The notes beneath the pieces are model-generated. The model made no database searches. It was not told the DNA's origin and saw only the letters and a program-made list of their open reading frames with translations. A stretch of 64,000 nucleotides of DNA, taken from NCBI GenBank assembly GCA_029953675.1, contig JAMWBK010000002.1, forward strand, positions 1,116,001-1,180,000, written 5' to 3'. The position numbers were made by a program, and so were the translations under genes. Positions 1 through 64,000 of this stretch are shown one piece after another. Positions within the stretch are counted from its first letter, which is position 1, and the number at the start of each line of letters is the position of its first letter. Source of the DNA: Rhodosorus marinus CCMP1338 (lineage: Eukaryota > Plantae > Rhodophyta).

Positions 1-1201
1 CATTGGAAATGAAACCACCATATTCGTTCTCGTTTTTTTAAAACAATATGTACATGTAGAGGGGCGAGACCCGGATTGAAAAGGTTTGTTATGGGTCTCT
101 CGCCCCTACACATTTCGATTAAACAAATTCATTCATTGAAAAGAGAGTAAATGGGAAAAGGCCTATTTCATTTTTTTCTTACTTAAATATGGAGGAAAAT
201 GTTGGTCGGTGTATGGCTTGTGAGGTGCCTCATGGATGGTCTGCGACATTGTTTTTAGTCTGTTTCCCAACTTTTGAAAAATTGAGGAACTAGATCATTG
301 CCCGTAAACATATATTAGACCTCATACAGACTAGAATCATTCCCAAGTGAACCAGCTATTGGACAATAGAAAGAGGGGGTAGATAAAAATTGTTTGTTTA
401 AAATTAATATTAAAGATGATTACTTATTTAGGAATGTGTTCCAGATTATGAGTCTGTCGGCAGCCGTCAGGACAGTTTTGGAGTTAGTTTCATGGGACAT
501 GATTGGATAGGTGTGTTTTTGACGTTTCCAAGTTGTTCAGCTTAAAAACAGATTAAAATGAACGGCAAATCAGTTTGTAAGCTTTTGTCTTTATTATTGT
601 CGTTTCGATCCCGCGTGCGCTTTTTCGTTGATTCCTTTCCAAATTTACTGGAACACACTTTTTTCGATTCCTATCAACACCATCAGCGTTTGGAGGGATG
701 ATCCAGAGTATATTTTACAATTTTTCAGGAATGTGTTAAGATGTAAGTTTGACTTTAGCGGAGACTTTCAGCGTAAAGCGAAATGTGCAGATTAGTTAAA
801 GAAATAAGGATTGGAAAAAAGGGGACGAGCAGATATTATTGTCGGGTTTTCCAGACGTTGTTGAGACCTTCCAAATGACTGAAAGGATTGGGTATCGGGC
901 ATGTCGTTCCCGCATTGTACGTGGCCAAAAGGGGTTGGGGTTGGGGGTTGTTTTGGAATTGATGATAAACTGAGCTCGAGGGTGGCGATACGAGGGCGAT
1001 TTTACATCCCACCGCCATGAGCTGATTCTCTACTTATTTGCGAAGCTCGATCGGTGACCGGTGTAATTTCTCGGAGAGCACGGCGGTAAGACCTAGAAAG
1101 AAAAACGGGCAGTGTCGGTTTTGGAATGGAGCAGCGTCTAAACGACTTAGTCAGATGTGGGTTCATGGCTCGGAAATGATTGAATTCTCGCCCCCCACCC
1201 C

Positions 1202-2785
1202 TTACAAAGTCCAATTTCTTGTATCGGAGGCCAATATCCTCAGAATGACGTACACTGTAGGAGGATCGAAAAACATCTCGCCCCATAAAATTCCATCTCT
1301 TCCTGACACCGAAGCGAGATACATGACTGCGCTCGCAAGCCACTGCGCCATCCAGGACTTTGGTCCGTACGGGCCTGCAAACCCGTACTGCCCTCTCATT
1401 TTCTCCTGGTGGATGCAGTTCCTCAAGAGAAGATCGACTTAATGTCGAAGGTAGCTTCTCAGATTGATTCGTTGCCTGGAAGCTGTGGGTAAGACCTACA
1501 ACTAGTTTCAGAAGATCTGTCTAATCGGAGGCCAAAGTTCTCGAATAAGCTACGCTAGGAAGGGCGGGGGGATCGCGTTTAGAGAGCGAAGGCAGAGGTA
1601 CGGCAGAAGAGGTACAGCGGCAGAGAGTCAGAAGTGAAGTCAACTACATCGAGTGTAGAAGAAACGGTCGGTTCAAGGCCCAACGTTTCGAGCCTCTTGT
1701 TCTCATTGGTAGCCTTTCGAACAATGTCGAAGGCTATATGAATGCCACGAACTGGATCGGGGCCTTCTTCAATTCCTTCTTTGTAATCGTAAGGGCCTGG
1801 AGATTTTGATTTATTTCCAATCGTACATTGATAGTCTTTTGGAGTTGTCGAGGCCACCTGAATGCCACGACTAGGCTACCCCGTTCACATCCTGCATTTC
1901 TGATTGTACTGTAACGACTGTAGCTGTTGATTCATTTTCAATCGTAGATTTGTTTCCTTTGGGAGAGTATCGAGGGCTATTTGAAGGCCACAACTGGAGT
2001 GCCCCGTAAACTAGAGAAACCATCACGTTCACCTCCTTCGTGTTTTGGTTGACTGCGACGACGGGAGATTTTGATAAGATTTCTTCCCATGGTACACCAC
2101 CTTGGCAAACATAAGAAATGTGAAGCGCACATATGCTCGTGAGCCAAATTGGCCATGGTTTTCCATCTGTGCTTTGAACCTGCGGGGATTGTTAGAGACT
2201 TAGCGTACGATGCCGCATGAGTTCTTTTCTTTCTTTTGCTCCGTACTGGATTTTGAAAACTTGATTCAACTTGGGCATGGAGCCCACTGCCCACCACCTC
2301 CGCTGCCCGCACGATGGCGTTTGCAATGCTTTTTGATTGCACGGAATTGATGCGGTAGCCATGCTCTTTTGTGAAGAACATAGTGGCCGACACGTGGAAT
2401 GAGAAATTTGCTCCCTGTAACCTAGAAATATTCCGCAGGGGTGTTGCGAGGAATTTTCTCCGTTGCTAGTCAAAGGGAGCCTATTTATTACCCCAAGACT
2501 GGAACTGGAACTGCTCCTGTATAGGTTAGATAAGCACCCGACGTCTACTCCAACATTTGGGCAGTGGTGCAATCTGCATGACGCCCACGCTTATCATTCC
2601 CAGGGTTGCGTTGGGGTAAGGTTCTTCATTGTTGTGGTCCGACAGTGTTGACGAAGTGGGTCCTGAACTGTGGTTGAAAAACCGGCACTCTTTAACTTAG
2701 TTGATCGATGCCTTCCGCGATACGTCTGTGCTGGAACGTCGTTCGGCATGAATCCGAGCTTCCTGAGTGCATGTGACCCATCCAA
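1202..2785 (-). other. Coding-like ORF fragments; possible multi-exon or decayed gene of unknown function
   Basis: Several co-oriented protein-like ORFs (GPYGPKSWMAQWLASAV..., GPYDYKEGIEEGPDPVRG..., RWKTMANLAHEH...) at gene-like GC. No family recognised and no consistent splice model found. Confidence 0.25.
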
Positions 2786-4007
2786 AGAGTTCCGTTAAGA
2801 GCTTCAGGGATCGACGGGTGTCAGAATTCTCCCAGTACAATTGTGCAGCGCGTCTATCGTTTTCTCTAGGGTCAGTGGTACTGTTCTGTCTTATTTCTGT
2901 TGTACAGCATCGAGGTGATAGCCGCAACCAACAACTGGCCTGCCGCCTACTGCGATGCAACACTAATTCAATCACTATATGGAAACGCTGGCTTAGAACC
3001 CAAAATCCCGGGTTTCTCCAGCTACATATCTGGAACTCTCACTCCGTCGAACCAAGACCCTGTTCAGTATATCTAGATGATAAAGCATGTTATTTGGAGG
3101 AACAGTCGATATTGAGATGCCCTACACCCCATCAGAATTCCTAAACTACATGGCAGCAACCGATTTTTTCTACCTCCAGCGTCTCTCACCTACTCAGCAA
3201 AATACGAACTATGGTTTACCTAAATCTAATTATACTTTGCATGTTTGCTCCTAGCCTGCCTGTGAGGCTGCTGCTGTCACGTTGTGTCCTAGTCACCCTT
3301 TAAGAGTGTATTGGAACCCATACTGTTCCAGTTGTCCCTTGGCATTCCTCTTCTTCCTTTTACTCATTTCCCTATTTTACCTCATTCGCTCTGTACAAGG
3401 CTTTCCGGTAGTGTTTTTTCTTTTCTCTTTAATTTCAGTATAGTGCTCCTTCTTATCTGTGCGCTCTGCAGCCTAAATGGGAATCGGGAGGATCTCTAGT
3501 CTGCTTCTATTTTTAATGATTCCTTTGTCTACACGACTTGACCTTGCCAAGTAAAGACAAGGCCTAATGAAAGTAAAGCCTAGTAAAAGCAAAAAAAAGT
3601 TGGTTCGGGGAGCCCTAACAAAGTTTGTCCATGAAAGACAGGCTGTTGCTTGGGTCCTTCATAACCCTACCGTTCTCCTACTTCGGACGCTCGGCTTGAG
3701 GCCCAGTTCCACTCACGATGATAGTTATCTCTCCGATCTCTTCATTTTTGTTTCCGGAAGAACCGCTTCCTCGCGTTCATAGGAGGCATGGGCATTACAA
3801 ACATACTGCAGACCCAAAACTTGGAGGTATCCGCCAAGCCGGCAGATCGTCAGACAGGTCATGAATTCAGCCTATGGAACCCAGTTTCACGACTTACGAG
3901 CTTTCCAGTTTATTTAGAGCTTGTTTTCTCTCGCTCGCTCGAGCTAACCACTGGCAGCACTCGTGTTTGCTCTTCTTCCAGCTTTTATGATTGCTTGGCT
4001 GCAAGAT

Positions 4008-4650
4008 CCCAATCCGGGCCTGAGGTTGAGCTGACTGCGAAATCTTTCTCATTTGAGCGAGGGGCAAAAACGAATGCTGCTGTGGCTCGAGTTTCCAGCA
4101 AGTCTCCTCGACGACTCAAACAGGTTCAGAAGGTTAACCCGCACAGTTGACAGTGGGGCGATTTCTCTCCCATAACTTGGAAATGATCTACTTCTGAAAG
4201 AACAGGGCCCGTCGTCGCATCAGCTTTGAAAAGTAGGTCGGTTGTCTTAATTGGCATGTGACCAGGCATTGCCATTGTAGTCGAAGGAGCCTCCAGCCGA
4301 TAGAGGTAGAATCTGGAAGACAACAACAGTTGCCTTGTTCACGAAGAGGGCCCCCAATCTGCCAGTCCGGAACCGACCTAACTGGCGGATCTTTCTCCCT
4401 TGAGCGAGTGGCTATACTAAATACTGTGCTTGCTCAAGTTTTCAGCCAGTCTCGTTCACGACGAAAAGGTACAAAAGGTTAACCCGTACATTGGACGAGT
4501 TCTTCTTCAAATTCGGCGGTGGCCTACTTCTGAAAGAACTGGACCCTCGTCTCGTCAACCCTGAAGAGAAGATCTGTTGTCTTAGTTGGCATTGTGACTA
4601 GGCATTTGCCATCGTAGTCAATGGAGGCCCCGGTGGATAGGGGCTCAACC
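4008..4650. repeat. Diverged tandem duplication (~340-350 bp unit) of the ELP6 3' end and downstream sequence
   Basis: Shared blocks such as aggttaacccg (4131 and 4476) and ctacttctgaaagaac (4188 and 4524). Copy 4008-4305 encodes a frameshifted version of MP(T/I)KTTDLLF(R/K). Confidence 0.85.
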
Positions 4651-5429
4651 GAGATCACTGCGTCTGCTCCGAAGATGATCTCGTTCATTCCTTCAGAAGT
4701 TTCCACGTCACTGTGAACGAGCCCAGTGTAACTGATCCCCAGTCTGCGCACTAGAGACCACAGTTGGTGCAACTTGTTCTCTCCTATTCGTTGCTGCGGA
4801 AAGGAGGACAATTCTTCAGTCTACTAATGCAATTTCTTACAAAGAAGGGTTGAAAACGCCATCGTCGAAGTTTCCAAGTACCTTGAGAGTAGAAAGGTTG
4901 TCGATGATGACGCATGTTGGATGGTATTTTGTTGCCATTGCTTCTTCCAGTCTCTCGCTGAGTTCATGTAGGATATCCTCCGCACAAGTCTCGTGAACCC
5001 GGGTTTCTTTGTCAACGCAAGAAGCGAGTTCAAGCCGATGCTCCGGGAAACTTGGACGCGGAGAGATCGTCTCCATCTCTGTCAAACAGTCAATGAACGA
5101 GATAAGGGGCTCGGTTTTTGTTAAGCTAAGTCCCTACGTTGTTTCGAAACCAGCAGAGTCAGAAACCTAGGCCGTTTCAGCGTCCAAGCGGGACATCGTG
5201 GCGTTCACCAGCATACCAATTTCCTTAGAACCGACAAGTAGTGAAACAGGTGCCTCTCAGTCGAAATAAAAATCACCCTGACGCCGGCCTGAACGTACAT
5301 TCTCATCAGCCATATCAAAAGAAAACCCCCCGACGATCCGGCCTGATCAAGTACAACAAGCCTTCGCCGCCGCTCGGAGATCTCACCCTCAGATCCCCAA
5401 CGGAGAACTGACCATAGTTCAGTTTCCAT
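4524..5429 (-). CDS. ELP6: Elongator complex protein 6 (multi-exon)
   Basis: LVVLDQAGSSGGFLL...FISTERHLFHYLSVLRKL, CVIIDNLSTL, GLVHSD, ADAVISVEPLSTGASIDYDG and LLFRVDETRVQFF match the ELP6 pattern. ATG at 5429, donor at 5216; internal exons not fully resolved. Confidence 0.8.
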
Positions 5430-5951
5430 TGAGCTCTTTTCAATATCGACAAGAAAAGAACTACAGACCTCAGCTTCACTTGCAGCCCCGTCCTCCGCCA
5501 CCGATGACCCTCTCCGATATACTTCAAAACCAATCCAAGAACAGAGGAAATTTTGAAAGTATCTCCACTAACGTCGAAATCCGATCCAAGCCATCCTTGT
5601 AAAAACACTAACGAGAAGATACTTGAAATTGTTATAAAATAAGTAAGGTGGTTTTTTCAACAAAAAAATGTGCCCTATCTGCTGGTCAAATCGTCGATTC
5701 CAACTGGCCCGGTCAACTTTTGATGCCTTATAGCATGCCCTATGCATGCCCTATGCCAAGGTGTTCTTCGGTCCGAATTTCTTGGAGCAGATGAGAAGTT
5801 GTGAAATTGATTCGATAGGGTACGAGCTTGTAAAATTCGCTTCTGCTGAATGGTCGAGGGAGTAAGAACACCGAACATGGTCGAACAAGGGTGCTATGGC
5901 GGAGGTGTGGTCGAAGCACATCCGTCTGCGTTTTCGAATCTGACGTTTTAG

Positions 5952-6900
5952 CTATTGTTTATCATGCGCCCCTTGATCAAGCGAAGAGCTCTTCTTGTTT
6001 AGAGAGGCTGAGATGTACTGTGCTTGTTGAACACGTTCATTGGTGCAGTCGGTGGCAACCAGGAGAGTTGAGGTCGAGAGCTTCCCCGGAGAAGCTGGCT
6101 GCGGGTATCTTTTTCTTGGCGTGTTTATGTTTGGTTTGTTGCTTACCACGCGCGTCCCACGCGTTGAGACCCTTGTTTTCACTGCTTCTGTTGCGGAGCA
6201 CCTCTTCTACTCCCACTTTTTGTCTTAGTTTTCATGCTCTCAGGCTTGTCGTCTGAATATACAATGATGAGGTTGTACTACTAGACGTATGCTTCTTTAG
6301 TGAACATTGACTTTCTACTGTCCTGTGATTCTTCGAATTATTTCAGGACCTGTCCTATCTCCGTTTATTGCTTCCTTTGGCCTGTGCAAATTTTTGAGAA
6401 GCGGATGCGGAAGGAGTGCTAAGTATCTCTCGCTTTCTCCCAGCTTGGCTTTCTCCTCTAAGATCGTGTCCGAGATATCAGGATCAAGATGTGCTGAAGT
6501 ATCGAGTTCATCAACATCTTCTGGGGCAGATTTTGTTTTGAAGTCTTCCTTTCCTGCTCCGTTCTGGGAGCTGGTGAAAACAGTTGTTTGCCCGGTTCGC
6601 ATTGACTCTACCTCAAAGTTGGAATCGTGTATGCAGTCGAATGCTCATCATCATCCGTTTATTCAGAGCCTATGGACCCCGAGGAATAGCGAGTGTTCTG
6701 TGAATTTCTGCTCAAACTTTTCCTCCAAGCCCCTTCCGGAAGCAGTTATTACCCTTAAAATAAGTGTCCGATTGTGCGTAGTACATGTACTACCAACCTA
6801 TTCACTAACTTCCCGAGAAGCCTGCTTGGTTGAGAGAGTATCTCTTCAGAGCGATTGGATGAAGATATTGTCTAAGAAGCTCGCCCTCAACAGGAACCCC
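5952..6900 (-). CDS. Putative multi-exon gene, unknown product
   Basis: Acidic/charged ORF 6315-6602 with flanking protein-like segments and an A/C-rich tract at 7050-7300 typical of minus-strand gene starts in this window. No family recognised. Confidence 0.3.
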
Positions 6901-7386
6901 TAGCGAGCTGGAGGCAATGTCAATGCGATCAATAGTAAACTAGTCTGGAGTTTTGTGGATTGCCCATCCTAGGGGTTTGAAGTCCCATACGCTTAAAAAC
7001 CTTTCTTTTTATCCTACGCGTCTCAATCCTAGCGTCTTTCTATTGCAAAGACAACGACAACGACAACAAAAACACAAAACTGAGAAGGATGCAGCACGTC
7101 ACTCCTAGAGCCGCCAATACAAAGAGATCCTTTTCAAAAAAACTAGCCGAGCAGTTGCCATGTCTTGAGTGGGGTTCCTCTACGAGTTTTCGTCCCGCCT
7201 AAAAACAAAATAGAAATAGCGTCCTTACAATAAAAACAAAACACCAAAACAGGCTCCTCCTCCCTACACTCCAGTTAATAAAAACAAGCATCACCTCGGC
7301 GGCAATCCTAAACTGTTGGATAGAGCCTTGGTTAGTGCAATCCGGGGGGTGCACAAACTAGCACGTACGGCTCTCACTCACACAGT

Positions 7387-7404
7387 CACACACACACACA
7401 CACA
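7387..7404. repeat. (CA)9 microsatellite downstream of PCYT2
   Basis: Direct reading of sequence. Confidence 0.9.
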
Positions 7405-7634
7405 TAGATGGACAGAACGAAACGCTTGGCCTTGCCACTAGACTCATCACAGTTCCTCAACGTACTCCTTATTTTGCAAGTACACCTGCTCCTGAGCTAC
7501 TTTCTTTTCATTCCTCTTCTCGTACTGATCCCTTTTCTATTGAGATGGGAAGTTAACAACGATGAAGACAGACGTTTCAACAACGTGAACAGAAAACGTC
7601 CAAACTCTTGACCTGGCTTTCACCTCGCAAGTGC

Positions 7635-9478
<1,844 letters not shown>

Positions 9479-9499
9479 CTTCAACCAAAAACCTAAAAA

Positions 9500-10560
9500 C
9501 CCACTCCTCCACCCCGACCCCCGAAAACCCCCCCAAAAAAATCCAATAGCACAAATACCAAATCCACAACCTTAAATACAGCTACCCAGGTTCCCTTCAA
9601 AACCTCACCCTAAAGCACTCTAATACCCTTATACACAAACCCTCTCCTCCCGCCGCCTTCCCCACCAAATCCAATACCGTCCCAACTAATAAACCAGTGA
9701 CCTATGCGCTGAACCAATTCATTCCCCCACCATTGCCATTACATATCCCCCTCAGCAATAGCCAGTCATTCCCCTGCACACACCCCCCCCCCCAACCCCC
9801 GCTCCTTCCGACTCCACATCCCTTCCCCTTACCCTTTTCAATACAAATATCCCAGTCTTCAAAAGCAATACCCTCCCTACCAAAAAAATATCCCTGCCCC
9901 CCCCCTCCCTTGAAAATACTTTTAAATACCAAATGTCCCAAGATCAAAATCAATCACCAAAAACTTATATAAAATAATAAATAAAGATTATTCAATCTAA
10001 TTTGATGCTTGGGATGCGTTCATGCCTCTGCCAGACGCTTTTATCAATCATTTCAATCCTTATTTTACTTATAATTAATTATTCAATCAATTAAAATTTC
10101 AGTGTGAATCGGTTGAAAGGGGTGGTCGCCCGGCTACCGTTTTCGAGGGAGGAGGGGGTGGCGCTAAAGGAGGGGGAAACCGGGGGGGGGATGAGGGGGT
10201 TGGAAATTTAATGATGTGTCGACGGCGGGTGAAATTATGGAAAAACAAGTGTGGATTGAATATAGACACGCGTGGAGTTATGATTGGTTTCAATGATTAC
10301 TTTCCGATACTAATGGAGTATGTTAATTGGTTTATTGTATTTGAATTTAGGAATTATTTTTTGGATTGTTTTTTTATTAGGGGTGGGAACTTTTGGAACA
10401 CAGCTTTTCGGAGCCGGAAAAAGGGGGTGGGGGGTGTAAGCTGATTGAATTTGGAGGTGTAGTTTTTGTTGAATTTGAATAGCATTAGATGGGTGGAGCT
10501 GAGGGGATTGATTGGTGGCGATGCGGATTGACTCCGCGCTATGTGATTCTGCGGAGGGGT
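9500..10560. promoter_or_regulatory. Divergent promoter-like island: C-rich tract, AT-rich core, G-rich tract
   Basis: C runs at 9500-9960, AT-rich core ~9960-10100, G runs at 10110-10560. The C-rich side abuts the PCYT2 start; the same layout recurs at other gene starts. Confidence 0.55.
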
Positions 10561-11005
10561 TTTTGTAGATAGGACTTACCACGGGCTTTCTGGTTTATGA
10601 TTGAGTATATCTCTGACAGTCATGCCCGGTTCTCCCCCCCCAAAACACTATTTTTTTTTTTAGGTGCGAAGTAGAAAGTTCCGTTTATTCTTACTGCCGG
10701 GAGAAACGCGATTCAGGTATAAGATTAGACGGTGGCACACGTTTTCTGAAGGCTTTCTATTGTAGTAAGGCTTGGAAGCTTCGGTTTGTGTAAAAAGGAA
10801 TTCGTTCAGCGCTTCTCTGTCAGTGCGAAAGTGAGAGCCATGCCCGAGATTTTGGATATGGTTAGCTTTCTATCACGGTTTCCTCTCCAGCTTGTTGCCG
10901 TTTTCGGTAGGGTCGATCGCGCTTTGGAACTGTTCAGGCACTCATCGCGGTTCGCTTTAGTGAGTTCGTCATTGGGCACCGAGCTGTTTCTGGTTGGCCT
11001 CCGAC

Positions 11006-11692
11006 TTAGGACGTCTTGAGCATGGTTGCCACAACGTCCGGATCAGGCTTACAGATGTCTTTCCAATCCGGAAGGTCCGTTTCGATGTTGACAATGTCCA
11101 TATCCGGGATCTTGTCCGCGATCAATACTTCGAGCTGCTTGTAGACGTGCTTGTTTCCCTTCGAATTGAAATGAATTCCATCGACGAGATCGGACTCGTT
11201 CGTCGTGCTAAAGAGATCGATGCTGTGGACGCCTTCTTCAATAGCCAGTTGCAAGACGGCATCTGCGTATCGCTCGGTGTGCTCCGCAGTTCGTACCGGC
11301 GTGACTCCGTCGGGTTTGCCAAGGTCTACAAACGGAGGCGTCATCAGAACAATATTCTGGGTCTCCCTTTCCTTCAGAAGCAATATCAGCTGCTTCAGGT
11401 TCTTCGTGTAAGTCTCAACGTCCACATCATTGTTTGTGCCGGCACCTATGATTGCCGCATCGTTGGCTCCCAGACATATCACACACAGATGCAGTATGCG
11501 GGGAACACCAACGAGAATAGAATCAATTCTATCCATGACCATCGTCGTATTGTATCCTGAGTATCCACGTAACACAACGTCCGCGTGTCTCTGGTAGGCA
11601 TGCGCAAACGAACCCACAAATCCACACAACTCCTGATTCATCCCATTCTGCGTCAACGAGTCTCCCAGAAACAATACACGTTTTCGATTCAT
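11006..11692 (-). CDS. IAH1: SGNH/GDSL hydrolase, isoamyl acetate-hydrolysing esterase 1-like (single exon)
   Basis: FLGDSLT, DVVLRGYSGYNT, ICLGANDAA, LMTPP, DGIHF and PDWKD motifs. Confidence 0.92.
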   Translation of the reverse strand: MNRKRVLFLGDSLTQNGMNQELCGFVGSFAHAYQRHADVVLRGYSGYNTTMVMDRIDSILVGVPRILHLCVICLGANDAAIIGAGTNNDVDVETYTKNLKQLILLLKERETQNIVLMTPPFVDLGKPDGVTPVRTAEHTERYADAVLQLAIEEGVHSIDLFSTTNESDLVDGIHFNSKGNKHVYKQLEVLIADKIPDMDIVNIETDLPDWKDICKPDPDVVATMLKTS

Positions 11693-12831
11693 CTTCTCCA
11701 AAAAATCTGCTCACAAATGGAACTTTTCAATCCCTCAGAGCGAATATTCTCATGCGACTCGGCCACCTCGACTTTGTCTGTCTCCGGCTACTCTGTTCCC
11801 AAGGCCTCGGTTACAACCGAAGCTCCGTCAATCCTTGTCCGGCGGGAAGACGATAGCTGAACTATGTTCGAATACATTGTTTAGTCTCTTTTCGGGACAG
11901 TCAGGTGAAAACTGGGACACACGAGCACGCTCTCTGAATAAGCGATGGTGGAACATATCATGCCTATCGGATTGCTCTGAACGCATGCTAGCAGCTCAGC
12001 TCACCTTGCAAGGACACTTTGCTATGCAGCCGGATTCATGGCTTCTACTAATTTGGGGGCGATGGCTTGGGGTATTGCTGACCGAGATCTGGAAGAGTTC
12101 GTTGTTGGGTGAGCTGCTCGGCGATGGATGTTTGCATGGATTAAGACAGCTTGGAGACCAATAGTCTACTGAAAAATTCGTTTCTTGGAAGCATACCCAC
12201 GTTCCAAAGTGAAATTAATAGTAACCGATAGGTGGTGAATTCGTAAAAGGCTCTCTTGTGGCTTACATCGTGGGAGGATGACTGGAAATACTCGGCAGTC
12301 AGTTGTTGTGTTAGAGCTAGAACGAATTGGGCGCTGATTGGATGGAGGTGCCTTCCGCATGGAATTGATTCATGCTGAATGTTGATTCGACTCCGACATC
12401 TAACATGGCTTTGGTTTTGTATCCGTCAGTGAGGCAAAAGCGTGCAGATTCAGCCTCTTGCAGCACGAGCTTATCATGTTCACCTCTTGTGCAAGAAGGT
12501 ACTGAAATTGGAACTGCGAAACTCTCAACAGTTATCAACGACAACCAGTCTTTTTTGCGGGTATCAAATTCAGGCGTTTTTCCCAAACTGCACACAAAGA
12601 GTTCAGTTATCTACAATTTTAGATGGAGGAAATCAGGTTTTTTGGCTTCTTCCTGGTATATATCCAATTTTGTCGAGTATCCAACTTGGACACTCCGAGG
12701 CACAGCGAGTCGATCATCAATCAGCGTCCCACTGATTAAGCGTCCTCCTAAATTCAAGCAGCTGAATTCCTTCCAGAGTACCGTTGTACAATAAGGCAGC
12801 TCTCGCATCTGGCCCTAAGTCTTCTGAAGCG

Positions 12832-14145
<1,314 letters not shown>

Positions 14146-16604
14146 GTTATCCTAAACCTCCAAAAAAAGGAAACGATGCTATTACTCTTAATCCTCGCAA
14201 TAATTCCGATCCTCCCACCCCCCCAAAAAAAATTTACTTGCTAAGTAATCTACAAAGGCCCGATGATACAGCTTTTCACATACATCGCCCCAAACCCTCA
14301 TATACAAACACACCCGCCCCACCTCCCCCAAACGCATAAACACATCTCACACCCAGTCTAAAAACAACAACTTCCCCACGGGCCACGAAAGGAAATCTAT
14401 TTTACCCTCCTTAAGAATTCATAAAGAATCACAATATCGGACAATTTAATTCACTCATTCGATATCGACGGTGGATATACGAATGAATAGTACCCCCTTC
14501 TTCAACATACTTAATCGTCCCATAAAAAAAAGAAACCCAACCCTTAATTAATGTGACTTTCGAGTATAGAAATTTTTTCTTCTATTTTTCAATCTCTGTT
14601 GGTGGTCCGCAGCGGTGAGGTTAGAATTTTAGTAGTTTTTCATAGTATTTTACCGTCTCAGATTGCTGCGATTATCTGGCGAGCTCAGATTGCTTAAAAT
14701 TTAGAAATAAATGAAGGTCGACGGTCCGGCACTAAGAAAGTAGTTGAAAATTTTTGACTGGAGTTTAGAGCGGCAATATCTCAGTCTGGAAGTGAGGGGG
14801 GGTTTGTTGAAGCTTGTTGGCTACAATACATTGAGCACAATTAAAACTATTCGCCAACTACATTTTGTTCAAGAAATGAGTACCTGTTCACCTGGAATAC
14901 CCAATTGTGTTCTTATCGACCAATTAAAAGATTAAACCATAGCACAAGATGTACTTAAGGCAAATTATTGGTTCCCTTTCAGTAGGATCGACTAAATTGA
15001 GATGCTCGCCTTTCACCGTTTTTAAGTATTTAATAAACGATGTATCATCGTGAATTTAGGTATATATACTAGTTACGGCATGAATTTTAATTCAAAAACA
15101 GCATTCAAAATTAGTCCAACTTTTTTTGGAACGATTGAATATCTCACAGATATACGAATTCATATGTGTCTTTTTTTTTCTCTGGGAAGGTTTAATTTCG
15201 GATTTTGACTTTTCTGGATCTAGATATTGTGCACAGGGATGGACTTGCAACGACCATTCCAAAATCTAGGCTTGTGTTTTCGTGCTTGATCTCTATAGCC
15301 TTTTTGGGGTTCACTATAGCTGTTCTGATGACAGCGAACGAACCCGCTGAGGCCTTGATAAACAGGCGGAGGTAGGCTGGTAATCAACGGTCGAGGGCAA
15401 TTCGTTGGACACCGCTGCTAGTCATAGTTTGGGGAGGACCACTTAAGTGAGTTAAAGGAGATAAAACAAAAATCAAGGTCCCTTTGAAACGCGACGGGTT
15501 AATTCGCATTGCTCAGAGGCCTCTTCGATTCCGTGAGAAAAAAAAAGATCAATAGCTCAACGCGCTCCAAGAAACTCCCATACCCGATCCCCACGAGATG
15601 GAGTGGCACATGAAGTGACTCCGGAGACACCACTCCTCCGATGCAATGCCGACGTATCTGGCTTTGGTGCTTGCCAGAGAAGCAGCCACGCATCAGCTCT
15701 TTGTTAAACAGAGTGGGTCAAGAGTTCGTCTCTCCCTGTGAGGTCTTGCTTGACGCCCAAAACCTCGCAGGGAGCCTGTAGAAATTGAGGGCCTATAATC
15801 TCTCAGTAAGAGGCGTTTGAAAGAGCTGCTTCTGAGCTGTCGAGATACACCAAGTCAATCTTCGCGATTCGACTCTTCCCTCTCTTATGCCGATCAGACA
15901 CCAAATGTACTATCTGTCGCAAGAGGACAGTCCCATCGCAGACGTGAGTAAGGAACGAGAAGTCGCCATCGTGGAAAGTCTGAGCTTAAAGCTACGATTG
16001 AGAGACACAGCTCAAGAAGAACCTAGTCATTTGACAACAAAAGGCATGCCGCCCATCCCACAAGCCTCGCAATCATCTCGTTTTTTTTTCCCAGAAAACC
16101 AATAAAAACAACTCAATAACGCCAGTTATTCACAACTCCATCAGATTGATTGACATATAATTGTAAGGCGCTAGATTTATGTCCGTATAGGCAAAAATGT
16201 CCCCAATACAAAGAAATACTTCTATTTTGATTGAGACACCTTTTTAATTTAGCTTTCTCATGTCCTTATTCTGTCCAAGACAGAATAAGAAATTTTAGAA
16301 TATATTTGTGTAATTATCGATATATTCTCCATCTACGTAACCAAATATGAATTATTTAGAAAGAATAGACTTCAATGTCCAACAAATATAATGTAAATAT
16401 TAAATTTCATACATCATGCAATAAAAGTTTAGAAATACAGATAATTAAATTCGTATTTGATTGAATATTGTTTTTAATTTGTGTTTTTTTGGTTTGGTTG
16501 AGTTCGTTTTGATAAGGTTCGTTGGATTTGGGAGCGAGTGGCTGGTTGTTGGTTTTGAGTGCAAATGCAGAGGTTGTTGAGGAAATGCACAAAGCCTGAG
16601 CGAG

Positions 16605-16685
16605 AGGTGGAGAGGGAGGAGGTAGGGAGCGGGGAGGTAGGGAGGTAGGGAGAGGGGGGGAGGTAGGGAGGTAGAGAGTGGAGTT
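16605..16685 (+). promoter_or_regulatory. G-rich purine tract with GGGAGGTA repeats upstream of the TBC gene (G-quadruplex potential)
   Basis: Multiple GGG runs separated by 1-5 nt loops, almost pyrimidine-free. Confidence 0.5.
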
Positions 16686-17054
16686 TAGTATTTATGGTGA
16701 TTGTGGAAAAAGCTTTTTGAGTTGAGAAGTAGAGGTCGGGTGGAGAAGGAAGGGGTGTTGGTTGGATGGTGGTTGTGAGGTTTTGGATGTGTAGAGGGTA
16801 GGATTTGACTAAGGGAGGGAGGTTTGGGAGGTCCTGATTTTTAGAATAGTTTGAGATAGTTGTTTTTTTTTGGTTTTGGGGGGATTTTTATGTGTTGGGT
16901 GGGTCCGAGTAGACGTTGATTGTGTGTTTTGAGAAGACTGCGTGCTGAGGGGTGTAGCTGGATAGCGAGAGTACTTGAGGGATGCCGACGGGGATGTTAG
17001 AGAATGCTTTCTAAATAGTTGGGTTTTGTGGTTTATGAGAATTTGAGGAGAGAG

Positions 17055-18249
17055 ATGGAGGAGCAGAAAACTAAGGAGTGGAAGCTTTTACTGGGAAGTT
17101 CTGTTGATAGAAATAAGAGGCGGGCATTGAGGTCCGTCAGGAAGCTGGCGGAGAGCGGAATTCCGGACAAAATAAGGCCGGAGGTTTATGGATGGTTGCT
17201 TGAACCGGAACGGCGTCTTGGGCATTACGAGGAACTGGCTTCAACGAAAATAGATAGCGAGGAGATCGCGTACACTATTAGTGCGGATGCCGTCAGAGCC
17301 TTACCGGAGAACGCACACTCCGGTCTTCAATCGTCAGATACTTTAAGGAGAATCCTAACTGCTTACGCGAACCATTGTCCGGAGGTAGGTTGAAATTTCG
17401 GAACAGGGTCCGCAATTTCTACCGTACGCTGAACTGTCGCTTCCTCGGATTGACAACAGTGTGGGTACACGCAAGGGATGTCAAACCTGGCGTCAAGAAT
17501 TTTGAAGTATTCGCTGAGTGAGGAGATTGCATATGAACGTTTTTCGGAGTTCATGAAGATTTTCAATTTCGCAGAGGTTTTCAGGCCTGGATTTCCACTG
17601 CTTTTCCGTTGGATACGGATGTTCGAGGAGCTGGTAAGCGCAGCGTGATGACGCTTCATTTGCGAAGCCTGGATGTAAACCGATGTGCGTGCCTTTATTC
17701 GTTACGCAGGTGGCCACCAGGTTGCCGGTAGTGCACAGAAAGTTGATCCACCACGGAGTGACCTCGGCTATGTATGTTGACAAATGGTTTCTGACAGGAA
17801 TGACATACAATTTCTCGGAGCGCGCCTGCGAGAGGATTTGGGACATCATGCTGGTCGACGGGAACGAGAAGGTAGGTTTGTTTTCTCTAACAGAGCTGCT
17901 TTTGGCAAGCAAGTGGAGACCAGACCTGGAGACGTTCTAATCAGATTTGCTACGTTCACGGCTACTTCTTTGTAGATTTTATTCCGCGTTGGGTTAACGG
18001 TATTGGCACTGGGTGAGGTGAAGGGAGTTTTTGACAGAGAATTTGAGGATGTTGTTCACTGGCTACAAGGAGGTTATAACAACGAGGAGGAACTTCAGGG
18101 TAAGAACTTGGACACGTTCATCAAGAAGGCAACGAAGGTTGTGTATAGTAGACCATCTCTCGCTCGATCGATTGATAGTCCAGGAGGAGTGCGCAGAATT
18201 CAGTCCGCCATGTGCCTGGCACCGCAGGCGTAGCTCCTTACCCAATTGA
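17055..18249 (+). CDS. TBC-domain Rab GTPase-activating protein (multi-exon)
   Basis: GIPDKIRPEVY, ISADAVR (IxxDxxR arginine finger), ILTAYA, YTQGM (glutamine finger), KWFLT, RIWD. Start and last exon uncertain. Confidence 0.9.
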
Positions 18250-18473
18250 GCAGTGGGTAATCGAAGGAACACTTCCATCCTACTGAACTATATTTTCCGT
18301 CATATAATTTATTTCATGCTAAACTACTAAATGAGTACATTATCTCACATTGAGTTCCGCACAAATCTTTCTTCCGTAACCGTTGTGCCCCACCATTCAA
18401 AATCCTCTACCACCTAAGAGGAGTTCAGAACCTCCAAACTGCGAAGAAATCCTCACTCCATTCCCATAATAAA

Positions 18474-18727
18474 GCTGAACAACGCGATCATTCGGGTAGG
18501 GGCCCCTAGCATCACTGGTATGCTTCTGTAGAGCGCTAGACATTTCTTCCAGTCTTGAATTATCTCGCGAAGGTGAACAATGCGATCACTCGGTAGAGCG
18601 CCAGACGTTTCTTCCGGTCTTGTGAACTATCCCATGGAGCTGAACAATGCGATCATCCCGGTAAGGGCCCCTAGCATCACTACTAGTCTTTTCTGTAGAG
18701 CGCTAGACATTTACTCCAGGCTTGAAT
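18474..18727. repeat. Three diverged direct repeats (two ~90 bp, middle one internally deleted)
   Basis: ctgaacaa(c/t)gcgatca...gggcccctagcatcact...ctgtagagcgctagacattt at 18474 and 18637; a shortened copy at 18573. Confidence 0.85.
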
Positions 18728-18971
18728 TCGTTATTACCGTTCGCATTTCCCTTTCAAGCCCGCAGAACGTTTCGTCCTTTGACTTTCGACAACAGCAGCA
18801 CCAGCCCCGACCCGTCGGATGCATCTAAACTTGTCCAACAGCCTACACAGAAATAGGAAACTTAGGAATAGAATTACAAATTATGGACATTCATTAATTT
18901 AATTCACTTATTAAACACTTTTAAGAAGTATATTTTGACATAATCTAGAATATACTACCGAAAACTAGATT

Positions 18972-18996
18972 GTTCTGGAAGTATCTCGAATTTTCT
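18972..18996. promoter_or_regulatory. Heat-shock element (five alternating nGAAn units)
   Basis: gTTCt gGAAg tATCt cGAAt tTTCt, one mismatch, located ~85 bp before TATAAAA (19079-19085) and upstream of an sHSP gene. Confidence 0.8.
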
Positions 18997-19217
18997 AGTG
19001 TCAGCTTCCATTTACAGATCTGCATTGATGGAAAGTTTGGATCAGTCCTGAGGTTCGGGGCTGGTGGGGGTGGAAGGGTATAAAACGGGCGGCTTTGATG
19101 ACGAATTTGGATGGGCGGATGTGGAGGATCAGGAACAATCAGAAGAAGTTTTGTGAGGAGTTGAAGGGACCTTTTTTTTTTTAGCTGAGTTGTTTGATAT
19201 TTGAACGAGAGAGAAAA

Positions 19218-20114
19218 ATGGCGCTGACGATTTTCAGGTATCCGTTTGAGGTGGACTGCCACCCGCGGAGGCATCATCGGATGAGAAGGACGCAATCCGA
19301 GACTGAAGATGAGTACACATTCAATCTGGTTATGCCGGGTGTAAATCGTGACGCTGTGAAGGTGGAGGTGGTTAGGAGAAAGCTGAAGATTTCGTTGACA
19401 AGGGACGGGGCATCGGAAGCGCAGTGGTTGTCGCTCCCGAAGTACGCCGACCGTTCTGCAATCGCTGCTAAGGCGAAAAATGGGGTGCTTGAAATTACGA
19501 TTAAGAAGAAGAGTAAGGATCCGACGAAGAAGATTGAGTTGCAAGATAACATTGAGTTGAAAGACGGTGCTTATAAGCTCGACTATTCAGTACCCGGCGC
19601 TGGGGCAAATGATGTCCAAGTGTCCATCACCGGAGCTCGCTTAACAATTAATGCGCAAAGCGGAAATATGGACTTCTTCGACGATTTCAGGAGAACCCTC
19701 AGCACTCCGAGCGACGCGGATCTGGCAAACGTGAGCGCCGCCCTTATGGATGGACTCTTGCTGATCCAAATCCCGAAGCTAGAGCCCGTTACTGTACCGG
19801 TTGAGAAAGGTCAGGCTACGGAGAGCGATGAGCTGTACGTGGCTTACTTCAGAACTCCTGGGATTTCTGCGGAAAATATTGAGGTCACAAGAGTGGGGAG
19901 AAAAGTAGAAGTTGAAGCTAAACAGTCCAACTCCATGAGGGACAATGACTACTATTCAGCGGTCGCGACAGATTTCTCCGAATGCATCTACCTTCCAGAG
20001 TCGGTCGACCTTGAGAACACCAGAGCAGTGGCTGAGAACGGCGTCCTGGCTATTACTGCCCCAGTGCTTGAGACCGAAAGGCCACGGGAAGTTGCCGTCC
20101 AAAGCGAGGCATAG
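19218..20114 (+). CDS. Small heat-shock (HSP20) protein with three tandem alpha-crystallin domains, intronless, 298 aa
   Basis: Three copies of the ACD pattern: PGV/PGA/PGI in beta3-4 and AKAKNGVLEITIKK, AALMDGLLLIQIPK, AVAENGVLAITAP in beta8-9. HSE and TATA lie upstream. Confidence 0.9.
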   Translation: MALTIFRYPFEVDCHPRRHHRMRRTQSETEDEYTFNLVMPGVNRDAVKVEVVRRKLKISLTRDGASEAQWLSLPKYADRSAIAAKAKNGVLEITIKKKSKDPTKKIELQDNIELKDGAYKLDYSVPGAGANDVQVSITGARLTINAQSGNMDFFDDFRRTLSTPSDADLANVSAALMDGLLLIQIPKLEPVTVPVEKGQATESDELYVAYFRTPGISAENIEVTRVGRKVEVEAKQSNSMRDNDYYSAVATDFSECIYLPESVDLENTRAVAENGVLAITAPVLETERPREVAVQSEA

Positions 20115-20457
20115 GGATAGAGACAAAAGGGTCAATTCTGTTAACAATAAACTGAACGAAATATATTAATCTAGTGAATCAAAATCCGTCATTTTCAAAA
20201 CACGATTAGACGATGCACCACCCTCAGCAAATAGCACCTGATTTCATTCATAGTTAGGAGTAGATGAGATGTGGTTCCCTTGACTGGGCGATGCAAAACG
20301 TGCAAGAGAAAAAGGACCGCAGGAGTTGCAACCTACTTTGGGACGCGCTATCTACGCCGTTCAGAGCTCATCGTCCTGAAAACGATACCTCAACAGGGCT
20401 CTGATGTATACTCCGCACGCGCGTCAACGCTAACGGCGTCTCTACGGACCGTTCAGG

Positions 20458-21540
20458 TCAACTCGAGAACTCCAAGTAGTCATGAGTTTGTAGCGAGCTC
20501 ATTCCGTCGAGTTCAAGCGCCTAAGACGTTAAGAAAGCGGGGGTTGTCAGAATTGAATATTGAGTCTAAAGGGGCAACAGGTTGGTTGATGGATTGTGAA
20601 TGTTTGTACATACATCTGAGGCCACCTTAATATCATTCTGAATCGCTTCTACGAGAAGTTCCAAAGACTCAAAGTTCTGTTCCAGTCGAATAAATCCACC
20701 TACGACCAGTCGTAGCTCAACGTCGTAGAAATCAGGTAGGGTTTTTATCAGGTGAGGCTCCTGTTATCGGCGAACAGTTATAAAGTGAAGCTTTAGAAGG
20801 GCGTCAAGGACTTGGACATCGACAAAAGCGATCCCGCATCTCCCCCAAGACAGACCGAGGAGGATCGCTTTTTCTCGTGATTAACTTAGGGGCATCGGGA
20901 TAGTTTGCATTGACTTACGATGCTCTTTCTCTTGTTCTCAAAGTATGGGTTCCATCCAATGGACATTACCATCTTGCAAATGTCTCCTTTGGGAGCTGCG
21001 TCACAACTAGCCGGTGAAAAAGACATATCGTTATTTTGTGCTTGTACAGGTTTCCCAAGCAAGGGAAGCCGGATTTGCTTGACGTGTTTTGGCCGTTAAC
21101 ATACTCCGGGAGCGCAGCCCAGCCGAAGTAAATTCCTCCAGGAATTTCACTCAGTACCTCCAAGTACGGATCCACCGGGATATTCGCTGTTGGACAGCCT
21201 AACATCTACTTGTTTTCAACCATTTCACAATAGACAGTTCCATTTCAGAACTAACACACGAAGGTTAGAGGAAGAATGAAGGATTCAACGCTCTGCACAG
21301 AGAGTACATACCTTCCCACCTCTTCCAAAGCCCTTCGTCACGACCCCTTTCAGAAGAATCGGCTGTTCTCGAAGATAAACTTCGAAACCAGACGAGGTGT
21401 CTTTCCTATCTGTGAACTGCTCAACACCAGGCATGATAGTCTAAAACCGATTGGGCCTTTTCTTTTCTCCAAGGAGATCCCTTTAGAACTCGACCAGTTG
21501 CTCATTCGGATACTTTCCTTGCTCCGTTAGTGCCGCCCAT
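20458..21540 (-). CDS. RFK: Riboflavin kinase (monofunctional, multi-exon)
   Basis: LKGVVTKGFGRGGK|MLGCPTAN, GIYFGWA, MVMSIGWNPYF, EPHL...DFY...GFIR.E.NF.SLE.L...I..DI. Start at 21540 via a 73-nt intron, or at 21434. Confidence 0.93.
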
Positions 21541-21649
21541 CCCAATCTCGAAACCGTGGTGCGAACGCCATTGCTAATCAATTTTTATGGGGGTTTGGAT
21601 AGGGAGAAAGCTGATAAACAACTATTGCTGGGAGGTGGTCTAGCAGCTT

Positions 21650-22560
21650 GAGTACATAGTCATAGCCTCAGAACTATACTGACCACGCCAGCTTCTTCAG
21701 CTCACTAGATTGCTGGTCGAGCCTTTGATAATAGCCTTGACGAGGAACCGGTCTGTTGCGGTGGTGTAACACAGTGACTACGTCGCAAAAAGCTCCAGGG
21801 ATTTCCTTGAAAAGACGGTTCGTGCAGCGGTAGAATCCAGGGTGAAAGGTGGTCGTCTGGTTCCGACACCGTTGACTACCCGTGGGTCTCCGCCCATCTC
21901 AGTATGATCTGTACTAAGCTTTGGTTAAAACTCTTTGCGTTCTGTTCTACTGCATATCCTTGCCGTTTCAAGGAGCAGCTATAACTTTTCCATCGTTGAA
22001 GCCACAAGCCGTCTACGATCGCGATCGGGTTAATAGCTAAGGGCTATAGGTTGCTGGCATGTCTCTCTGAAGCTGGAAGGATTACCGTCCACCAAACAGA
22101 ATAATCAGGATTGGTTGAAGAGATAGAATCCGTGCCGAGCTTCTGGCATAGCCGTTCAAAAGCTTCAGGTGTTAAACCAAAAACCTGAAGCTCTTGCCTG
22201 ACCTAAGGGAGGCTATTCTCGCCTTTAGACAAAGCGTTTAGCGCCTTTTACAGTGCGAAGAGAGCCAGATCTGTTACCAGACGTAGATGGCCGCTGATAT
22301 AAATCAATGCCATGTTCTTGCCTGCCATCCCGGACACTCCATATGTTGTAGGAAAGCCAGTTTAAAACACCACGAGCAGAACTTCTTCAGCAACAGTGTT
22401 CGCAAGCGAACAGACGCTGGAAACAGAGGTGCAAAGCTGCCGCCTTCTGGCCTCTGGAATCAGGAGACAAGTTGGTGTTCTCCGTTCCTCACGAGTAGAT
22501 TCTCCGCTACTTTTCATCGCATAGGTGTCATGAGATCGCCGCTCATCCGTGTGGATGTTC
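21650..22560 (-). other. Unresolved coding-like segment between SMU1 and RFK
   Basis: Protein-like stretches (QELQVFGLTPEAFERLCQKLG, GFYRCTNRLFKEIPGAF) with splice-like signals. No family recognised. Confidence 0.2.
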
Positions 22561-22670
22561 ATTGCTTGCAGACGACGTCGACTTGTTGCAAGATAGTCGC
22601 AAAGTTCTTCGCGGACAGTAGCGGAACTTTGCCGGGTGTTCCATCAGGGTTGAGAGACGCATTCATCGGC

Positions 22671-24980
22671 TTACTTTGGACGCAATATGTGCACAACGCT
22701 CTCCGTTCCATACACAGCGAGGGCGTTCTTCTGCGGATGATGGCAGATACCAAGCACGCGACTGGAGAGAACTTTGACCTGTAAAGTTGTTCAGCTTGAA
22801 GTAAGGGCTTTTTCGGATGTGAAAATAGCTGTCGCTCTCTGTGATGGAAGGAGAAGCCCACCTCCGTCAGAACTTCAGAAGTATCATCCGTTTTGAAGAT
22901 TCTTAGAGAGCCATCATCTCCGAGGGCATAAATGAATGTTCCTTTCGCACTGAAGCAGGCATCAGCAACATCTGCTTTTGTGTCAACCTTGGAAGAAAAG
23001 GTGCCATCGGCACTCATGTACTGAAGTATTGGCGAGCGACAGCACACGAGGAACTTTTCCCGATCATCGGGTAGCGGGCACAATTTGAGAACGGAAGTTC
23101 CTTCCCGTACATGCGTTGGTCTAAGCACCTACGAGAAACGAGCAGAAGCTCGAAACAATGAATCCTATGCGCTAGGGCCCGATAATTAGATGTGGAAAAG
23201 CAACCTACCTTAATGCTTTGAGAGGTGTGATTGGACCAGACGCGTATTGTGCCATCAGCACTACCAGTAAAGATAGAAGCACCATCCGCTGAGTAGTGTA
23301 TGTCATTGACGATAGCAGTATGTCCGTGCAACTCCTTGAGTATCTTTCCGCTCTTTAAGCCATAGATTCTAACCGCGCCATCAGGAAAACCAACCAGGAG
23401 CTGTGCACCATCACGGGAGAACTTCATACAACTCGGGGCTCGTACGAGCTCAATGCGTCTGAGGACCTTTCCAGACCTACTCATGACCGCGGTTCATGTC
23501 TTCAGAAAACAGCTGGGATCGAGCATCTCTCCCATTGCCAGTAGTCGTCACCCCATCTTACCTCAGCCTCCACACCTTCAGCTTCTTCTCAGCACCTCCA
23601 GTTGCCAGCATCTCGCCTTCTCGTGAGAAACACATACAGCATATCTTCTCCTCATGAGATATGAGATCATCTTCCGCTTGATACTTCAGGTCGGTTCGAT
23701 ATCTTCCAGATAGGTAGTCCCAAACTTCAATGAACCTGCAGCGAGGTTACAGAGACAAACAGTAAGCATACAACACAGTATACTCCAGATGCCAAGAAAA
23801 AGTTGTTTCGCAACTCAGGATGAATCTAAGAGACTGCCGAACGCAAAGTTCTGACCATGACGGATCTAGGAGGTACGAAGCACGTTCCCGACTGCTCATG
23901 TACTTCATAAAAAACAAGAGCTGCTCGGGAAGACTTGTTCATCAGATTTGAAGCAAATCGCACCACTGCCGAATGGAAAAGGTGAGAGGACGGCTTCTAG
24001 AATGATTGATGGGGAAAACCTTACCCATCAGACGAACCTGTTAGGAACATATCGTCTTTTGGAGAGAATAGAGCGCACTCAGCGTACTGTTTTGTTCCAA
24101 ATTTGATGTTAGTAGTCTGCAAGACGCAAGGTGCGTCGTCCTCAGAGTTGAGCTCCGGGACAATGTTTCTGAAAAGGTCCAGCTTCGTTCCTGGAGGTAG
24201 AAGGCCTTACAGAAGAATAGAATACAACCTAGCGCATGAGCAAAGTGGCCAGTCTCCACCGGGAGAGTCAAGTTTGCTTGGCAAAAGGAAGTACCCTGGG
24301 AGTGCTGATATTTAAGCGACTGGCCAAGAAGAGCAAGTAGGCGGGCTGGTGCAGCGGACGCCACTTCCTTTTGAACGGATTTGGCAAGTGCGTTTCGCCT
24401 GACTTGTTTGGTCGTCCCACTTCCGAAGAGGTTCTCCGAGACATCAACAGCGGCAAGCGAGACGCTTCTTTCCAATGCGAGGAAACGATCTGGATTTCGT
24501 CTCTTCATGACGTCGAAGACAGTCGACTCTCGGAGCATTGCACGAGCAGCGTCGAGCTCCCGCAGCTCGAGCAGCTCCAGAACAACATGTTCGAATAGAT
24601 CGATCACAAACGGTTCCGTCAGACGAAGGCCAGTCAACGCTCGGATCACCGCATCCCATTGACCACTCTCAATGTCTTCCACCAGAGCATCAACGGCATC
24701 AACAGTATTCAAGTACACCTCACATTCTTCCTGTTCCGCGACGACCAACCACACAAAACACAGACACGAACAAGAACTCTACCTGAGTATTAAATACGAG
24801 CAGAATTCTCCGAAAACGCACAACCAAGAACCTCTAAACAGAAGCGCAGGGACACACGACAACGGAGTAACGATCAGCAAAAAATACCTGAAACGTTCGA
24901 AACGTCCTGGAAAGGCCGTTCTCTTTCAAGAATTGAAGAACGACTCTGGCGACATCAGCTGAAGCCACCTCAACGCTCAT
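22671..24980 (-). CDS. SMU1: WD40 splicing factor SMU1 (multi-exon)
   Basis: MSVEVASADVARVVLQFLKENGL (LisH), DIESGQWDAV, LYEHV-like LFEHVVLELLELRE, APARLLALLGQSLKYQ, IYGLKSGKILKELHGH, and C-terminal VLGICHHPQKNALAVY. Confidence 0.95.
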
Positions 24981-26442
24981 TGTTGGAAGAGGTTCAGTCC
25001 ACCGGTTTCCTACTTATATTATATACAAACAACTAGATCATTGTTAAGAAACTTCCTATTTCTGTATGCAAGAGTCATTTGAAAACAACATCTGATCGCC
25101 CCCATCCTCCCTCGTTGTGCAAGCCAACTCCGACCTCTTCCAAATGGGAGTTGGGGTGGGTGGGCCTTGTACAAAGAGGTCCCCCCGCATCCCGAGAATC
25201 ACAGGTGATTAGTGCGACGCTCAATAGTTCGAGACTTTACATTAACCTATGGATTCTTCAGAGGCTATAGGCTCTGAAAGTATTGAGGCGCGTGCTATCT
25301 GTGCACGTTGAGAGACAATGCTGTTCTACTACACCGACAACGTTGGGAAGAGCTGACATGTAAACGCGCAATGAGGTATTCCCTCTCGGAATGTGAGATT
25401 CTTGAGCCTACTGATCACACTTGCTAAACGTCTTACAGGATTCGTCTTATGGTTGATCCATGTTTGAGGTCGACATGAGGGAAACAAAACTGGATCTAGA
25501 TCGTTCGAGGTGTTGCACAGTGAGCTCTGGAGTTATAGGCTAGATGGCAAGTTCTGAGATCTTATCATTTTTACACGAGTATTTCACACAACCTGAAACA
25601 GCACCACAGAAGAAGTTTCCCAATGACGCCGGTTTGTACCGAAACGTAAGTCCATGCCGGTCCTTGTTGAACCGCTTGAGGATATCCAAACGCAAACGAC
25701 CAGTGACAGGTTTTTCACTGTGTCACCAAATTCTGAGACTTCTCCTCATGCCTAAAAACCTCTAGCGAACGGCTTCACCCAGAAGTAACCGTCAGCAATC
25801 TGAGAATTTTTGGAGTACAAGGAGAACCAGTTAGTTATGGTCAGGCTCTCAGAGCGGTCGCCATGCGAAAGAGCAATAAAATCGGTTCATTCCATAACAA
25901 AAGTTCAAGCGAGCAAAAGCGCTGATGGAGTCGAATGGCAGTCCAGCTGAACGTCATTGACAAGGTACCTCTGGTGATCAGCTCGGAAGATTGTGTTAAG
26001 CTGAGAGAATCTAGCGCGCGCAATGCGCCCACATCGGCTTATCCTAGACTAGAAGTAGGTACCAGCGGTTGGAGTCAGGAATATAGCCGTCGTCATCGTC
26101 CCATGCTTGGCTATCTAAGTGCTTTGCTACTGATCATTGCCCTCGTAAGCAAAAACCCCAACGAGGAAAGAAACACAGAATCTTCCTCCCTTTGTTGTAC
26201 GATCCTGCCGCAAGCGGGCTGGACATATTTGCTTGTTACGATTCTTGGGGTTTGAGCTTGATGCAATTTCAAATAAACGTCACAGTGACGGGCCTGGATG
26301 AGAGGAGCAGATGCACCCAATTATCCACTAATCGAGGTACGCAAAGGTCCCGTTGAACGACAACCCAATAGGAGCTACAGAATGTACATGTTAACGGTTA
26401 AATGAAAAAAAGGTCTAAATAAAGACTTGCAATAATACATAC

Positions 26443-26776
26443 CATCGTCATCCTCCTCAGCCCACAACAAACTGCAAGCGTCAGTTAACCCAGCTCCTCG
26501 ACTCACGCTCAACGAACATGAGCTTCGAGTACACAACGCAATACTCCGAGCATACAAGACCCTCTGCGCTGTGAAACCATCGGTTCTCATACCTTGCCTC
26601 AAAGCTCTGTCCATAACCAGCGCATCCAAATGATTCTCAGAAAACCAACCAGGTGCAGAATTCAATATTCCAACACCCGCTTACCTATGGTGCACACCCA
26701 TGCCTCCAGTCCTACGAGTTGCACCGCTCGGCATGTTCAGGGTCCCACGGACCAATCTACCTATACCACTCCTCAT
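26443..26776 (-). CDS. Small presequence-like protein with acidic tail, family copy A (exons 26685-26776, 26443-26606; last exon unknown)
   Basis: MRSGIGRLVRGTLNMPSGATRRTGGMGVHH-R|ALRQ...SCSLSVSRGAGLTDACSLLWAEEDDD-G|gtatgt. Strong donors gtaagc and gtatgt; phases 2 then 1 are consistent. Confidence 0.7.
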
Positions 26777-28260
26777 CCTCCACCTAGAACAAAAAAAATT
26801 ACAACAAACAAACAAACAGAGATCGACCCTAGTCGACACAAGCCAGACCCAAAACCCCTAAAAACCTTTTCAGCAACAAAGTCAAAATAATCGGCCTCGC
26901 TTTACTCCAAAAAGACTCCAGAAACGAGAAATGCGAAAAGAAGAAACTTTTGCTTTTATCCAAACAGACGATCATACAAGGAACCCCAAATGGCCTCACC
27001 CTCCTCATCCTCCCTTCCCTCCCCCCCCCCCGAGCTCTATTGCTCCCTCTTTCTACAATATTCACATGCCCTATCAACTCCATTTGCCATTGGAGATCCA
27101 TGCCAATTGCCTTCTTTCCAATACAAACCAACGAAATACTATAACTCCTTCTCAATTCCTCTATTTTTCATTTTTACCAATCAAACACAGAATCCTTATT
27201 ATTAGTTTCATTATTCAGTAATATTTGGTCAGATCGAGATAGAGGGGTGACAATCCATTCAATCCAAACTTTTGTTTAAAATTTAAATATAAGAATCCTT
27301 TTTTGCCATGTGAAGATCTACATACCCTTTGAAGAATATGGTAAATTAAATCATTTTTATTACTTTTTTAAATGATTTTTAAATTGAATAAAACATATTT
27401 TAGCAATATGCACCAAATTGATTTTTAATTCATATTTATGGAAATGTGTTTTTATAGAACTTTAGGCTTAGCTATAGGATTTTCATTATTGGTCGACTTG
27501 AGCAAACGGTCCCCAGATCGCTATATAATGATTGGTTAGGTCGTCCGTGGAAAAATTCTATTTGAGAGAATTATTAGATAGAAGGAGCATATGGTTCGCT
27601 TGCTTCAACAGTCAGAATGTCTGTGAGTGGTGAACTCATTGAGCGATAGATGGATAAGGACGAATCATGTATCTTGTGACAATATTAGTGTAAACTCGAT
27701 TAGCAGCCGGTCAACTTGGGGAGAAGCTCGTATTGAGGACGACTACCAAAGTTCGAATGTTCGAGCGAGGCACACGTTTCCAACAGGCGATAAATTAGGA
27801 TCCACAAACAAATTTGTTGAGTATCGCTACACAGTTGAAGTTTACTTCCTGGTCGTCTTCTGTGTCTACATGGGTCTGCGCTTAAGCTTGTCTGCTGAAG
27901 TACGTGAGCGATGCCGAGAAAATTCTCCACGCCAACAGAACAGATCAAGCCGTGAATAAATAAACACATGACGACAGCAAGCGATCCAGAAACCAGGTCA
28001 GTACATGAGACGCAAGAGCACAAGAAACAGATACCGATCTGTGTCAGCTATGTCAACTTCGATCGTCGGTCAAAAAAGAAGCAGATTCTCCATCTGAGCT
28101 CAAGTAGCATCTAACAGCCACAAGGTAATCGGTCCAAATCCCAGTTCTGCTTCAATAGGATCACTACAAGTAGAACACTCCGTGGGCTACTCCTCCAAAG
28201 GTTGGAGGTGACGGAGAAAGACTCTTGATCTCGATACAAGAAAATGCTTGCAGGGTCGGG

Positions 28261-28560
28261 CTAAGTACCGTCTTCATCCTCGACATCACCATCAAGTAGA
28301 GCATCAACTAGCCCTGAACTCCTTCCCTTTGAAACGGATAACGAAGACGCATCGCCAATCGCCGCTTGCGAGATACACTTCAGCTCCGGTAAGGACTCAG
28401 CAGAGAGCGTTGAAAAACGAGCCTTCGCAGAGCATGCAGATGTAGAGCTACTAGCACTCATCAAATACCTCGACCCTCGCAGGGTAGAGTCCCGAAGCCT
28501 AGATCTCCTCATCGCAGAAACTCCTAAACGTGACATCCTCAAAAATGCCCTACTACTCAT
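28261..28560 (-). CDS. Small presequence-like protein with acidic tail, family copy B (99 aa, single exon)
   Basis: MSSRAFLRMSRLGVSAMRRSRLR...ASSLSVSKGRSSGLVDALLDGDVEDEDGT*. Confidence 0.75.
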   Translation of the reverse strand: MSSRAFLRMSRLGVSAMRRSRLRDSTLRGSRYLMSASSSTSACSAKARFSTLSAESLPELKCISQAAIGDASSLSVSKGRSSGLVDALLDGDVEDEDGT

Positions 28561-29574
28561 CTTGGCCGCCGAAAACGAAAAATAAAACTTGCTCGCAGCA
28601 CCACCGATCGCCCCCAATCTCTAAAAAACTTTGACCCCCGAGCGCACTTTCGGCCTTTCTACAAACCCCGAGACCCAACCAACCCAGAAAAAAAAAACAC
28701 TTCGGCTTACTCAAATCCAGATCGCGACGCATGTGATTGTCCTCCTTTATCAAACCCTTCCTAAATGATTCGAAGTATTCTAAGCAAAGTCCAATATCCT
28801 AAAAAACAGTTATCCACCTATTTGTATCACGTACGCATTTCACAAAGCGACCTCACTCTCCGCACCCCGCTCTTTTTCTTCCTCCGCTACGGCCAAATGC
28901 ACAGACTCCGCAGAGACGATCAACATCGCCTCAAGCTCTCAACGAAAACTTCAAACAGACACTTGTCAAACAAACACTGGCATATACGTCAAATTAAGAC
29001 ACGTGGCAATGCTTGTTTGAATTATTGTTATGACAGTCTGTCCCGATCGTCGAATGAACTTCCGGCGGAGTCTAATTTATCTAAAAAAAGAGGGGTTAGT
29101 TGTGGCGTTAGCTTTCGAAAGCGGGGGTGGGTGATCTTCTGTCTCGATCAACGAGGCCGAGAGCGCTATAGCCATCTACACGCAAGATCAAGAGCAATGG
29201 TACCGGCCTAGCTAGACAATTTTCTACGTTCCCCGGTCCCCTAAAAAGGAATCTGTCCGTGTCGGAGGAGGGGAGCTCCTGTGCGTCTCGTGTATCGGGC
29301 TAGTTGACTTGTGCTTACTCAGCGGGGAGCCAATACGTACATCTACGTACATCAAGGGCTGCTCCGTTATTTCTGAGGTCTCAAGTTGCAAACAGCTCTC
29401 ACAGTCCCTTCATATGATCTTCTCCTCCTGGTATGCGCAAGGACATGAATGTGTTTGTATTCGAAGCTCATGGTTCGCTCCAACCCCCCTTGCCCTCATC
29501 CCCCCCCAGGTACTAGCAAAGTTGTCTAATCAACTACATAGAACATATCAAATCACTTTTGTTCGGAAGCTCAC

Positions 29575-29961
29575 CTTCGTCCTCCCCCTCGGCAAGCATC
29601 GCAACTTCAGCAAGACCGTGACTAGTGGTAGTAGAAGAGCACCTTAGAACCGTGGAAGGCCGCACTACTTGTAGTCCTGCCCCTGCTAGATCCGCAACTT
29701 GATTAACTTTAACTGCGTTCACGGCCGATGCCCTTGGACCGGCCAACAACGAACTGAAAAAGGCGCCAAACAAAAAACAAAACCGCGTCTGAGTACGCCA
29801 TGCCTCTTCAGACCATTAGAGGCCGTCCAGAGACCAAGCAGCTATGAAAACTGATGCTCTCACCTCGCAGCAACCCCCCTCGACAATCGTCGCGTAGGAG
29901 CGCTCCCTCGAACAATCGAGCTTGTTGCCCTCGACAAAGACCTCATCGTTGCAGCTCTCAT
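29575..29961 (-). CDS. Small presequence-like protein with acidic tail, family copy C (exons 29864-29961, 29575-29753; last exon unknown)
   Basis: MRAATMRSLSRATSSIVRGSAPTRRLSRGVAA-S|SLLAGPR...CSSTTTSHGLAEVAMLAEGEDE-G|gtgagc. Donor gtgaga, acceptor tttttcag; phases 2 then 1. Confidence 0.72.
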
Positions 29962-31144
29962 CCTGAGTTTTCGTTGTGTTTCAATTTTTCTTCCGGCTTA
30001 AGTCGAACACCTTCAAAACAGATTTATCTCCTGATGGCCTGCCCTCTTGTCGCTGATTGTGTACCAAGATCGCCGATCATGTAAGTTCTCTCCGGTGGCA
30101 ATTCCCGCTTAGATGAGGATCAGAATTTGCTTTTAGCCCTGATTTCGGGAGTGACTACCCAGTCATTCCCAAGCCTGCCGGGTTGTGCATCTTGTTGAAC
30201 TCGTTGAGGGGAGCCTTTTGTTGTCTTCTGTGTGACAGAGTTGCCTGCTCTCGTGTTCACTCCGGATGGTGACGAAAGACGAGAACGCTAACCCCAGACC
30301 TTTCTTGGATCCGAACAAATCCATTCGGTGAGCAAGGGATCAGGGCTGATTGAGAAGTACATTCACGAGTAGCTTCCTGAAGGGAGATAAAGGCATCCGA
30401 GTTTTCAAACGAGGATTCTGCGGAGAAATCCATCACTATCACAGTTTGTAAACCCCGGTAGTGAGGATGTTGTTATTAGCGAAGCAGCTGAAGCTCCGAT
30501 CAGTTGGAAGCTGTGATCTGTGGGCTTGACGAGATCAATTTCTCTGTGGAAAGGTATCAGAAACAAAAGAAAAGTAGACGTGTCCCTGTCGCGCTTGTGT
30601 CATATCCTCAGACCGAGACATCGCAGAATGGGAAAGGGTCGCAGCATAGGAAATACGAGCATGGCCAAAGAAGCACAGTGGACTGAGACGTAATCTCTCG
30701 TTTCTCTCACCGCCCGAGCCTCCAGGACGAAATTTATTGAGGTCTTCTCGATCGTGGCGCAGGGACATTGTAAACCGGTCGACAAACGACAGGTGTTCGA
30801 CAGATCCTTCAAGAAGCTGAAAGAAAACAGTTGTTTCAAATTCATGCAGTCCATACACGGCAGGAGTAACCATATTCAGTCACCATTATATTAAATATTG
30901 AAACAAAATGCGACATATTGAATAATGACTGATACGACAGGAATTACCCAGTTGTGTAACTCATGCCTTTCTCTACATGCAAATTATTCGGAAATAGGTA
31001 GCATATCAAACCAGAAACGTGAAAGAAAATAGATTAAGAACTGGCTGGAAAGTAGTTCATTGGATTAAGTTGTCATTTTTTTTTTCAAAGAGAAATATTA
31101 GATTTGATGTGGAGAACGTAAATGCTTTGTAAATGGTGCTGGTT

Positions 31145-31613
31145 ATGAGGCTGGAAGCTTTTCAGTATCACGCGCGTTTTAAGAAGTTCGGAATTCAGAC
31201 TGCGATTCTCCGGAGGAACAGATGGAATATTGCGTGTGGGTTGGAATGGTATAAAAGGAATAGAGCGACGTGCAGAGTGCGGAAATTGACAGAAAAGGTA
31301 AGAGACGCGTATTTGGAGTATGGGGTAAGAGGAAGGTTTTGGAATTTGGCAGTATATTTGGTATATGAGCGGAGAAGAGAAGAACGAAAGTGAAGATATG
31401 CAACGTGACGAGGTATTCACTGGGCCTGTGGCGCCTTCGGATTTTGTGCACCCTGAGAGATTTCCCGGAGTAAAGAAGGGAAATCTGCGAAGGACATGGT
31501 CATTTCTGAACTTGAACATTCTGTGGTCTCGAGCTACGAAAGACTGCACAGAAGGACGGACAGGGTCAAAGCTTGAGCGTCTAAGACGACCACAATCGCG
31601 CATCTCGTTTTAG
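31145..31613 (+). CDS. Putative two-exon small protein of unknown function
   Basis: ORF 31145-31297 ends at donor gtaaga and can join in phase 0 to the 31352-31613 frame (YIWYMSGEEK...SF*). Confidence 0.4.
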
Positions 31614-32006
31614 TTAACGACAGAGAACCGGCTGAGTTTGATCGTTCACCCTGAGAGCGGAACTATTCAAACCGCGCTCGCGAGTTTTGCAACTAATATC
31701 AACTTTGTGAAGTGAAGTCCAGTTGTTCGAATGGACTTTCATTTCCACACCATTCTTAAATAAACTGATTTTTTTGCTGATTAATGGAAGCGTTCTACAA
31801 CGATCTTAGAAGCGGACTGAGATCGCCCAACTTCAGAAGATTGGAGATCCGCGTTGATTCACATCACCCACCAAACGCTTTGAAAATAGTCTTGTAGCCG
31901 ACTGCATTCTCAAGCGACGGCTGCATAGTTCCTACTAACAACAGATCTGCCAAATTCATCTGCATCACAGTGCATCGTAGTTATCCCGCGATGCACTGTG
32001 ATCTGC

Positions 32007-32803
32007 TCAACGAAAGGAGGACCCATTACGCACTTTAACAAAAACCCCCAAAGCTTCCACACAAAGTTGATCAGCGGAGTCAAGGATGGTTCCATTCATG
32101 ACGATTTTCCTCTCCGTTTCCTCCTCTATCCAGCTTCGAATTTGAAAGGAGTCCTTTGTCTTCAGAGGTCGTCGGTAGTCAACTTCAAGCCTGACTGAGT
32201 TCATAATCAAAATCAATCGAGCGTTGTTAAGAGAACATATTTCAGAAGAACAAGTCTTTAGCCAGAGTCAGTTGAAGTACCTGTTGCACTCATCCCACGC
32301 AACGCCAACACAGTTCGGCCCATGTTCTGATCCAGAAGCGATGCGGAGAACCCGCCGTGGACATAACCAACTGGTCCTTCACAATTCTCGTCAACCATGA
32401 CTACCCTGTAAAGTGTCTCCGCGTGCTTATCGATGAAGTACCGATCCTGCTGGATGTGATTCGAGGCGAAGTTCCTCTTCTCTCGTTCGCCGTCGATCAA
32501 AGCCTCAAAATCATAAGGGGCTAAGGACTCACGATTTTCGAGTGACACAAGGATCTTCAAAAAATTCCTTTTCCCGTCCACGTCCATGTAGTGAACTTGA
32601 AACAGGCGAACAGACGCTCTTGTGTATCTATGGGCCGACAGAATCTAACTCCATTAGAGCAAGATCAAAACGTCCTCGGGATCACGGCTAAAATGCAACC
32701 CAAGGCCCTCCCAAGATTCGGTCAACCTATTCCACGTACACGTTTACGCACTGACGATCTACCCGATCGGCCTCCGCCAAGAACAAAACCTGAACATCTT
32801 CAT
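32007..32803 (-). CDS. Hotdog-fold acyl-CoA thioesterase (PaaI/THEM4-like, multi-exon)
   Basis: CEGPVGYVHGGFSASLLDQNMG motif followed by LEVDYRRPL and RKIVMNGTI. 5' exon tentative. Confidence 0.85.
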
Positions 32804-33351
32804 TACCAGGACACAACCTCGTTGCGCTCTTCCCGCCCACTTAGACAAGTGAGGAAGGCAAAGCTCTCAAAGTGATGCACGGGCAAAAACGGACGCGGCA
32901 AAGGGGCCATAGTAAGCAAGTTCAAAAATCAGATAGAGCTCAGGAGTATGCAGCCGATTGTTTATTCAGAGCCGAGCAACCCTGACAAGAGAGACGCTCT
33001 AGACGCACGTCCAACAATGAAGCAACCCCTAGCCACTGGTTAGCCAATGTGCAGCGGGTAGTGGACCTGGTAATCTCTGACCTGGCCTCTCACAAGAGCA
33101 CGTACGCAGACCTCTCCATGCCGTGGCCAAAGGCTACCGCCACCGCTTCCCGGCCGAAGGAGTACGGAATACTCTGGCGACCATCCACTGCATATACCAT
33201 GTAACGGAATATCAGAACGGATGATGAGAATCGTCACCGGCAGAGTGAGTGCTGGCCAATCCAACAGAAAGGCTCTCAGTCTTCTTGTACTAGTTCTTAT
33301 CATTCGCTCTGCTATTCCGTTGCCTTCCGGAATGGCCTTGACGCAAAGTCC

Positions 33352-33730
33352 TCAGAAGTAATATTCGTCGTAGTCCCTGTCCGAGTAGAAGTTCCAATCA
33401 TTCTTTTCAAGATCTTGGGTTTCTACCATCCTTCGAAGCCTTGCGTCAACTGTTGCCACTCGATGGGTGACTCCGACTTGAGGAGCACTCCCCGGAATTT
33501 GCCAGAACGTTAACGACGTCCGCAGCTGACGCTTTTTTTTGGCAGCTCTGAAATAATCTCTTGTAAAACATTGGACACAGATCGGTGGCCAATACAAAGT
33601 ATTCAAAAGTCGAAGTCATACGACTAGATAGGTGACTCTGCATTAGGCACATTCGCCGAATCTTCTGAGCGGTAAACGTCCTTGCCTGATGTATGTCACG
33701 AGGATTCAAGAGCCTACTCACCCAAGTAAC
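33352..33730 (-). CDS. Putative small protein ending ...DWNFYSDRDYDEYYF*
   Basis: Open frame 33352-33606; a short upstream exon (MLLG|gtgagt near 33722) could join in frame. No family recognised. Confidence 0.3.
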
Positions 33731-34214
33731 ATCAGCCTCCTTCTAGGCCAAAAAAAAAAGAAGAACTTTTTCTCTTATTGAGAAGAAGTTTTGCTGATCG
33801 TCTTTTTCGGAAAATAAAATGGTCATGGTGAGTATTCCATCGAGGCCGGAGTGATGAATGAATGGCATGGGAAGGACGAGGATATTGAAGTGTGGCTGGG
33901 GTTGGACAGGGATGGGACATTTGAGAAAGCAGGGTGAAGGGGAAGGGATGAGCAGTGTGGACGAGTTGGATGGAGCTTTGTGAAGAGTGCGGTGGGAGCA
34001 GGGGTCGGCTGGACGCCTGCGCACAATGCGGGGTTTGGCTGCACAGTCGTTGTGGGGTACGAGCGGAAGGAGAACGTTCACCGCTTCTTTGTCCAGAATG
34101 CGCTAGCGGGAACGATCGTAGTGAGTAATCTTTCAGTTGTTGTTTTTACTGTCCTTCTTACATCCGAATCTGACTGCGTGTGTTCTCTGCGTGGTGTTAG
34201 AACGCGAGGACGGA

Positions 34215-36444
34215 ATGGATGAAGGCCGAGTGCTGAGGTCCCGCGCAAGAGGCCCCACTGCCGTGACCAGTGGAACGAGAAAACGAGCTCGAACGGCCGG
34301 CTCTTCCAGCCTGCGGCAAAACGCAGAGGCACCTTCAGATTCTGATGGGGCTGATCCTGCCATTTCGATGACTGCTGCGCGTCCCAGCGAAAACGAGAAG
34401 CGTGATCCCATTCCCGAGAGACGGGGAAGACGGAGGAGTGCTGACTCTAACCAGGGGCCCAACAATCCTCCAAGTGCTCGACGTCAGAGATTTCGAGAGC
34501 TCGCCGAAGAGCGTGCTTCAAACTTCGCTGTCGGCAGAGGATTTGTAGATGACGCCGACAGAGAAAGAATTGAAGACGAGAACGACACTGCTACCGCTCC
34601 CCAGACAGGGCGCACCGGTGAGCAACCGGAAGTATGGCCAGGTCCTTACTCGACCGCGATTCATCTTTTGAACAAGAGGTCAGCTGCCATGGCCGCACGT
34701 GAGGCTAGGAGCATCTCCCGAAAATCAGAAATAGCCTGGACTCCCAAAGGTACCGACCCAGCAAGCAGAGTACTCTGCCTAAGCGGAGTGATCTACTACT
34801 CTCGCCAAAATAGCGGAGGGTGTTTTATCGAAACGTTTTACCCTTCTGCGACAATAGGCTCAGGCAGCACCTTCAAGTTCCGGGAGCCGACGTTGATGGA
34901 CCACTGTGTGAAGCGATGCGTGGACAAAGTTGAAGAGCTCCTGGAGGAAGGCCTTCTAGGTGAAATGTTCCCAGATGCGAAAGCCGAAGTTTCGAAGGAG
35001 CTCTGCCGCCAGCGAAAGTTCAATGGGGAGATTTTACCGCATTTTGCGGAGAAACACACTTCTGTTCTGACCCTTCCAGATTGTTCATACCTTACCGAAG
35101 AAGATCTTCTGAGCGCGTTTGGACAATGCCAAGGCCCGGGTCTCGATCAGGTGAACCTAGGGTTTTGCGGTCGTGGTATGATCCCAAAAAATCTTTTCTT
35201 TGAATGTACATGTACTGTCACTTTCTGGGATTGTATTTGGTACAGCGCTGATGTGGTACTAACTATTGAGAGGATGTTGTTTTCTTTGATACCTCCAGGT
35301 ATGAGCGATCAAGCCCTCGCTACGTTGTCTACGGACTCATCTAACATACGCGAGCTGACCTTGGAGGGTTGCTACCGACTGTCCGACAATGGAATTGAGG
35401 CGATGCTGAAAAATTTACACAAGCTTGAGACCTTAGACCTCTCAAGCTGCCCACGAATTTCCTCAAAAACTGTCGGGAACATCGTGCGGTACGCAGGTAA
35501 TACCATATCAGTTCTACGGCTGCGAACAGCAGCGCAGCTCTCTGGGGAAGACTTTCTGCCCATCGCAGAGCTAAAACATTTGGAGAGGTATGCCCAGCAC
35601 GAGATTGGCTTGCTCGTGAACTTAAGCTTGAGCAAAAACGACTGAGAGCTGGAGCTTGCCTTCCGTACAGCTTGTGTATTTCCGAAAACACGAGGGTTGA
35701 CGATAGGAGTCTTATCCACATTATCAGCAAAGCTGGCTCGAAGCTGCAATGTCTGAACTTGGCGGGTTGCACTGAGCTGTCGGATACAATGGTCTCGGCG
35801 GTAGCAGAGTGTTGCCCTCATCTTGAGGTAGGCCACAGGTCCTTGGGATACGACTTCGCACTGCTTAGCATGAACCCGCTCCAACAGAGATAGTAAGAAC
35901 CTGGCGCAAGAATGTTCACTGCTTACCCCTTTTGCCCGTAGGAAATCTGCCTGGACGAGACGCAGGTGACTGATGTCGGACTCCGGAAACTGACTTCCGA
36001 GTGTAGCAGTCTTGCCTTTGTAAGTCTCAGATCCTGTTCGAATATAACAGACGAGGGCTGTATTCACATGATCAAGAATTGCAAGATCAAGCGGCTTTCT
36101 TTGAACGGGTTGTATTGTGTCACGGATGCTACTGTTCTGGCCCTGAAAAGGTTGTTATACAAGCTGGCCTTTTGAGCACGCGCTGGTTCCTATGATCCCA
36201 TCATCTGAATTGTAGCAAACCCGAATTTCTTTGCAGGTATTGCGAGGGACTTGAGGAGCTTGATCTTTCCTGGTGCAGGGCCATTACTGACGAGGCCCTT
36301 GGCCAGTTTGTTGACGCGGTACAATCCCTGCGACTTCTTAAGTTAAGAGGATGTAGTCAAGTAACGGCCAAGTTCGTCGGCGGACATTCAAATCCTGACC
36401 TAGAGGTTAGCGGGCATCGTCTCGTTGAGGGAATAAATAGCTGA
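34215..36444 (+). CDS. RAD7: RNI-like LRR protein, DNA repair RAD7/rhp7-like (multi-exon)
   Basis: WPGPYSTAI..L, EPTLMDHC, LTLPDCSYL, NLGFCGRGM, then repeated LxxLxLxxCxxLxD units; ends ...EGINS* at 36444. Confidence 0.75.
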
Positions 36445-36969
36445 TTTCGAATTTTCTCGTAGCATTGTCGACGAGTAAGTTGATCCTGTATTACATACTA
36501 GATACGACGTCCTCGTGAGCTAGTTCCTTACGAGATGTGCGCAGGTATTCTTCTCCTTGTCGATCACTCCGTTGGAGGGTTTCCATATGTGGAGTGTTGT
36601 GGGCACGAACGATTAGCTGGTCAAAACGAAGCTTTGTCACGTCCCCAAGAGCAGTAAAGGGACCGAGCTCTTCGATACACCCAGTATCATTTTTCAAAGA
36701 AACAAATCCTCTTATTATCTTTTTCGTATCATGTGGCACCTAAAGGTGAGATTATTGACAGCTAGAAGTTAGCTATAAGTAACAGTGTAAAGTCCCCACC
36801 CTCAGCCGCTCACAGTATGTGCAGTTGTGCAGTGCGTTGAAACCCAAAACGAAACTTGGGGGGTGTGAGAAGTACAGACAATTTTCTCGGCCCACATACA
36901 ATACTGTTATGCTATTTCATTCTACTGCGGAAGAATTTTCGTCCCCGTTGACAGCCTAGGTCCCTAGCT

Positions 36970-38787
36970 CTACTGGAGTTTGATGACTGTTGGCTCTCGG
37001 TGGACTTCATCCTCAGAACCAAGCACTCGCTCCTTGAAGTCGCGCATAGCGTTCTCCCCTCCGCTCTGCAGTTGGTGGATTCGTTCCATATCCTCCTCAT
37101 AGTTGAAGGCACCGCACCATCTATGATAGCGGCTCTCCTCCGGCTTCGTGGTATAGCAGAGCGGGTTGACATCGTCTCCACCAAGTGATTCATATTCATA
37201 GTTGGAGCACGAGCACCCGGTGGCGGGGTCGTTAAGCATATCCTTCCAAGCACTACACTCCCCGAAGGCAGCGCACACGCTGCCGTAGTTGGCAACTACT
37301 TCGCACATATTGTTCGAGGTCGCTTTCGCCCTTTTCGGCTCCATCACTATGGGCCTAAGGCCAAGAAACTCAAATGCCTTGGTCATTTGCCCAACGGAGT
37401 CTTCCAAGTAGTCCTCGTACGCCATTTCCAAGTAGCAACCCGTTTCCTCCGTTAGGATGCTTACGGCTTTCCTGACGTATTGATCCACTCTATGGAAGCG
37501 GACCATGATACAGTGCAGGTCTCTGTTATCAATTACATCGAACGAACATCCCACACCAACCGCACATCGGTCATCCACGCCACTACTCGCCTCAATCCCT
37601 CCGACCGCTGTATTGTCACCAAGATAGTAGTAGGGGTACCTCCCCACCGACCACTTGAAGACGTTTTCCCGATAGTTCCAAATGACACGCAGGTTGAAAT
37701 CGTGCACAAGCTTCTTAAAAGCATCTGGGGCTTTTACCACGGTCACCGGGCTCATCTTAAAGCCTGGCAGTTTGTTCCCAGGATTGGTTTCCGAGGTGTT
37801 TGTTCGCTTGGAGAAATAGTCCCTAGCCCATGCAACTGCATCGGCGGGATTGAGCTCCTCAAAGTCGAAGCTGTTGAGAGGCTCAAAGTTGTTTAGGTCG
37901 TAGTGAACATCGGGATGTTGAGTGAGCTGAGACATCATTGCAGTACCTAAGTAATTGTAGACGGCGAAGCGAAAACGACCTTGTCAACATCGGATACCCA
38001 AAGCATCCAATGCTGAGCAATACTTACTTCCAGTGTGAGCGGACATCATAAACAAGTATCCTCCGGCCTTTGGCAGGGATGCTGCACACCCAGGAACAGT
38101 TTTCCTGTTCTCGCTACGATCTGGGACGGGCAGCGGTCGCGAGTGTGTCACTGGGGCAGTGAACCCAGGCATAGATGAGTTTGGCGTACTGCTCTGCTGA
38201 CTGGAGTCAGCGGTCGAGGAAATTTCGCTTGTTTCCGCTGAAATGGGTTCTTGTCCTTGCGTGATTCCAAGCGCAGGCTCCTCTACTACAGTGTTATTCG
38301 TGGTAGGCTCCTCTACTACAGTGTTATTCGTGGCAGGCTCCTCTGCTACGGTGTTATTCGTGGCAGCTTCCTCTGCTCTCGTGTTATTCGCGGCAGGCTC
38401 CTCTGCTATAGTGTCATTCGTAGCAGGCACCTCCTCCGCCGGACTGGGAATAGGGTCAATCGTATCCTCCTCGGGTTTTGCCCCAAGCTGTCCCGGGAGC
38501 TCCCAAGCGTCAATGTCGTCGGATGCCTCCGGTGTCACAACGTCAGGCTTATTCTCAAATGCCTTTTCATCTTCCAGCTTTTCCGAACCTAGCTCGCCCA
38601 CAGTGCCCTCCGTTCTCTCTGTAGATCCTGCTGTCAGCGAATCGTAGTTAGTGGGCGCAGTGTCCCAGCCTCGAACTGGTGATACGGATAGCATGGCAAA
38701 TAGCCCCAGGAAAATCACCACCACAAACATCATCCCCTTACTTCTCATTGCTGGTCGTTCCAAGAGCATGTCGGCTTTAGCGTCCAT
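36970..38787 (-). CDS. Type II membrane sulfotransferase with repeat-rich stem (2 exons)
   Basis: N-terminal TM segment, then SAHTGS|TAMMSQLTQHPDV (5'-PSB-like), GFKM and VIWNYRENVFKWSV (3'-PB-like). The intron splits the Ser codon in phase 1. Confidence 0.8.
38275..38436 (-). repeat. 30-bp coding repeat x5 (EEP(A/T)TNNTV(V/A)) in the sulfotransferase stem
   Basis: aggctcctct(a/g)cta..gtgttattcg(t/c)gg units. Confidence 0.95.
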
Positions 38788-40364
38788 CTTTTGCTCAACG
38801 AAACAAACGGAATACTCTCACTCAAACAGCAAACGTACTCCCTAATGGACAAAATGCGCTTTTCCTCACAAGATCATTTTACAGTCCTCAACCCGCTCTC
38901 TAAAAGCGTCCCACAATCCCTCTCACCGCCAATCCACAAAGAAAAGAAAAAAGCTTGAGAACGCTAGAATGGAATACCCAACATTAAGACCACTTCCCAC
39001 ACTCCTCAACCGCACCGCCAGCATCCAAGGCGCCCTCCAGTTGCCCCAGCTACAATGATCGCCTGCCTCTCTTCCCACGTCCAGCTATCAACGACTAAGC
39101 GACCTCCCCCCTCCGCTCGCCTGCAGAACATAACCCACGCACGTGTACAAATGCCCACCGCAGCAATTCGTCTGTCTATGCGAAAACAAGTGAAGTTGAG
39201 CAAGCCTCTCCCATTCACTCACGCGTATTCTCCAATCACCCCAACCCAAAAATTTATCACCAAAAGGTTCAATTATCCGTTTGAGACGGCATCCTATTCC
39301 ATCCAATCCCTTTACCCGATCGCCGCCACCCCCTCTTTGCTTATCCTTTTTACTGAATACACCGGAAAAGCGCGTCGTCATTGTCATCCCTAAAAACCGA
39401 GTCCTCAGTCCTCATTGCACACCCCAAAAAACATGCCTATCCTAGATCATCACCTCATCGTCAGAAAAACAATCTTATTATTATAAGATGATTCTAAATC
39501 AAAGACTCTTTCTCATCATCCCTAAACGGGCGGGGACTCTCCAAAAATAAAAAAATTCAAGTTGCAACTCCGATGGTATTTTTTTTCTTTTGCGAAACGG
39601 ATGCTATCACATTATTGTTTATTAAATTGCGGTTTTTTGGTGGGTCTTCGAAGATTTCCAGCGACCCCTTCCACCCCCCCCCTTTTCATTTTTTTGTTGA
39701 AGTAGGCTCGTTCATCCCCCTTTTTTTGTCTTGATCATCTAATTTCTATGCAAAAATAAAAGTTACTCCCGCATTGTATTCCTTTGATACAATGCTTTGT
39801 TCTGTCTAAAATCGAACTTTTTGCGGGAATTAATCGATTGTTTGTAAATTTTCCGTGCAAGGAGAAGAACGAGAGGATCTTTGGAGAGTCAAAAAGAAAA
39901 AGGGGGGGAGGGGGAAGGGCAGTCGGATGGGAGAGGTCCCGAAAAATTGGTTGTGGATCTAAAAGGGGGGAATTTATGTTTACGTTTTCTCTTGTTTTTG
40001 TCTCCACCCGTTTCATCCATTCAACCCCCCGTAGCCATTTTTCAATTAAAAAGTTACATATTTATGAAAAACTTTCCAAATTAAAATTCAATACTGAGTT
40101 TCGTCTATTGAGTAACCAATCGGAGGTGGAGTTAATCAATAAATTTCCTTGCTTGGGGGTTTTTGGTGGACATCCGATTCTTAATTTTTGTTTTCACTAA
40201 AAATGTCCTTCTTTTTCATAATTTTTTTTTGGGGGGATGTTGTTTTTTGAGGGGTGGGCGCGATAGTCCTGCTCGGAATTTTTTTTCTTGTGGTCGAGCT
40301 CAAAAGGTGAGGGACATGCTGAGATATTCTCTCAAATTCACACGTGTTTGCTTCGGTCGGTGCC

Positions 40365-40384
40365 GTGTGTGTGTGTGTGTGTGT
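40365..40384. repeat. (GT)10 microsatellite
   Basis: Direct reading of sequence. Confidence 0.9.
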
Positions 40385-43300
40385 ATCCAAATCTTAGTCC
40401 GTCCCCTCGCCTCTTCCGTCAAGAAAAGGCCGGATAGATCAATTCGGAGAGGAAAGGACTAGTTGGCTGGCATATAGCTCTCCCCTAAATGTTTCACATA
40501 GAGAGGGTTCAGCAGTGCAGGCGGACAAGCCCTGGTAGTATAGGAGGGGGGATCGAGCGATTGATCCAACTTTTTTGGTACTTTGAAGACAAGACAAGGC
40601 CAGGGAGTGATGTTGCTCTATTCATTTCAATAGGAGTTGAGCATCCTCCACGTTCAGTTTAGGATGCTCGCCTAAACGTTAATTTTGAGGCTTTTAGGAT
40701 TCTCAATGAATTTTTGGTCCTTTTGAGGAAACAGACGCCAGTCCCTAAAAGAACAGCAGCAGCTGCTGTGCTGTTCCACCATAGCCGCGGCTCTTGTGGT
40801 TTTTGTTTGTTTGTTTTCTTTCGACGTCGATCAAAGTATCAATGCCTCCTCACATCCAAAAAGCAAGTGGCCTTTTTCTGATGGGAGATGAAGAATCATG
40901 TGTCACCAGATTTTTCCTGACGAAACACAGCGACAAGAGGCGCTCAAGCCGGGAAAAACGATTATATACTGAAAGCAGAACATGTGGAGAGAAAAACGGG
41001 AAGAGATTCACTCCTCCGCTTATTTCCCAAACGGCTTCAACAGCGATTCGTTCCGTTCTTTTTTTGATTGGTGGAAGGGGATGATTTTGTGGGCTGCTGG
41101 GTTCTGTTTGTGGGCTGCTGCTGGGTGCTGTTTGAGGATTGGCTGCAAAGAGCTGAAATCTCCCCTATGCTTGGATTTTCCTTTTCATCGCAGATCGGGG
41201 TATCCCATATGGTTGAAGGCTATTGGGCTTCAGCTGGAATACACTGCCAGTTAAAGACGATGATTTATGCAGAACGTCATGAGGAGATCCGAAAATGGAA
41301 AGAGAACTAGGTGACCAGGAAGAGTGATTTACCACGAGAGCGGCTAAAGTCGGAAGTTTGGAGGCTTCCGGAGCTCCTTTCGAGTGAGAGCTGTCGTTTT
41401 CAGGAAAGTCCAAAGGCGTGGGGATGCATCAGCAACGACGGCGATTCACTCGATCGTCCTATTGACGATGGCCATCCAGAGGACGTCATCAGCAAAAAGG
41501 CTTGATTTCTGGTTAGTTCCGAGCGAAGGTATTTTTAATACATCGCAAAAACGTGTCTCTCACTGATAAACCTTGAAAATTCGGAATTTGTTGCTTTGTT
41601 CTGTTGAAACGGTCACGCGATGAACGGTGACGATACGCTCTCAGCATCTAGGAGGGTCATTCACACACGGTCACACATACGGTAGGACCGATGTGCGAAC
41701 AGTATACGGTAGACAAACCATGTAGAGGTTCAAACATTTGAAGTAGTTTGAACAGTACAAGGTATCGATCTTCCCCACAGTATAGTAGGATACTTAAGTG
41801 GTAGATATCGAACGCAAGGGTCAGGGAAAACAATAAAGAAACTATCGAAGTTTGGCTGACGGGACTTTGGTCAAGGTTGGGAATCCTTGAAAATTCCAAC
41901 ATGTTCGTTTATTTTCATGGTCTCTACGATTTCTTTTGTTGCAAAGCTCAACGACCTTTGCTTTGGAATGACGCAATAGCAGAAATCTACTCCCCACCCA
42001 CCCACTGTCTCTTCACGCTCGTCTATGGTAGGCTTTCCATGTTACCATCCATATAGTAAGCTAATCATGCAGATAGTACCAAATTATTTATATTTTATGT
42101 GCGCTCTTGTCCTATTTCTAATTCATGAAATTCTTGTCGTAGAAATTGAACATCTCCGCCCTTATTCGATCACCCCTAGACCACCCTTCTTTGTTCTCGA
42201 TTTTCCAAATATCCGTTTTGTAGGAAAATAAGTACATTTATTAGCTTTTAACGTGATAATTACATTTTATGTACACAGAGAGCATAAAATATTAAAAAGC
42301 TGGCGGGTTTGGAAGCTCGTCACTATCACGCTCAGCTCAACTTTGTGAATTCTCGGGATTTTAGTACAGTGTTGTAGTTTATTAGTGGAATTACAATTAA
42401 TCTTTGTTTAAACAAACCAACGCGTTTCGGTCCGTTTCGAAAAGCGCGTTTGTGTCTCGTTGCATTTGGCTCGCAGAATGATGACTTTTATCAAGAATTT
42501 CGCACTAGATACCGCGTTTTATTCGATTAGGTTGTTTCTGATCAAGTCCTTATTCTGATTCTATGTCAAAGTGGAAGCTCTAGCGGAAAGTGGACTGCCT
42601 GTTGTCTTCCAACAGCATTCACCTTTTCTTTCCCACCAAAAAAAGAAAAGCTAGCGTGTGTAGCTTGGCTTATTGTAAGTGGCTATGTAACAGTCCAGCC
42701 CGCCTGTTTCAGTAATGAAAAATCATATCCACAGGTTTTTGGCTCTGGGAAAAGGCGCTCTGGCCGGAAGCGCTTCTTTGCTATCTTCCCGCATCCACCT
42801 TTTCATTCAATTTGCAGCGTGTTTTCTTTGTAAGTCGTTACGGAACAGTTAAGGCACCTGTTTCAGCAATAGAAAAAACTGCTCAAGGGGGATCATCTCT
42901 ACACAAGTTTTGGCAGCAACCTGTTTCATTTCGAGGGACGTGATGATCTTCAAGCAGAGATGGACAGTTCACTCACCGTAATTCTCGTTTCGGTTCTCAA
43001 AGAGCTCTGAACGAAGCCCATTGGGACAGGGGTCAGCATCACACGCTGCTAGAATAGAAATCCGACGTCAGGCGACATTGGCAGACTCTATGCCGAACAA
43101 TGGGAAGCAGGAGAGAAAAGAATAAAGAATGCGTGGTACAAGAGGCGCCAGGCCGCGGTTTGACGGGATTTTGTTCAGGGGCCCTACCTTTTTGAGCCGT
43201 TTGGCCAAGGAAGCGCGAAATTTGTTGAGGGCTTAGCTAGATCCATCAAAGTACAAGGAGTATCTCCGGTTTCTAGAGGAGAAGTTTAAGAGTGACCAAA

Positions 43301-45280
43301 AACAACTGCCACGAAGTTGCTCTTTTTCATCTAGGAGCTTTTGGCTATCACTGCACACGCGGAAAGCTTAGTTTGAATGAATGTGCGCATGGCAGAACTT
43401 TTGGGGAATTCGACCACCGGATTCCAGCGCGTTTCGCCAACAATCATGACTCGATTAAGCTTTTAGTATATGAGTGAACGTCCACATGGCAGGGATTCTT
43501 GCTCTGACAGATTACAGACGTCCGCTTTCGCCAGGCGTTCCCCCTTCCGTACTTAGCTATCACTACTGAAGCTAGCTAGCGCTACGAAGAGCTAACATGG
43601 GGGGGGGGGGGGGAGGCAGATCCAGCGCAGATCCCGCATGAGCGGAGTAGGCTCTGAAGGAGAATACCCCGAGTCGAATTGTCGTATTTGCCTCGCGTTA
43701 GCAGGCAGCTGAGTATTCTCGCGGCAAAGCTTGGGATTGAGTACCTGCCCTCATACTCTTACTGAAATAGGAGGTAGGCATTACAAAGGAGAGCCCTTCG
43801 CTGACTTGCTCGCTATATAACAAAGCGAGTAAGTCCACTAGCGCTGCTTCCTTTTTGTCACATGGCATATCCATGTGTCATGTGTACCGGTAGTAGGCGA
43901 AAATGGCCCGAGAGACGTTGAAGACGGGGAGGCCCACTCCTCCCTGATGGATTAGTCTATCAAGATGCAAGGTAACGCGTTAGTTGCATCCACCGTGTTT
44001 GAAATTTGCGTCTTCGACTGGCTACGGTACGACCAACGTCTGAGTGTTCCCAAGCTGGGATACGGTCACCAAGCTGAAGCCCCAACTGTCTGCATGACTG
44101 GTGAGTGGCTCCTTATGCGAGTGGATGAAGTGGGACAGATGTTATTGAAGCTTTGGTGGCACTTGGGAATAGCCAAACGAGTTCACGGCTTCACCAGCGT
44201 TGATAAAGAGGTAGTGAGCGAGTTGAACCACCGCACAAGCGCAAGAACGCATCTAGTCAACAGGTAGCACCGCATCACGTGCTCAGAGTGTTCTGTGCCC
44301 CTAGCGCGTCCTCCCCGATGACCCGGCTAGTTCAACACTTGGCGCATAGATTGTTGTAGACAGGACATTAATATGTTGAGCGGAATTGGCAGATTGGCAA
44401 TCGATCGAGACGCACTTGTAGCATCACATGATTCGTTGCAGGTGGTGAGTCAATCTCCTATGACGCAGGGACACCAAACGCATTAACAGCGTCCTACCAT
44501 AACCGTCAAATTACGGACGGACCGTAGAAGCTGTACTTGGTGTGTTGGAACATAACCGAGAACAAACCGAGTTACTCCAAACACTTTTTTGTTTGTGCCA
44601 CACAGCACACAGTACAAACGTATATCACATGTCCACAGTGGCTCCATTTATACAGCAAGCGCATGTTTTCATGCTGTGACTTCTTGACGTGTTTCATGAA
44701 GCCCTGCAGCGGCGGGACGTTCGTCTCCACCTCCGGCTTTGGCTAATGGTGCGATGTTCTCCGAGTCATCCCCATCAGAATGCCCCCAAACCATCCGTCT
44801 CCTGTACATATATACGTTAACTTGCCGGAACTCCTCCGGATGTGACCGTGGTCGTCCACATCGTAGGCTCAAACCCGACAATGTCTGTGGGCCTCAATTC
44901 TACCGCCCTCCTTTCCCTCTTCCAAAGCGGCGTCGGTGGAGTACCCATCTCCGGCCTGCTCTTCGATGCCGCTCCTTTCGTATTACTCTCTTTCGTCTCG
45001 TTCAATTATTCCGTCAACGCGCCCCCGCGCGGACGCGGACACACCGGAAGGTCCGCGGGTGCCTGTTCTTGGTGGCCCGCTTCCGTGCGAGCAGATGCAG
45101 TGCGAAATGACGATTTGATAACCAGCATCGGCCTGCCGCCGTTTCTAGAAAAGGTCGCCGCTGTCCGACCTTGTTAATACGATAACCCTGCAATCTAATG
45201 GGAGGACGCCCACTCTCTACTGTTGCTGGCACGTGACAGGGACTCACAAGAGACGCTCTTTCTCCGTGTCGTCGTCTTGG

Positions 45281-47114
45281 TCATCCTTCGGGGACAGCGA
45301 ACCCTGCCTCAAAGTCAAACAGCGCTTTCATCTCCAAAACGCTATCCTGGAGGCAGTCCACGAAAGGCCCCATCCAGTTATTCTTCAAGCTGTTAACGTT
45401 GAAATGACAGCAGTCATTTTGATCATGTATGCGACGCCTAGTCCGTCCGGTGCAACCTCCCCCTATCCCCAGCCATCGAAGGGCTCATGCATTAAGTTGC
45501 TGGCGGAGATCTTCGGTATTTGGATGCACTGTATGATGGATCCTGAAAGAAGCTCGACTTGTCATTGGGCCTCAAGCTCAGTTGGAGACCCAGAAGATGG
45601 CCATCCACAGCGGACGCCATAGCAGCACGCTTCATGTATTGGACATGAGCCGCAACGGCAGACCGCAACAGGCTCAGCTTTTCTGCTGTCGGAATGCTCG
45701 GGCGCTGTATCATTGCAAAAGTCCAGGAAGCTCCTTCGGAGGACGAGGAGCGTGTTGCGCGCGTAAAGAAAAGAGCGTGCGTGCGTAGCTTCATCCGTTG
45801 CAACCTCCGTACCAAACAAAATTCTTGTACGCTAACTGTATCGCTATTTGGACGTACGCACCTGGACTGCAATTGAACTCTATAATCTTGTTCTTGTAAT
45901 AGCCATAAGACGCGCCACCGCTACTGCATGAGCATCGATTAGCGAGTCAAACGCTTGTTCGGCCTTGCATATTGCTGACTGTATCTTTTCTCTGGAGGCT
46001 TCAGCGAGGATGGCAGATTTTGTGCTACGCCCATGTCAATCTTGCGCTCGTGTAGACGGGTAATAACGTAGTTCACCATCTCCATCACTGGCATGCCGTC
46101 AATTATCGAGTGCCTCCTAGGAGACCGGTCTTGCCGTTGTCGTAGACAATCAGTTGAATGCTCTTGTCATAAAAGCTGATTCTTCCATCACCGTGCCACA
46201 AGCCACGAGCAATATCCGCGGGGGGGGGGGCTATCATCTAGAGACACAGCTGGAATAGCACTCTACAAGCGATTCAGGCTAGCTCCATTGCCCTCATGAA
46301 TAACCTGGTCATAAGCGGCTGCCCAAGCATCCCTGTTCTGAGAGGATAGCACTCCAATGGACGACTCCTTTGGTCCCGCATTCGCGATAACGCGCTCCAG
46401 CTGAAACTGGATCTCTTCAAACGATAGAGTGCGTCGGTCGAACACAAGATCAAACTCGTAGAACTTCTTGTTCCTCAGCACTACCACGTGATTGTGGTTC
46501 ACTGGATCATATTTCCTGAACGTGTCTTGCAGTCGCTTTGGGACGCGGCAAGCATTGAACATGTACTTGTATCGTCCGGCGATGCACACAGCGGAGCCTT
46601 CCCGTTCCCTAGGGACGGCTGAGGCAAGGAACCATCGACTAGCTGGCGTCGAAACTCCAGCATGCCCCTGATTAATGAGGCGGCACGTCCACATTGGCTA
46701 TTTTCCGCTTGTACAAGCGAGTCAGAAAAGTGAAAGAAATACGACACGTTGATCGGAACTGGGTCTCGCACTTGTAGGTAACCAGCTGAGTCCACCATTC
46801 AGCAAGCCAGCTCGAATCAGTCCGCTCCTTGGCCCTCCTGACCAGTCGCTCCTGGAGCTCCTCTCCAATTCCTCCTGGTACCATAAACTTTTCTGCTTCT
46901 TTTCTTGTCCTCTCAAACGCAGCTGCAGGCACGAGCGGCTTGACGCTCTTGAGGTACATTTCGATGGTGTCCCCCAGCTTTGGCACAGGCGGCCTCCTCA
47001 TGCGCCTTGTTTCTGATACAGGGGCAAACCTCCACCCTCTAAATCCAGTTCCTTCCGACAATCCCCATTGCAATCTCTCATCCCAATCCGGATATGTGTA
47101 ATCGGAGGCGACAT
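45281..47114 (-). pseudogene. Full-length intronless choline/carnitine O-acyltransferase (carnitine acetyltransferase-like) pseudogene
   Basis: PPVPKL..T, SWLAEWW, RDPVPINVSYFF, YKYMFNACRVP, SQNRDAW, LWHGDG..FYDKSIQLIV.DNG, HSIIDG, SP.AYVQIAIQLAY, VDGHLLGL, GEVAPDGLGVAY. These motifs lie across several frames with in-frame TAG codons at 46263 and 45463. Confidence 0.9.
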
Positions 47115-48278
47115 CTTCTCCAGGCTCACAGCTTCCAAATCGTTGCACTCGTAAAAAGTCAGCAACAACTGAACTGACGTGAGTAACGTCACAAACAGCC
47201 CGAAGCGTCAGACGTCATCGGTACGGCAACCCTCCTTATACAGTTCAGCGTTTTCGAGGACCACCGGGACCGCCGCGATCTGATACTGCGCGGGAAGACG
47301 GATCGGAGAATGCGATCCTCGGGGCACTCATCTCTAGCAGTGCTGACGAGTTGTTGCATCATGTGCAAATTGCTTTTATGACGGAGCTAAGCTTGCATGC
47401 CGTCTAAATCTTGGTATCAAAATAGCCCGTTCGAGACTTAAAGCTACGTCCCCGACCACGACCACAGATATTCCTCAGCCTGTCAGCCTTGACTAGTTCC
47501 AGGTCAATACGATGACAAGCAAAGGCTCGTCAAGGCGGCCGGTAAAGCTGTCCAGAGGGTAGCAACTAATGACAAAAGTCAGATGAGAAAGTCACCCTAG
47601 AGTTGTTTACCCACAATTCTAACACCAAACCGACCTCCGAAAAGTCCGCGTGGGACTGAGCAAAAAACGCATCCGGCTGTTCGGAGCATAGCTGCCCAGT
47701 GCCTCGCAACTAATGCTTCCAGTTCTGCAACAATGGGAAAATTCACCCATCAGTTCTCTCCCATAACCCAAACAACAGGCTCAAGTCCATCAGTCCCCAA
47801 CTCCACCAAGGCAAAACGCACGTGCCTTGCCAACAACAGACCACACCAGTTCCGGTGGCACGCAACGATCAATAATCAGCACCGTGACCTGCGCTGAAGA
47901 AAAAGACGCTGATGACGTGCGCCCAACGACGAAGCAGCGTTTGAACACCTGAGAGTCAAAAGGACAGCCTTGAGGAGGGGCCATTACGACGAGCTGGGTC
48001 TCTCTACGATGGTGGCTCCCAAAGACCACAAGAAAGCAGTAGCTCGCTTATGGAATTGAGTACAATGCCATCGATCCGAGAAAAATGGTTGGATAATTTA
48101 TTTACGTTACAGTCATTAGCAGGGGCGGAAGCATCGAATTCAGTTGATGGTGGTGGTGGTGATGTTATCATCATGGTAATAGGGTTTCGAAGTTGGGGAG
48201 GGACAGAGGTGAGATGGGAGGGAGGCGGAGAACTTGCGGGTTGATTGTTTTATTAGTAGGACGTGAGAGCGATACAAG

Positions 48279-49727
48279 ATGATGCCTGAGCGTCTTCCAA
48301 TATCGAGTATTCCGTCGCACGTGGGGCAGACTCATGAATGTGATCCGGCCAAGTACGTACTGATATGCAAACCGGCGCTTCCAAAGATGATGGGGACACT
48401 ACACCCGGCTGGGTCGCTTTATGAGAAACCTGTAAATACTGAACTGGCGAAGGCACAGCATGAAGCGTTCCGGGAGAAGATGGAATCGCACGGTGTCTCT
48501 GTGCTGGAGGTGGGTGATATCCTTCGGTATGACACGGAGGAGAATATCAACGCCAGAATCGCGTTGGAGGATTTTGCACTCAAGAGTCTAGAGTACGAGT
48601 TCGACAAGTCGTCTATGGGTGAGGCTTCATCGGATGATCTCTATTACATCGGTGAGGAGTACAAGAGGGTTACCATCGAGGGGCTAAGTGCTGAGCAATT
48701 AGTTGATATCATTCTCACAAGACCGAAAGTTACCTTGTTGAAAAGTCATCGCGATACGGGATTTACTGCCTGTTACAACTTCAAGCCTCTGGCTAACATT
48801 GTTTTCACAAGAGACCAGCAGGTAATAAGCCTCTTTCGTTATGCAGAACCTTTTTGATCGTTGTGCCACATGGAGAGCCGATCATCGCTCCCCAGGACCC
48901 TAATTCTGTTCTGCACCATGGTTTTACAGATCACCACCAGGAGAGGAATTGTGCTTGGCCGTCTTGCGAGCGAGCAGAGAGCCCATGAAGTCGACGTAAT
49001 GCAATTCTGCTTCAAGAAGCTCAACCTCGAGATTGCGGCAAGGATCCCAGCTCCAGGGACGTTGGAAGGTGGTGACTTTTTCCCGGTTGGTGAGGACTTG
49101 AGCATCTGTGGTATTGGGTTGAGGACGAACCAGGAGGCTATAGACTATATGCTGTCGAACAAGTTGTTTGGAACGAGAAGAGTGGCTATTATCCGAGACG
49201 AATTTGACTGCTGTCAAGATCGACTTCACCTGGATACAGTCTTCAACATTTTGACACCGAGCTTCTGCGTAGCGTGGGAGAGAATGCTCGGAGACTCGAG
49301 CAAGGTGAAGAGAATAGTAGATGAGTATGTACTGGGCCCGAACAGTCACGAATATGAGAAGGTAAGCCAGAGAAAAAGACCCTAAACGACGTGCGGAAGA
49401 GACGTTGTAGACCGGACAACTAAGACGGCATTTTCTTCCAAAACTCTCTCCAATCGCCAGAAAATCGAAGGGATGGAATTCTCGGCGTATCTACAGGAGA
49501 ATGGATTCACCATAATTCCAGTTCGTGACAAGGATCAACTGCAGTACGGATGCAACAGCCTGAGCCTGGGGAACGGAAGAATTTTGGCTGTGAATGAGAA
49601 GGTTGCCAGAGAGATAGTGCGGACACCCAATTTTGATGGAACTATTGACCTAGTTGATTTTTCAGCGATCACTGCTATGTATGGAGCAGTACATTGTGCA
49701 AGTCAGGTGATCTGCAGGGAACCATAG
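48279..49727 (+). CDS. ADI: Arginine deiminase, eukaryotic type (3 coding exons)
   Basis: GQTHECD, LHPAGSLYEKPVN, VFTRDQQ|ITT, LEGGDF, GLRT, RLHLDTVF, YGCNSL, MYGAVHCASQV. Introns follow 48820 and 49361. Confidence 0.93.
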
Positions 49728-50569
49728 AGAAGACCAAATTACACACCCATGCTCGAGCGAGTCCACATTTCAGCATTTGGGAGGTTTCCTTCCCGACCGA
49801 GAGTTAGTTGTAGCCATCCCGGGTCCGCCCCGAACGGGAAGTAAATGTAACTATTTCACTTGTCCAGAGCAAACCGTAATAGAGCTTCCTCAAGAATGAT
49901 CTAGTACTACCGAACAATGTAGGACTCTATACTAATCCACCTTCAAAGCAGAATGTTGATCGGAACGTTCGTGGCAACGAGAAGCTGTCGTCCGTGGACA
50001 GATCGCGTGTGACTCAAACGAACATCAAATGCATTCAGAGGGTGGACTTCCTAAGGCAGGTCTTTGTCTAGCACCGTCAATCTTGCTTTTCGGGACTCTC
50101 CGCAAACAGCATCCCATGCGCATTGTAGAGCTTGACACATGCCATACCCAACCAGACGACGGAGATGAGCACGCAAGGTGCTGAGTCTTTGCTCGCAGCG
50201 ACGAGCTTTGTCGTCTTGTTGGAAAGTATGGTGTTGGTTTATAGCGGTGACCCAAAAGCCTTCGAAGCGTGACTGCGACGGATCCGGTTAGATTCATGAT
50301 TCAGAGAACACACTCTAGTGCCTCGATAACGGGAGTCAGCAAGCATGATCGTTAGGACAGACTTGGCCTCAAACAGAACCAAAGTCATTGCCAACTGCAA
50401 GTCGGTCAGCTGGTTGGGCCGGCAGCGTCCGTTCATTCCAGAGCAGATGTTGATGACCATAGCTGGGGTTGAACATTTTTGCACGGGATTGGTATGCTTT
50501 AGACAGAACTCATGTTGTCCGTGATCATTTGATGCATGCCGTGTGAAAAGAGAATGAAATTGTTGCCGT

Positions 50570-51709
50570 ATGATGAGGCGTGGCTCGTTGATGGCAAAGG
50601 GTAGGTTCAGAGGTGGCGGCAGATTTATGAATGCCAATCAGTCACGGTTCGCTCTGGGATGTTTCGTGTTTGGATGTATGCTGATTGTGCTCAACCGAGC
50701 GTTTAACAAAGCTGGTGAGGTAGCGAAGGGGGAGAACAGGCCAGAAGCCGCGAATGAGATATCAGCTGGAGAGCCTCCCTCAGCAATGATTCTTGGTGAC
50801 AGCAGAACTGGAGTAGTCGTCGAGGTTGTCGGAAAACCTGTTGCTTCTCTCGAACTGGAGCGTGGGAAGCGTCCAATTGGAATTCTGATGCTGCTCCCAG
50901 GATGCCATCACACGGCCTTGGACTTCTTTCCGAAGGGACGGCTTTGCGACACCTGTATTGGCTTACCAGCAGAGACATCGATTATCAGGGTTGCAGTGGG
51001 GAAGGGTCTCTTTCCCGTGGCTGTTTCTCCAACAGGCGTCTGTTGGAACACGGAGAAGGATTCAGATGACTTGCAGCGCATATCACAAACGTTGAACGAG
51101 CTGATCGTGGGACAGTCGCTTAGCAATCTACCGCTTTTCGTGTTCGGTGCATCTTCCGGAGGTGTGATGGCATCAGTCCTTCCTAGCTTGTTCAACGTCT
51201 CGGGCTTGGTAATACAGATTGCCTCGAGCGCTTCTGAGGACCTACTCAGCCACGAACACAGTATTACTGGGAAGTACCCTCCAAGTGTCTACATGCACAT
51301 GCCACGAGACCTAGTCACAGCTGCTCGCGTAGAAGATGACCTTGAGGTGCTTGATCGCATACAGGCGCCATCGAAGGAGATTAGATTGCTTCCGAAGCAA
51401 ATCGACGAAAGTTTCTTTTCCTCGCAAGCGGAGGGAATCACTTCTGAAGAATCCAAGACAATGTTCGCCGCGCTAAAAGAAGTCGGTGTTTTGGATGCAG
51501 ACGGCAGGCTAAACTCCGACCCCAGAACGTCGAGTTGGAGGGAGACTTTGAGCAAATCGGTCCCTCGCCTGGCGCATGACGATGGATTCAGACCTGATGA
51601 ATCCCCAGTGGCGGAGCTCCTAAACATTGCCTATGCGCAACATGAGTTGTCCGCGGACGGAATTGAGCAAGCCCTGGAATTCCTTATTCTGAAGCATCGC
51701 GAGAACTAG
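50570..51709 (+). CDS. Membrane-anchored alpha/beta-hydrolase-fold protein, intronless, 379 aa
   Basis: TM segment near the N-terminus, LLPGCHH, CIGLP, nucleophile elbow VFGASSGG and late AYAQHE motif. Confidence 0.8.
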   Translation: MMRRGSLMAKGRFRGGGRFMNANQSRFALGCFVFGCMLIVLNRAFNKAGEVAKGENRPEAANEISAGEPPSAMILGDSRTGVVVEVVGKPVASLELERGKRPIGILMLLPGCHHTALDFFPKGRLCDTCIGLPAETSIIRVAVGKGLFPVAVSPTGVCWNTEKDSDDLQRISQTLNELIVGQSLSNLPLFVFGASSGGVMASVLPSLFNVSGLVIQIASSASEDLLSHEHSITGKYPPSVYMHMPRDLVTAARVEDDLEVLDRIQAPSKEIRLLPKQIDESFFSSQAEGITSEESKTMFAALKEVGVLDADGRLNSDPRTSSWRETLSKSVPRLAHDDGFRPDESPVAELLNIAYAQHELSADGIEQALEFLILKHREN

Positions 51710-52363
51710 CAAAACTCGTCTCTTCATCCTGAGCGCCTTAAGGGGTTCATCAGTCGAGGTAGACCATGCCCCTGCTTGTGAGCACCGTTGGTGTATTCTA
51801 CTTGACCCTGGTGGTCTGGCAGGGCGGATGTCAAGGGTATTCGTGTATATGTAAACGCATTCGTACAGCAAGCAAATGACTGGGCGTTGCTTTACAAAGA
51901 CAACGCCATCGTCCGCAGAGAGCACACTCAGAGGCATACCGAGAGGACTAGCTTTCGGGAGGGCTTGGCTCCGCCCTGAGGGCAATGGGCGATCATGACA
52001 TGTGACACGCACGGAGAAAGAATAGGGTGAGCCTGCGTCGTGGCCCGAACCAGATCTATTCTTCCGTCGCTTCAGATGATTCTTCTCTTTCGAGTTGTTT
52101 TTACCTCAGCCGTACCGCCGCCTCAACGACCCGGAGAAGCCCACCGATAGAGCATAGCCTCCTCACGTTCCGAAGTCGTGAGGTTGGAGTAGCAGTTCCT
52201 AGATCCATCTAGAGGAGACCCTGGCTGTTAGGGGATACCTAAGCTATCTAGTTTACATGTGACATGCTTCGATATCAATCCCAGAATTGTGGAAAAGAGC
52301 ACTCGACCTTCAGCTCTCACATTCGTTTCGAAATGAGCTAAGAATGCTCTTAGTCCTATTACC

Positions 52364-53472
52364 TTAGGGCGAGATATATCGCCCAAACGCATCGCGAAGC
52401 GCCCTGTCCAACCCATGCACAATGTTGCTGAGCCCCACCCAGTGAAGTACTTTGAACGGGAGTAGAAGGATAGGATACTGCAGTGGGAGTGGGCCCAACC
52501 TGTAATCAGTCATCGCTGACGCAACGATCCCCTCAACAACAATCCTGTCGTTCTGTGTGTGCAGATTTCTCACAATGTCAACAACTTTCTCAACCGCAAC
52601 AATCTTCGCAGGCTGAAGCGAGGCATCAGGATCGGACACTGTCAACAAAGAGTCACCAACAACCAGATCGCCTGCACGTTTTCGATTCCAGTCGCTCGTA
52701 TACACTAGGTGCGAGTGAGTCAGTCGCAACCACTGATCCTTTTGATCGCTTGCCAAGTACCTTATCGCGAGCATCTCATGCAACGCTTCGTCCCTGTCAT
52801 GCTGAACAAGAAAAACTTCCGAAAACACTCGCCTTCCGTTTTGAACAGACTCTACTCTGTCTCCGACTTTCACTTGGTCAACTCTGACACTCTTTTCCTG
52901 GCCATCTTGAAGAATCCGTACGCTTGATGATCCCCCAAAGCATACCGGATCAGTACTATAAGAGGACAGGACCGGGCCTCCCCTATGAGACACAAGGTAA
53001 ATCGTCCCGCTTTAGACCCAAGTCTTGACTTTCGTCTAGGCTATCTCTCATTTATCTGTGGATTGAACGCTTACGTAGAGCCAGTAAGCGTGAAGTTGAC
53101 CAGCATCTGGATGTCTAGTGAGGATCCATTCTGAAACTGCTTGATCTGGAAATCAAGCACGGTGTCACACTCTCCAAATACTGAGGTGCTCGACTCGCCC
53201 GGCGTAAATGCTACGGTCATGGTTGTGACTTCCTGGGTACAATTGAGCCCAGTTACTTCCAACATATTAATATCTGCCAGGACATCGCCTCCATTGGATA
53301 TCTCCTGCGTTGGAAACGGAATTGTGATCTGCTCCGGACATCCCTCTCCATTTGGGCTATCGCATGCGGAAAGCTGAAACGTATTAAACACATCGCGGTA
53401 CTGCAGTACCCCCAAACAAAGTTCCAGAATCACGAACAGAACAATCAGCCTATATACCCATCGCGTCAACAT
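52364..53472 (-). CDS. Secreted Hint (Hog-type) autoprocessing protein, 2 exons
   Basis: Signal peptide plus ~115-aa ectodomain (53073-53472) splices in phase 2 to ...DPV-CFGGSSSV, VKVGDRV, SEV, LRLTHSHLVY, AGDLVVGD, IVVEGIVAS and an amphipathic C-terminal tail. Confidence 0.9.
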
Positions 53473-53675
53473 TGTTGCCTCCCCTTAACACCCCTCTACC
53501 CCGACCCCTGGATTCGCAAACAACTCTATGCCAACTCACACAGCCACCGTTATCCACTAAAATGATAATCCTTATCATCTAGTACACGACAGAATGTTTT
53601 CCCCCATTCAAGTGCTCATCCATAACACTGCTGAATAACATCCATAGCCGAAGCAACGGTTGTTGTTTTTTTGTC

Positions 53676-53704
53676 CACCACCACCACCACCACCACCACC
53701 ACCA
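53676..53704. repeat. (CCA)n trinucleotide run upstream of the Hint gene
   Basis: ccaccaccacc... about 9 units. Confidence 0.85.
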
Positions 53705-55094
53705 GCTGTCCTTTTACCTAATCTTACCGATGTGAAATGGGAAGACGCAATTCTCGTCCACGGCAAGCGTTTTCGAAAATCACTTTAAGAGTCATGCATA
53801 TTTTCGATTGAATATCATTTTTATTTAATGCATTCATATTTTAGTTCAGTCTATTTATATAATTGGGTTATCTCGATATGACACTTAAAATTATATTCAG
53901 GTTGTGAATATTTGGCTTTAGAGTCACCTGGATAATTTAGTTATTTGTGATGTGAGATTGAATATTTGTGTTTTTGAGGACTGCATGGGGGTGATGGGTG
54001 GATCGTACACATGACGCTTAAATCGTATCTGTTTTGCTTTTTTTTCTGTCTTTTGGTTTTGGGATGGGGGGGGCTCTCTGGTTGTGATCTTGAGGAAGAC
54101 TTTATGGGGGGGGGGGTGGGGGTGGAGGGAAGAGTCCTGTGCAGATATTATGCCTGTACGGCCTCTCTGACTGAGAACATGGCGAAGTCTGGAGGTTAGC
54201 AGTCTTTTGAACACGGACACCTGAGGTTGGATAGAAAGAACCCCTAGCTAAGCTAGGAGATCGTCCGCCTGACAATTCCCTCAGAGATCTTCAGGAGATG
54301 TATTTCTCGTGCCTTGGACGGTCCAAGACCTCTCCTGGAACTCACTGTGTATCCAACAAAGTCGGACGCCACGAGAACGTTATGAAAGGTTCCCTCCTCA
54401 TCTCATGACCTCTGAACCCCTAACCACAGAGAAACTGATCCTTTTCCATGGTAAGGAACTTAGTCTGCTGTATTTAGAGGCTGCGAACTTTCAGCTCTTC
54501 TCCCGCCCGCCAAGAAATTGATGAGTGGTCGAACAGGTTCCAAAACGTTGGGCTGTAGTGGATCCATAAACACGAACGTTGGTGATATCACTACCCCTTC
54601 GCGAAAAGCTTTAGCAGCAGTGCGCAAACGCTTGAACTAGGAAGCTAAACCGGCCAAATCAATGCTCCTAGCTTATCCAACGAACCCTCGCAAAGTGAAA
54701 CGGCTATTCACCGACCTCAAAGAAATAAACATATTCATATATTGATCTTTAATAAAGTAAATAATTTAATTCAAATATTAGCTATTAGCCAATGATTGAT
54801 ATCTAAAGTCAAGAAATTATAATATTCAATATCTTGGGTGGAATTTTAACAAATTATTTCATAGCACGATTCTCAAAGTGTCTGACAGTTACGGTAGTGA
54901 TCTATCCGTTGGGACGTTGGTGAAGATCGGCGGGGGCGACTGTTGCTGTGATCCTGCTCCGTCGCGATGAGAAGGGTATAAACTGACCAAACACAAGTGC
55001 GCAGTGAGCATCTGAAAGTAGATGAGGAGATGAAGACAAGTATTTGATTATCAGTTTGGGAAAAACTTGGACAGTATTTGAAGAGCTCGGGGTT

Positions 55095-55096
<2 letters not shown>

Positions 55097-55132
<36 letters not shown>
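55097..55132. repeat. (GT)18 microsatellite upstream of CDC20
   Basis: Direct reading of sequence. Confidence 0.95.
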
Positions 55133-55138
<6 letters not shown>

Positions 55139-55386
55139 CATTTTTGTAGGAATTGCTTGGCTTTGGAAGAAAGTGTAGGAGACAAACGGGTTGAATTTTG
55201 GGACGAAAGGTTTCAGTGTGTTTCGGCCGCGTAGTGAGCGGAGAATTTTTTTTTATTCTTTGCAGCGTAATTTTTTATTGCAGGTTCCCTACTTTGCTGA
55301 GAGAAACATAATAGTTTGTGTCCTTGAGACGCCGGTAGTGGGGAAGGAAGGTTCTAATAGAACCATCAAAACGGATCAGAGTAGGA

Positions 55387-57201
55387 ATGGATCGGTACTA
55401 TGGAGGAAAAGTCCATGAAGTTGATGACTTCAACAACTTCGATGCACCCATGGAAGACTGCCCTCTCCCGAGATGGCAGAGGAAAGCCATGGACGCTGCG
55501 AGGACAGAGAATGCCATGAGCACACCCCGGAGTTCTGGAAAGACACCGCAGGTATGCGACTGCTAGTTTTTGAAGGCATTACTAGTCGCCGGAGCTTCAT
55601 TCATCACCTTACCGACCTCTTCCGGTTATTGCCATCTTCCACAGAGCGATCGATTTATTCCGAACAGAAACGCTATGGACATAAACGTGTCGAGAATGAC
55701 CCTCAACTTCGGAGACAAGGAGAACTCAACAGAAAAAGGAACCGAAGAGGCTCATCCAGAGTACAACATGGCACTCGCAAACTCTCTTCTATCGCAGGAC
55801 TCAGCCTCTGCTACGAAGATCCTTGCGTTCAAGAACAAGGCTCCTGCTCCCAAGGCGGGATACCTCAACGCCCAAAGGGTTCTCTACTCCCAGAATTCCC
55901 AGATAGGTCCAAGAAAACGTACAACGAGGAATATTCCTCAAGTTCCAGAGAGGATTCTCGACGCGCCAGATCTTCTGGACGACTTTTACCTGAACCTACT
56001 AGACTGGAATTTAGAGAATATCCTTGCGATTGCTTTGGGACAGACAGTCTACCTCTGGAACGCGACAAGTGGGAGCATTGATGAACTTTGCCAGGTATGG
56101 ACAGTCGAATCCGTGCACTTGAAAGTTCCCCACTTGGATTCTAACTGTGAGAGCGCTTCTCTTTCTACGTTTTATTTTCCGTCTGCCCTCAGATGACTGA
56201 GGACGATGAGTACATATCTTCGGTGTCTTGGATTCAGGAAGGAAACGTGCTCGCCGTTGGTACCAGCAGTGCTCAAATCCAGCTCTATGATGCGAACAGA
56301 ATGGCTCGAATCAGGACGATGGGAGGACACGCTTCTAGAGTTGGATCACTGGCATGGAATGGACCATTGCTTTCTAGCGGATCCCGGGATGCGTCCATTA
56401 TAAATCACGATGTCCGGGTGCAGAATCATCAAATCTCAACTCTTCTGTCTCATCAGCAAGAGGTACGTAGAGTAGCTCTTCCTCTACGGTTCTGCCATAG
56501 ATTGCTCATCCGCCTTTGTATTGGAAACTGAACAGGTATGCGGCTTGAAGTGGAGTCCGGATGGCACGATGTTAGCTTCCGGGGGAAACGACAATCAACT
56601 AAACATCTGGGAGGCCGGTGAGGGTAGCAACGGAGGACAGCGTCCGAAGTTCACCCTGACCGAACACACTGCTGCGGTGAAGGCTCTCGCATGGTGTCCA
56701 TGGCAGAGAGGCCTTCTAGCTTCCGGCGGAGGAACGGCAGATCGAACACTGCGCTTTTGGAACGTCAACGGATCTGGCTCATGTGTTAATTCCATCGACA
56801 CCAAATCGCAAGTCTGTTCCATTGTCTGGAATCCCAATGAGAAGGAACTCGTCACATCCCACGGATTCTCTCAGAACCAGTTGACTCTTTGGAAGTAAGG
56901 AGCTGCCCCATGCTCATCGTTATCATTGCAAGTCTAGGACTCCATTAGTTTTTTCTCAACCCCATCTTTTCTGTCTAAACCCTGCAGATATCCATCTCTT
57001 GCTAGGGTGGTGGAGCTCCCGGGACATACCTCGAGGGTCCTTCACATGGCGTTGAGTCCTGATGGTCAGACAGTAGCTTCAGCGGCTGCTGATGAAACTC
57101 TGAGATTCTGGAATGTCTTCCCAGCTTCAACGAAGGCATCGAAGAATCCATCAGCGTTGTCATCTTCGCGCAGTGTCTTGCGTGGAGTTAACATACGGTA
57201 A
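55387..57201 (+). CDS. CDC20: APC/C activator CDC20/Fizzy (multi-exon)
   Basis: C-box [34 protein letters not shown]40 repeats ([30 protein letters not shown]) and C-terminal IR tail (NIR*). Confidence 0.97.
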
Positions 57202-57993
57202 GCGAAGGGCCAAGACGTGGGGCTCACGATCCTGGAGAGTTTGTCTTGGTTGTTTGCTCTTTATGCGTTTCGTTATGTTGTCGAATTATGTGAAAAGCCA
57301 TCATGGCAACATGATGAGCAGCCCTATACTTTCTTGTGTTGCTTTCGCTCCTTCTCCAGCAGGTGAGAGAAACCATGTTGTTCGCGAGGGATGCCCATGA
57401 GGATCACGCGAAGCGATGATTGTTGACTCTCTCCACAGAGGTGGAGTGGTGTACAGATGAGCATCAACGAGGGTAGGCGTTTGTCTTGTTCTTGTCCTTG
57501 ATTTGTCTCGCACCATCCCCTTGGATGAGCTATTTACAGTGTTAACACACATCTCTGATTGCTTAGCAATGGAGCTATAAGGGAGAACATGTTTCTTCTT
57601 CTTTCTCGATGTTTGTTTTTGTCATTGTTTTGTTATAGCGACAGTAGTGATAGAGATCTGGCCTCTGCTAGACACCTCAGCAAGGTTTAACGTCTTGGAC
57701 CTTGTGAATGTACCTTAGGAGTACCCTCAGATGGCAACGGACCGGTCTCTGTAGCGGCGTTCGTCACTTTCAAATCATGCTGAGAGCTCCCGGAATAGAT
57801 CCCATCCAAAAGGGTTCGACATCTATTCTACCAGACACGTTTGGAATTGACAGCTAAGAGGGCCCGTTTTGCTCTCTTGGAATATGTAGAGATCAACTAC
57901 AATCTGCATGTTGTGGTTGTGTTATTTAAGTAAACGATTATCGTATTAACAACAACATTCTGAGATCCAAAAACTATAGGTAGACAACTGTCA

Positions 57994-58198
57994 TTGCTAC
58001 TGAGTACAGGCTAAAGTGTGAAGAATGTGGGGTGACTTTGGCTCCACGGGATCCCGCGTTGCTACTGAGTACAGGCTAAGTGTGAAGAATGGGTGGTGAC
58101 TTTGGCTCCACGGGATCCCGTGTTGCTACTGAGTACAGGCTAAACTGTGAAGAATGGGTGACTTTGGCTCCACGGGATCCCGTGTAGCCAAAGTCACC
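57994..58198. repeat. Three ~64-bp tandem repeats with palindromic core, terminating in a 42-bp near-perfect palindrome
   Basis: Units start at 57994, 58059 and 58123. Core CACGGGATCCCG(T/C)G. 58157-58169 pairs with 58186-58198. Confidence 0.95.
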
Positions 58199-58948
58199 AC
58201 CGGTCGTATCTAAAACGCATCTTCGAATACTTTCTTAGGAGGTACTTCCATCATTTACGGTGTCCTGGAGTGCTGCCGTATCGCGGATATGAACACATCC
58301 TCCTCGTAGTCACTGCTCACAGAAGGGGAGAAGAGTAGGAGAGGCACTGGAGGAATGTCTCCTTCGCTCACGCGGCAGAACGAGCTCCTCCCCAAACGTG
58401 GGGATCCCATTCACCTTCCCATCAAACGGAGCTCCACCATTGGCTTCGGAATCACCTGTGGCTGCAAACCATCACTGGAAAAAACCTGCCAAATCGTATG
58501 GCTAACAAAGCTACTCCTTATCCAGCTAGTCCAAGCTAACAAACCCCATCACAGTCTAACTAACATGGCGCGCCCTACTGTCCCAGATTATCTACACAAG
58601 TACCCCCACTCGGTGAACTCCAGATGCCAAATAAAGTTGAATAATTCAATATCCATGTGATTCCTAGAACGTAAAATAATCATTTTCATGAAAGAATAGA
58701 TTGTAAAATAAATATTTTATAATGGATGTGCATTACTGAAATCAATAAACCAGTTATGATCCATGTGTTTTGGGACAGCTGAAAATGTTGGTTTGATCGC
58801 GATGAATATGGGCGTGAACGCTATGGCCGTGTTATGGTTGCACGGCGTTGAAGTGGATGGTATTGGAGCTCGCGCGTAGATGTGTACATATGTGAATACA
58901 CAGGTCTTAGCAGAAAATAGGAGCGTTCTTGATTAACTGTTATTCAAG

Positions 58949-59368
58949 ATGAGAGGCCAAAGCGCGGCTCGAGCGATGAGGATGTATTGTCGATCTGCTG
59001 CGATGAAATCGGTGAAGACCAAGTTGAGGTCGGCAGCATCTCGGGATCTTGTGAGGTGAGGAGAGGGGTTTGCGGCGAGAAGGGCTGTAGATTTCTTCAA
59101 GTTTTTCTTCATTTGCTGAAAGATTGCATGTATTCGCTTGCTTTCTGTTTTGTGTTTGTTTTCTTGAACAGGGTGAGTTCGATGAGATCTTTGGCGATGA
59201 TGCGTGCGGTCAAAAAGCCCTCGGAAAGTAACTGCTTTGTCAATGACACCAATCTGCCTCACTGCATAGGAGGAAACGTGGCTGTGGATCAGGATGGATC
59301 TTCGACTGTTCCAGCGTCGAGAGGTTTAGGCATAGTGTTGGAAGGCTGTGGTGAAGGAGAAGACGATG
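58949..59368 (+). CDS. Small presequence-like protein with acidic tail, family copy D (exons 58949-59055, 59172-59368; last exon unknown)
   Basis: MRGQSAARAMRMYCRSAAMKSVKTKLRSAASRDLV-R|VSSMRS...GSSTVPASRGLGIVLEGCGEGEDD-G|gtacgg. Phases 2 then 1. Confidence 0.72.
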
Positions 59369-60249
59369 GTACGGATCCAACCAGGCGAACGAACTTAACG
59401 CTTTCATCCAGATTGGGGAGGAAGGAGTTTTCAATCCGTTCTCAGCGTAGTTCCCATTGTCTTCTCTTTTTTGTGGATTTTTCGGCATCTATAGAATCAG
59501 TAACAAGCTCGAGGTATCCAAGCTAACATGAATTCCACCGCCTCTCCCTCTTCCCCCCCCCCCTACCCCCCCCTTCGCCCCACTGTACGAAACTCTTCAA
59601 AACAGAGTTGGAGAAGAAAAGATCGCAGACCGAACGTATTTCAGATACGTGATGGAAGAAAGAGCTAGAGAGCGGGAGCGTGAGAGCAAAAGGAGTGGCC
59701 AGAAGAGTTTTCTTCCGAGTCTTGTTTTCAGTTTGATAATTACTTGTTTAGTTTGCTCCGCTGTTGTTTCAAATGATTGCTGCGTATACAAAAGAGATCC
59801 ATTCAATTCTGATCGTCTTCCGCTTGAGGCGCTATGTATGGTTTCAACGAAGTCCGAAAACATATTTTGCCTCTCAAAAGTTATAAGATTTTGATTGACG
59901 AAGTGTTGCGCTCATTGACATCGAGAAAATAAGGACATGCACACAAAGAAAAACTCAACCCAAGGGTTGAAGACCCGGCCCCTCGCTTTGTGACTCTTCC
60001 TTATTTTGATCCACGCACTGGACGCTTTGCGCTTTGACACATTTGCAGGGTCAATAAAATGCTGCAAGACGCCCCCTTCTATAAATCCTCTCGTGCACGT
60101 GTGTAAACCTTATCCAATTGGCCCCCTGCTGCCAGAAACACGCAGAGATGGTCCGAGAATCCCGACTGTCTACTCACTCACGGGTTTCATCTCAACGCAC
60201 TAGTTCTACATTATTTGCACTGCTTCTTCTTCACGTGTTCCTCTCCATG

Positions 60250-61736
60250 CTAATCCTCAAAGCCCATTTGTAGGTCACCAATATCATGGATCTCGTCGTT
60301 GTCATCATTGTCGTTGCTCTTAGTCATTGTATAAGCGCGGTTGCCTATAGGGGCAGGTTGTGGTCTGGAACTATCGCTCGTTGCTAGGTAATCATCACTC
60401 GTCCATATGCCAGCCTGGCCGCCTAGTCCACCTGCCCATGGTTGATTTACTCCTCCCCCGGCAAGCCGACTGGGGAGGCTGTGCTCGGTGATCGCTAAGA
60501 GCCGCGAGTTGCTAGGGCTTCCGCGCAACTCGTCCGCTTTCCTGTACAACTGCCTCTTGATTTCGATGCTCTGAGAGGGCTCTCGATATGCATCCGCCTC
60601 AACACGAGAGGAAGTAGATCCCAGCTCAACAGGTCTGGAAGGAGTTGGTTTGCTTGAGAATGAATGCGTGCACGCGTGTTGGTCACCAGACAGCGCAAGG
60701 TCGTCCATTTGAAAGTTCAGATCGTCCTGATCTCGGTCAAACGTGCGCCTCAGTCCCGGGTGGTGAACAGAGAAGTTATCCATGCCTTGGCCCTGCGAAA
60801 GAACGCTAAATGACGGCACGGATTGAGCCATAATCATGCTCTGCGACCTCTCGAGGTTGAGTTCCCGAGTCGGGAGTAGCTTTGACGATTCACGATCATC
60901 TGGAAGTGGCATCAGCAGTGATTCAATTATCTCGGCAGCCTTAGAAAGCGCATGACTCCCTGCAGCATCCCGCATATCGGTCTCAATAATAACATGCAGA
61001 GGCTCGCTAAACGCGTGCTCGTATCCTGGCTTTCCACGCACATCGTTTTCCTTCTCCTTCCGAATTGATCCTTTGCCTCTAATCATTATTCTGCACCCAG
61101 TCTCTTTCTCTAGATGCTTCAGGGTTGCCCCCCGTGGTCCAAGAAGTCGACCTACAAAGTTGTAGTCAGGGTATCTGTCCACAGGGATCATGAGCTTGAT
61201 GCGTTTCTTCGATGCCGAGCCGAGTCCGTTGGCAGATAGCATCCTCTGGCTCAAAGAGGTCTCAAGAAATGACTGCTGATCTGGTATCGGCAAAAAGCTC
61301 TCCTCATGCTTTGCTAACGATGACGAGGTCCGCATCAAAGATTGCATCCTGATTATCTCTGTTATTTGGGGTAGTTTCAGATGGAGTTGTATCAGCAACA
61401 ACGCTTGGGAGCTTTCCAAAACGTCAGAATATGAACGTTCAAGTTGCTCACCGGCATCCAGCAAGTTCATAACCAACGGGACATGCGCTCTCATCGGATA
61501 GAGGCGTTGTTTTTCTCTTAGAAGTTCATCCAGTTGACTGCTATACAAGCACAGCAATCAAATAAAAAATAAAAAAATGTTTCCTTAATATGAGTCCTGA
61601 TGTACGCTTTTTTGTTTTCGACAGAGCAGCAGATCTCAATCACGAGTCGACGGTGGAAGAGACGCGACCAAAAAAAAACCAAGAAAAAAGCGCCCCCAAA
61701 AAAGTTTCCTTACTCCAAAGACTGTGAACCGTCCAT
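60250..61736 (-). CDS. STAR/Quaking-family KH-domain RNA-binding protein
   Basis: LDELLREKQRL (QUA1-like), IPVDRYPDYNFVGRLLGPRGATLKHLEKETGCRIMIRGKGS, EPLHV. A 93-nt in-frame intron at 61359-61451; exon 1 MDGSQSL at 61736 is tentative. Confidence 0.9.
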
Positions 61737-62087
61737 CACGGACACCCACAGAGTGACCTCAAACAAGCCGCTAAACGAACAGGAAGTCCCAAAACAAGCA
61801 GTCGTTCCCGGTAACCCTTTTAAGAAGCCTAGCTCCTCACAACCGCACCAAACCTTTCATCTCTCTTCAAATTCCAAATTAGTTAACCTACCGCAACCAG
61901 TCTCTTCTCCCCCCTCCCCAGAGGACAAAGCCAGTCAGTAATCAGAAGCTGTCCCTGGTCGTCTGTTCACTTTCACTTCGTTCACACCATCCCAATCGAC
62001 CTCAGAGGCCACTTGAGTGAGTGTTGAGGCGGAAAGGGAAGGGGCCGAGCGGTATGATACATACTACAAGATCCATTTCAACTAGCA

Positions 62088-62939
62088 AACAAGTATAGAA
62101 AAGCATATATTGGAAACTCGATAGTTGTATACAGATATGGAGGATAGTCCGAACTGCTTATCCGTAAGGTCTTTTCTGTGAGCATTGCTGTTTGTGCTTG
62201 CTTCCAGAGCTAGCGTACTTGTTTCGCCCCTTTTGGTTTTTCCGCGTTTAGCTGCTAACGTGCAGAGGACTTTGTCGATGCCCTAGGGGTGATGATGAAC
62301 CACACGGCGAAGAGAGATCCATTAGAACAGGGAGCACATGATTAAGGAATGGACTAGGCTTCCCGATTGTACGTTTTCTTGCTTCAAGAGTGGCGTACGT
62401 TTTTCGCCTTTGGATTTTTCCGAGTTGGATACCAACGTACAAAGGGCTTTTTCTTGGTGTCGAAAGGATGTGGATAACCCACGCCCGAAGAGAGATCGTG
62501 AGACCAGGGAACACATGAATAAGGAATGAACTAGAGATGCTGCGTCAACCGGTGCGCCCTTGACCAAGGCAACGATCAAGAGGTCACTTTGGGGTGGTGA
62601 ACTTGAGCAGTAGGGTTGCAAGTGGAATGATACATACCACAGGAGCCATTTCCAATAGCGAACAAGTCTAGACGAGCAGATATCTAGGCACGGCAGAACG
62701 AAAGCTCGATACTTCACAGATGTGGAGGATAGTCTGAGCTGCTTATCCGTGAGATCTCTTCGGTGGTGAGAATTTTCAGTGAACCACCGGCTCTTAGGGC
62801 TTAGCAGTTCTGTGTTTTTTTTCTTGCTTCAGAGTAGCGTACTTGTTTCGCCTTTTGGTTTTCCCGCGTTGGTTACCAACGTACACGGCGAAGAGAGATC
62901 ATTAGAACAGGGAACACGCGATTAAAGAATGGACTAGAG
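62088..62939. repeat. Triplicated diverged ~160-280 bp unit
   Basis: cttgctt(c)..ag..gcgtac....ttcgcc...aacgt...cgaagagagatc...agaacaggga.cac..ga.taaggaatg.actag at ~62088-62358, 62375-62535 and 62661-62939. Confidence 0.85.
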
Positions 62940-63199
62940 TACTGCGTTCTAGAGCGCTTTGTGTTTTGAACTTGTTTTGGCACAGTTGGTTGCTGCCGAG
63001 TAAAGCTTACGAGGTTCCCGGAGGTGGAACACGAGCCAATGTCTAGATCTTAGAGTCCAAACGTCGTATCCATCTCAGTGAAGCCGGTGAGATATTGGCT
63101 AGAGATGATCAAACGGGTTATAGGTAGAGACCAACCAGTTCCCTAGATTAGAGCTAGAGAACACACTAGCTGCCGTAGGCAGCGGGACATAAGGCCACA

Positions 63200-64000
63200 G
63201 ATACGTCACGTCAATACTTAGCCGTCGGAGGATTCTGGTTTTGACCGCCACACCGTTGTCACAGAGGCTTGGAGAAGAGACATCTACAATTCTCGCGCAG
63301 ATGATCAGCAGGGGCGCTTGATACAAGAACATCTGTAGTGACAAGTTTTTCTTCAGATCGGTACACAAAATCGCGTAGATGCTCAGGAGATCTCTCTACA
63401 AAACCTGCTCGCCATCCACCGACGAGCTGTCACTTTCAGCATCACCACCTGGACGGAAGATCAGTCCAGAGCATACGCTGTCTTGTCATCCCTTGCCAAC
63501 CACAAAGGTACATTTGATTAAAACGGAGAACACCATTGTGCACATGTCGAAAGCATCCGGCAACGTATTGGGTTGTGGTTGGAAAGCGAAACATTCAACA
63601 TTCTGAATCTATGCCAGCTGCAGTACCGATCAATCATGACGGAGCTCATCACCGGGTACCAGGTAGATTACTGCGCAACTACTTAGTCGATTGCCCGTTC
63701 ACGTCAGCAGATATGAATGGTAGGGCTTCCGTCGTTGGAGTCTGAACAAGCCTGGAGTTACTGGGGCAATAACATGCACTCGGATGTCCGGTGCTGCTTA
63801 CGAAGAGGGGGACGAGGGTAATAAGCTCGGCTTTGGACAGAGCGGTTGGTCGTGCTCCAGCCCCAACTCGACGTATGCATACTTCAACATCATTGTGGCT
63901 GCAGCTTTGCTTGAAGGGTAGAGAGCAGGACTATTTTTCCAACTTTCCAGTCACGCCACCAATCACGCCGCTAGAGAAACTGCTTGTATTTTCGACAAGA
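63200..64000 (+). other. Possible fragments of a superfamily-2 (SNF2-like) helicase gene or pseudogene running off the window
   Basis: RRILVLTATPL (~63225-63260, motif III-like) and EKLLVFST (~63975-64000, motif IV-like), with an exon-like frame at 63357-63508 between them. No DEAH seen. Confidence 0.22.

Follow-up and report, generated by a model that had tools for sequence, protein, structure and literature searches.

Do the four short, spliced reading frames in this stretch of the Rhodosorus marinus genome form a genuine family of protein-coding genes and, if so, what could their products do? The window, 64,000 nucleotides of a nuclear contig (JAMWBK010000002.1) of this red alga, contains three of these genes, A, B and C, in a tandem, co-oriented array on the minus strand within 3.5 kb (26443-29961); the fourth, D, starts at 58949 on the plus strand, 29 kb from the array. 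This arrangement is as the first-pass annotation had described it, and the start codons, exon-1 donors, exon-2 acceptors and tail sequences that it had assigned to A-D were all reproduced. The genes are not cryptic, as had been claimed, given that GenBank already lists A (NDN08_007658), C (NDN08_007660) and B (a 91-aa model) as hypothetical proteins; only D is mis-modelled, with a 74-aa product (58802-59231) that ends in another frame. We find that A-D are paralogous nuclear genes of R. marinus that are spliced by the spliceosome and encode proteins. The genes are genuine: they are spliced and expressed, and sister strains have kept them. As an orphan gene family, they are unexceptional but real.

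The exon structure (Table 1) was drawn from transcript contigs of other Rhodosorus strains, not of CCMP1338 itself. The phase-2 first intron proposed from the sequence for A, C and D splits an AG|N codon and was observed in spliced transcripts and proteins of the sister strains, with orthologous proteins spanning the junction in A (P0008/P0009) and in D (P0005/P0019). The downstream end of the genes had been read differently. The terminal glycine attributed to the tails is an artefact, since in 4/4 genes a phase-1 G|GT donor ends exon 2 (in B, which lacks intron 1, the first coding exon) and a third exon completes the split codon. The sizes of about 86-99 aa given earlier accordingly become 86-111 aa once that exon is added (A 86, B 106, C 109 and D 111 aa). 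A third exon placed by means of a 'TAG|..TCCYATTG' motif shared by intron 2 of A, B and D was rejected, because the transcripts splice elsewhere and the S1 acceptor is TTG.

Table 1. Coding exons and introns of genes A-D (window coordinates).
Feature	Coordinates	Strand	Details
Gene A coding exon 1	26685..26776	-	ATG 26776; presequence-like; transcripts L005/L007 align 27013-26685
Gene A intron 1	26607..26684	-	78 nt, GT..AG, phase 2, splits Arg AG|A at codon 31
Gene A exon 2	26443..26606	-	Ends ...SLSVSRGAGLTDACSLLWAEEDDD + G|; phase-1 donor GTATGT
Gene A intron 2	26049..26442	-	394 nt; sister-strain transcripts
Gene A exon 3, CDS end	26044..26048	-	G|TC = Val, then TAG; product ends ...DDDV*
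Gene B first coding exon	28269..28560	-	ATG 28560 (GenBank start 28536); ends ...SLSVSKGRSSGLVDALLDGDVEDED + G|; donor GTACTT
Gene B intron	27895..28268	-	374 nt, phase 1
Gene B last coding exon	27866..27894	-	G|CA = Ala, DKLKRRPM*; transcript L006 1316-1363, P0007/P0020
Gene C coding exon 1	29864..29961	-	ATG 29961 (GenBank start 29946)
Gene C intron 1	29754..29863	-	110 nt, phase 2, splits Ser AG|T at codon 33
Gene C exon 2	29575..29753	-	Ends ...CSSTTTSHGLAEVAMLAEGEDE + G|; donor GTGAGC
Gene C intron 2	29081..29574	-	494 nt, phase 1; retained in L010
Gene C distal last coding exon	29028..29080	-	G|AT = Asp, KLDSAGSSFDDRDRLS*
Gene D coding exon 1	58949..59055	+	Transcript L009
Gene D intron 1	59056..59171	+	116 nt, phase 2, splits Arg AG|G at codon 36
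Gene D exon 2	59172..59368	+	Ends ...GSSTVPASRGLGIVLEGCGEGEDD + G|; donor GTACGG
Gene D intron 2	59369..59494	+	126 nt, phase 1
Gene D last coding exon	59495..59526	+	G|AA = Glu, SVTSSRYPS*; P0005, P0006, P0018, P0019

The ends of the four products vary between isoforms. In gene A, which has a 5' UTR reaching at least to 27013, an exon 2 with 87% identity to the S1/S2 transcripts and a 3' UTR running to around 25552, splicing to an alternative exon at 25801 yields ...DDDDC* (P0022); the GenBank model uses an internal acceptor in intron 2 (exon 26375-26328, APIGLSFNGTFAYLD*) that is absent from the sister-strain transcripts. The spliced product of B ends in ...EDEDADKLKRRPM, and the 'GT' ending reported for it previously belongs to an isoform, also observed, in which the intron is retained (...EDEDGT*, P0004; S1 transcript L008). 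The product of C that includes the distal exon, in which 16/17 residues are invariant in three strains, ends in ...GEDEDKLDSAGSSFDDRDRLS; intron 2 of this gene holds an alternative last exon (29399-29427, GGEDHMKGL) that corresponds to the GenBank model and to isoform P0024, and that keeps its frame through a 6-nt indel. The product of D ends in ...GEDDESVTSSRYPS*. When retained, intron 2 of D is in frame and stop-free in the window (a 179-aa ORF), and the retained isoforms of the sister strains (P0015-P0017) meet a stop inside it. In all four genes, the acidic run ends exactly at the phase-1 intron, after which alternative last exons or intron retention add 1-17 residues, and more in the retained-intron isoforms of D. 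A-D clearly illustrate how a conserved phase-1 intron can set off an unchanging acidic C-terminus from last exons that vary. Four public gene models are corrected by these data: the 3' exons are revised for A and for the main C isoform, the first ATG for both B and C, and D in its entirety.

That these are real, spliced, protein-coding genes, as the first-pass annotation had held, follows from the sister-strain transcripts together with the pattern of substitution. The dN/dS ratio is 0.30-0.74 in 10/10 pairwise comparisons, 11/11 orthologous ORFs are intact, with in-frame indels only and no frameshift, and the variable sites are distributed among the three codon positions as 68/54/97, a third-position excess with p=0.0014. 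Taken together, these observations show that the reading frames of A-D are subject to purifying selection. The coding parts are 84-92% identical and contain no gap columns; identity falls to about 70-73% in the UTRs and the spacer, where gaps are numerous. It could be argued that the transcripts do not encode protein, or that they carry a different functional element, such as a regulatory RNA or a small RNA within an intron, the short ORFs being incidental, given that the proteins are predicted to be disordered, intron retention is common and the second introns are fairly well conserved (87% identity in B and 81% in C). However, dN/dS below 1 in every pair, the lack of any frameshift and the greatest variability at third codon positions speak against this explanation, and the divergence of the introns matches the synonymous rate (dS 0.17-0.31), which implies that the introns evolve roughly neutrally; we consider it extremely unlikely. 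A snoRNA or another structured RNA hosted by the B intron, a candidate raised by the 87% identity, was also rejected in view of this divergence, because searches of Rfam gave no match either at the gathering score or at E<=1, and because the predicted fold of this intron is no more stable than those of shuffled sequences (z of +0.88 and +0.43).

The four products share a three-part organization that consists of a basic, acid-free, amphipathic N-terminus, a variable middle and a conserved C-terminal module in which a Ser/Thr-rich stretch is followed by G-L-x-[DE]-[AV]..L and the acidic run. This Ser-rich, GL-x-[DE]-[AV] and acidic tail is kept between strains. The tails align in register among the paralogues, as had been claimed, and in group-versus-rest profile comparisons (hhalign E of 4e-7 to 0.013, also exceeding the reversed control) the scores of 24.4, 42.1, 20.2 and 18.9 lie above null maxima of 15-18 and beat 100/100 column shuffles for every group. 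The pairwise statistics of the tails are weak (Smith-Waterman z of 0.6-2.6; hhalign E of 0.004-0.3), and the reciprocal similarity expected of the tails was not obtained, in that a leave-one-out HMM built from the tails did not recover the left-out paralogue at a significant level; built from the full-length proteins, it recovered B and A, not C or D. Those weak pairwise and tail-only results, together with the variation of the residues of the S[RKH]G motif even among orthologues (SVYRE, SKA, SHS), are what would be expected if A-D were unrelated young genes and the likeness of their tails a convergent low-complexity pattern, Ser-rich and then acidic, picked out by eye. Such convergence appears very unlikely, however, considering that the group-versus-rest scores exceed all shuffles and that the genes have identical intron phases (2, then 1, with only the second intron in B) and donor context (GAN G|GT), similar lengths and a common start codon context (ARGATGAG), with A, B and C adjacent and co-oriented. 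Similarity above chance, shared intron phases and the adjacency of A, B and C are the hallmarks of a tandem paralogous family, and the paralogy of A-D is moderately supported. D is the weakest member; because the leave-one-out HMM misses it, its membership rests on the hhalign E=0.013 and on gene structure.

The family has no detectable relatives outside Rhodosorus at the level of sequence. A profile search run exhaustively against 1.84 billion proteins returned only Rhodosorus sequences and three long repeat proteins (P0012-P0014; a kinase and two TPR/CHAT proteins), which were dismissed as spurious because they match through many stretches. A sequence search of the PDB gave nothing below E=0.2, and a Pfam search of A-D found no family; a match of B alone to DUF7466 (E=0.001-0.0085, 16-19 bits against a cutoff of 27) was treated as chance. 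AlphaFold2 applied to the family alignment produced a mean pLDDT of 55.7, a pTM of 0.13 and no secondary structure, a prediction of disordered proteins. In these respects, A-D resemble other taxonomically restricted, tandem-duplicated orphan families: they are confined to one genus, short, predicted to be disordered, under moderate constraint (dN/dS 0.3-0.7), and co-oriented. They differ from such families in having two conserved spliceosomal introns of conserved phase and a maintained organelle-type N-terminus, which argue for an established function over a very recent de novo origin.

NUCLEAR FUSION DEFECTIVE 6 (NFD6) and NONRESPONDING TO OXYLIPINS 2 (NOXY2), the proteins to which the first-pass annotation had likened the family, are small mitochondrial proteins of land plants. 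Mutants of noxy2 display aggregation of mitochondria (PMC8358658, citing Vellosillo 2013). We retrieved the actual plant proteins and compared their profiles with that of the Rhodosorus family. The resemblance in architecture is borne out. The plant precursors are about 90-110 aa long, with an Arg/Ser/Ala-rich N-terminus, no Pfam domain and C-terminal isoform variation after the second intron. One NFD6 gene, from Sinapis alba, comprises three coding exons, the last of them tiny; its intron 1 is in phase 2, in an Arg AG|A codon where the presequence ends, and its intron 2 is in phase 1 (GAA G|GTA), with five codons left before the stop. Intron phases and their order agree between A, C and D and this NFD6 gene, the single plant gene compared, and B shares the second intron. 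DUF7466 provides no bridge to NFD6 and NOXY2, neither of which carries a Pfam domain.

If these parallels reflected descent, A-D would be deeply diverged NFD6/NOXY2-like proteins and the plant family would already have been present in the last ancestor shared by red algae and green plants. In addition to size, presequence, intron phases and the variation of plant isoforms after the second intron, this interpretation can draw on several look-alike short motifs (LSVSR[RG], P.E.SC, E[DG]C and the C-terminal DDV* of A) and on the match of D to NFD6 alone (score 22.7, P=0.002, above 60/60 shuffles). However, that score comes largely from the presequence, as do most of the 13 bits that an NFD6 HMM assigns to D (the D orthologues score lower); the match of D weakens to E=0.014 over 12 columns in the mature part, and to 0.039 with a wider profile, and a mature-only NFD6 HMM finds nothing. 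NFD6 and NOXY2 themselves are connected (hhalign E=9.7e-8) through the core LLP[LY]H[ST]A..SA.LTS.L, which is present in no Rhodosorus protein. The family as a whole matches NFD6 with E=0.22, A, B and C individually with E 0.13-0.63, and each group matches NOXY2 or the combined plant profile with E 0.04-0.57, within the range of shuffles; the borderline profile match is confined to a single case. Moreover, the intron positions lie off the aligned motifs, no plant protein appeared in the exhaustive profile search, and the long acidic run before the last intron is a feature of the Rhodosorus proteins, not of the plant ones. Having approached the question in five ways, we conclude that homology to NFD6/NOXY2 is not supported by these profiles and regard common descent as doubtful at best.

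The N-termini bear the features of a matrix presequence, being rich in Arg, Ser, Ala and Leu, capable of forming an amphipathic helix (maximum helical hydrophobic moment 0.71-0.75) and nearly acid-free, as had been noticed: the first 35 residues contain 7-9 Arg/Lys and 0-1 Asp/Glu, and the first acidic residue falls at position 24-54. No transmembrane segment is apparent, the maximum Kyte-Doolittle hydropathy over 19 residues being below 1. Mitochondrial import of A-D is therefore plausible on compositional grounds. We favor, with a probability of roughly 0.5, the joint interpretation that A-D are paralogues restricted to Rhodosorus that are imported into mitochondria and act there as disordered, acidic-tailed accessory or regulatory peptides. 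Under this model, the N-terminus would serve as a matrix-targeting presequence and would probably be cleaved on import, leaving a disordered, acidic-tailed peptide of roughly 45-70 aa that may act through a short linear motif in its tail. The partner of the motif could be a basic surface on a mitochondrial complex, which would make the protein a small accessory or regulatory subunit, not an enzyme. The family presumably originated through tandem duplication in the lineage of Rhodosorus or of the Stylonematophyceae; alternatively, it might have diverged beyond recognition from an older small protein with a presequence.

The same genes could also encode proteins that function elsewhere, either in the plastid or, uncleaved, in the cytosol or the nucleus, as disordered proteins with a basic N-terminal half and an acidic C-terminal tail, such as small chaperone-like or nucleic-acid-associated proteins. 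The predicted disorder extends over the entire proteins, and conservation is as strong in the N-termini as in the tails, which counts against a cleaved presequence because such conservation is not typical of one. Plastid transit peptides of rhodophytes reportedly tend to carry an N-terminal aromatic residue, usually Phe. B has Phe6 in all strains, so that plastid targeting of this protein is conceivable, and D has Tyr13 (Tyr4 from the second ATG); A and C, however, have no N-terminal aromatic residue, and the Arg-rich, acid-free composition with a high helical moment is that of a classic matrix presequence. A location outside mitochondria thus appears unlikely, although it is a serious possibility.

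Should the mitochondrial interpretation hold, A-D would count among the first components specific to the lineage to be recognized in the mitochondria of Stylonematophyceae. The mitogenome of Rhodosorus is unusual, being minicircular, gene-poor and highly divergent, and for many of the missing genes the nuclear-encoded complement of Stylonematophyceae mitochondria could not be traced in the genome paper (PMC10250338). Apart from the points made here, A-D are an ordinary family of small orphan proteins, of the kind present in every newly sequenced protist genome. A more far-reaching version, in which A-D are lineage-specific, imported, disordered micro-proteins that serve, by virtue of the acidic-tail motif, as new accessory subunits or regulators of this unusual mitochondrion, with at least C and B expressed from one bicistronic mRNA, seems decidedly improbable.

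The bicistronic arrangement is suggested by transcripts L006 and L008, in which the distal exon of C continues into B. Assembled, spliced contigs from two strains carry C and B together, as does Transcript_2337 of a separate MMETSP assembly; all of these are short-read assemblies. Overlapping UTRs or read-through could yield the same contigs. The spacer between C and B contains four ATGs over 467 nt, which argues against leaky scanning. Polycistronic nuclear mRNAs with small ORFs reportedly occur in green algae. The case of C and B differs from those mRNAs in its reliance on short-read assembly and in the four ATGs of its spacer, and resembles them in that both ORFs are carried by one assembled, spliced transcript.

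Transcripts from two other Rhodosorus strains show that A, B, C and D are expressed, spliced genes whose products extend beyond the ends originally proposed for them. The three minus-strand models (A, B, C) and the plus-strand model (D) of the first-pass annotation, tails included, were reproduced exactly from the sequence, and the alignment of six transcript contigs of strains S1 (IMG 3300017118) and S2 (IMG 3300016967) to the window confirmed the proposed junctions of intron 1 in A, C and D. The original observation is essentially right, and beyond chance, but the gene ends are wrong. In all four genes, GT follows the supposed terminal glycine, and the phase-1 exon end GAN G/GT[AG] is a splice donor, so that this G probably opens a codon split by the intron. 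The S1 and S2 transcripts splice exon 2 on to a further exon in each gene, which removes the acidic-glycine protein end.

Coordinates of gene models, splice features and other elements of the window
Feature	Positions	Strand	Remark
A, first-pass model	ATG 26776; exon 1 to 26685; exon 2 26606-26443	minus	reproduced
B, first-pass model	ATG 28560; open to 28261	minus	reproduced
C, first-pass model	ATG 29961; exon 1 to 29864; exon 2 29753-29575	minus	reproduced
D, first-pass model	ATG 58949; exon 1 to 59055; exon 2 59172-59368	plus	reproduced
A, GenBank model	26328-26776	minus	NDN08_007658, 100 aa
B, GenBank model	28261-28536	minus	91 aa
C, GenBank model	29399-29946	minus	NDN08_007660, 96 aa
D locus, GenBank model	58802-59231	plus	74 aa, differs from first-pass D
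D, supported CDS	58949-59055 + 59172-59368 + 59495-59526	plus	transcripts
A, intron 2; exon 3 start	26049-26442; 26048	minus	transcript-supported product 86 aa, end EEDDDV
B, intron 2; exon 3 start	27895-28268; 27894	minus	transcript-supported product 106 aa, end EDEDADKLKRRPM
C, intron 2; exon 3 start	29081-29574; 29080	minus	transcript-supported product 109 aa, end GEDEDKLDSAGSSFDDRDRLS
D, intron 2; exon 3 start	59369-59494; 59495	plus	transcript-supported product 111 aa, end GEDDESVTSSRYPS
B residues 61-88	~28296-28380	minus	sub-threshold DUF7466 match
C-B transcript	27777-30886	minus	L006, L008, L010
Identical 31-nt spacer block	28954-28984	minus	TATGCCAGTGTTTGTTTGACAAGTGTCTGTT
Further conserved spacer blocks	~28730-28790; ~28840-28860
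ORF in long 5' leader of C (S1)	30535-30873	minus	L008/L010 1-282
64-nt tandem repeat	57994-58185		three copies, 91% matches
30-nt tandem repeat	38273-38433		5.4 copies
ORF containing the 30-nt repeat	37984-38787	minus	267 aa
Hint-domain gene	52364-53472	minus	338 aa; L001 4795-5903
Small heat-shock protein gene	19218-20114	plus	298 aa

Intron 2 is alternatively processed in all four genes. Intron-retained isoforms of B, C and D occur among the cluster members, that of B ending in GT and corresponding to the first-pass version of B. In C, a distal and a proximal acceptor are used; the latter yields the ending GGEDHM(YR)KGL of GenBank's C model, and the frame of this exon is kept between strains despite a 6-nt indel. 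An exon-skipping form of A, with its acceptor at 25801, ends in DDDDC. The 126-nt intron 2 of D is, in the window, in frame and free of stops if retained, so that the retained and spliced forms both end in ESVTSSRYPS. Given this set of isoforms, each protein is constant as far as the acidic run, and the phase-1 intron that follows permits variable C-terminal extensions.

A single-exon ORF at 50570-51709 is found on one public contig, JAMWBK010000002.1 of assembly GCA_029953675.1, where the window spans roughly 1116001-1180000. The paper on this CCMP1338 nuclear genome also announced the discovery that mitochondrial genomes in Stylonematophyceae are minicircular (PMC10250338), and the public gene models of the assembly were built with BRAKER2 and RNA-seq hints. 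Because A, B and C already have GenBank models, the claim that these genes are cryptic does not hold. The last exon of GenBank's A (26375-26328) was not seen in the S1 and S2 transcripts. The 74-aa model at D lacks the tail because its stop (TAA) lies in a different frame from the exon 2 seen in transcripts, and appears to be a mis-prediction. No Pfam family is recorded for any of the four.

Comparison of the window with S1 and S2 by the Nei-Gojobori method gave dN/dS of 0.30-0.74 in all ten comparisons (dS 0.17-0.31). All 11 ORFs are intact, with whole-codon indels only, and the variable columns fall at codon positions 1, 2 and 3 in the numbers 68, 54 and 97 (chi-square p=0.0014). The coding parts are 84-92% identical with zero gap columns; identity in the UTRs and in the spacer between C and B is ~70-73%, and each of these carries 15-35 gap columns. 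Conservation of the N-terminal thirds (62-81% invariant columns) is similar to that of the C-terminal thirds (56-82%). From these patterns, we conclude that the ORFs are probably translated and that purifying selection of moderate strength acts on them. Between strains, identity of the second introns is 81-87%, as expected from the synonymous rate, so that the conservation of these introns calls for no further cause; consistent with this, Rfam gave no match, and folding of the B intron is no more stable than that of shuffled sequence.

Pairwise similarity among the four proteins is low (Smith-Waterman z 0.6-2.6). When orthologue groups were compared with hhalign, the best alignments of A-B (E=0.004), B-C (0.03), B-D (0.08) and A-C (0.3) lay at the tails, in register; those of A-D (E=0.11) and C-D (E=0.066) joined 8-residue stretches outside in-register tails. 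When each group in turn was left out of the HMM and all 2124 six-frame ORF pieces of the window were searched, B (E=6e-7) and A (E=0.011) came back as the top match outside the training set, and C and D were not recovered. A tail-only leave-one-out HMM is insufficient. Stronger evidence came from setting each group against the profile of the other three, which scored 24.4, 42.1, 20.2 and 18.9 for A, B, C and D (E 7e-4, 4e-7, 0.0065 and 0.013), in every case above the reversed control and 100 of 100 column shuffles (means ~10-11, maxima 15-18). The genes have in common the start context ARG ATG AG, similar exon sizes, the donor context and a phase-1 intron, A, C and D also a phase-2 intron, and A, B and C stand in a co-oriented tandem array. 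Taken together, these lines of evidence make paralogy, as first suggested, the best reading, with D the least certain member. The common tail is [ST]-rich, followed by G-[LI]-x-[DE]-[AV]..L and then an acidic run; the proposed S[RKH]G motif varies even within orthologues (SVYRE, SKA, SHS).

The family is restricted to the genus. A four-protein profile searched against 5.8 billion proteins gave 11 matches, all from Rhodosorus, comprising three GenBank proteins and transcript-derived proteins (MMETSP/EukProt; JGI copies of MMETSP transcriptomes), with orthologue sets P0008 and P0009 (A), P0004 and P0007 (B), P0010 and P0011 (C), and P0005 and P0006 (D). An 8-sequence profile, used for an exhaustive HMMER search of 1.84 billion cluster representatives at a severe threshold, returned four Rhodosorus clusters and three long repeat proteins (P0012-P0014), and nothing else; the latter, a kinase and two TPR/CHAT repeat proteins, match via 6-14 stretches and were rejected as spurious. 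Pfam searches gave only sub-threshold noise, and PDB no match. Both B orthologues, and no other paralogue, weakly match Pfam DUF7466 (E=0.001 and 0.0085; 16-19 bits, cutoff 27), a domain for which no literature was found.

No plant protein passed the severe threshold of the exhaustive search, and the suggested kinship with the small mitochondrial NFD6 and NOXY2 proteins of land plants was therefore tested directly. Bait sequences led to 471 NFD6 and 182 NOXY2 proteins, so named by NCBI and UniProt, of which 30 and 26 were aligned. As a yardstick, NFD6 and NOXY2 match each other in hhalign at E=9.7e-8 via the core LLP[LY]H[ST]A..SA.LTS.L, which is absent from the Rhodosorus proteins. The Rhodosorus family matched NFD6 at E=0.22 in hhalign, and the A, B and C groups at E 0.13-0.63. 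The D group scored 22.7 (P=0.0023), above 60 of 60 shuffles, with a 12-column match (E=0.014) when only mature parts were compared. Every group fell within the shuffle range against NOXY2 or a combined plant profile (E 0.04-0.57). An NFD6 HMM ranked D first of 2138 targets, at only 13 bits and with an alignment mostly in the presequence; D orthologues had lower scores. The architectural resemblance is nevertheless real. The one NFD6 gene examined, from Sinapis alba, has three coding exons, with intron 1 in phase 2 (Arg codon AG/A) at the presequence end and intron 2 in phase 1 (GAA G/GTACCT) five codons ahead of the stop; order and phases agree with those seen in Rhodosorus, and plant NFD6 isoforms likewise differ beyond the phase-1 intron. 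Despite this likeness, the weak or absent profile matches and the missing core mean that we do not place the family under NFD6/NOXY2.

The description of a presequence-like N-terminus and a conserved tail holds. The first 35 residues contain 7-9 Arg/Lys and 0-1 Asp/Glu, and their helical hydrophobic moment is ~0.7; the last 35 are net acidic, and the tail is conserved between strains. None of the proteins has a hydrophobic segment, as Kyte-Doolittle hydropathy over 19 residues peaks below 1. AlphaFold2 on the family alignment gave pLDDT 55.7, pTM 0.13 and no secondary structure, which predicts intrinsic disorder for the proteins. As far as composition can indicate, these properties would suit a cleavable matrix presequence followed by a short linear-motif peptide. 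Under the reading that we favor, at a probability of about 0.5, the proteins would be imported into mitochondria and cleaved, and the acidic tail would bind a basic surface of a partner that the protein serves as a small accessory or regulatory subunit. A plastid or non-organellar location appears rather unlikely, with the conserved Phe6 of B leaving plastid targeting open for that copy. Deep homology to NFD6/NOXY2, which would be compatible with mitochondrial import, is quite doubtful: the intron order and the D match speak for it, but the core motif and convincing matches of A, B and C are missing. Convergence of four unrelated ORFs, for all their low pairwise similarity, is highly improbable in view of the profile scores and common introns, and non-coding transcripts, set against intact ORFs and whole-codon indels, are more improbable still. 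The four genes, with their basic N-termini and acidic-tail module, are a genuine but ordinary orphan micro-protein family.

In two strains, C and B lie on one assembled transcript, and MMETSP Transcript_2337 encodes both g.3452 (C) and g.3453 (B). The transcript locus L006 is fully spliced, and L008 includes an additional ~880 nt on the upstream side of C. A bicistronic mRNA, read-through or a merger of overlapping UTRs could each account for this arrangement. The spacer from the C stop to the B ATG is 467 nt long with four ATGs; one 31-nt block is 100% identical between the window and S1 in a spacer otherwise ~70% identical, and, judged by conservation, this and the other conserved blocks are candidate promoter or regulatory elements of B. 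In S1, the long 5' leader of C contains an ORF partly conserved with one in the window (YGLHEFE..FF.L.GSV..L.FVD), then diverging, a candidate upstream gene, uORF or UTR. A 64-nt tandem repeat lies ~760 nt upstream of D. Elsewhere in the window, a 30-nt repeat encodes an EEPATNNTV-type motif within an ORF whose product has one hydrophobic N-terminal segment, one gene carries a Hint (Hedgehog/intein-type, PF01079) domain, and two Pfam HSP20 matches fall on the single product of a small heat-shock protein gene.

Follow-up and report, generated by a model that had tools for sequence, protein, structure and literature searches.

A Hog-type Hint protein with an orphan N-terminal domain in the red alga Rhodosorus marinus

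A two-exon gene in Rhodosorus marinus encodes a 338-aa protein of the Hog family, in which a signal-peptide-like N-terminus is followed by an acidic orphan domain, a Hint domain closest to that of Hedgehog, and a short amphipathic tail. We consider it probable (roughly 0.6) that this Hog domain is active in autoprocessing, and that the cleavage intermediate is resolved by an adduct-type reaction, most likely with a sterol. The protein is an ordinary addition to the red-algal Hog family, and public databases already label it as Hint-containing. Its most distinctive position is the last residue of motif J, where an Ala occupies the place of a Cys that has been claimed to be essential in Hedgehog.

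Results

Gene structure and transcript evidence

The gene lies on the minus strand of a 64,000-nucleotide stretch of DNA that was analysed as a whole (hereafter, the window). Two open reading frames, 53472..53071 and 52993..52364, connect via a donor at 53074 (GTAAGC) and an acceptor whose CATAG ends at 52983. Joining exons 53472..53075 and 52982..52364 gives an in-frame, 1017-nt coding sequence for 338 aa. Over its whole length the translation matches, with 100% identity, the NCBI entry "hypothetical protein NDN08_007667 [Rhodosorus marinus]" (P0001), which in UniRef bears the name "Hedgehog protein Hint domain-containing protein".

The orthologue is expressed in a second R. marinus strain. 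A 1502-nt transcript contig from that strain (L001) encodes a protein of 338 aa (P0002) with 82% aa identity, and its two aligned blocks in the window, 53613..53074 and 52978..52032, leave out exactly the intron. A preliminary description of this DNA, made from the sequence alone, had made its reading depend on the splice between the first exon and the Hint exon, and the alignment of the transcript on either side of the intron confirms this splice. The first exon itself was correctly recognized there, with an edge at 53073 that is 2 nt off the true boundary at 53075, and the sequence features that were listed are all found where they had been placed on the minus strand. The gene model is as follows.

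53473..53613, minus strand: predicted 5' UTR, at least 141 nt (orthologous transcript L001 aligns from 53613)
52364..53472, minus strand: whole coding region, two exons and one intron, 338 aa (product P0001)
53075..53472, minus strand: exon 1 coding part, with the signal-peptide-like N-terminus (residues 1-21) and the greater part of the cargo domain, ending at the second base of codon 133
52983..53074, minus strand: intron, 92 nt, GTAAGC...CATAG, phase 2 (missing from the orthologous transcript, which aligns on both sides)
52364..52982, minus strand: exon 2 coding part, with the end of the cargo, the cleavage site, the Hint domain, the ARR/SRR-like tail and the stop codon
52366..52364, minus strand: stop codon
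52032..52363, minus strand: predicted 3' UTR, at least 332 nt (the orthologous transcript aligns down to 52032)

The window is nuclear DNA of a unicellular red alga. Genes in the vicinity include an arginine-deiminase-like gene, an unassigned 379-aa ORF, a CDC20/Fizzy WD40 gene and a KH/BBP-like gene. A function derived from gene neighbourhood was rejected, as these neighbours are unrelated and of housekeeping type, and uninformative in a eukaryote. No second Hint-like sequence was found in the 64-kb window by tblastn of the protein (best E=3). In word-indexed protein searches each Rhodosorus strain yielded a single protein, and more distant paralogues are possible.

A Hog-type Hint domain

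The 338-aa protein can be divided into the following regions and sites.

53410..53472, minus strand: predicted signal peptide, residues 1-21, MLTRWVYRLIVLFVILELCLG, with a putative cut after G21 (hydropathy and -3/-1 rule heuristic)
52943..53409, minus strand: cargo domain, residues 22-146, split by the intron and an orphan at the sequence level (Pfam, profile search, hhalign)
52940..52945, minus strand: predicted autocleavage site V146-C147, where C147 corresponds to the HhC C1 nucleophile and aligns to Drosophila Hh C258
52514..52942, minus strand: Hint domain, residues 147-289 (Pfam PF01079, PDB profile search, Foldseek)
52801..52799, minus strand: H194, equivalent to Hh D46
52720..52709, minus strand: T221 and H224 of TxxH
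52567..52556, minus strand: N272 to T275 of the RNLHT block
52516..52514, minus strand: A289, equivalent to Hh C143
52367..52513, minus strand: ARR/SRR-like tail, residues 290-338 (profile alignment, hydrophobic moment, AlphaFold2, dN/dS)

The protein is a member of the Hog family. Pfam PF01079 ("Hint module") matches it with E=3.8e-13 and 50 bits, against a cutoff of 29.7, in an alignment that ends at profile position 159 of 213, and the Vint family PF14623 is matched at E=0.13 only. We ran a profile of five red-algal Hint-plus-tail regions against all PDB sequences. The matches to Drosophila Hedgehog (6tyy, E=9e-17; 6td6_B, full length, E=3.5e-15; 1at0, E=4.2e-15) and human Sonic hedgehog (7e2i_G, E=1.8e-9) compare with E=1e-3 for a bacterial intein-like domain and E=1.6e-3 for the NrdJ-1 intein. 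On full-length Drosophila Hh, the profile alignment spans C258 to residue 423. Foldseek, queried with a low-confidence model, likewise placed 6tyy and 1at0 first and inteins after them.

Motifs A, B, J and K of the Hog family are all present alongside these profile scores. The protein departs from Hedgehog proper: there is no Hedge domain, D46 is His and C143 is Ala. The domain is followed by a tail of just 50 aa and a stop codon, with no block G Asn-nucleophile pair such as an intein would have. On these comparisons the domain is a Hog-type Hint and not an intein, BIL or Vint domain, and the Hedgehog-type assignment proposed earlier is upheld.

When the whole protein was used as a query, a word-indexed search found the orthologue of the second strain as the sole relative. 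A Hint-plus-tail profile added proteins from the red alga Compsopogon caeruleus (P0006, 38% identity) and from SRA transcriptome SRR23287148 (P0005, 40% identity), and a four-sequence profile added one from Gracilaria changii (P0007, E=3.1e-9), whose C-terminal part Bürglin 2008 lists in its supplement as "rGc Hog1". Each of these relatives carries PF01079, and the Pfam alignments of P0005 and P0007 extend to profile positions 182-187 of 213, into the SRR part. Rhodosorus, P0006 and P0005 constitute a separate subfamily, with 38-40% identity and the string RN[LV]HTxNDRIVV in common.

Active-site residues

Eight Hog domains were aligned, those of the two Rhodosorus strains, P0005, P0006, Gracilaria rGc Hog1, Porphyra haitanensis rPh Hog, mouse Ihh and C. 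elegans wrt-4. C147 (C1, motif A) and H224 are invariant (8/8), and T221 is matched by Thr everywhere except in P. haitanensis, where Ser takes its place (7/8). The predicted V146-C147-F-G-G cleavage site and the TxxH motif (T221-H-S-H224, aligned to Hh T69/H72) that had been pointed out from the sequence alone are both present. The residue at -1 of the cleavage site is Val, not Gly.

In the column of Hedgehog D46, every aligned red-algal Hog (seven) and wrt-4 have His, and only Ihh has Asp. For this reason we rejected the idea that a His at the general-base position (H194) sets this protein apart; for this part of the Hog family His is normal. A Hedgehog protein engineered to carry the same change, D46H (D303H), retains its structure and cholesterolysis and shows wider sterol acceptance (PMC9163320).

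The preliminary description also took the VRNLHT block as a sign of altered chemistry. This reading is not supported, as the block belongs to the string that Rhodosorus has in common with P0005 and P0006 and is a signature of their red-algal subfamily. All eight aligned Hog domains keep the Thr of the Hedgehog APLT block.

Motif J is present as "VRNLHT...IVVEGIVASA", with "HTQNDRIVVEGIVASA" aligned to "LTREGTIVVNSVAASC". Its last residue is Cys in P0005, P0006, Ihh and wrt-4, Thr in Gracilaria and Griffithsia, Asp in P. haitanensis, and Ala in both Rhodosorus strains. Sequencing error was rejected as an explanation for A289, since the genome and the independent transcript of the second strain both read GCG there. 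Because the closest relatives keep Cys, the Ala is specific to Rhodosorus and derived within it. The ending ASA for ASC, which the earlier reading took as a hint of altered chemistry or a different nucleophile, is real in both strains. That such deviations mark something unusual is not supported as stated, since loss of the motif-J Cys is already known for red-algal and moss Hog domains, with Ser, Thr or Asp in its place (PMC2362128). The substitution is nevertheless of modest interest, because the matching C143A (and also C143D) abolishes the autoprocessing of Sonic hedgehog in cells, where C143 has been proposed to form a branched thioester intermediate (PMC12054796). C147 is the sole Cys of the Rhodosorus Hint-tail region, and therefore no alternative thiol or C1-C143 disulfide is possible in this strain.

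Signal peptide and cargo domain

The N-terminus, MLTRWVYR-LIVLFVILELCLGVL, has two Arg residues followed by a 15-residue hydrophobic core, and hydropathy together with the -3/-1 heuristic bears out the earlier claim that it resembles a signal peptide. A cut after G21 is the sole one that fits the -3/-1 rule. The relatives P0005 and P0006 have canonical-looking short signal peptides. The hydrophobic N-terminus, four Cys residues and three N-x-S/T N-glycosylation sequons of the cargo count in favour of a secretory precursor, and the Rhodosorus protein is presumably secreted.

The cargo comprises 125 aa (13.4 kDa, pI 4.05) and is strongly acidic, with 15 acidic versus 2 basic residues and 27 Ser+Thr. 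Its four Cys residues (C37, C45, C78 and C102) were correctly counted in the preliminary description. Its composition and alternating hydrophobic patterns are compatible with a beta-rich domain, but both AlphaFold2 runs gave an uninformative pLDDT of 22-27 there (mean for the whole model 42.2 with a 5-sequence alignment and 29.8 with a 2-sequence alignment). Foldseek against the PDB matched the Hint part alone and returned nothing for the cargo, where the model is of low confidence.

At the sequence level the cargo is unrecognised, as had been proposed. Pfam gives no match, even at E up to 1, and full HMMER with a profile of the two Rhodosorus cargos found no relatives among 1.84 billion representative proteins. 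Beyond its own cluster, this search returned two repeat-protein matches, a bacterial "LHCDDPNCEGxGESITSPD" repeat protein (P0003) and a 3553-aa giant adhesin-like protein (P0004). Both were rejected as cargo homologues, because each score is the sum of 7-8 short repeat matches, and we regard these matches as chance.

Eight Cys align between the cargos of P0005 and P0006, the latter of which also matches Pfam PF11912 at a sub-threshold level (E about 0.01). Comparison of the Rhodosorus cargo with the P0005/P0006 cargo by hhalign gave a probability of 0.3%. A "C...EGC...GGxDVxAD" stretch was aligned by MAFFT in 3/4 proteins, without statistical support, and P0006 keeps just the Cys, the Glu and "AD" of it. 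The cargo is thus an orphan that was either replaced or diverged past recognition, whereas the Hog domain kept about 40% identity. An orphan N-domain joined to a retained Hog domain is a pattern described for Hog proteins generally (PMC2362128). The domain itself offers no functional clue.

The C-terminal tail and selection

The 50-aa tail has a hydrophobic segment (303-315) and a strongly amphipathic segment (316-333), as identified by hydrophobic moment. AlphaFold2 places helices at about 302-314 and about 318-333 in a helix-loop-helix arrangement of low confidence (pLDDT about 44-51), an arrangement also proposed for the Hedgehog SRR (PMC9163320). The tail segment LLLPFKVLH (motif K) aligns to LAPMRLLSTL in Drosophila Hh, the start of the sterol-recognition region (SRR), and to FWPLRLF in mouse Ihh, so that the SRR-like amphipathic tail noted earlier is recovered here. 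The red-algal tails conserve the string "LLxPLKVL", with L305 and P308 invariant in five red-algal sequences. No counterpart of Hedgehog HWY/motif L was seen in alignments of the tail, and a Pfam scan of the isolated tail gave no match.

Comparison of the two strains gives a dS of 0.33 and an overall dN/dS of 0.32. By segment, dN/dS is 0.39 for the cargo, 0.36 for the Hint domain and 0.10 for the tail. These values indicate purifying selection on the gene, with the strongest constraint in the tail, and argue for a specific function of the tail and against a decaying protein.

Discussion

Proposed mechanism and alternatives

We hypothesize that the signal peptide is removed in the ER and that the acidic, N-glycosylated, 125-aa cargo forms two disulfides. 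The Hog domain would then cut itself at V146-C147, where C147 would attack the preceding carbonyl in an N-to-S acyl shift aided by T221 and H224, giving a thioester. Resolution of this thioester by a nucleophile would release the cargo. The nucleophile would most probably be a membrane sterol, recruited by the two-helix tail and activated by H194 at the place of the Hedgehog general base, and the released cargo would bear a C-terminal lipid that could hold it on the cell surface. As A289 replaces the branched-thioester Cys of Hedgehog, direct transfer from the first thioester would be required.

We infer both the cleavage and the identity of the nucleophile, and sterol attachment is plausible. 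A sterol is favoured by the motif K tail in common with Hedgehog, by the strong constraint on the tail and by the conserved His at the general-base position, as well as by the report of cholesterol as the main sterol of red seaweeds (PMC5104453). On the other side, biochemical evidence of cleavage or sterylation was not found for any non-animal Hog domain in the literature that we searched, so that a sterol would have no experimental precedent there outside animals. The shortness of the tail, with no motif L counterpart, also counts against a sterol. The Ala289 of both strains weighs against the proposed mechanism too, as the domain could be impaired or take a different route, and so do the Val at -1, the low-confidence models (mean pLDDT 30 and 42) and the heuristic nature of the signal peptide call.

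The strongest competing explanation, which we regard as possible if rather doubtful, is that the Hog domain cleaves itself by hydrolysis or with a nucleophile other than a sterol, such as a small soluble one. The cargo would then be released free of lipid, as a soluble secreted glycoprotein, and the tail would serve in membrane docking, ER/Golgi sorting or folding. The conserved C1 and TxxH fit this explanation equally, the tail lacks a recognisable motif L/HWY, and the first SRR helix of Hedgehog has a sorting role as well (PMC9163320). The term "adduct recognition region" was itself chosen as sterol transfer is unproven beyond Hedgehog proper (PMC2362128), and a very acidic, glycosylation-prone cargo is what soluble matrix proteins often look like. 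Yet the general-base His conserved across red-algal Hogs and the strong purifying selection on the tail suggest more than simple hydrolysis, and motif K is conserved with Hedgehog.

We think it unlikely that the Hint domain has been rendered catalytically dead by the Cys-to-Ala change in motif J, with the protein working in uncleaved form, perhaps secreted or associated with a membrane, and the Hint fold acting as a structural or binding module. The effect of C143A and C143D in Sonic hedgehog (PMC12054796) would predict such an outcome, the Ala is present in both Rhodosorus strains where the two closest relatives have Cys, and the overall dN/dS indicates only moderate constraint. However, both strains retain C147, T221, H224 and H194, although 18% of their residues differ. 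Inteins and BIL domains, moreover, carry out the first acyl shift and N-terminal cleavage with no equivalent of the motif-J Cys. Other red-algal and moss Hogs also do without this Cys, having Thr, Asp or Ser, and it is evidently not universally needed (PMC2362128).

Very improbable is a type II topology, in which the N-terminal segment would be an uncleaved signal anchor, the cargo would be membrane-bound and autocleavage would instead free the Hint-tail fragment: Kyte-Doolittle window means do reach 2.28 over the hydrophobic stretch W5-L23, the single -3/-1 cleavage candidate is weak and AlphaFold2 gives one long helix over residues 2-35, but the uncharged hydrophobic core is only ~15 residues long with Glu17 inside it, P0005 and P0006 carry typical short signal peptides, and described Hog proteins with N-terminal hydrophobic segments have all been treated as secreted (PMC2362128).

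Comparison with known systems

Red-algal Hogs were described by Bürglin 2008 (BMC Genomics 9:127), among them rGc Hog1 (Gracilaria changii), rGj Hog, rPh/rPy Hog and rCc Hog. The architecture of signal peptide, lineage-specific Cys-containing N-domain and Hog domain was described in 2008 for red algae and other protists, and is no new class. Like those red-algal Hogs, the Rhodosorus protein has a signal peptide, an N-domain without relatives elsewhere and a Hog domain with C1, TxxH, motifs J and K and a His at D46, and in them too the motif-J Cys is often replaced. Unlike the Florideophyceae/Bangiophyceae Hogs of that study, to which it is only 24-27% identical, it has a different cargo, and the Ala in its motif J falls outside the reported Ser/Thr/Asp set.

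With animal HhC (PDB 1AT0, 6TYY, 6TD6), the protein has in common the Hint fold, cleavage before Cys1 (here predicted), TxxH, a "...T..G.IVV.GV.AS" motif J, a motif K that opens the SRR (LAPMRLL versus LLLPFKVL) and a C-terminal placement in a secreted precursor. In contrast to animal HhC, the Rhodosorus protein has no Hedge signalling domain, has Val for Gly at -1, His for Asp46 and Ala for Cys143, and ends in a shorter tail without a recognisable HWY/motif L; identity is about 25%. HhC transfers cholesterol, whereas such transfer by the Rhodosorus protein is putative.

Nematode warthog, groundhog and quahog proteins and choanoflagellate Hoglet are similar in that a Hog domain is fused to unrelated, fast-evolving secreted N-domains, and in C. 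elegans wrt-4 the D46 position is likewise occupied by His. Their N-domains differ from the Rhodosorus cargo, the nematode proteins keep the motif-J Cys, and identity to wrt-4 is 19%. Inteins and BIL domains have the Hint fold and the first N-to-S acyl shift in common with the proposed mechanism. Similarity to them is far weaker (E about 1e-3 versus 1e-16), and unlike these domains the Rhodosorus Hint is terminal rather than host-inserted, has no C-extein or C-terminal Asn/nucleophile pair, and possesses a Hedgehog-like motif J and a motif K tail.

Significance

The contributions made here are a full-length, transcript-verified gene model, the recognition of a subfamily common with Compsopogon, and a natural Cys-to-Ala replacement at a residue claimed to be essential in Hedgehog. 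Non-animal Hog-domain proteins are the presumed ancestors of Hedgehog autoprocessing. The Rhodosorus protein adds one from an early-branching lineage of unicellular red algae, and two relatives differ from it at position 289, a mechanistically debated residue. Apart from these points, the finding is routine genome annotation.

In its most far-reaching form, which we put forward tentatively, the protein would be a natural Hedgehog-like sterylation enzyme that operates through a single thioester and a His general base, and that ester-links the alga's own sterol to an orphan, acidic surface glyco-domain. If true, this would demonstrate protein sterylation outside animals for the first time, and would provide a natural counter-example to the indispensability of the motif-J Cys. 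Red seaweeds are reported to accumulate cholesterol, which makes sterol transfer directly assayable. A 2025 study reports that the motif-J Cys forms an obligatory branched thioester in Hedgehog. With Ala in Rhodosorus and Cys in Compsopogon and P0005, this subfamily may provide a natural test of whether the branched-thioester step is ancestral or an animal-specific elaboration.

Cargo domains

The N-terminal cargo of the Rhodosorus Hog protein (residues 22-146) matches P0003, a bacterial repeat protein of 829 aa, with a summed E of 2.8e-6 across eight matched stretches. This likeness is probably due to chance, with the score inflated by the repeats of P0003. Cargo residues 33-58 (window 53298-53375, minus strand), 'QLSACDSPNGEGCPEQITIP', are similar to the P0003 repeat unit 'LHCDDPNCEGAGESITSPD', although the cysteine spacing is C-x7-C in the former and C-x4-C in the latter.

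The closest relatives of the Hog protein beyond Rhodosorus, P0005 (SRA transcriptome SRR23287148) and P0006 (Compsopogon caeruleus), both from outside the window, have an 8-Cys domain in common in their cargos (residues 23-116 and 24-126, respectively). No relation between this domain and the Rhodosorus cargo was detected (hhalign probability 0.3%). The P0006 cargo gave a sub-threshold match (E about 0.01) to the Dictyostelium counting-factor-associated family CfaA/B/C (Pfam PF11912).

Genomic surroundings of the Hog gene

The following genes and perfect microsatellites occur near the Hog gene (window coordinates):

48279-49385, plus strand, two adjacent ORFs matching Pfam PF02274 (arginine deiminase/amidinotransferase)
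50570-51709, plus strand, uninterrupted ORF of 379 aa, in convergent orientation to the Hog gene
53675-53704, (CCA)10 microsatellite, lying upstream of the stretch that the orthologous transcript spans, at a distance of about 60 nt from its 5' end
55097-55132, (GT)18 dinucleotide microsatellite, intergenic, before the CDC20/Fizzy-like gene
55473-56898, plus strand, CDC20/Fizzy-type WD40 gene fragments; 56521-56898 matches PF24807 (E=1.5e-55)
60250-61557, minus strand, KH-domain BBP/SF1-like gene (PF22675, E=8.5e-20)

The adjacent ORFs cover consecutive PF02274 profile positions (4-132, then 131-270) and presumably belong to a single gene, with a short intron or frame change between the two. 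No Pfam family was found at E<=0.001 for the 379-aa ORF, and a gap of about 320 nt separates its end from the point (52032) where the Hog 3' UTR is inferred to stop. The (CCA)10 tract presumably lies within the Hog promoter region, and the CDC20/Fizzy-type and BBP/SF1-like genes are ordinary housekeeping genes.

Divergence between strains

Between the two R. marinus strains, the Hog 3' UTR (window 52032-52363, minus strand) is about 83% identical at the nucleotide level, a conservation similar to that of the Hog coding region. The dS between these strains is lower in the Hint part (0.24) than in the tail (0.62).

Follow-up and report, generated by a model that had tools for sequence, protein, structure and literature searches.

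A three-exon small-protein gene of the red alga Rhodosorus marinus and its probable kinship with a tandem trio on the opposite strand

Introduction

Is the short, intron-bearing reading frame that begins at position 58949 of the stretch of DNA analysed here a genuine gene, and does it share ancestry with three similarly built reading frames on the opposite strand? The stretch, hereafter the window, comprises 64,000 nucleotides of nuclear DNA from the red alga Rhodosorus marinus CCMP1338 (contig JAMWBK010000002.1 of assembly GCA_029953675.1), and all coordinates refer to it. The nuclear genome of this strain spans 31 Mb and holds 8392 genes with 24,821 introns (PMC10250338). The GC content of the window is about 47%, and the neighbouring genes are ordinary eukaryotic ones, encoding porphobilinogen deaminase (PBGD), a GDSL esterase, and HSP20-like, SMU1-like WD40, arginine-deiminase-like, Hint-domain, CDC20-like and KH/BBP proteins; a tRNA scan and an Rfam scan of the whole window returned zero matches.

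A sequence-only reading had described at this locus a basic leader, a phase-2 intron, an SS..ASRG block and an EGEDDG|gt end, and had taken it for a dispersed and inverted member of a small family clustered 29 kb away. All of these elements are present where they had been placed, and the cluster genes (which we call A, B and C, the locus itself being gene D) do lie on the minus strand at that distance.

Results

Structure and transcript support of gene D

Gene D, at 58949-59526 on the plus strand, is a genuine three-exon nuclear gene of R. marinus that the deposited annotation mis-models. Its parts are as follows.

58912..58948, plus strand: minimal 5′ UTR, aligning with the 5′ end (positions 3-39) of L001, a transcript contig of a relative
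58949..59055, plus strand: exon 1, coding, 35 codons plus 2 nt, with the basic leader MRGQSAARAMRMYCRSAAMKSVKTKLRSAASRDLV(R), conserved in P0001 and P0007
59056..59171, plus strand: intron 1, 116 nt, GT..AG, phase 2, missing from L001, P0001, P0002 and P0007
59172..59368, plus strand: exon 2, coding, with the core QDGSSTVPASRGLGIVLE followed by the acidic run EGEDD and ending in G|GT
59369..59494, plus strand: intron 2, 126 nt, GT..AG, phase 1, removed in L001, P0001, P0006 and P0007
59495..59526, plus strand: coding part of exon 3, (E)SVTSSRYPS and a TAA stop, matching the C-termini of P0001 and P0007
59527..59962, plus strand: 3′ UTR, aligned with L001 379-812 at 78.5% identity and heading for a convergent KH-domain gene

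The gene starts at the ATG at 58949, its first 35 codons forming the basic leader, and its product is 111 aa long. Intron 1 is bordered by the donor AG|GTGAGG at 59055|59056 and the acceptor ACAG|G at 59171|59172; exon 2, which contains the block SSTVPASRG, ends at the phase-1 donor GAAGGAGAAGACGATG|GTACGG at 59368|59369, and the acceptor of exon 3 reads TATAG directly before 59495.

Evidence for splicing comes from L001, a JGI transcript contig of 1470 nt from a sample of a relative rather than from CCMP1338, which aligns with the window in three blocks (58912-59056, 59170-59368 and 59494-59962). A protein search with the spliced D peptide further retrieved P0001, an MMETSP ORF of 113 aa with 84% identity, and the JGI protein P0002, the full form of which is P0007 (112 aa). 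Across junction 1 the proteins P0001, P0002, P0006 and P0007 read ...SRDL(V/A)R(A)SS..., and across junction 2 the orthologue proteins read ...GEDD|ESVTSS..., the C-termini after ...GEDD being ESVTSSRHPS and ESVTSSWHPC in P0001 and P0007. These transcript-derived sequences of related strains support both junctions of gene D, and do so across lineages; the samples presumably represent Rhodosorus, because identity is 80-88% and gene order is conserved. The junction 59055/59172, which the sequence-only reading had put forward for checking, is thus supported by L001 and by orthologue proteins, and the G|GT at 59368 is a used donor, L001, P0001, P0006 and P0007 all being spliced there. What that reading had called an acidic tail ending at 59368 needs correction, as each family member runs on into a short further exon and the acidic run is subterminal.

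Intron 2 is also found retained, in the MMETSP-lineage transcripts P0003, P0004 and P0005 (...GEDDGTDPTSRTNF...). P0003 is the one retained-intron-2 form that covers junction 1, and intron 1 is removed there; P0004 and P0005 begin downstream of that junction. The retained intron runs into a stop in the MMETSP lineage (P0003-P0005). In CCMP1338 it holds no in-frame stop, and its retention would add 42 residues while keeping the usual C-terminus. Downstream of the coding region, L001 (379-1470, window 59527-60561) proceeds antisense into the last ~100 codons of the KH/BBP gene, at 59961-60561, which suggests either overlapping convergent 3′ ends or a merge in unstranded assembly; the 3′ UTR of gene D may overlap this convergent KH-domain gene.

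Two other products have been ascribed to this locus. The deposited model, in the GenBank-derived annotation, is a 74-aa gene at 58802-59231 on the plus strand, and the sequence-only reading had named the 179-aa unspliced ORF at 58987-59526, which stays open across both D introns, as the product that would contradict its own account. We regard it as extremely unlikely that either is the true product. The 74-aa model ends (stop at 59229-59231) in another frame than the conserved exon 2, so that the conserved D protein is effectively unannotated, and the 179-aa ORF would have to start at a TTG and runs through exon 1 in the wrong frame. No relatives of the 74-aa or the 179-aa product appeared, and the related ORFs from three lineages, like the orthologous transcripts, all use the 111-aa frame without intron 1.

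A tandem trio of cluster genes

A scan of the window for acidic codons followed by G|GT, a pattern search that had been proposed on a genome-wide scale, returned six sites. Four belong to genes A-D, and three of these, each preceded by a leader-type ORF, are confined to 3.5 kb of the minus strand. The models below combine orthologues and transcripts of the relative.

29028..29961, minus strand: gene A, 109 aa; exon 1 29961-29864, intron 29863-29754, exon 2 29753-29575 (ending EGEDE G|GT)
29574-29081 and 29080-29028, minus strand: 3′ part of gene A, an intron and exon 3, the latter encoding DKLDSAGSSFDDRDRLS and a stop; basis of the gene A model, orthologue P0011 and transcript L005
27866..28560, minus strand: gene B, 106 aa; exon 1 28560-28269, lacking the first intron and ending VEDED G|GT
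28268-27895 and 27894-27866, minus strand: 3′ part of gene B, an intron and exon 2, the latter encoding ADKLKRRPM and a stop; basis of the gene B model, orthologue P0008 and the 3′ part of L005
26044..26776, minus strand: gene C, 86 aa; exon 1 26776-26685, intron 26684-26607, exon 2 26606-26443 (ending EEDDD G|GT)
26442-26049 and 26048-26044, minus strand: 3′ part of gene C, an intron and the coding part of exon 3, the latter encoding V and a stop; basis of the gene C model, orthologue P0009 and transcript L006

The JGI sample that yielded L001 also provided the contigs L005 (A followed by B) and L006 (C), which match the predicted exons of the three genes and reveal their last exons. These transcripts and the orthologues of the relative identify the G|GT after the acidic run as a used donor in A, B and C. 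The deposited models depart from this picture in each case: that of A (29399-29946, minus strand) has a different exon 3, that of B (28261-28536, minus strand) is an unspliced 91-aa frame ending ...EDEDGT and a stop, and that of C (26328-26776, minus strand) uses another acceptor, at 26374. Four R. marinus gene models are thereby corrected, D having been effectively unannotated and the last exons of A, B and C wrong or missing.

The two remaining sites of the scan are not family members, as neither has a matching leader ORF or the core motif described below. One (26997-27012, minus strand) sits 220 nt upstream of the gene C ATG in G-rich sequence, with a stop 13 codons before the acidic run, and could be the relic of a dead copy; the other (63802-63820, plus strand) lies at the window edge.

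Several further observations concern the cluster. The A and B orthologues stand on one contig with the B intron spliced (L005 1-1363, window 30074-27848, minus strand), which may reflect either read-through (or dicistronic) transcription or the joining of overlapping UTRs during assembly. In gene C the stop comes after one codon of exon 3, and the orthologous transcript carries on past it (L006 457-1061, window 26048-25216, minus strand), taking in at least two further spliced segments (26049-25969, 25801-25394 and 25307-25216) and ending about 236 nt upstream of the start of the SMU1-like WD40 gene at 24980; this tail is either an intron-containing 3′ UTR, a layout of the kind associated with NMD, or else the C ORF lies within a long SMU1 mRNA leader. 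[quoted passage not shown]

Evidence for and against common ancestry

The four genes share a common plan, in which an exon 1 of 92-107 nt ending AG|GT is followed by 164-200 nt ending (D/E)n-G|GT and then by a short last exon, with exon 1 unsplit from the following segment in B. The phase-2 AG|GT boundary stands 107 nt after the ATG in D, 98 nt in A and 92 nt in C, with transcript-confirmed introns; B keeps an in-frame AG|GT at nt 92 without an intron, as far from its ATG as the gene C intron is from its own. The acidic run with its phase-1 G|GT donor is spliced in all four genes (P0001/P0007, P0008, P0009 and P0011; L001, L005 and L006), and the intron phases, 2 and then 1, agree between D and the cluster genes. 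The earlier claim that both splice positions had been retained accordingly stands for A, C and D and is to be qualified for B.

Two short sequence patterns accompany this plan. The 13-nt donor context GANGACGANGGTR, for whose definition A and C suffice, has three matches in the window, in A, C and D, against 0.06 expected, and the core motif SS.{3,5}S[KRH]G.{0,4}L, with ranges set by A, B and C, occurs in the six-frame window only in A-D, against 0.74 in shuffles, although both tests are partly post hoc, their design having followed inspection of the sequences. Extending the motif to include the acidic run (SS.{3,5}S[KRH]G.{0,4}L.{8,13}[DE]{3}) gives four matches, exactly A-D, against 0.00 in shuffles, with one residue of slack in the spacer ahead of the acidic run needed for D. 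In all four proteins the G-L of the motif sits 13-15 residues ahead of the donor.

Ordinary similarity statistics fail to show homology, and for this reason the membership of D rests on architecture and one short motif. Within the cluster, local alignment against shuffles gives p ~0.02 for A-B and ~0.01 for B-C. Smith-Waterman comparison of D with A, B and C yields z-scores of -0.2 to 1.25, within shuffle noise; an HMM built from A, B and C scores the D ORF at 3.4 bits (E=9.5), rank 20 of 1396 ORF pieces in the window; hhalign places D 64-95 on B 59-88, a colinear region, at P=0.012 with a probability of 3.5%; and a tblastn search of the window with the spliced D peptide gave no paralogue. The last exons are unlike one another, reading ESVTSSRYPS in D, DKLDSAGSSFDDRDRLS in A, ADKLKRRPM in B and V in C.

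One may therefore postulate that D is a real small gene unrelated to A, B and C, its likeness to them convergent, of a sort open to any small protein that combines a basic targeting leader with an acidic C-terminal region, and the matching intron phases coincidental. The shuffle-level alignment scores, the weak HMM score and rank and the differing third exons all agree with this scenario, and basic leaders and acidic runs, being low-complexity features, could arise convergently. Against it stand the donor context common to A, C and D at far above its expected frequency, the presence in D, and nowhere else in the six-frame window, of a core motif derived from A, B and C at a like distance from the donor, the choice of a colinear region by hhalign, and the equality of intron phases and exon sizes between D and the cluster genes. 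We consider convergence unlikely on this evidence, and hold it quite likely that gene D is an ancient paralogue, by now strongly diverged, of the three tandem genes on the minus strand at 26-30 kb. For the family membership asserted by the sequence-only reading there is accordingly support in the leader, in where and in which phase the introns fall, in the SS..S[RKH]G..L block and in the acidic-run donor, but generic similarity does not show it (E=9.5, P=0.012).

Coding status and selection

Between lineages the ORFs of A-D are intact, their indels are all in frame and their stop positions are kept; the only indel between D and L001 is in frame. Estimated against the orthologous transcripts by the Nei-Gojobori method, dN/dS is 0.30 for A, 0.74 for B, 0.53 for C and 0.51 for D. 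Pooled over the 412 codons of the four genes it is 0.49, with non-synonymous changes below the neutral expectation (binomial p=8.7e-5); the comparison with orthologues that had been suggested for this locus thus gives a value below 1, but above the 0.19 obtained as a control for the final 103 codons of the adjacent KH gene. The 18-residue core of D, QDGSSTVPASRGLGIVLE, shows four synonymous and no non-synonymous differences from L001, and the other reading frames of D contain 4-13 stops. Since the pooled ratio falls significantly short of 1, every indel preserves the frame and stops are kept, genes A-D are coding but fast-evolving, under moderate purifying selection.

These results bear on a different scenario, in which the transcripts act as regulatory or in essence non-coding RNAs (short upstream ORFs, or read-through from neighbouring genes) whose peptides have no function of their own. 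In its favour, the ORFs fill only the 5′ part of longer contigs (L001, 1470 nt; L006, 1069 nt), A and B share contig L005, the stop of gene C is followed by at least two further spliced segments that end ~236 nt upstream of the SMU1-like gene, dN/dS is high at 0.3-0.74, and no fold is predicted for the product. The four ORFs, however, remain intact across lineages with in-frame indels only and identical stop positions, the pooled ratio is significantly below 1, the changes in the D core are synonymous only, and the alternative frames of D are interrupted by stops; we judge this scenario very unlikely.

Distribution of homologues

We searched 1.84 billion representative proteins exhaustively with a profile, the query being an alignment of D, two D orthologues, A, B and C (gene A without its short third exon). 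Six proteins were recovered at E<=1e-3, namely a D orthologue, P0008 (B), P0009 (C), P0011 (A) and, as plainly spurious matches, two long repeat proteins. The prediction that more members would be found elsewhere was therefore not borne out by this search, which gave four orthologue groups, although it would miss unannotated copies and members whose divergence matches that between D and the cluster genes. It detected no homologues beyond close relatives, presumably Rhodosorus. A Pfam search at E<=10 gave nothing above noise (sub-threshold chance matches to DUF6422 and DUF7466), and a sequence profile search of the PDB likewise gave no match above noise. The genes probably constitute a lineage-restricted small-protein family of four members, and there is no known family in which to place them. 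Of the earlier statement that the family is real and old, the first part probably holds, and A-C, too, are expressed and conserved in the relative; the second holds relative to the strain split only, no homologue having been found beyond close relatives.

Features of the predicted proteins

The first 35 residues of D carry a net charge of +8 with one acidic residue, and those of all four proteins +7 or +8 with 0-1 acidic residues. The D leader is rich in Arg, Ser and Ala and has almost no acidic residues; the leaders of A-D in general are rich in Ser, Thr and Ala and lack a hydrophobic segment (maximum 19-residue Kyte-Doolittle mean 0.52-0.96), and in each protein the first ~12 residues are well conserved between strains. 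The C-terminal 30 residues of each protein are net acidic. AlphaFold2, run with the shallow family alignment, returned a mean pLDDT of 52 and a pTM of 0.14, the sole secondary structure being a helix at residues 5-15; the D product is thus predicted to be intrinsically disordered. Identity as a secreted signal peptide or pro-peptide with an acidic pro-region was considered and rejected, there being no hydrophobic core in any of A-D.

Such a leader composition fits both mitochondrial presequences and algal plastid transit peptides. Among the functional readings we hold tentatively that A-D may be nuclear-encoded micro-proteins that are imported into an organelle and processed to acidic, unstructured peptides of ~50-60 residues, an idea drawn from the composition of the leader. 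The leader would then be an import presequence, with the mitochondrion a somewhat likelier destination than the plastid, and the delivered product would be the ~50-60-residue acidic, unstructured peptide. N-terminal Phe is common in red-algal plastid transit peptides; among A-D only gene B has a Phe near the N-terminus. PBGD, a plastid enzyme encoded in this window, starts MIGFVNG. Two points count against a simple presequence, the restriction of this Phe to gene B and the conservation of the first dozen residues between strains, which is atypical of presequences. Exons 1-2 could represent the functional unit, with the last exon free to vary, as the copies have unrelated last exons, that of C amounting to one codon. 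Alternative roles are those of a charged, disordered cytosolic or nuclear protein, or of low-function peptides on regulatory transcripts.

Discussion

Taken together, the explanation that we consider likely is that of a three-exon gene D with a disordered product, a diverged paralogue of A, B and C, for which import is inferred. If so, the locus offers a clear case in which intron positions and phases outlast recognisable protein similarity, which would be useful for tracing paralogy in fast-evolving orphan genes. There is no sign of a new mechanism in A-D. Should the leaders prove to be import signals, the genes would extend what little is known of the organelle proteome in a red alga whose mitochondrial genome is unusual. 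One may go further and postulate that A-D are imported acidic micro-proteins specific to Rhodosorus, or possibly to Stylonematophyceae, that serve an unusual organelle biology such as a reduced mitochondrial genome of high-copy minicircles, exons 1-2 forming a portable cassette of leader and acidic peptide onto which varied terminal exons have been grafted; this is a speculation to which we attach only slight probability.

Several known systems invite comparison. CP12-type chloroplast regulators are likewise small, acidic and disordered, with a transit-like leader and few cysteines; the AWD_VEEL core and the C-terminal Cys pair of CP12 are, however, missing from the A-D sequences, and identity with CP12 (Pfam PF02672) was rejected, as no match was obtained even at E<=10. 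The likeness to organelle proteins that bear a mitochondrial presequence or a red-algal plastid transit peptide lies in the leader, which is rich in Arg, Ser and Ala, nearly free of Asp and Glu and devoid of a hydrophobic core, with a short N-terminal helix predicted. Unlike such proteins, A-D have no recognisable mature domain or identified cleavage motif, and their N-terminal residues are conserved between strains.

Taxonomically restricted, tandemly duplicated families of small-protein genes are a common phenomenon, and A-D resemble the orphan families of this kind in eukaryotes in their short ORFs (86-111 aa), in the confinement of homologues to close relatives, in the arrangement of a tandem cluster with one dispersed copy, and in their elevated dN/dS and predicted disorder. 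They differ from such families in having preserved the exon plan, with its intron phases and positions, to an unusual degree over a protein divergence that leaves almost nothing recognisable of the sequence, and in carrying a replaced last exon in each copy.
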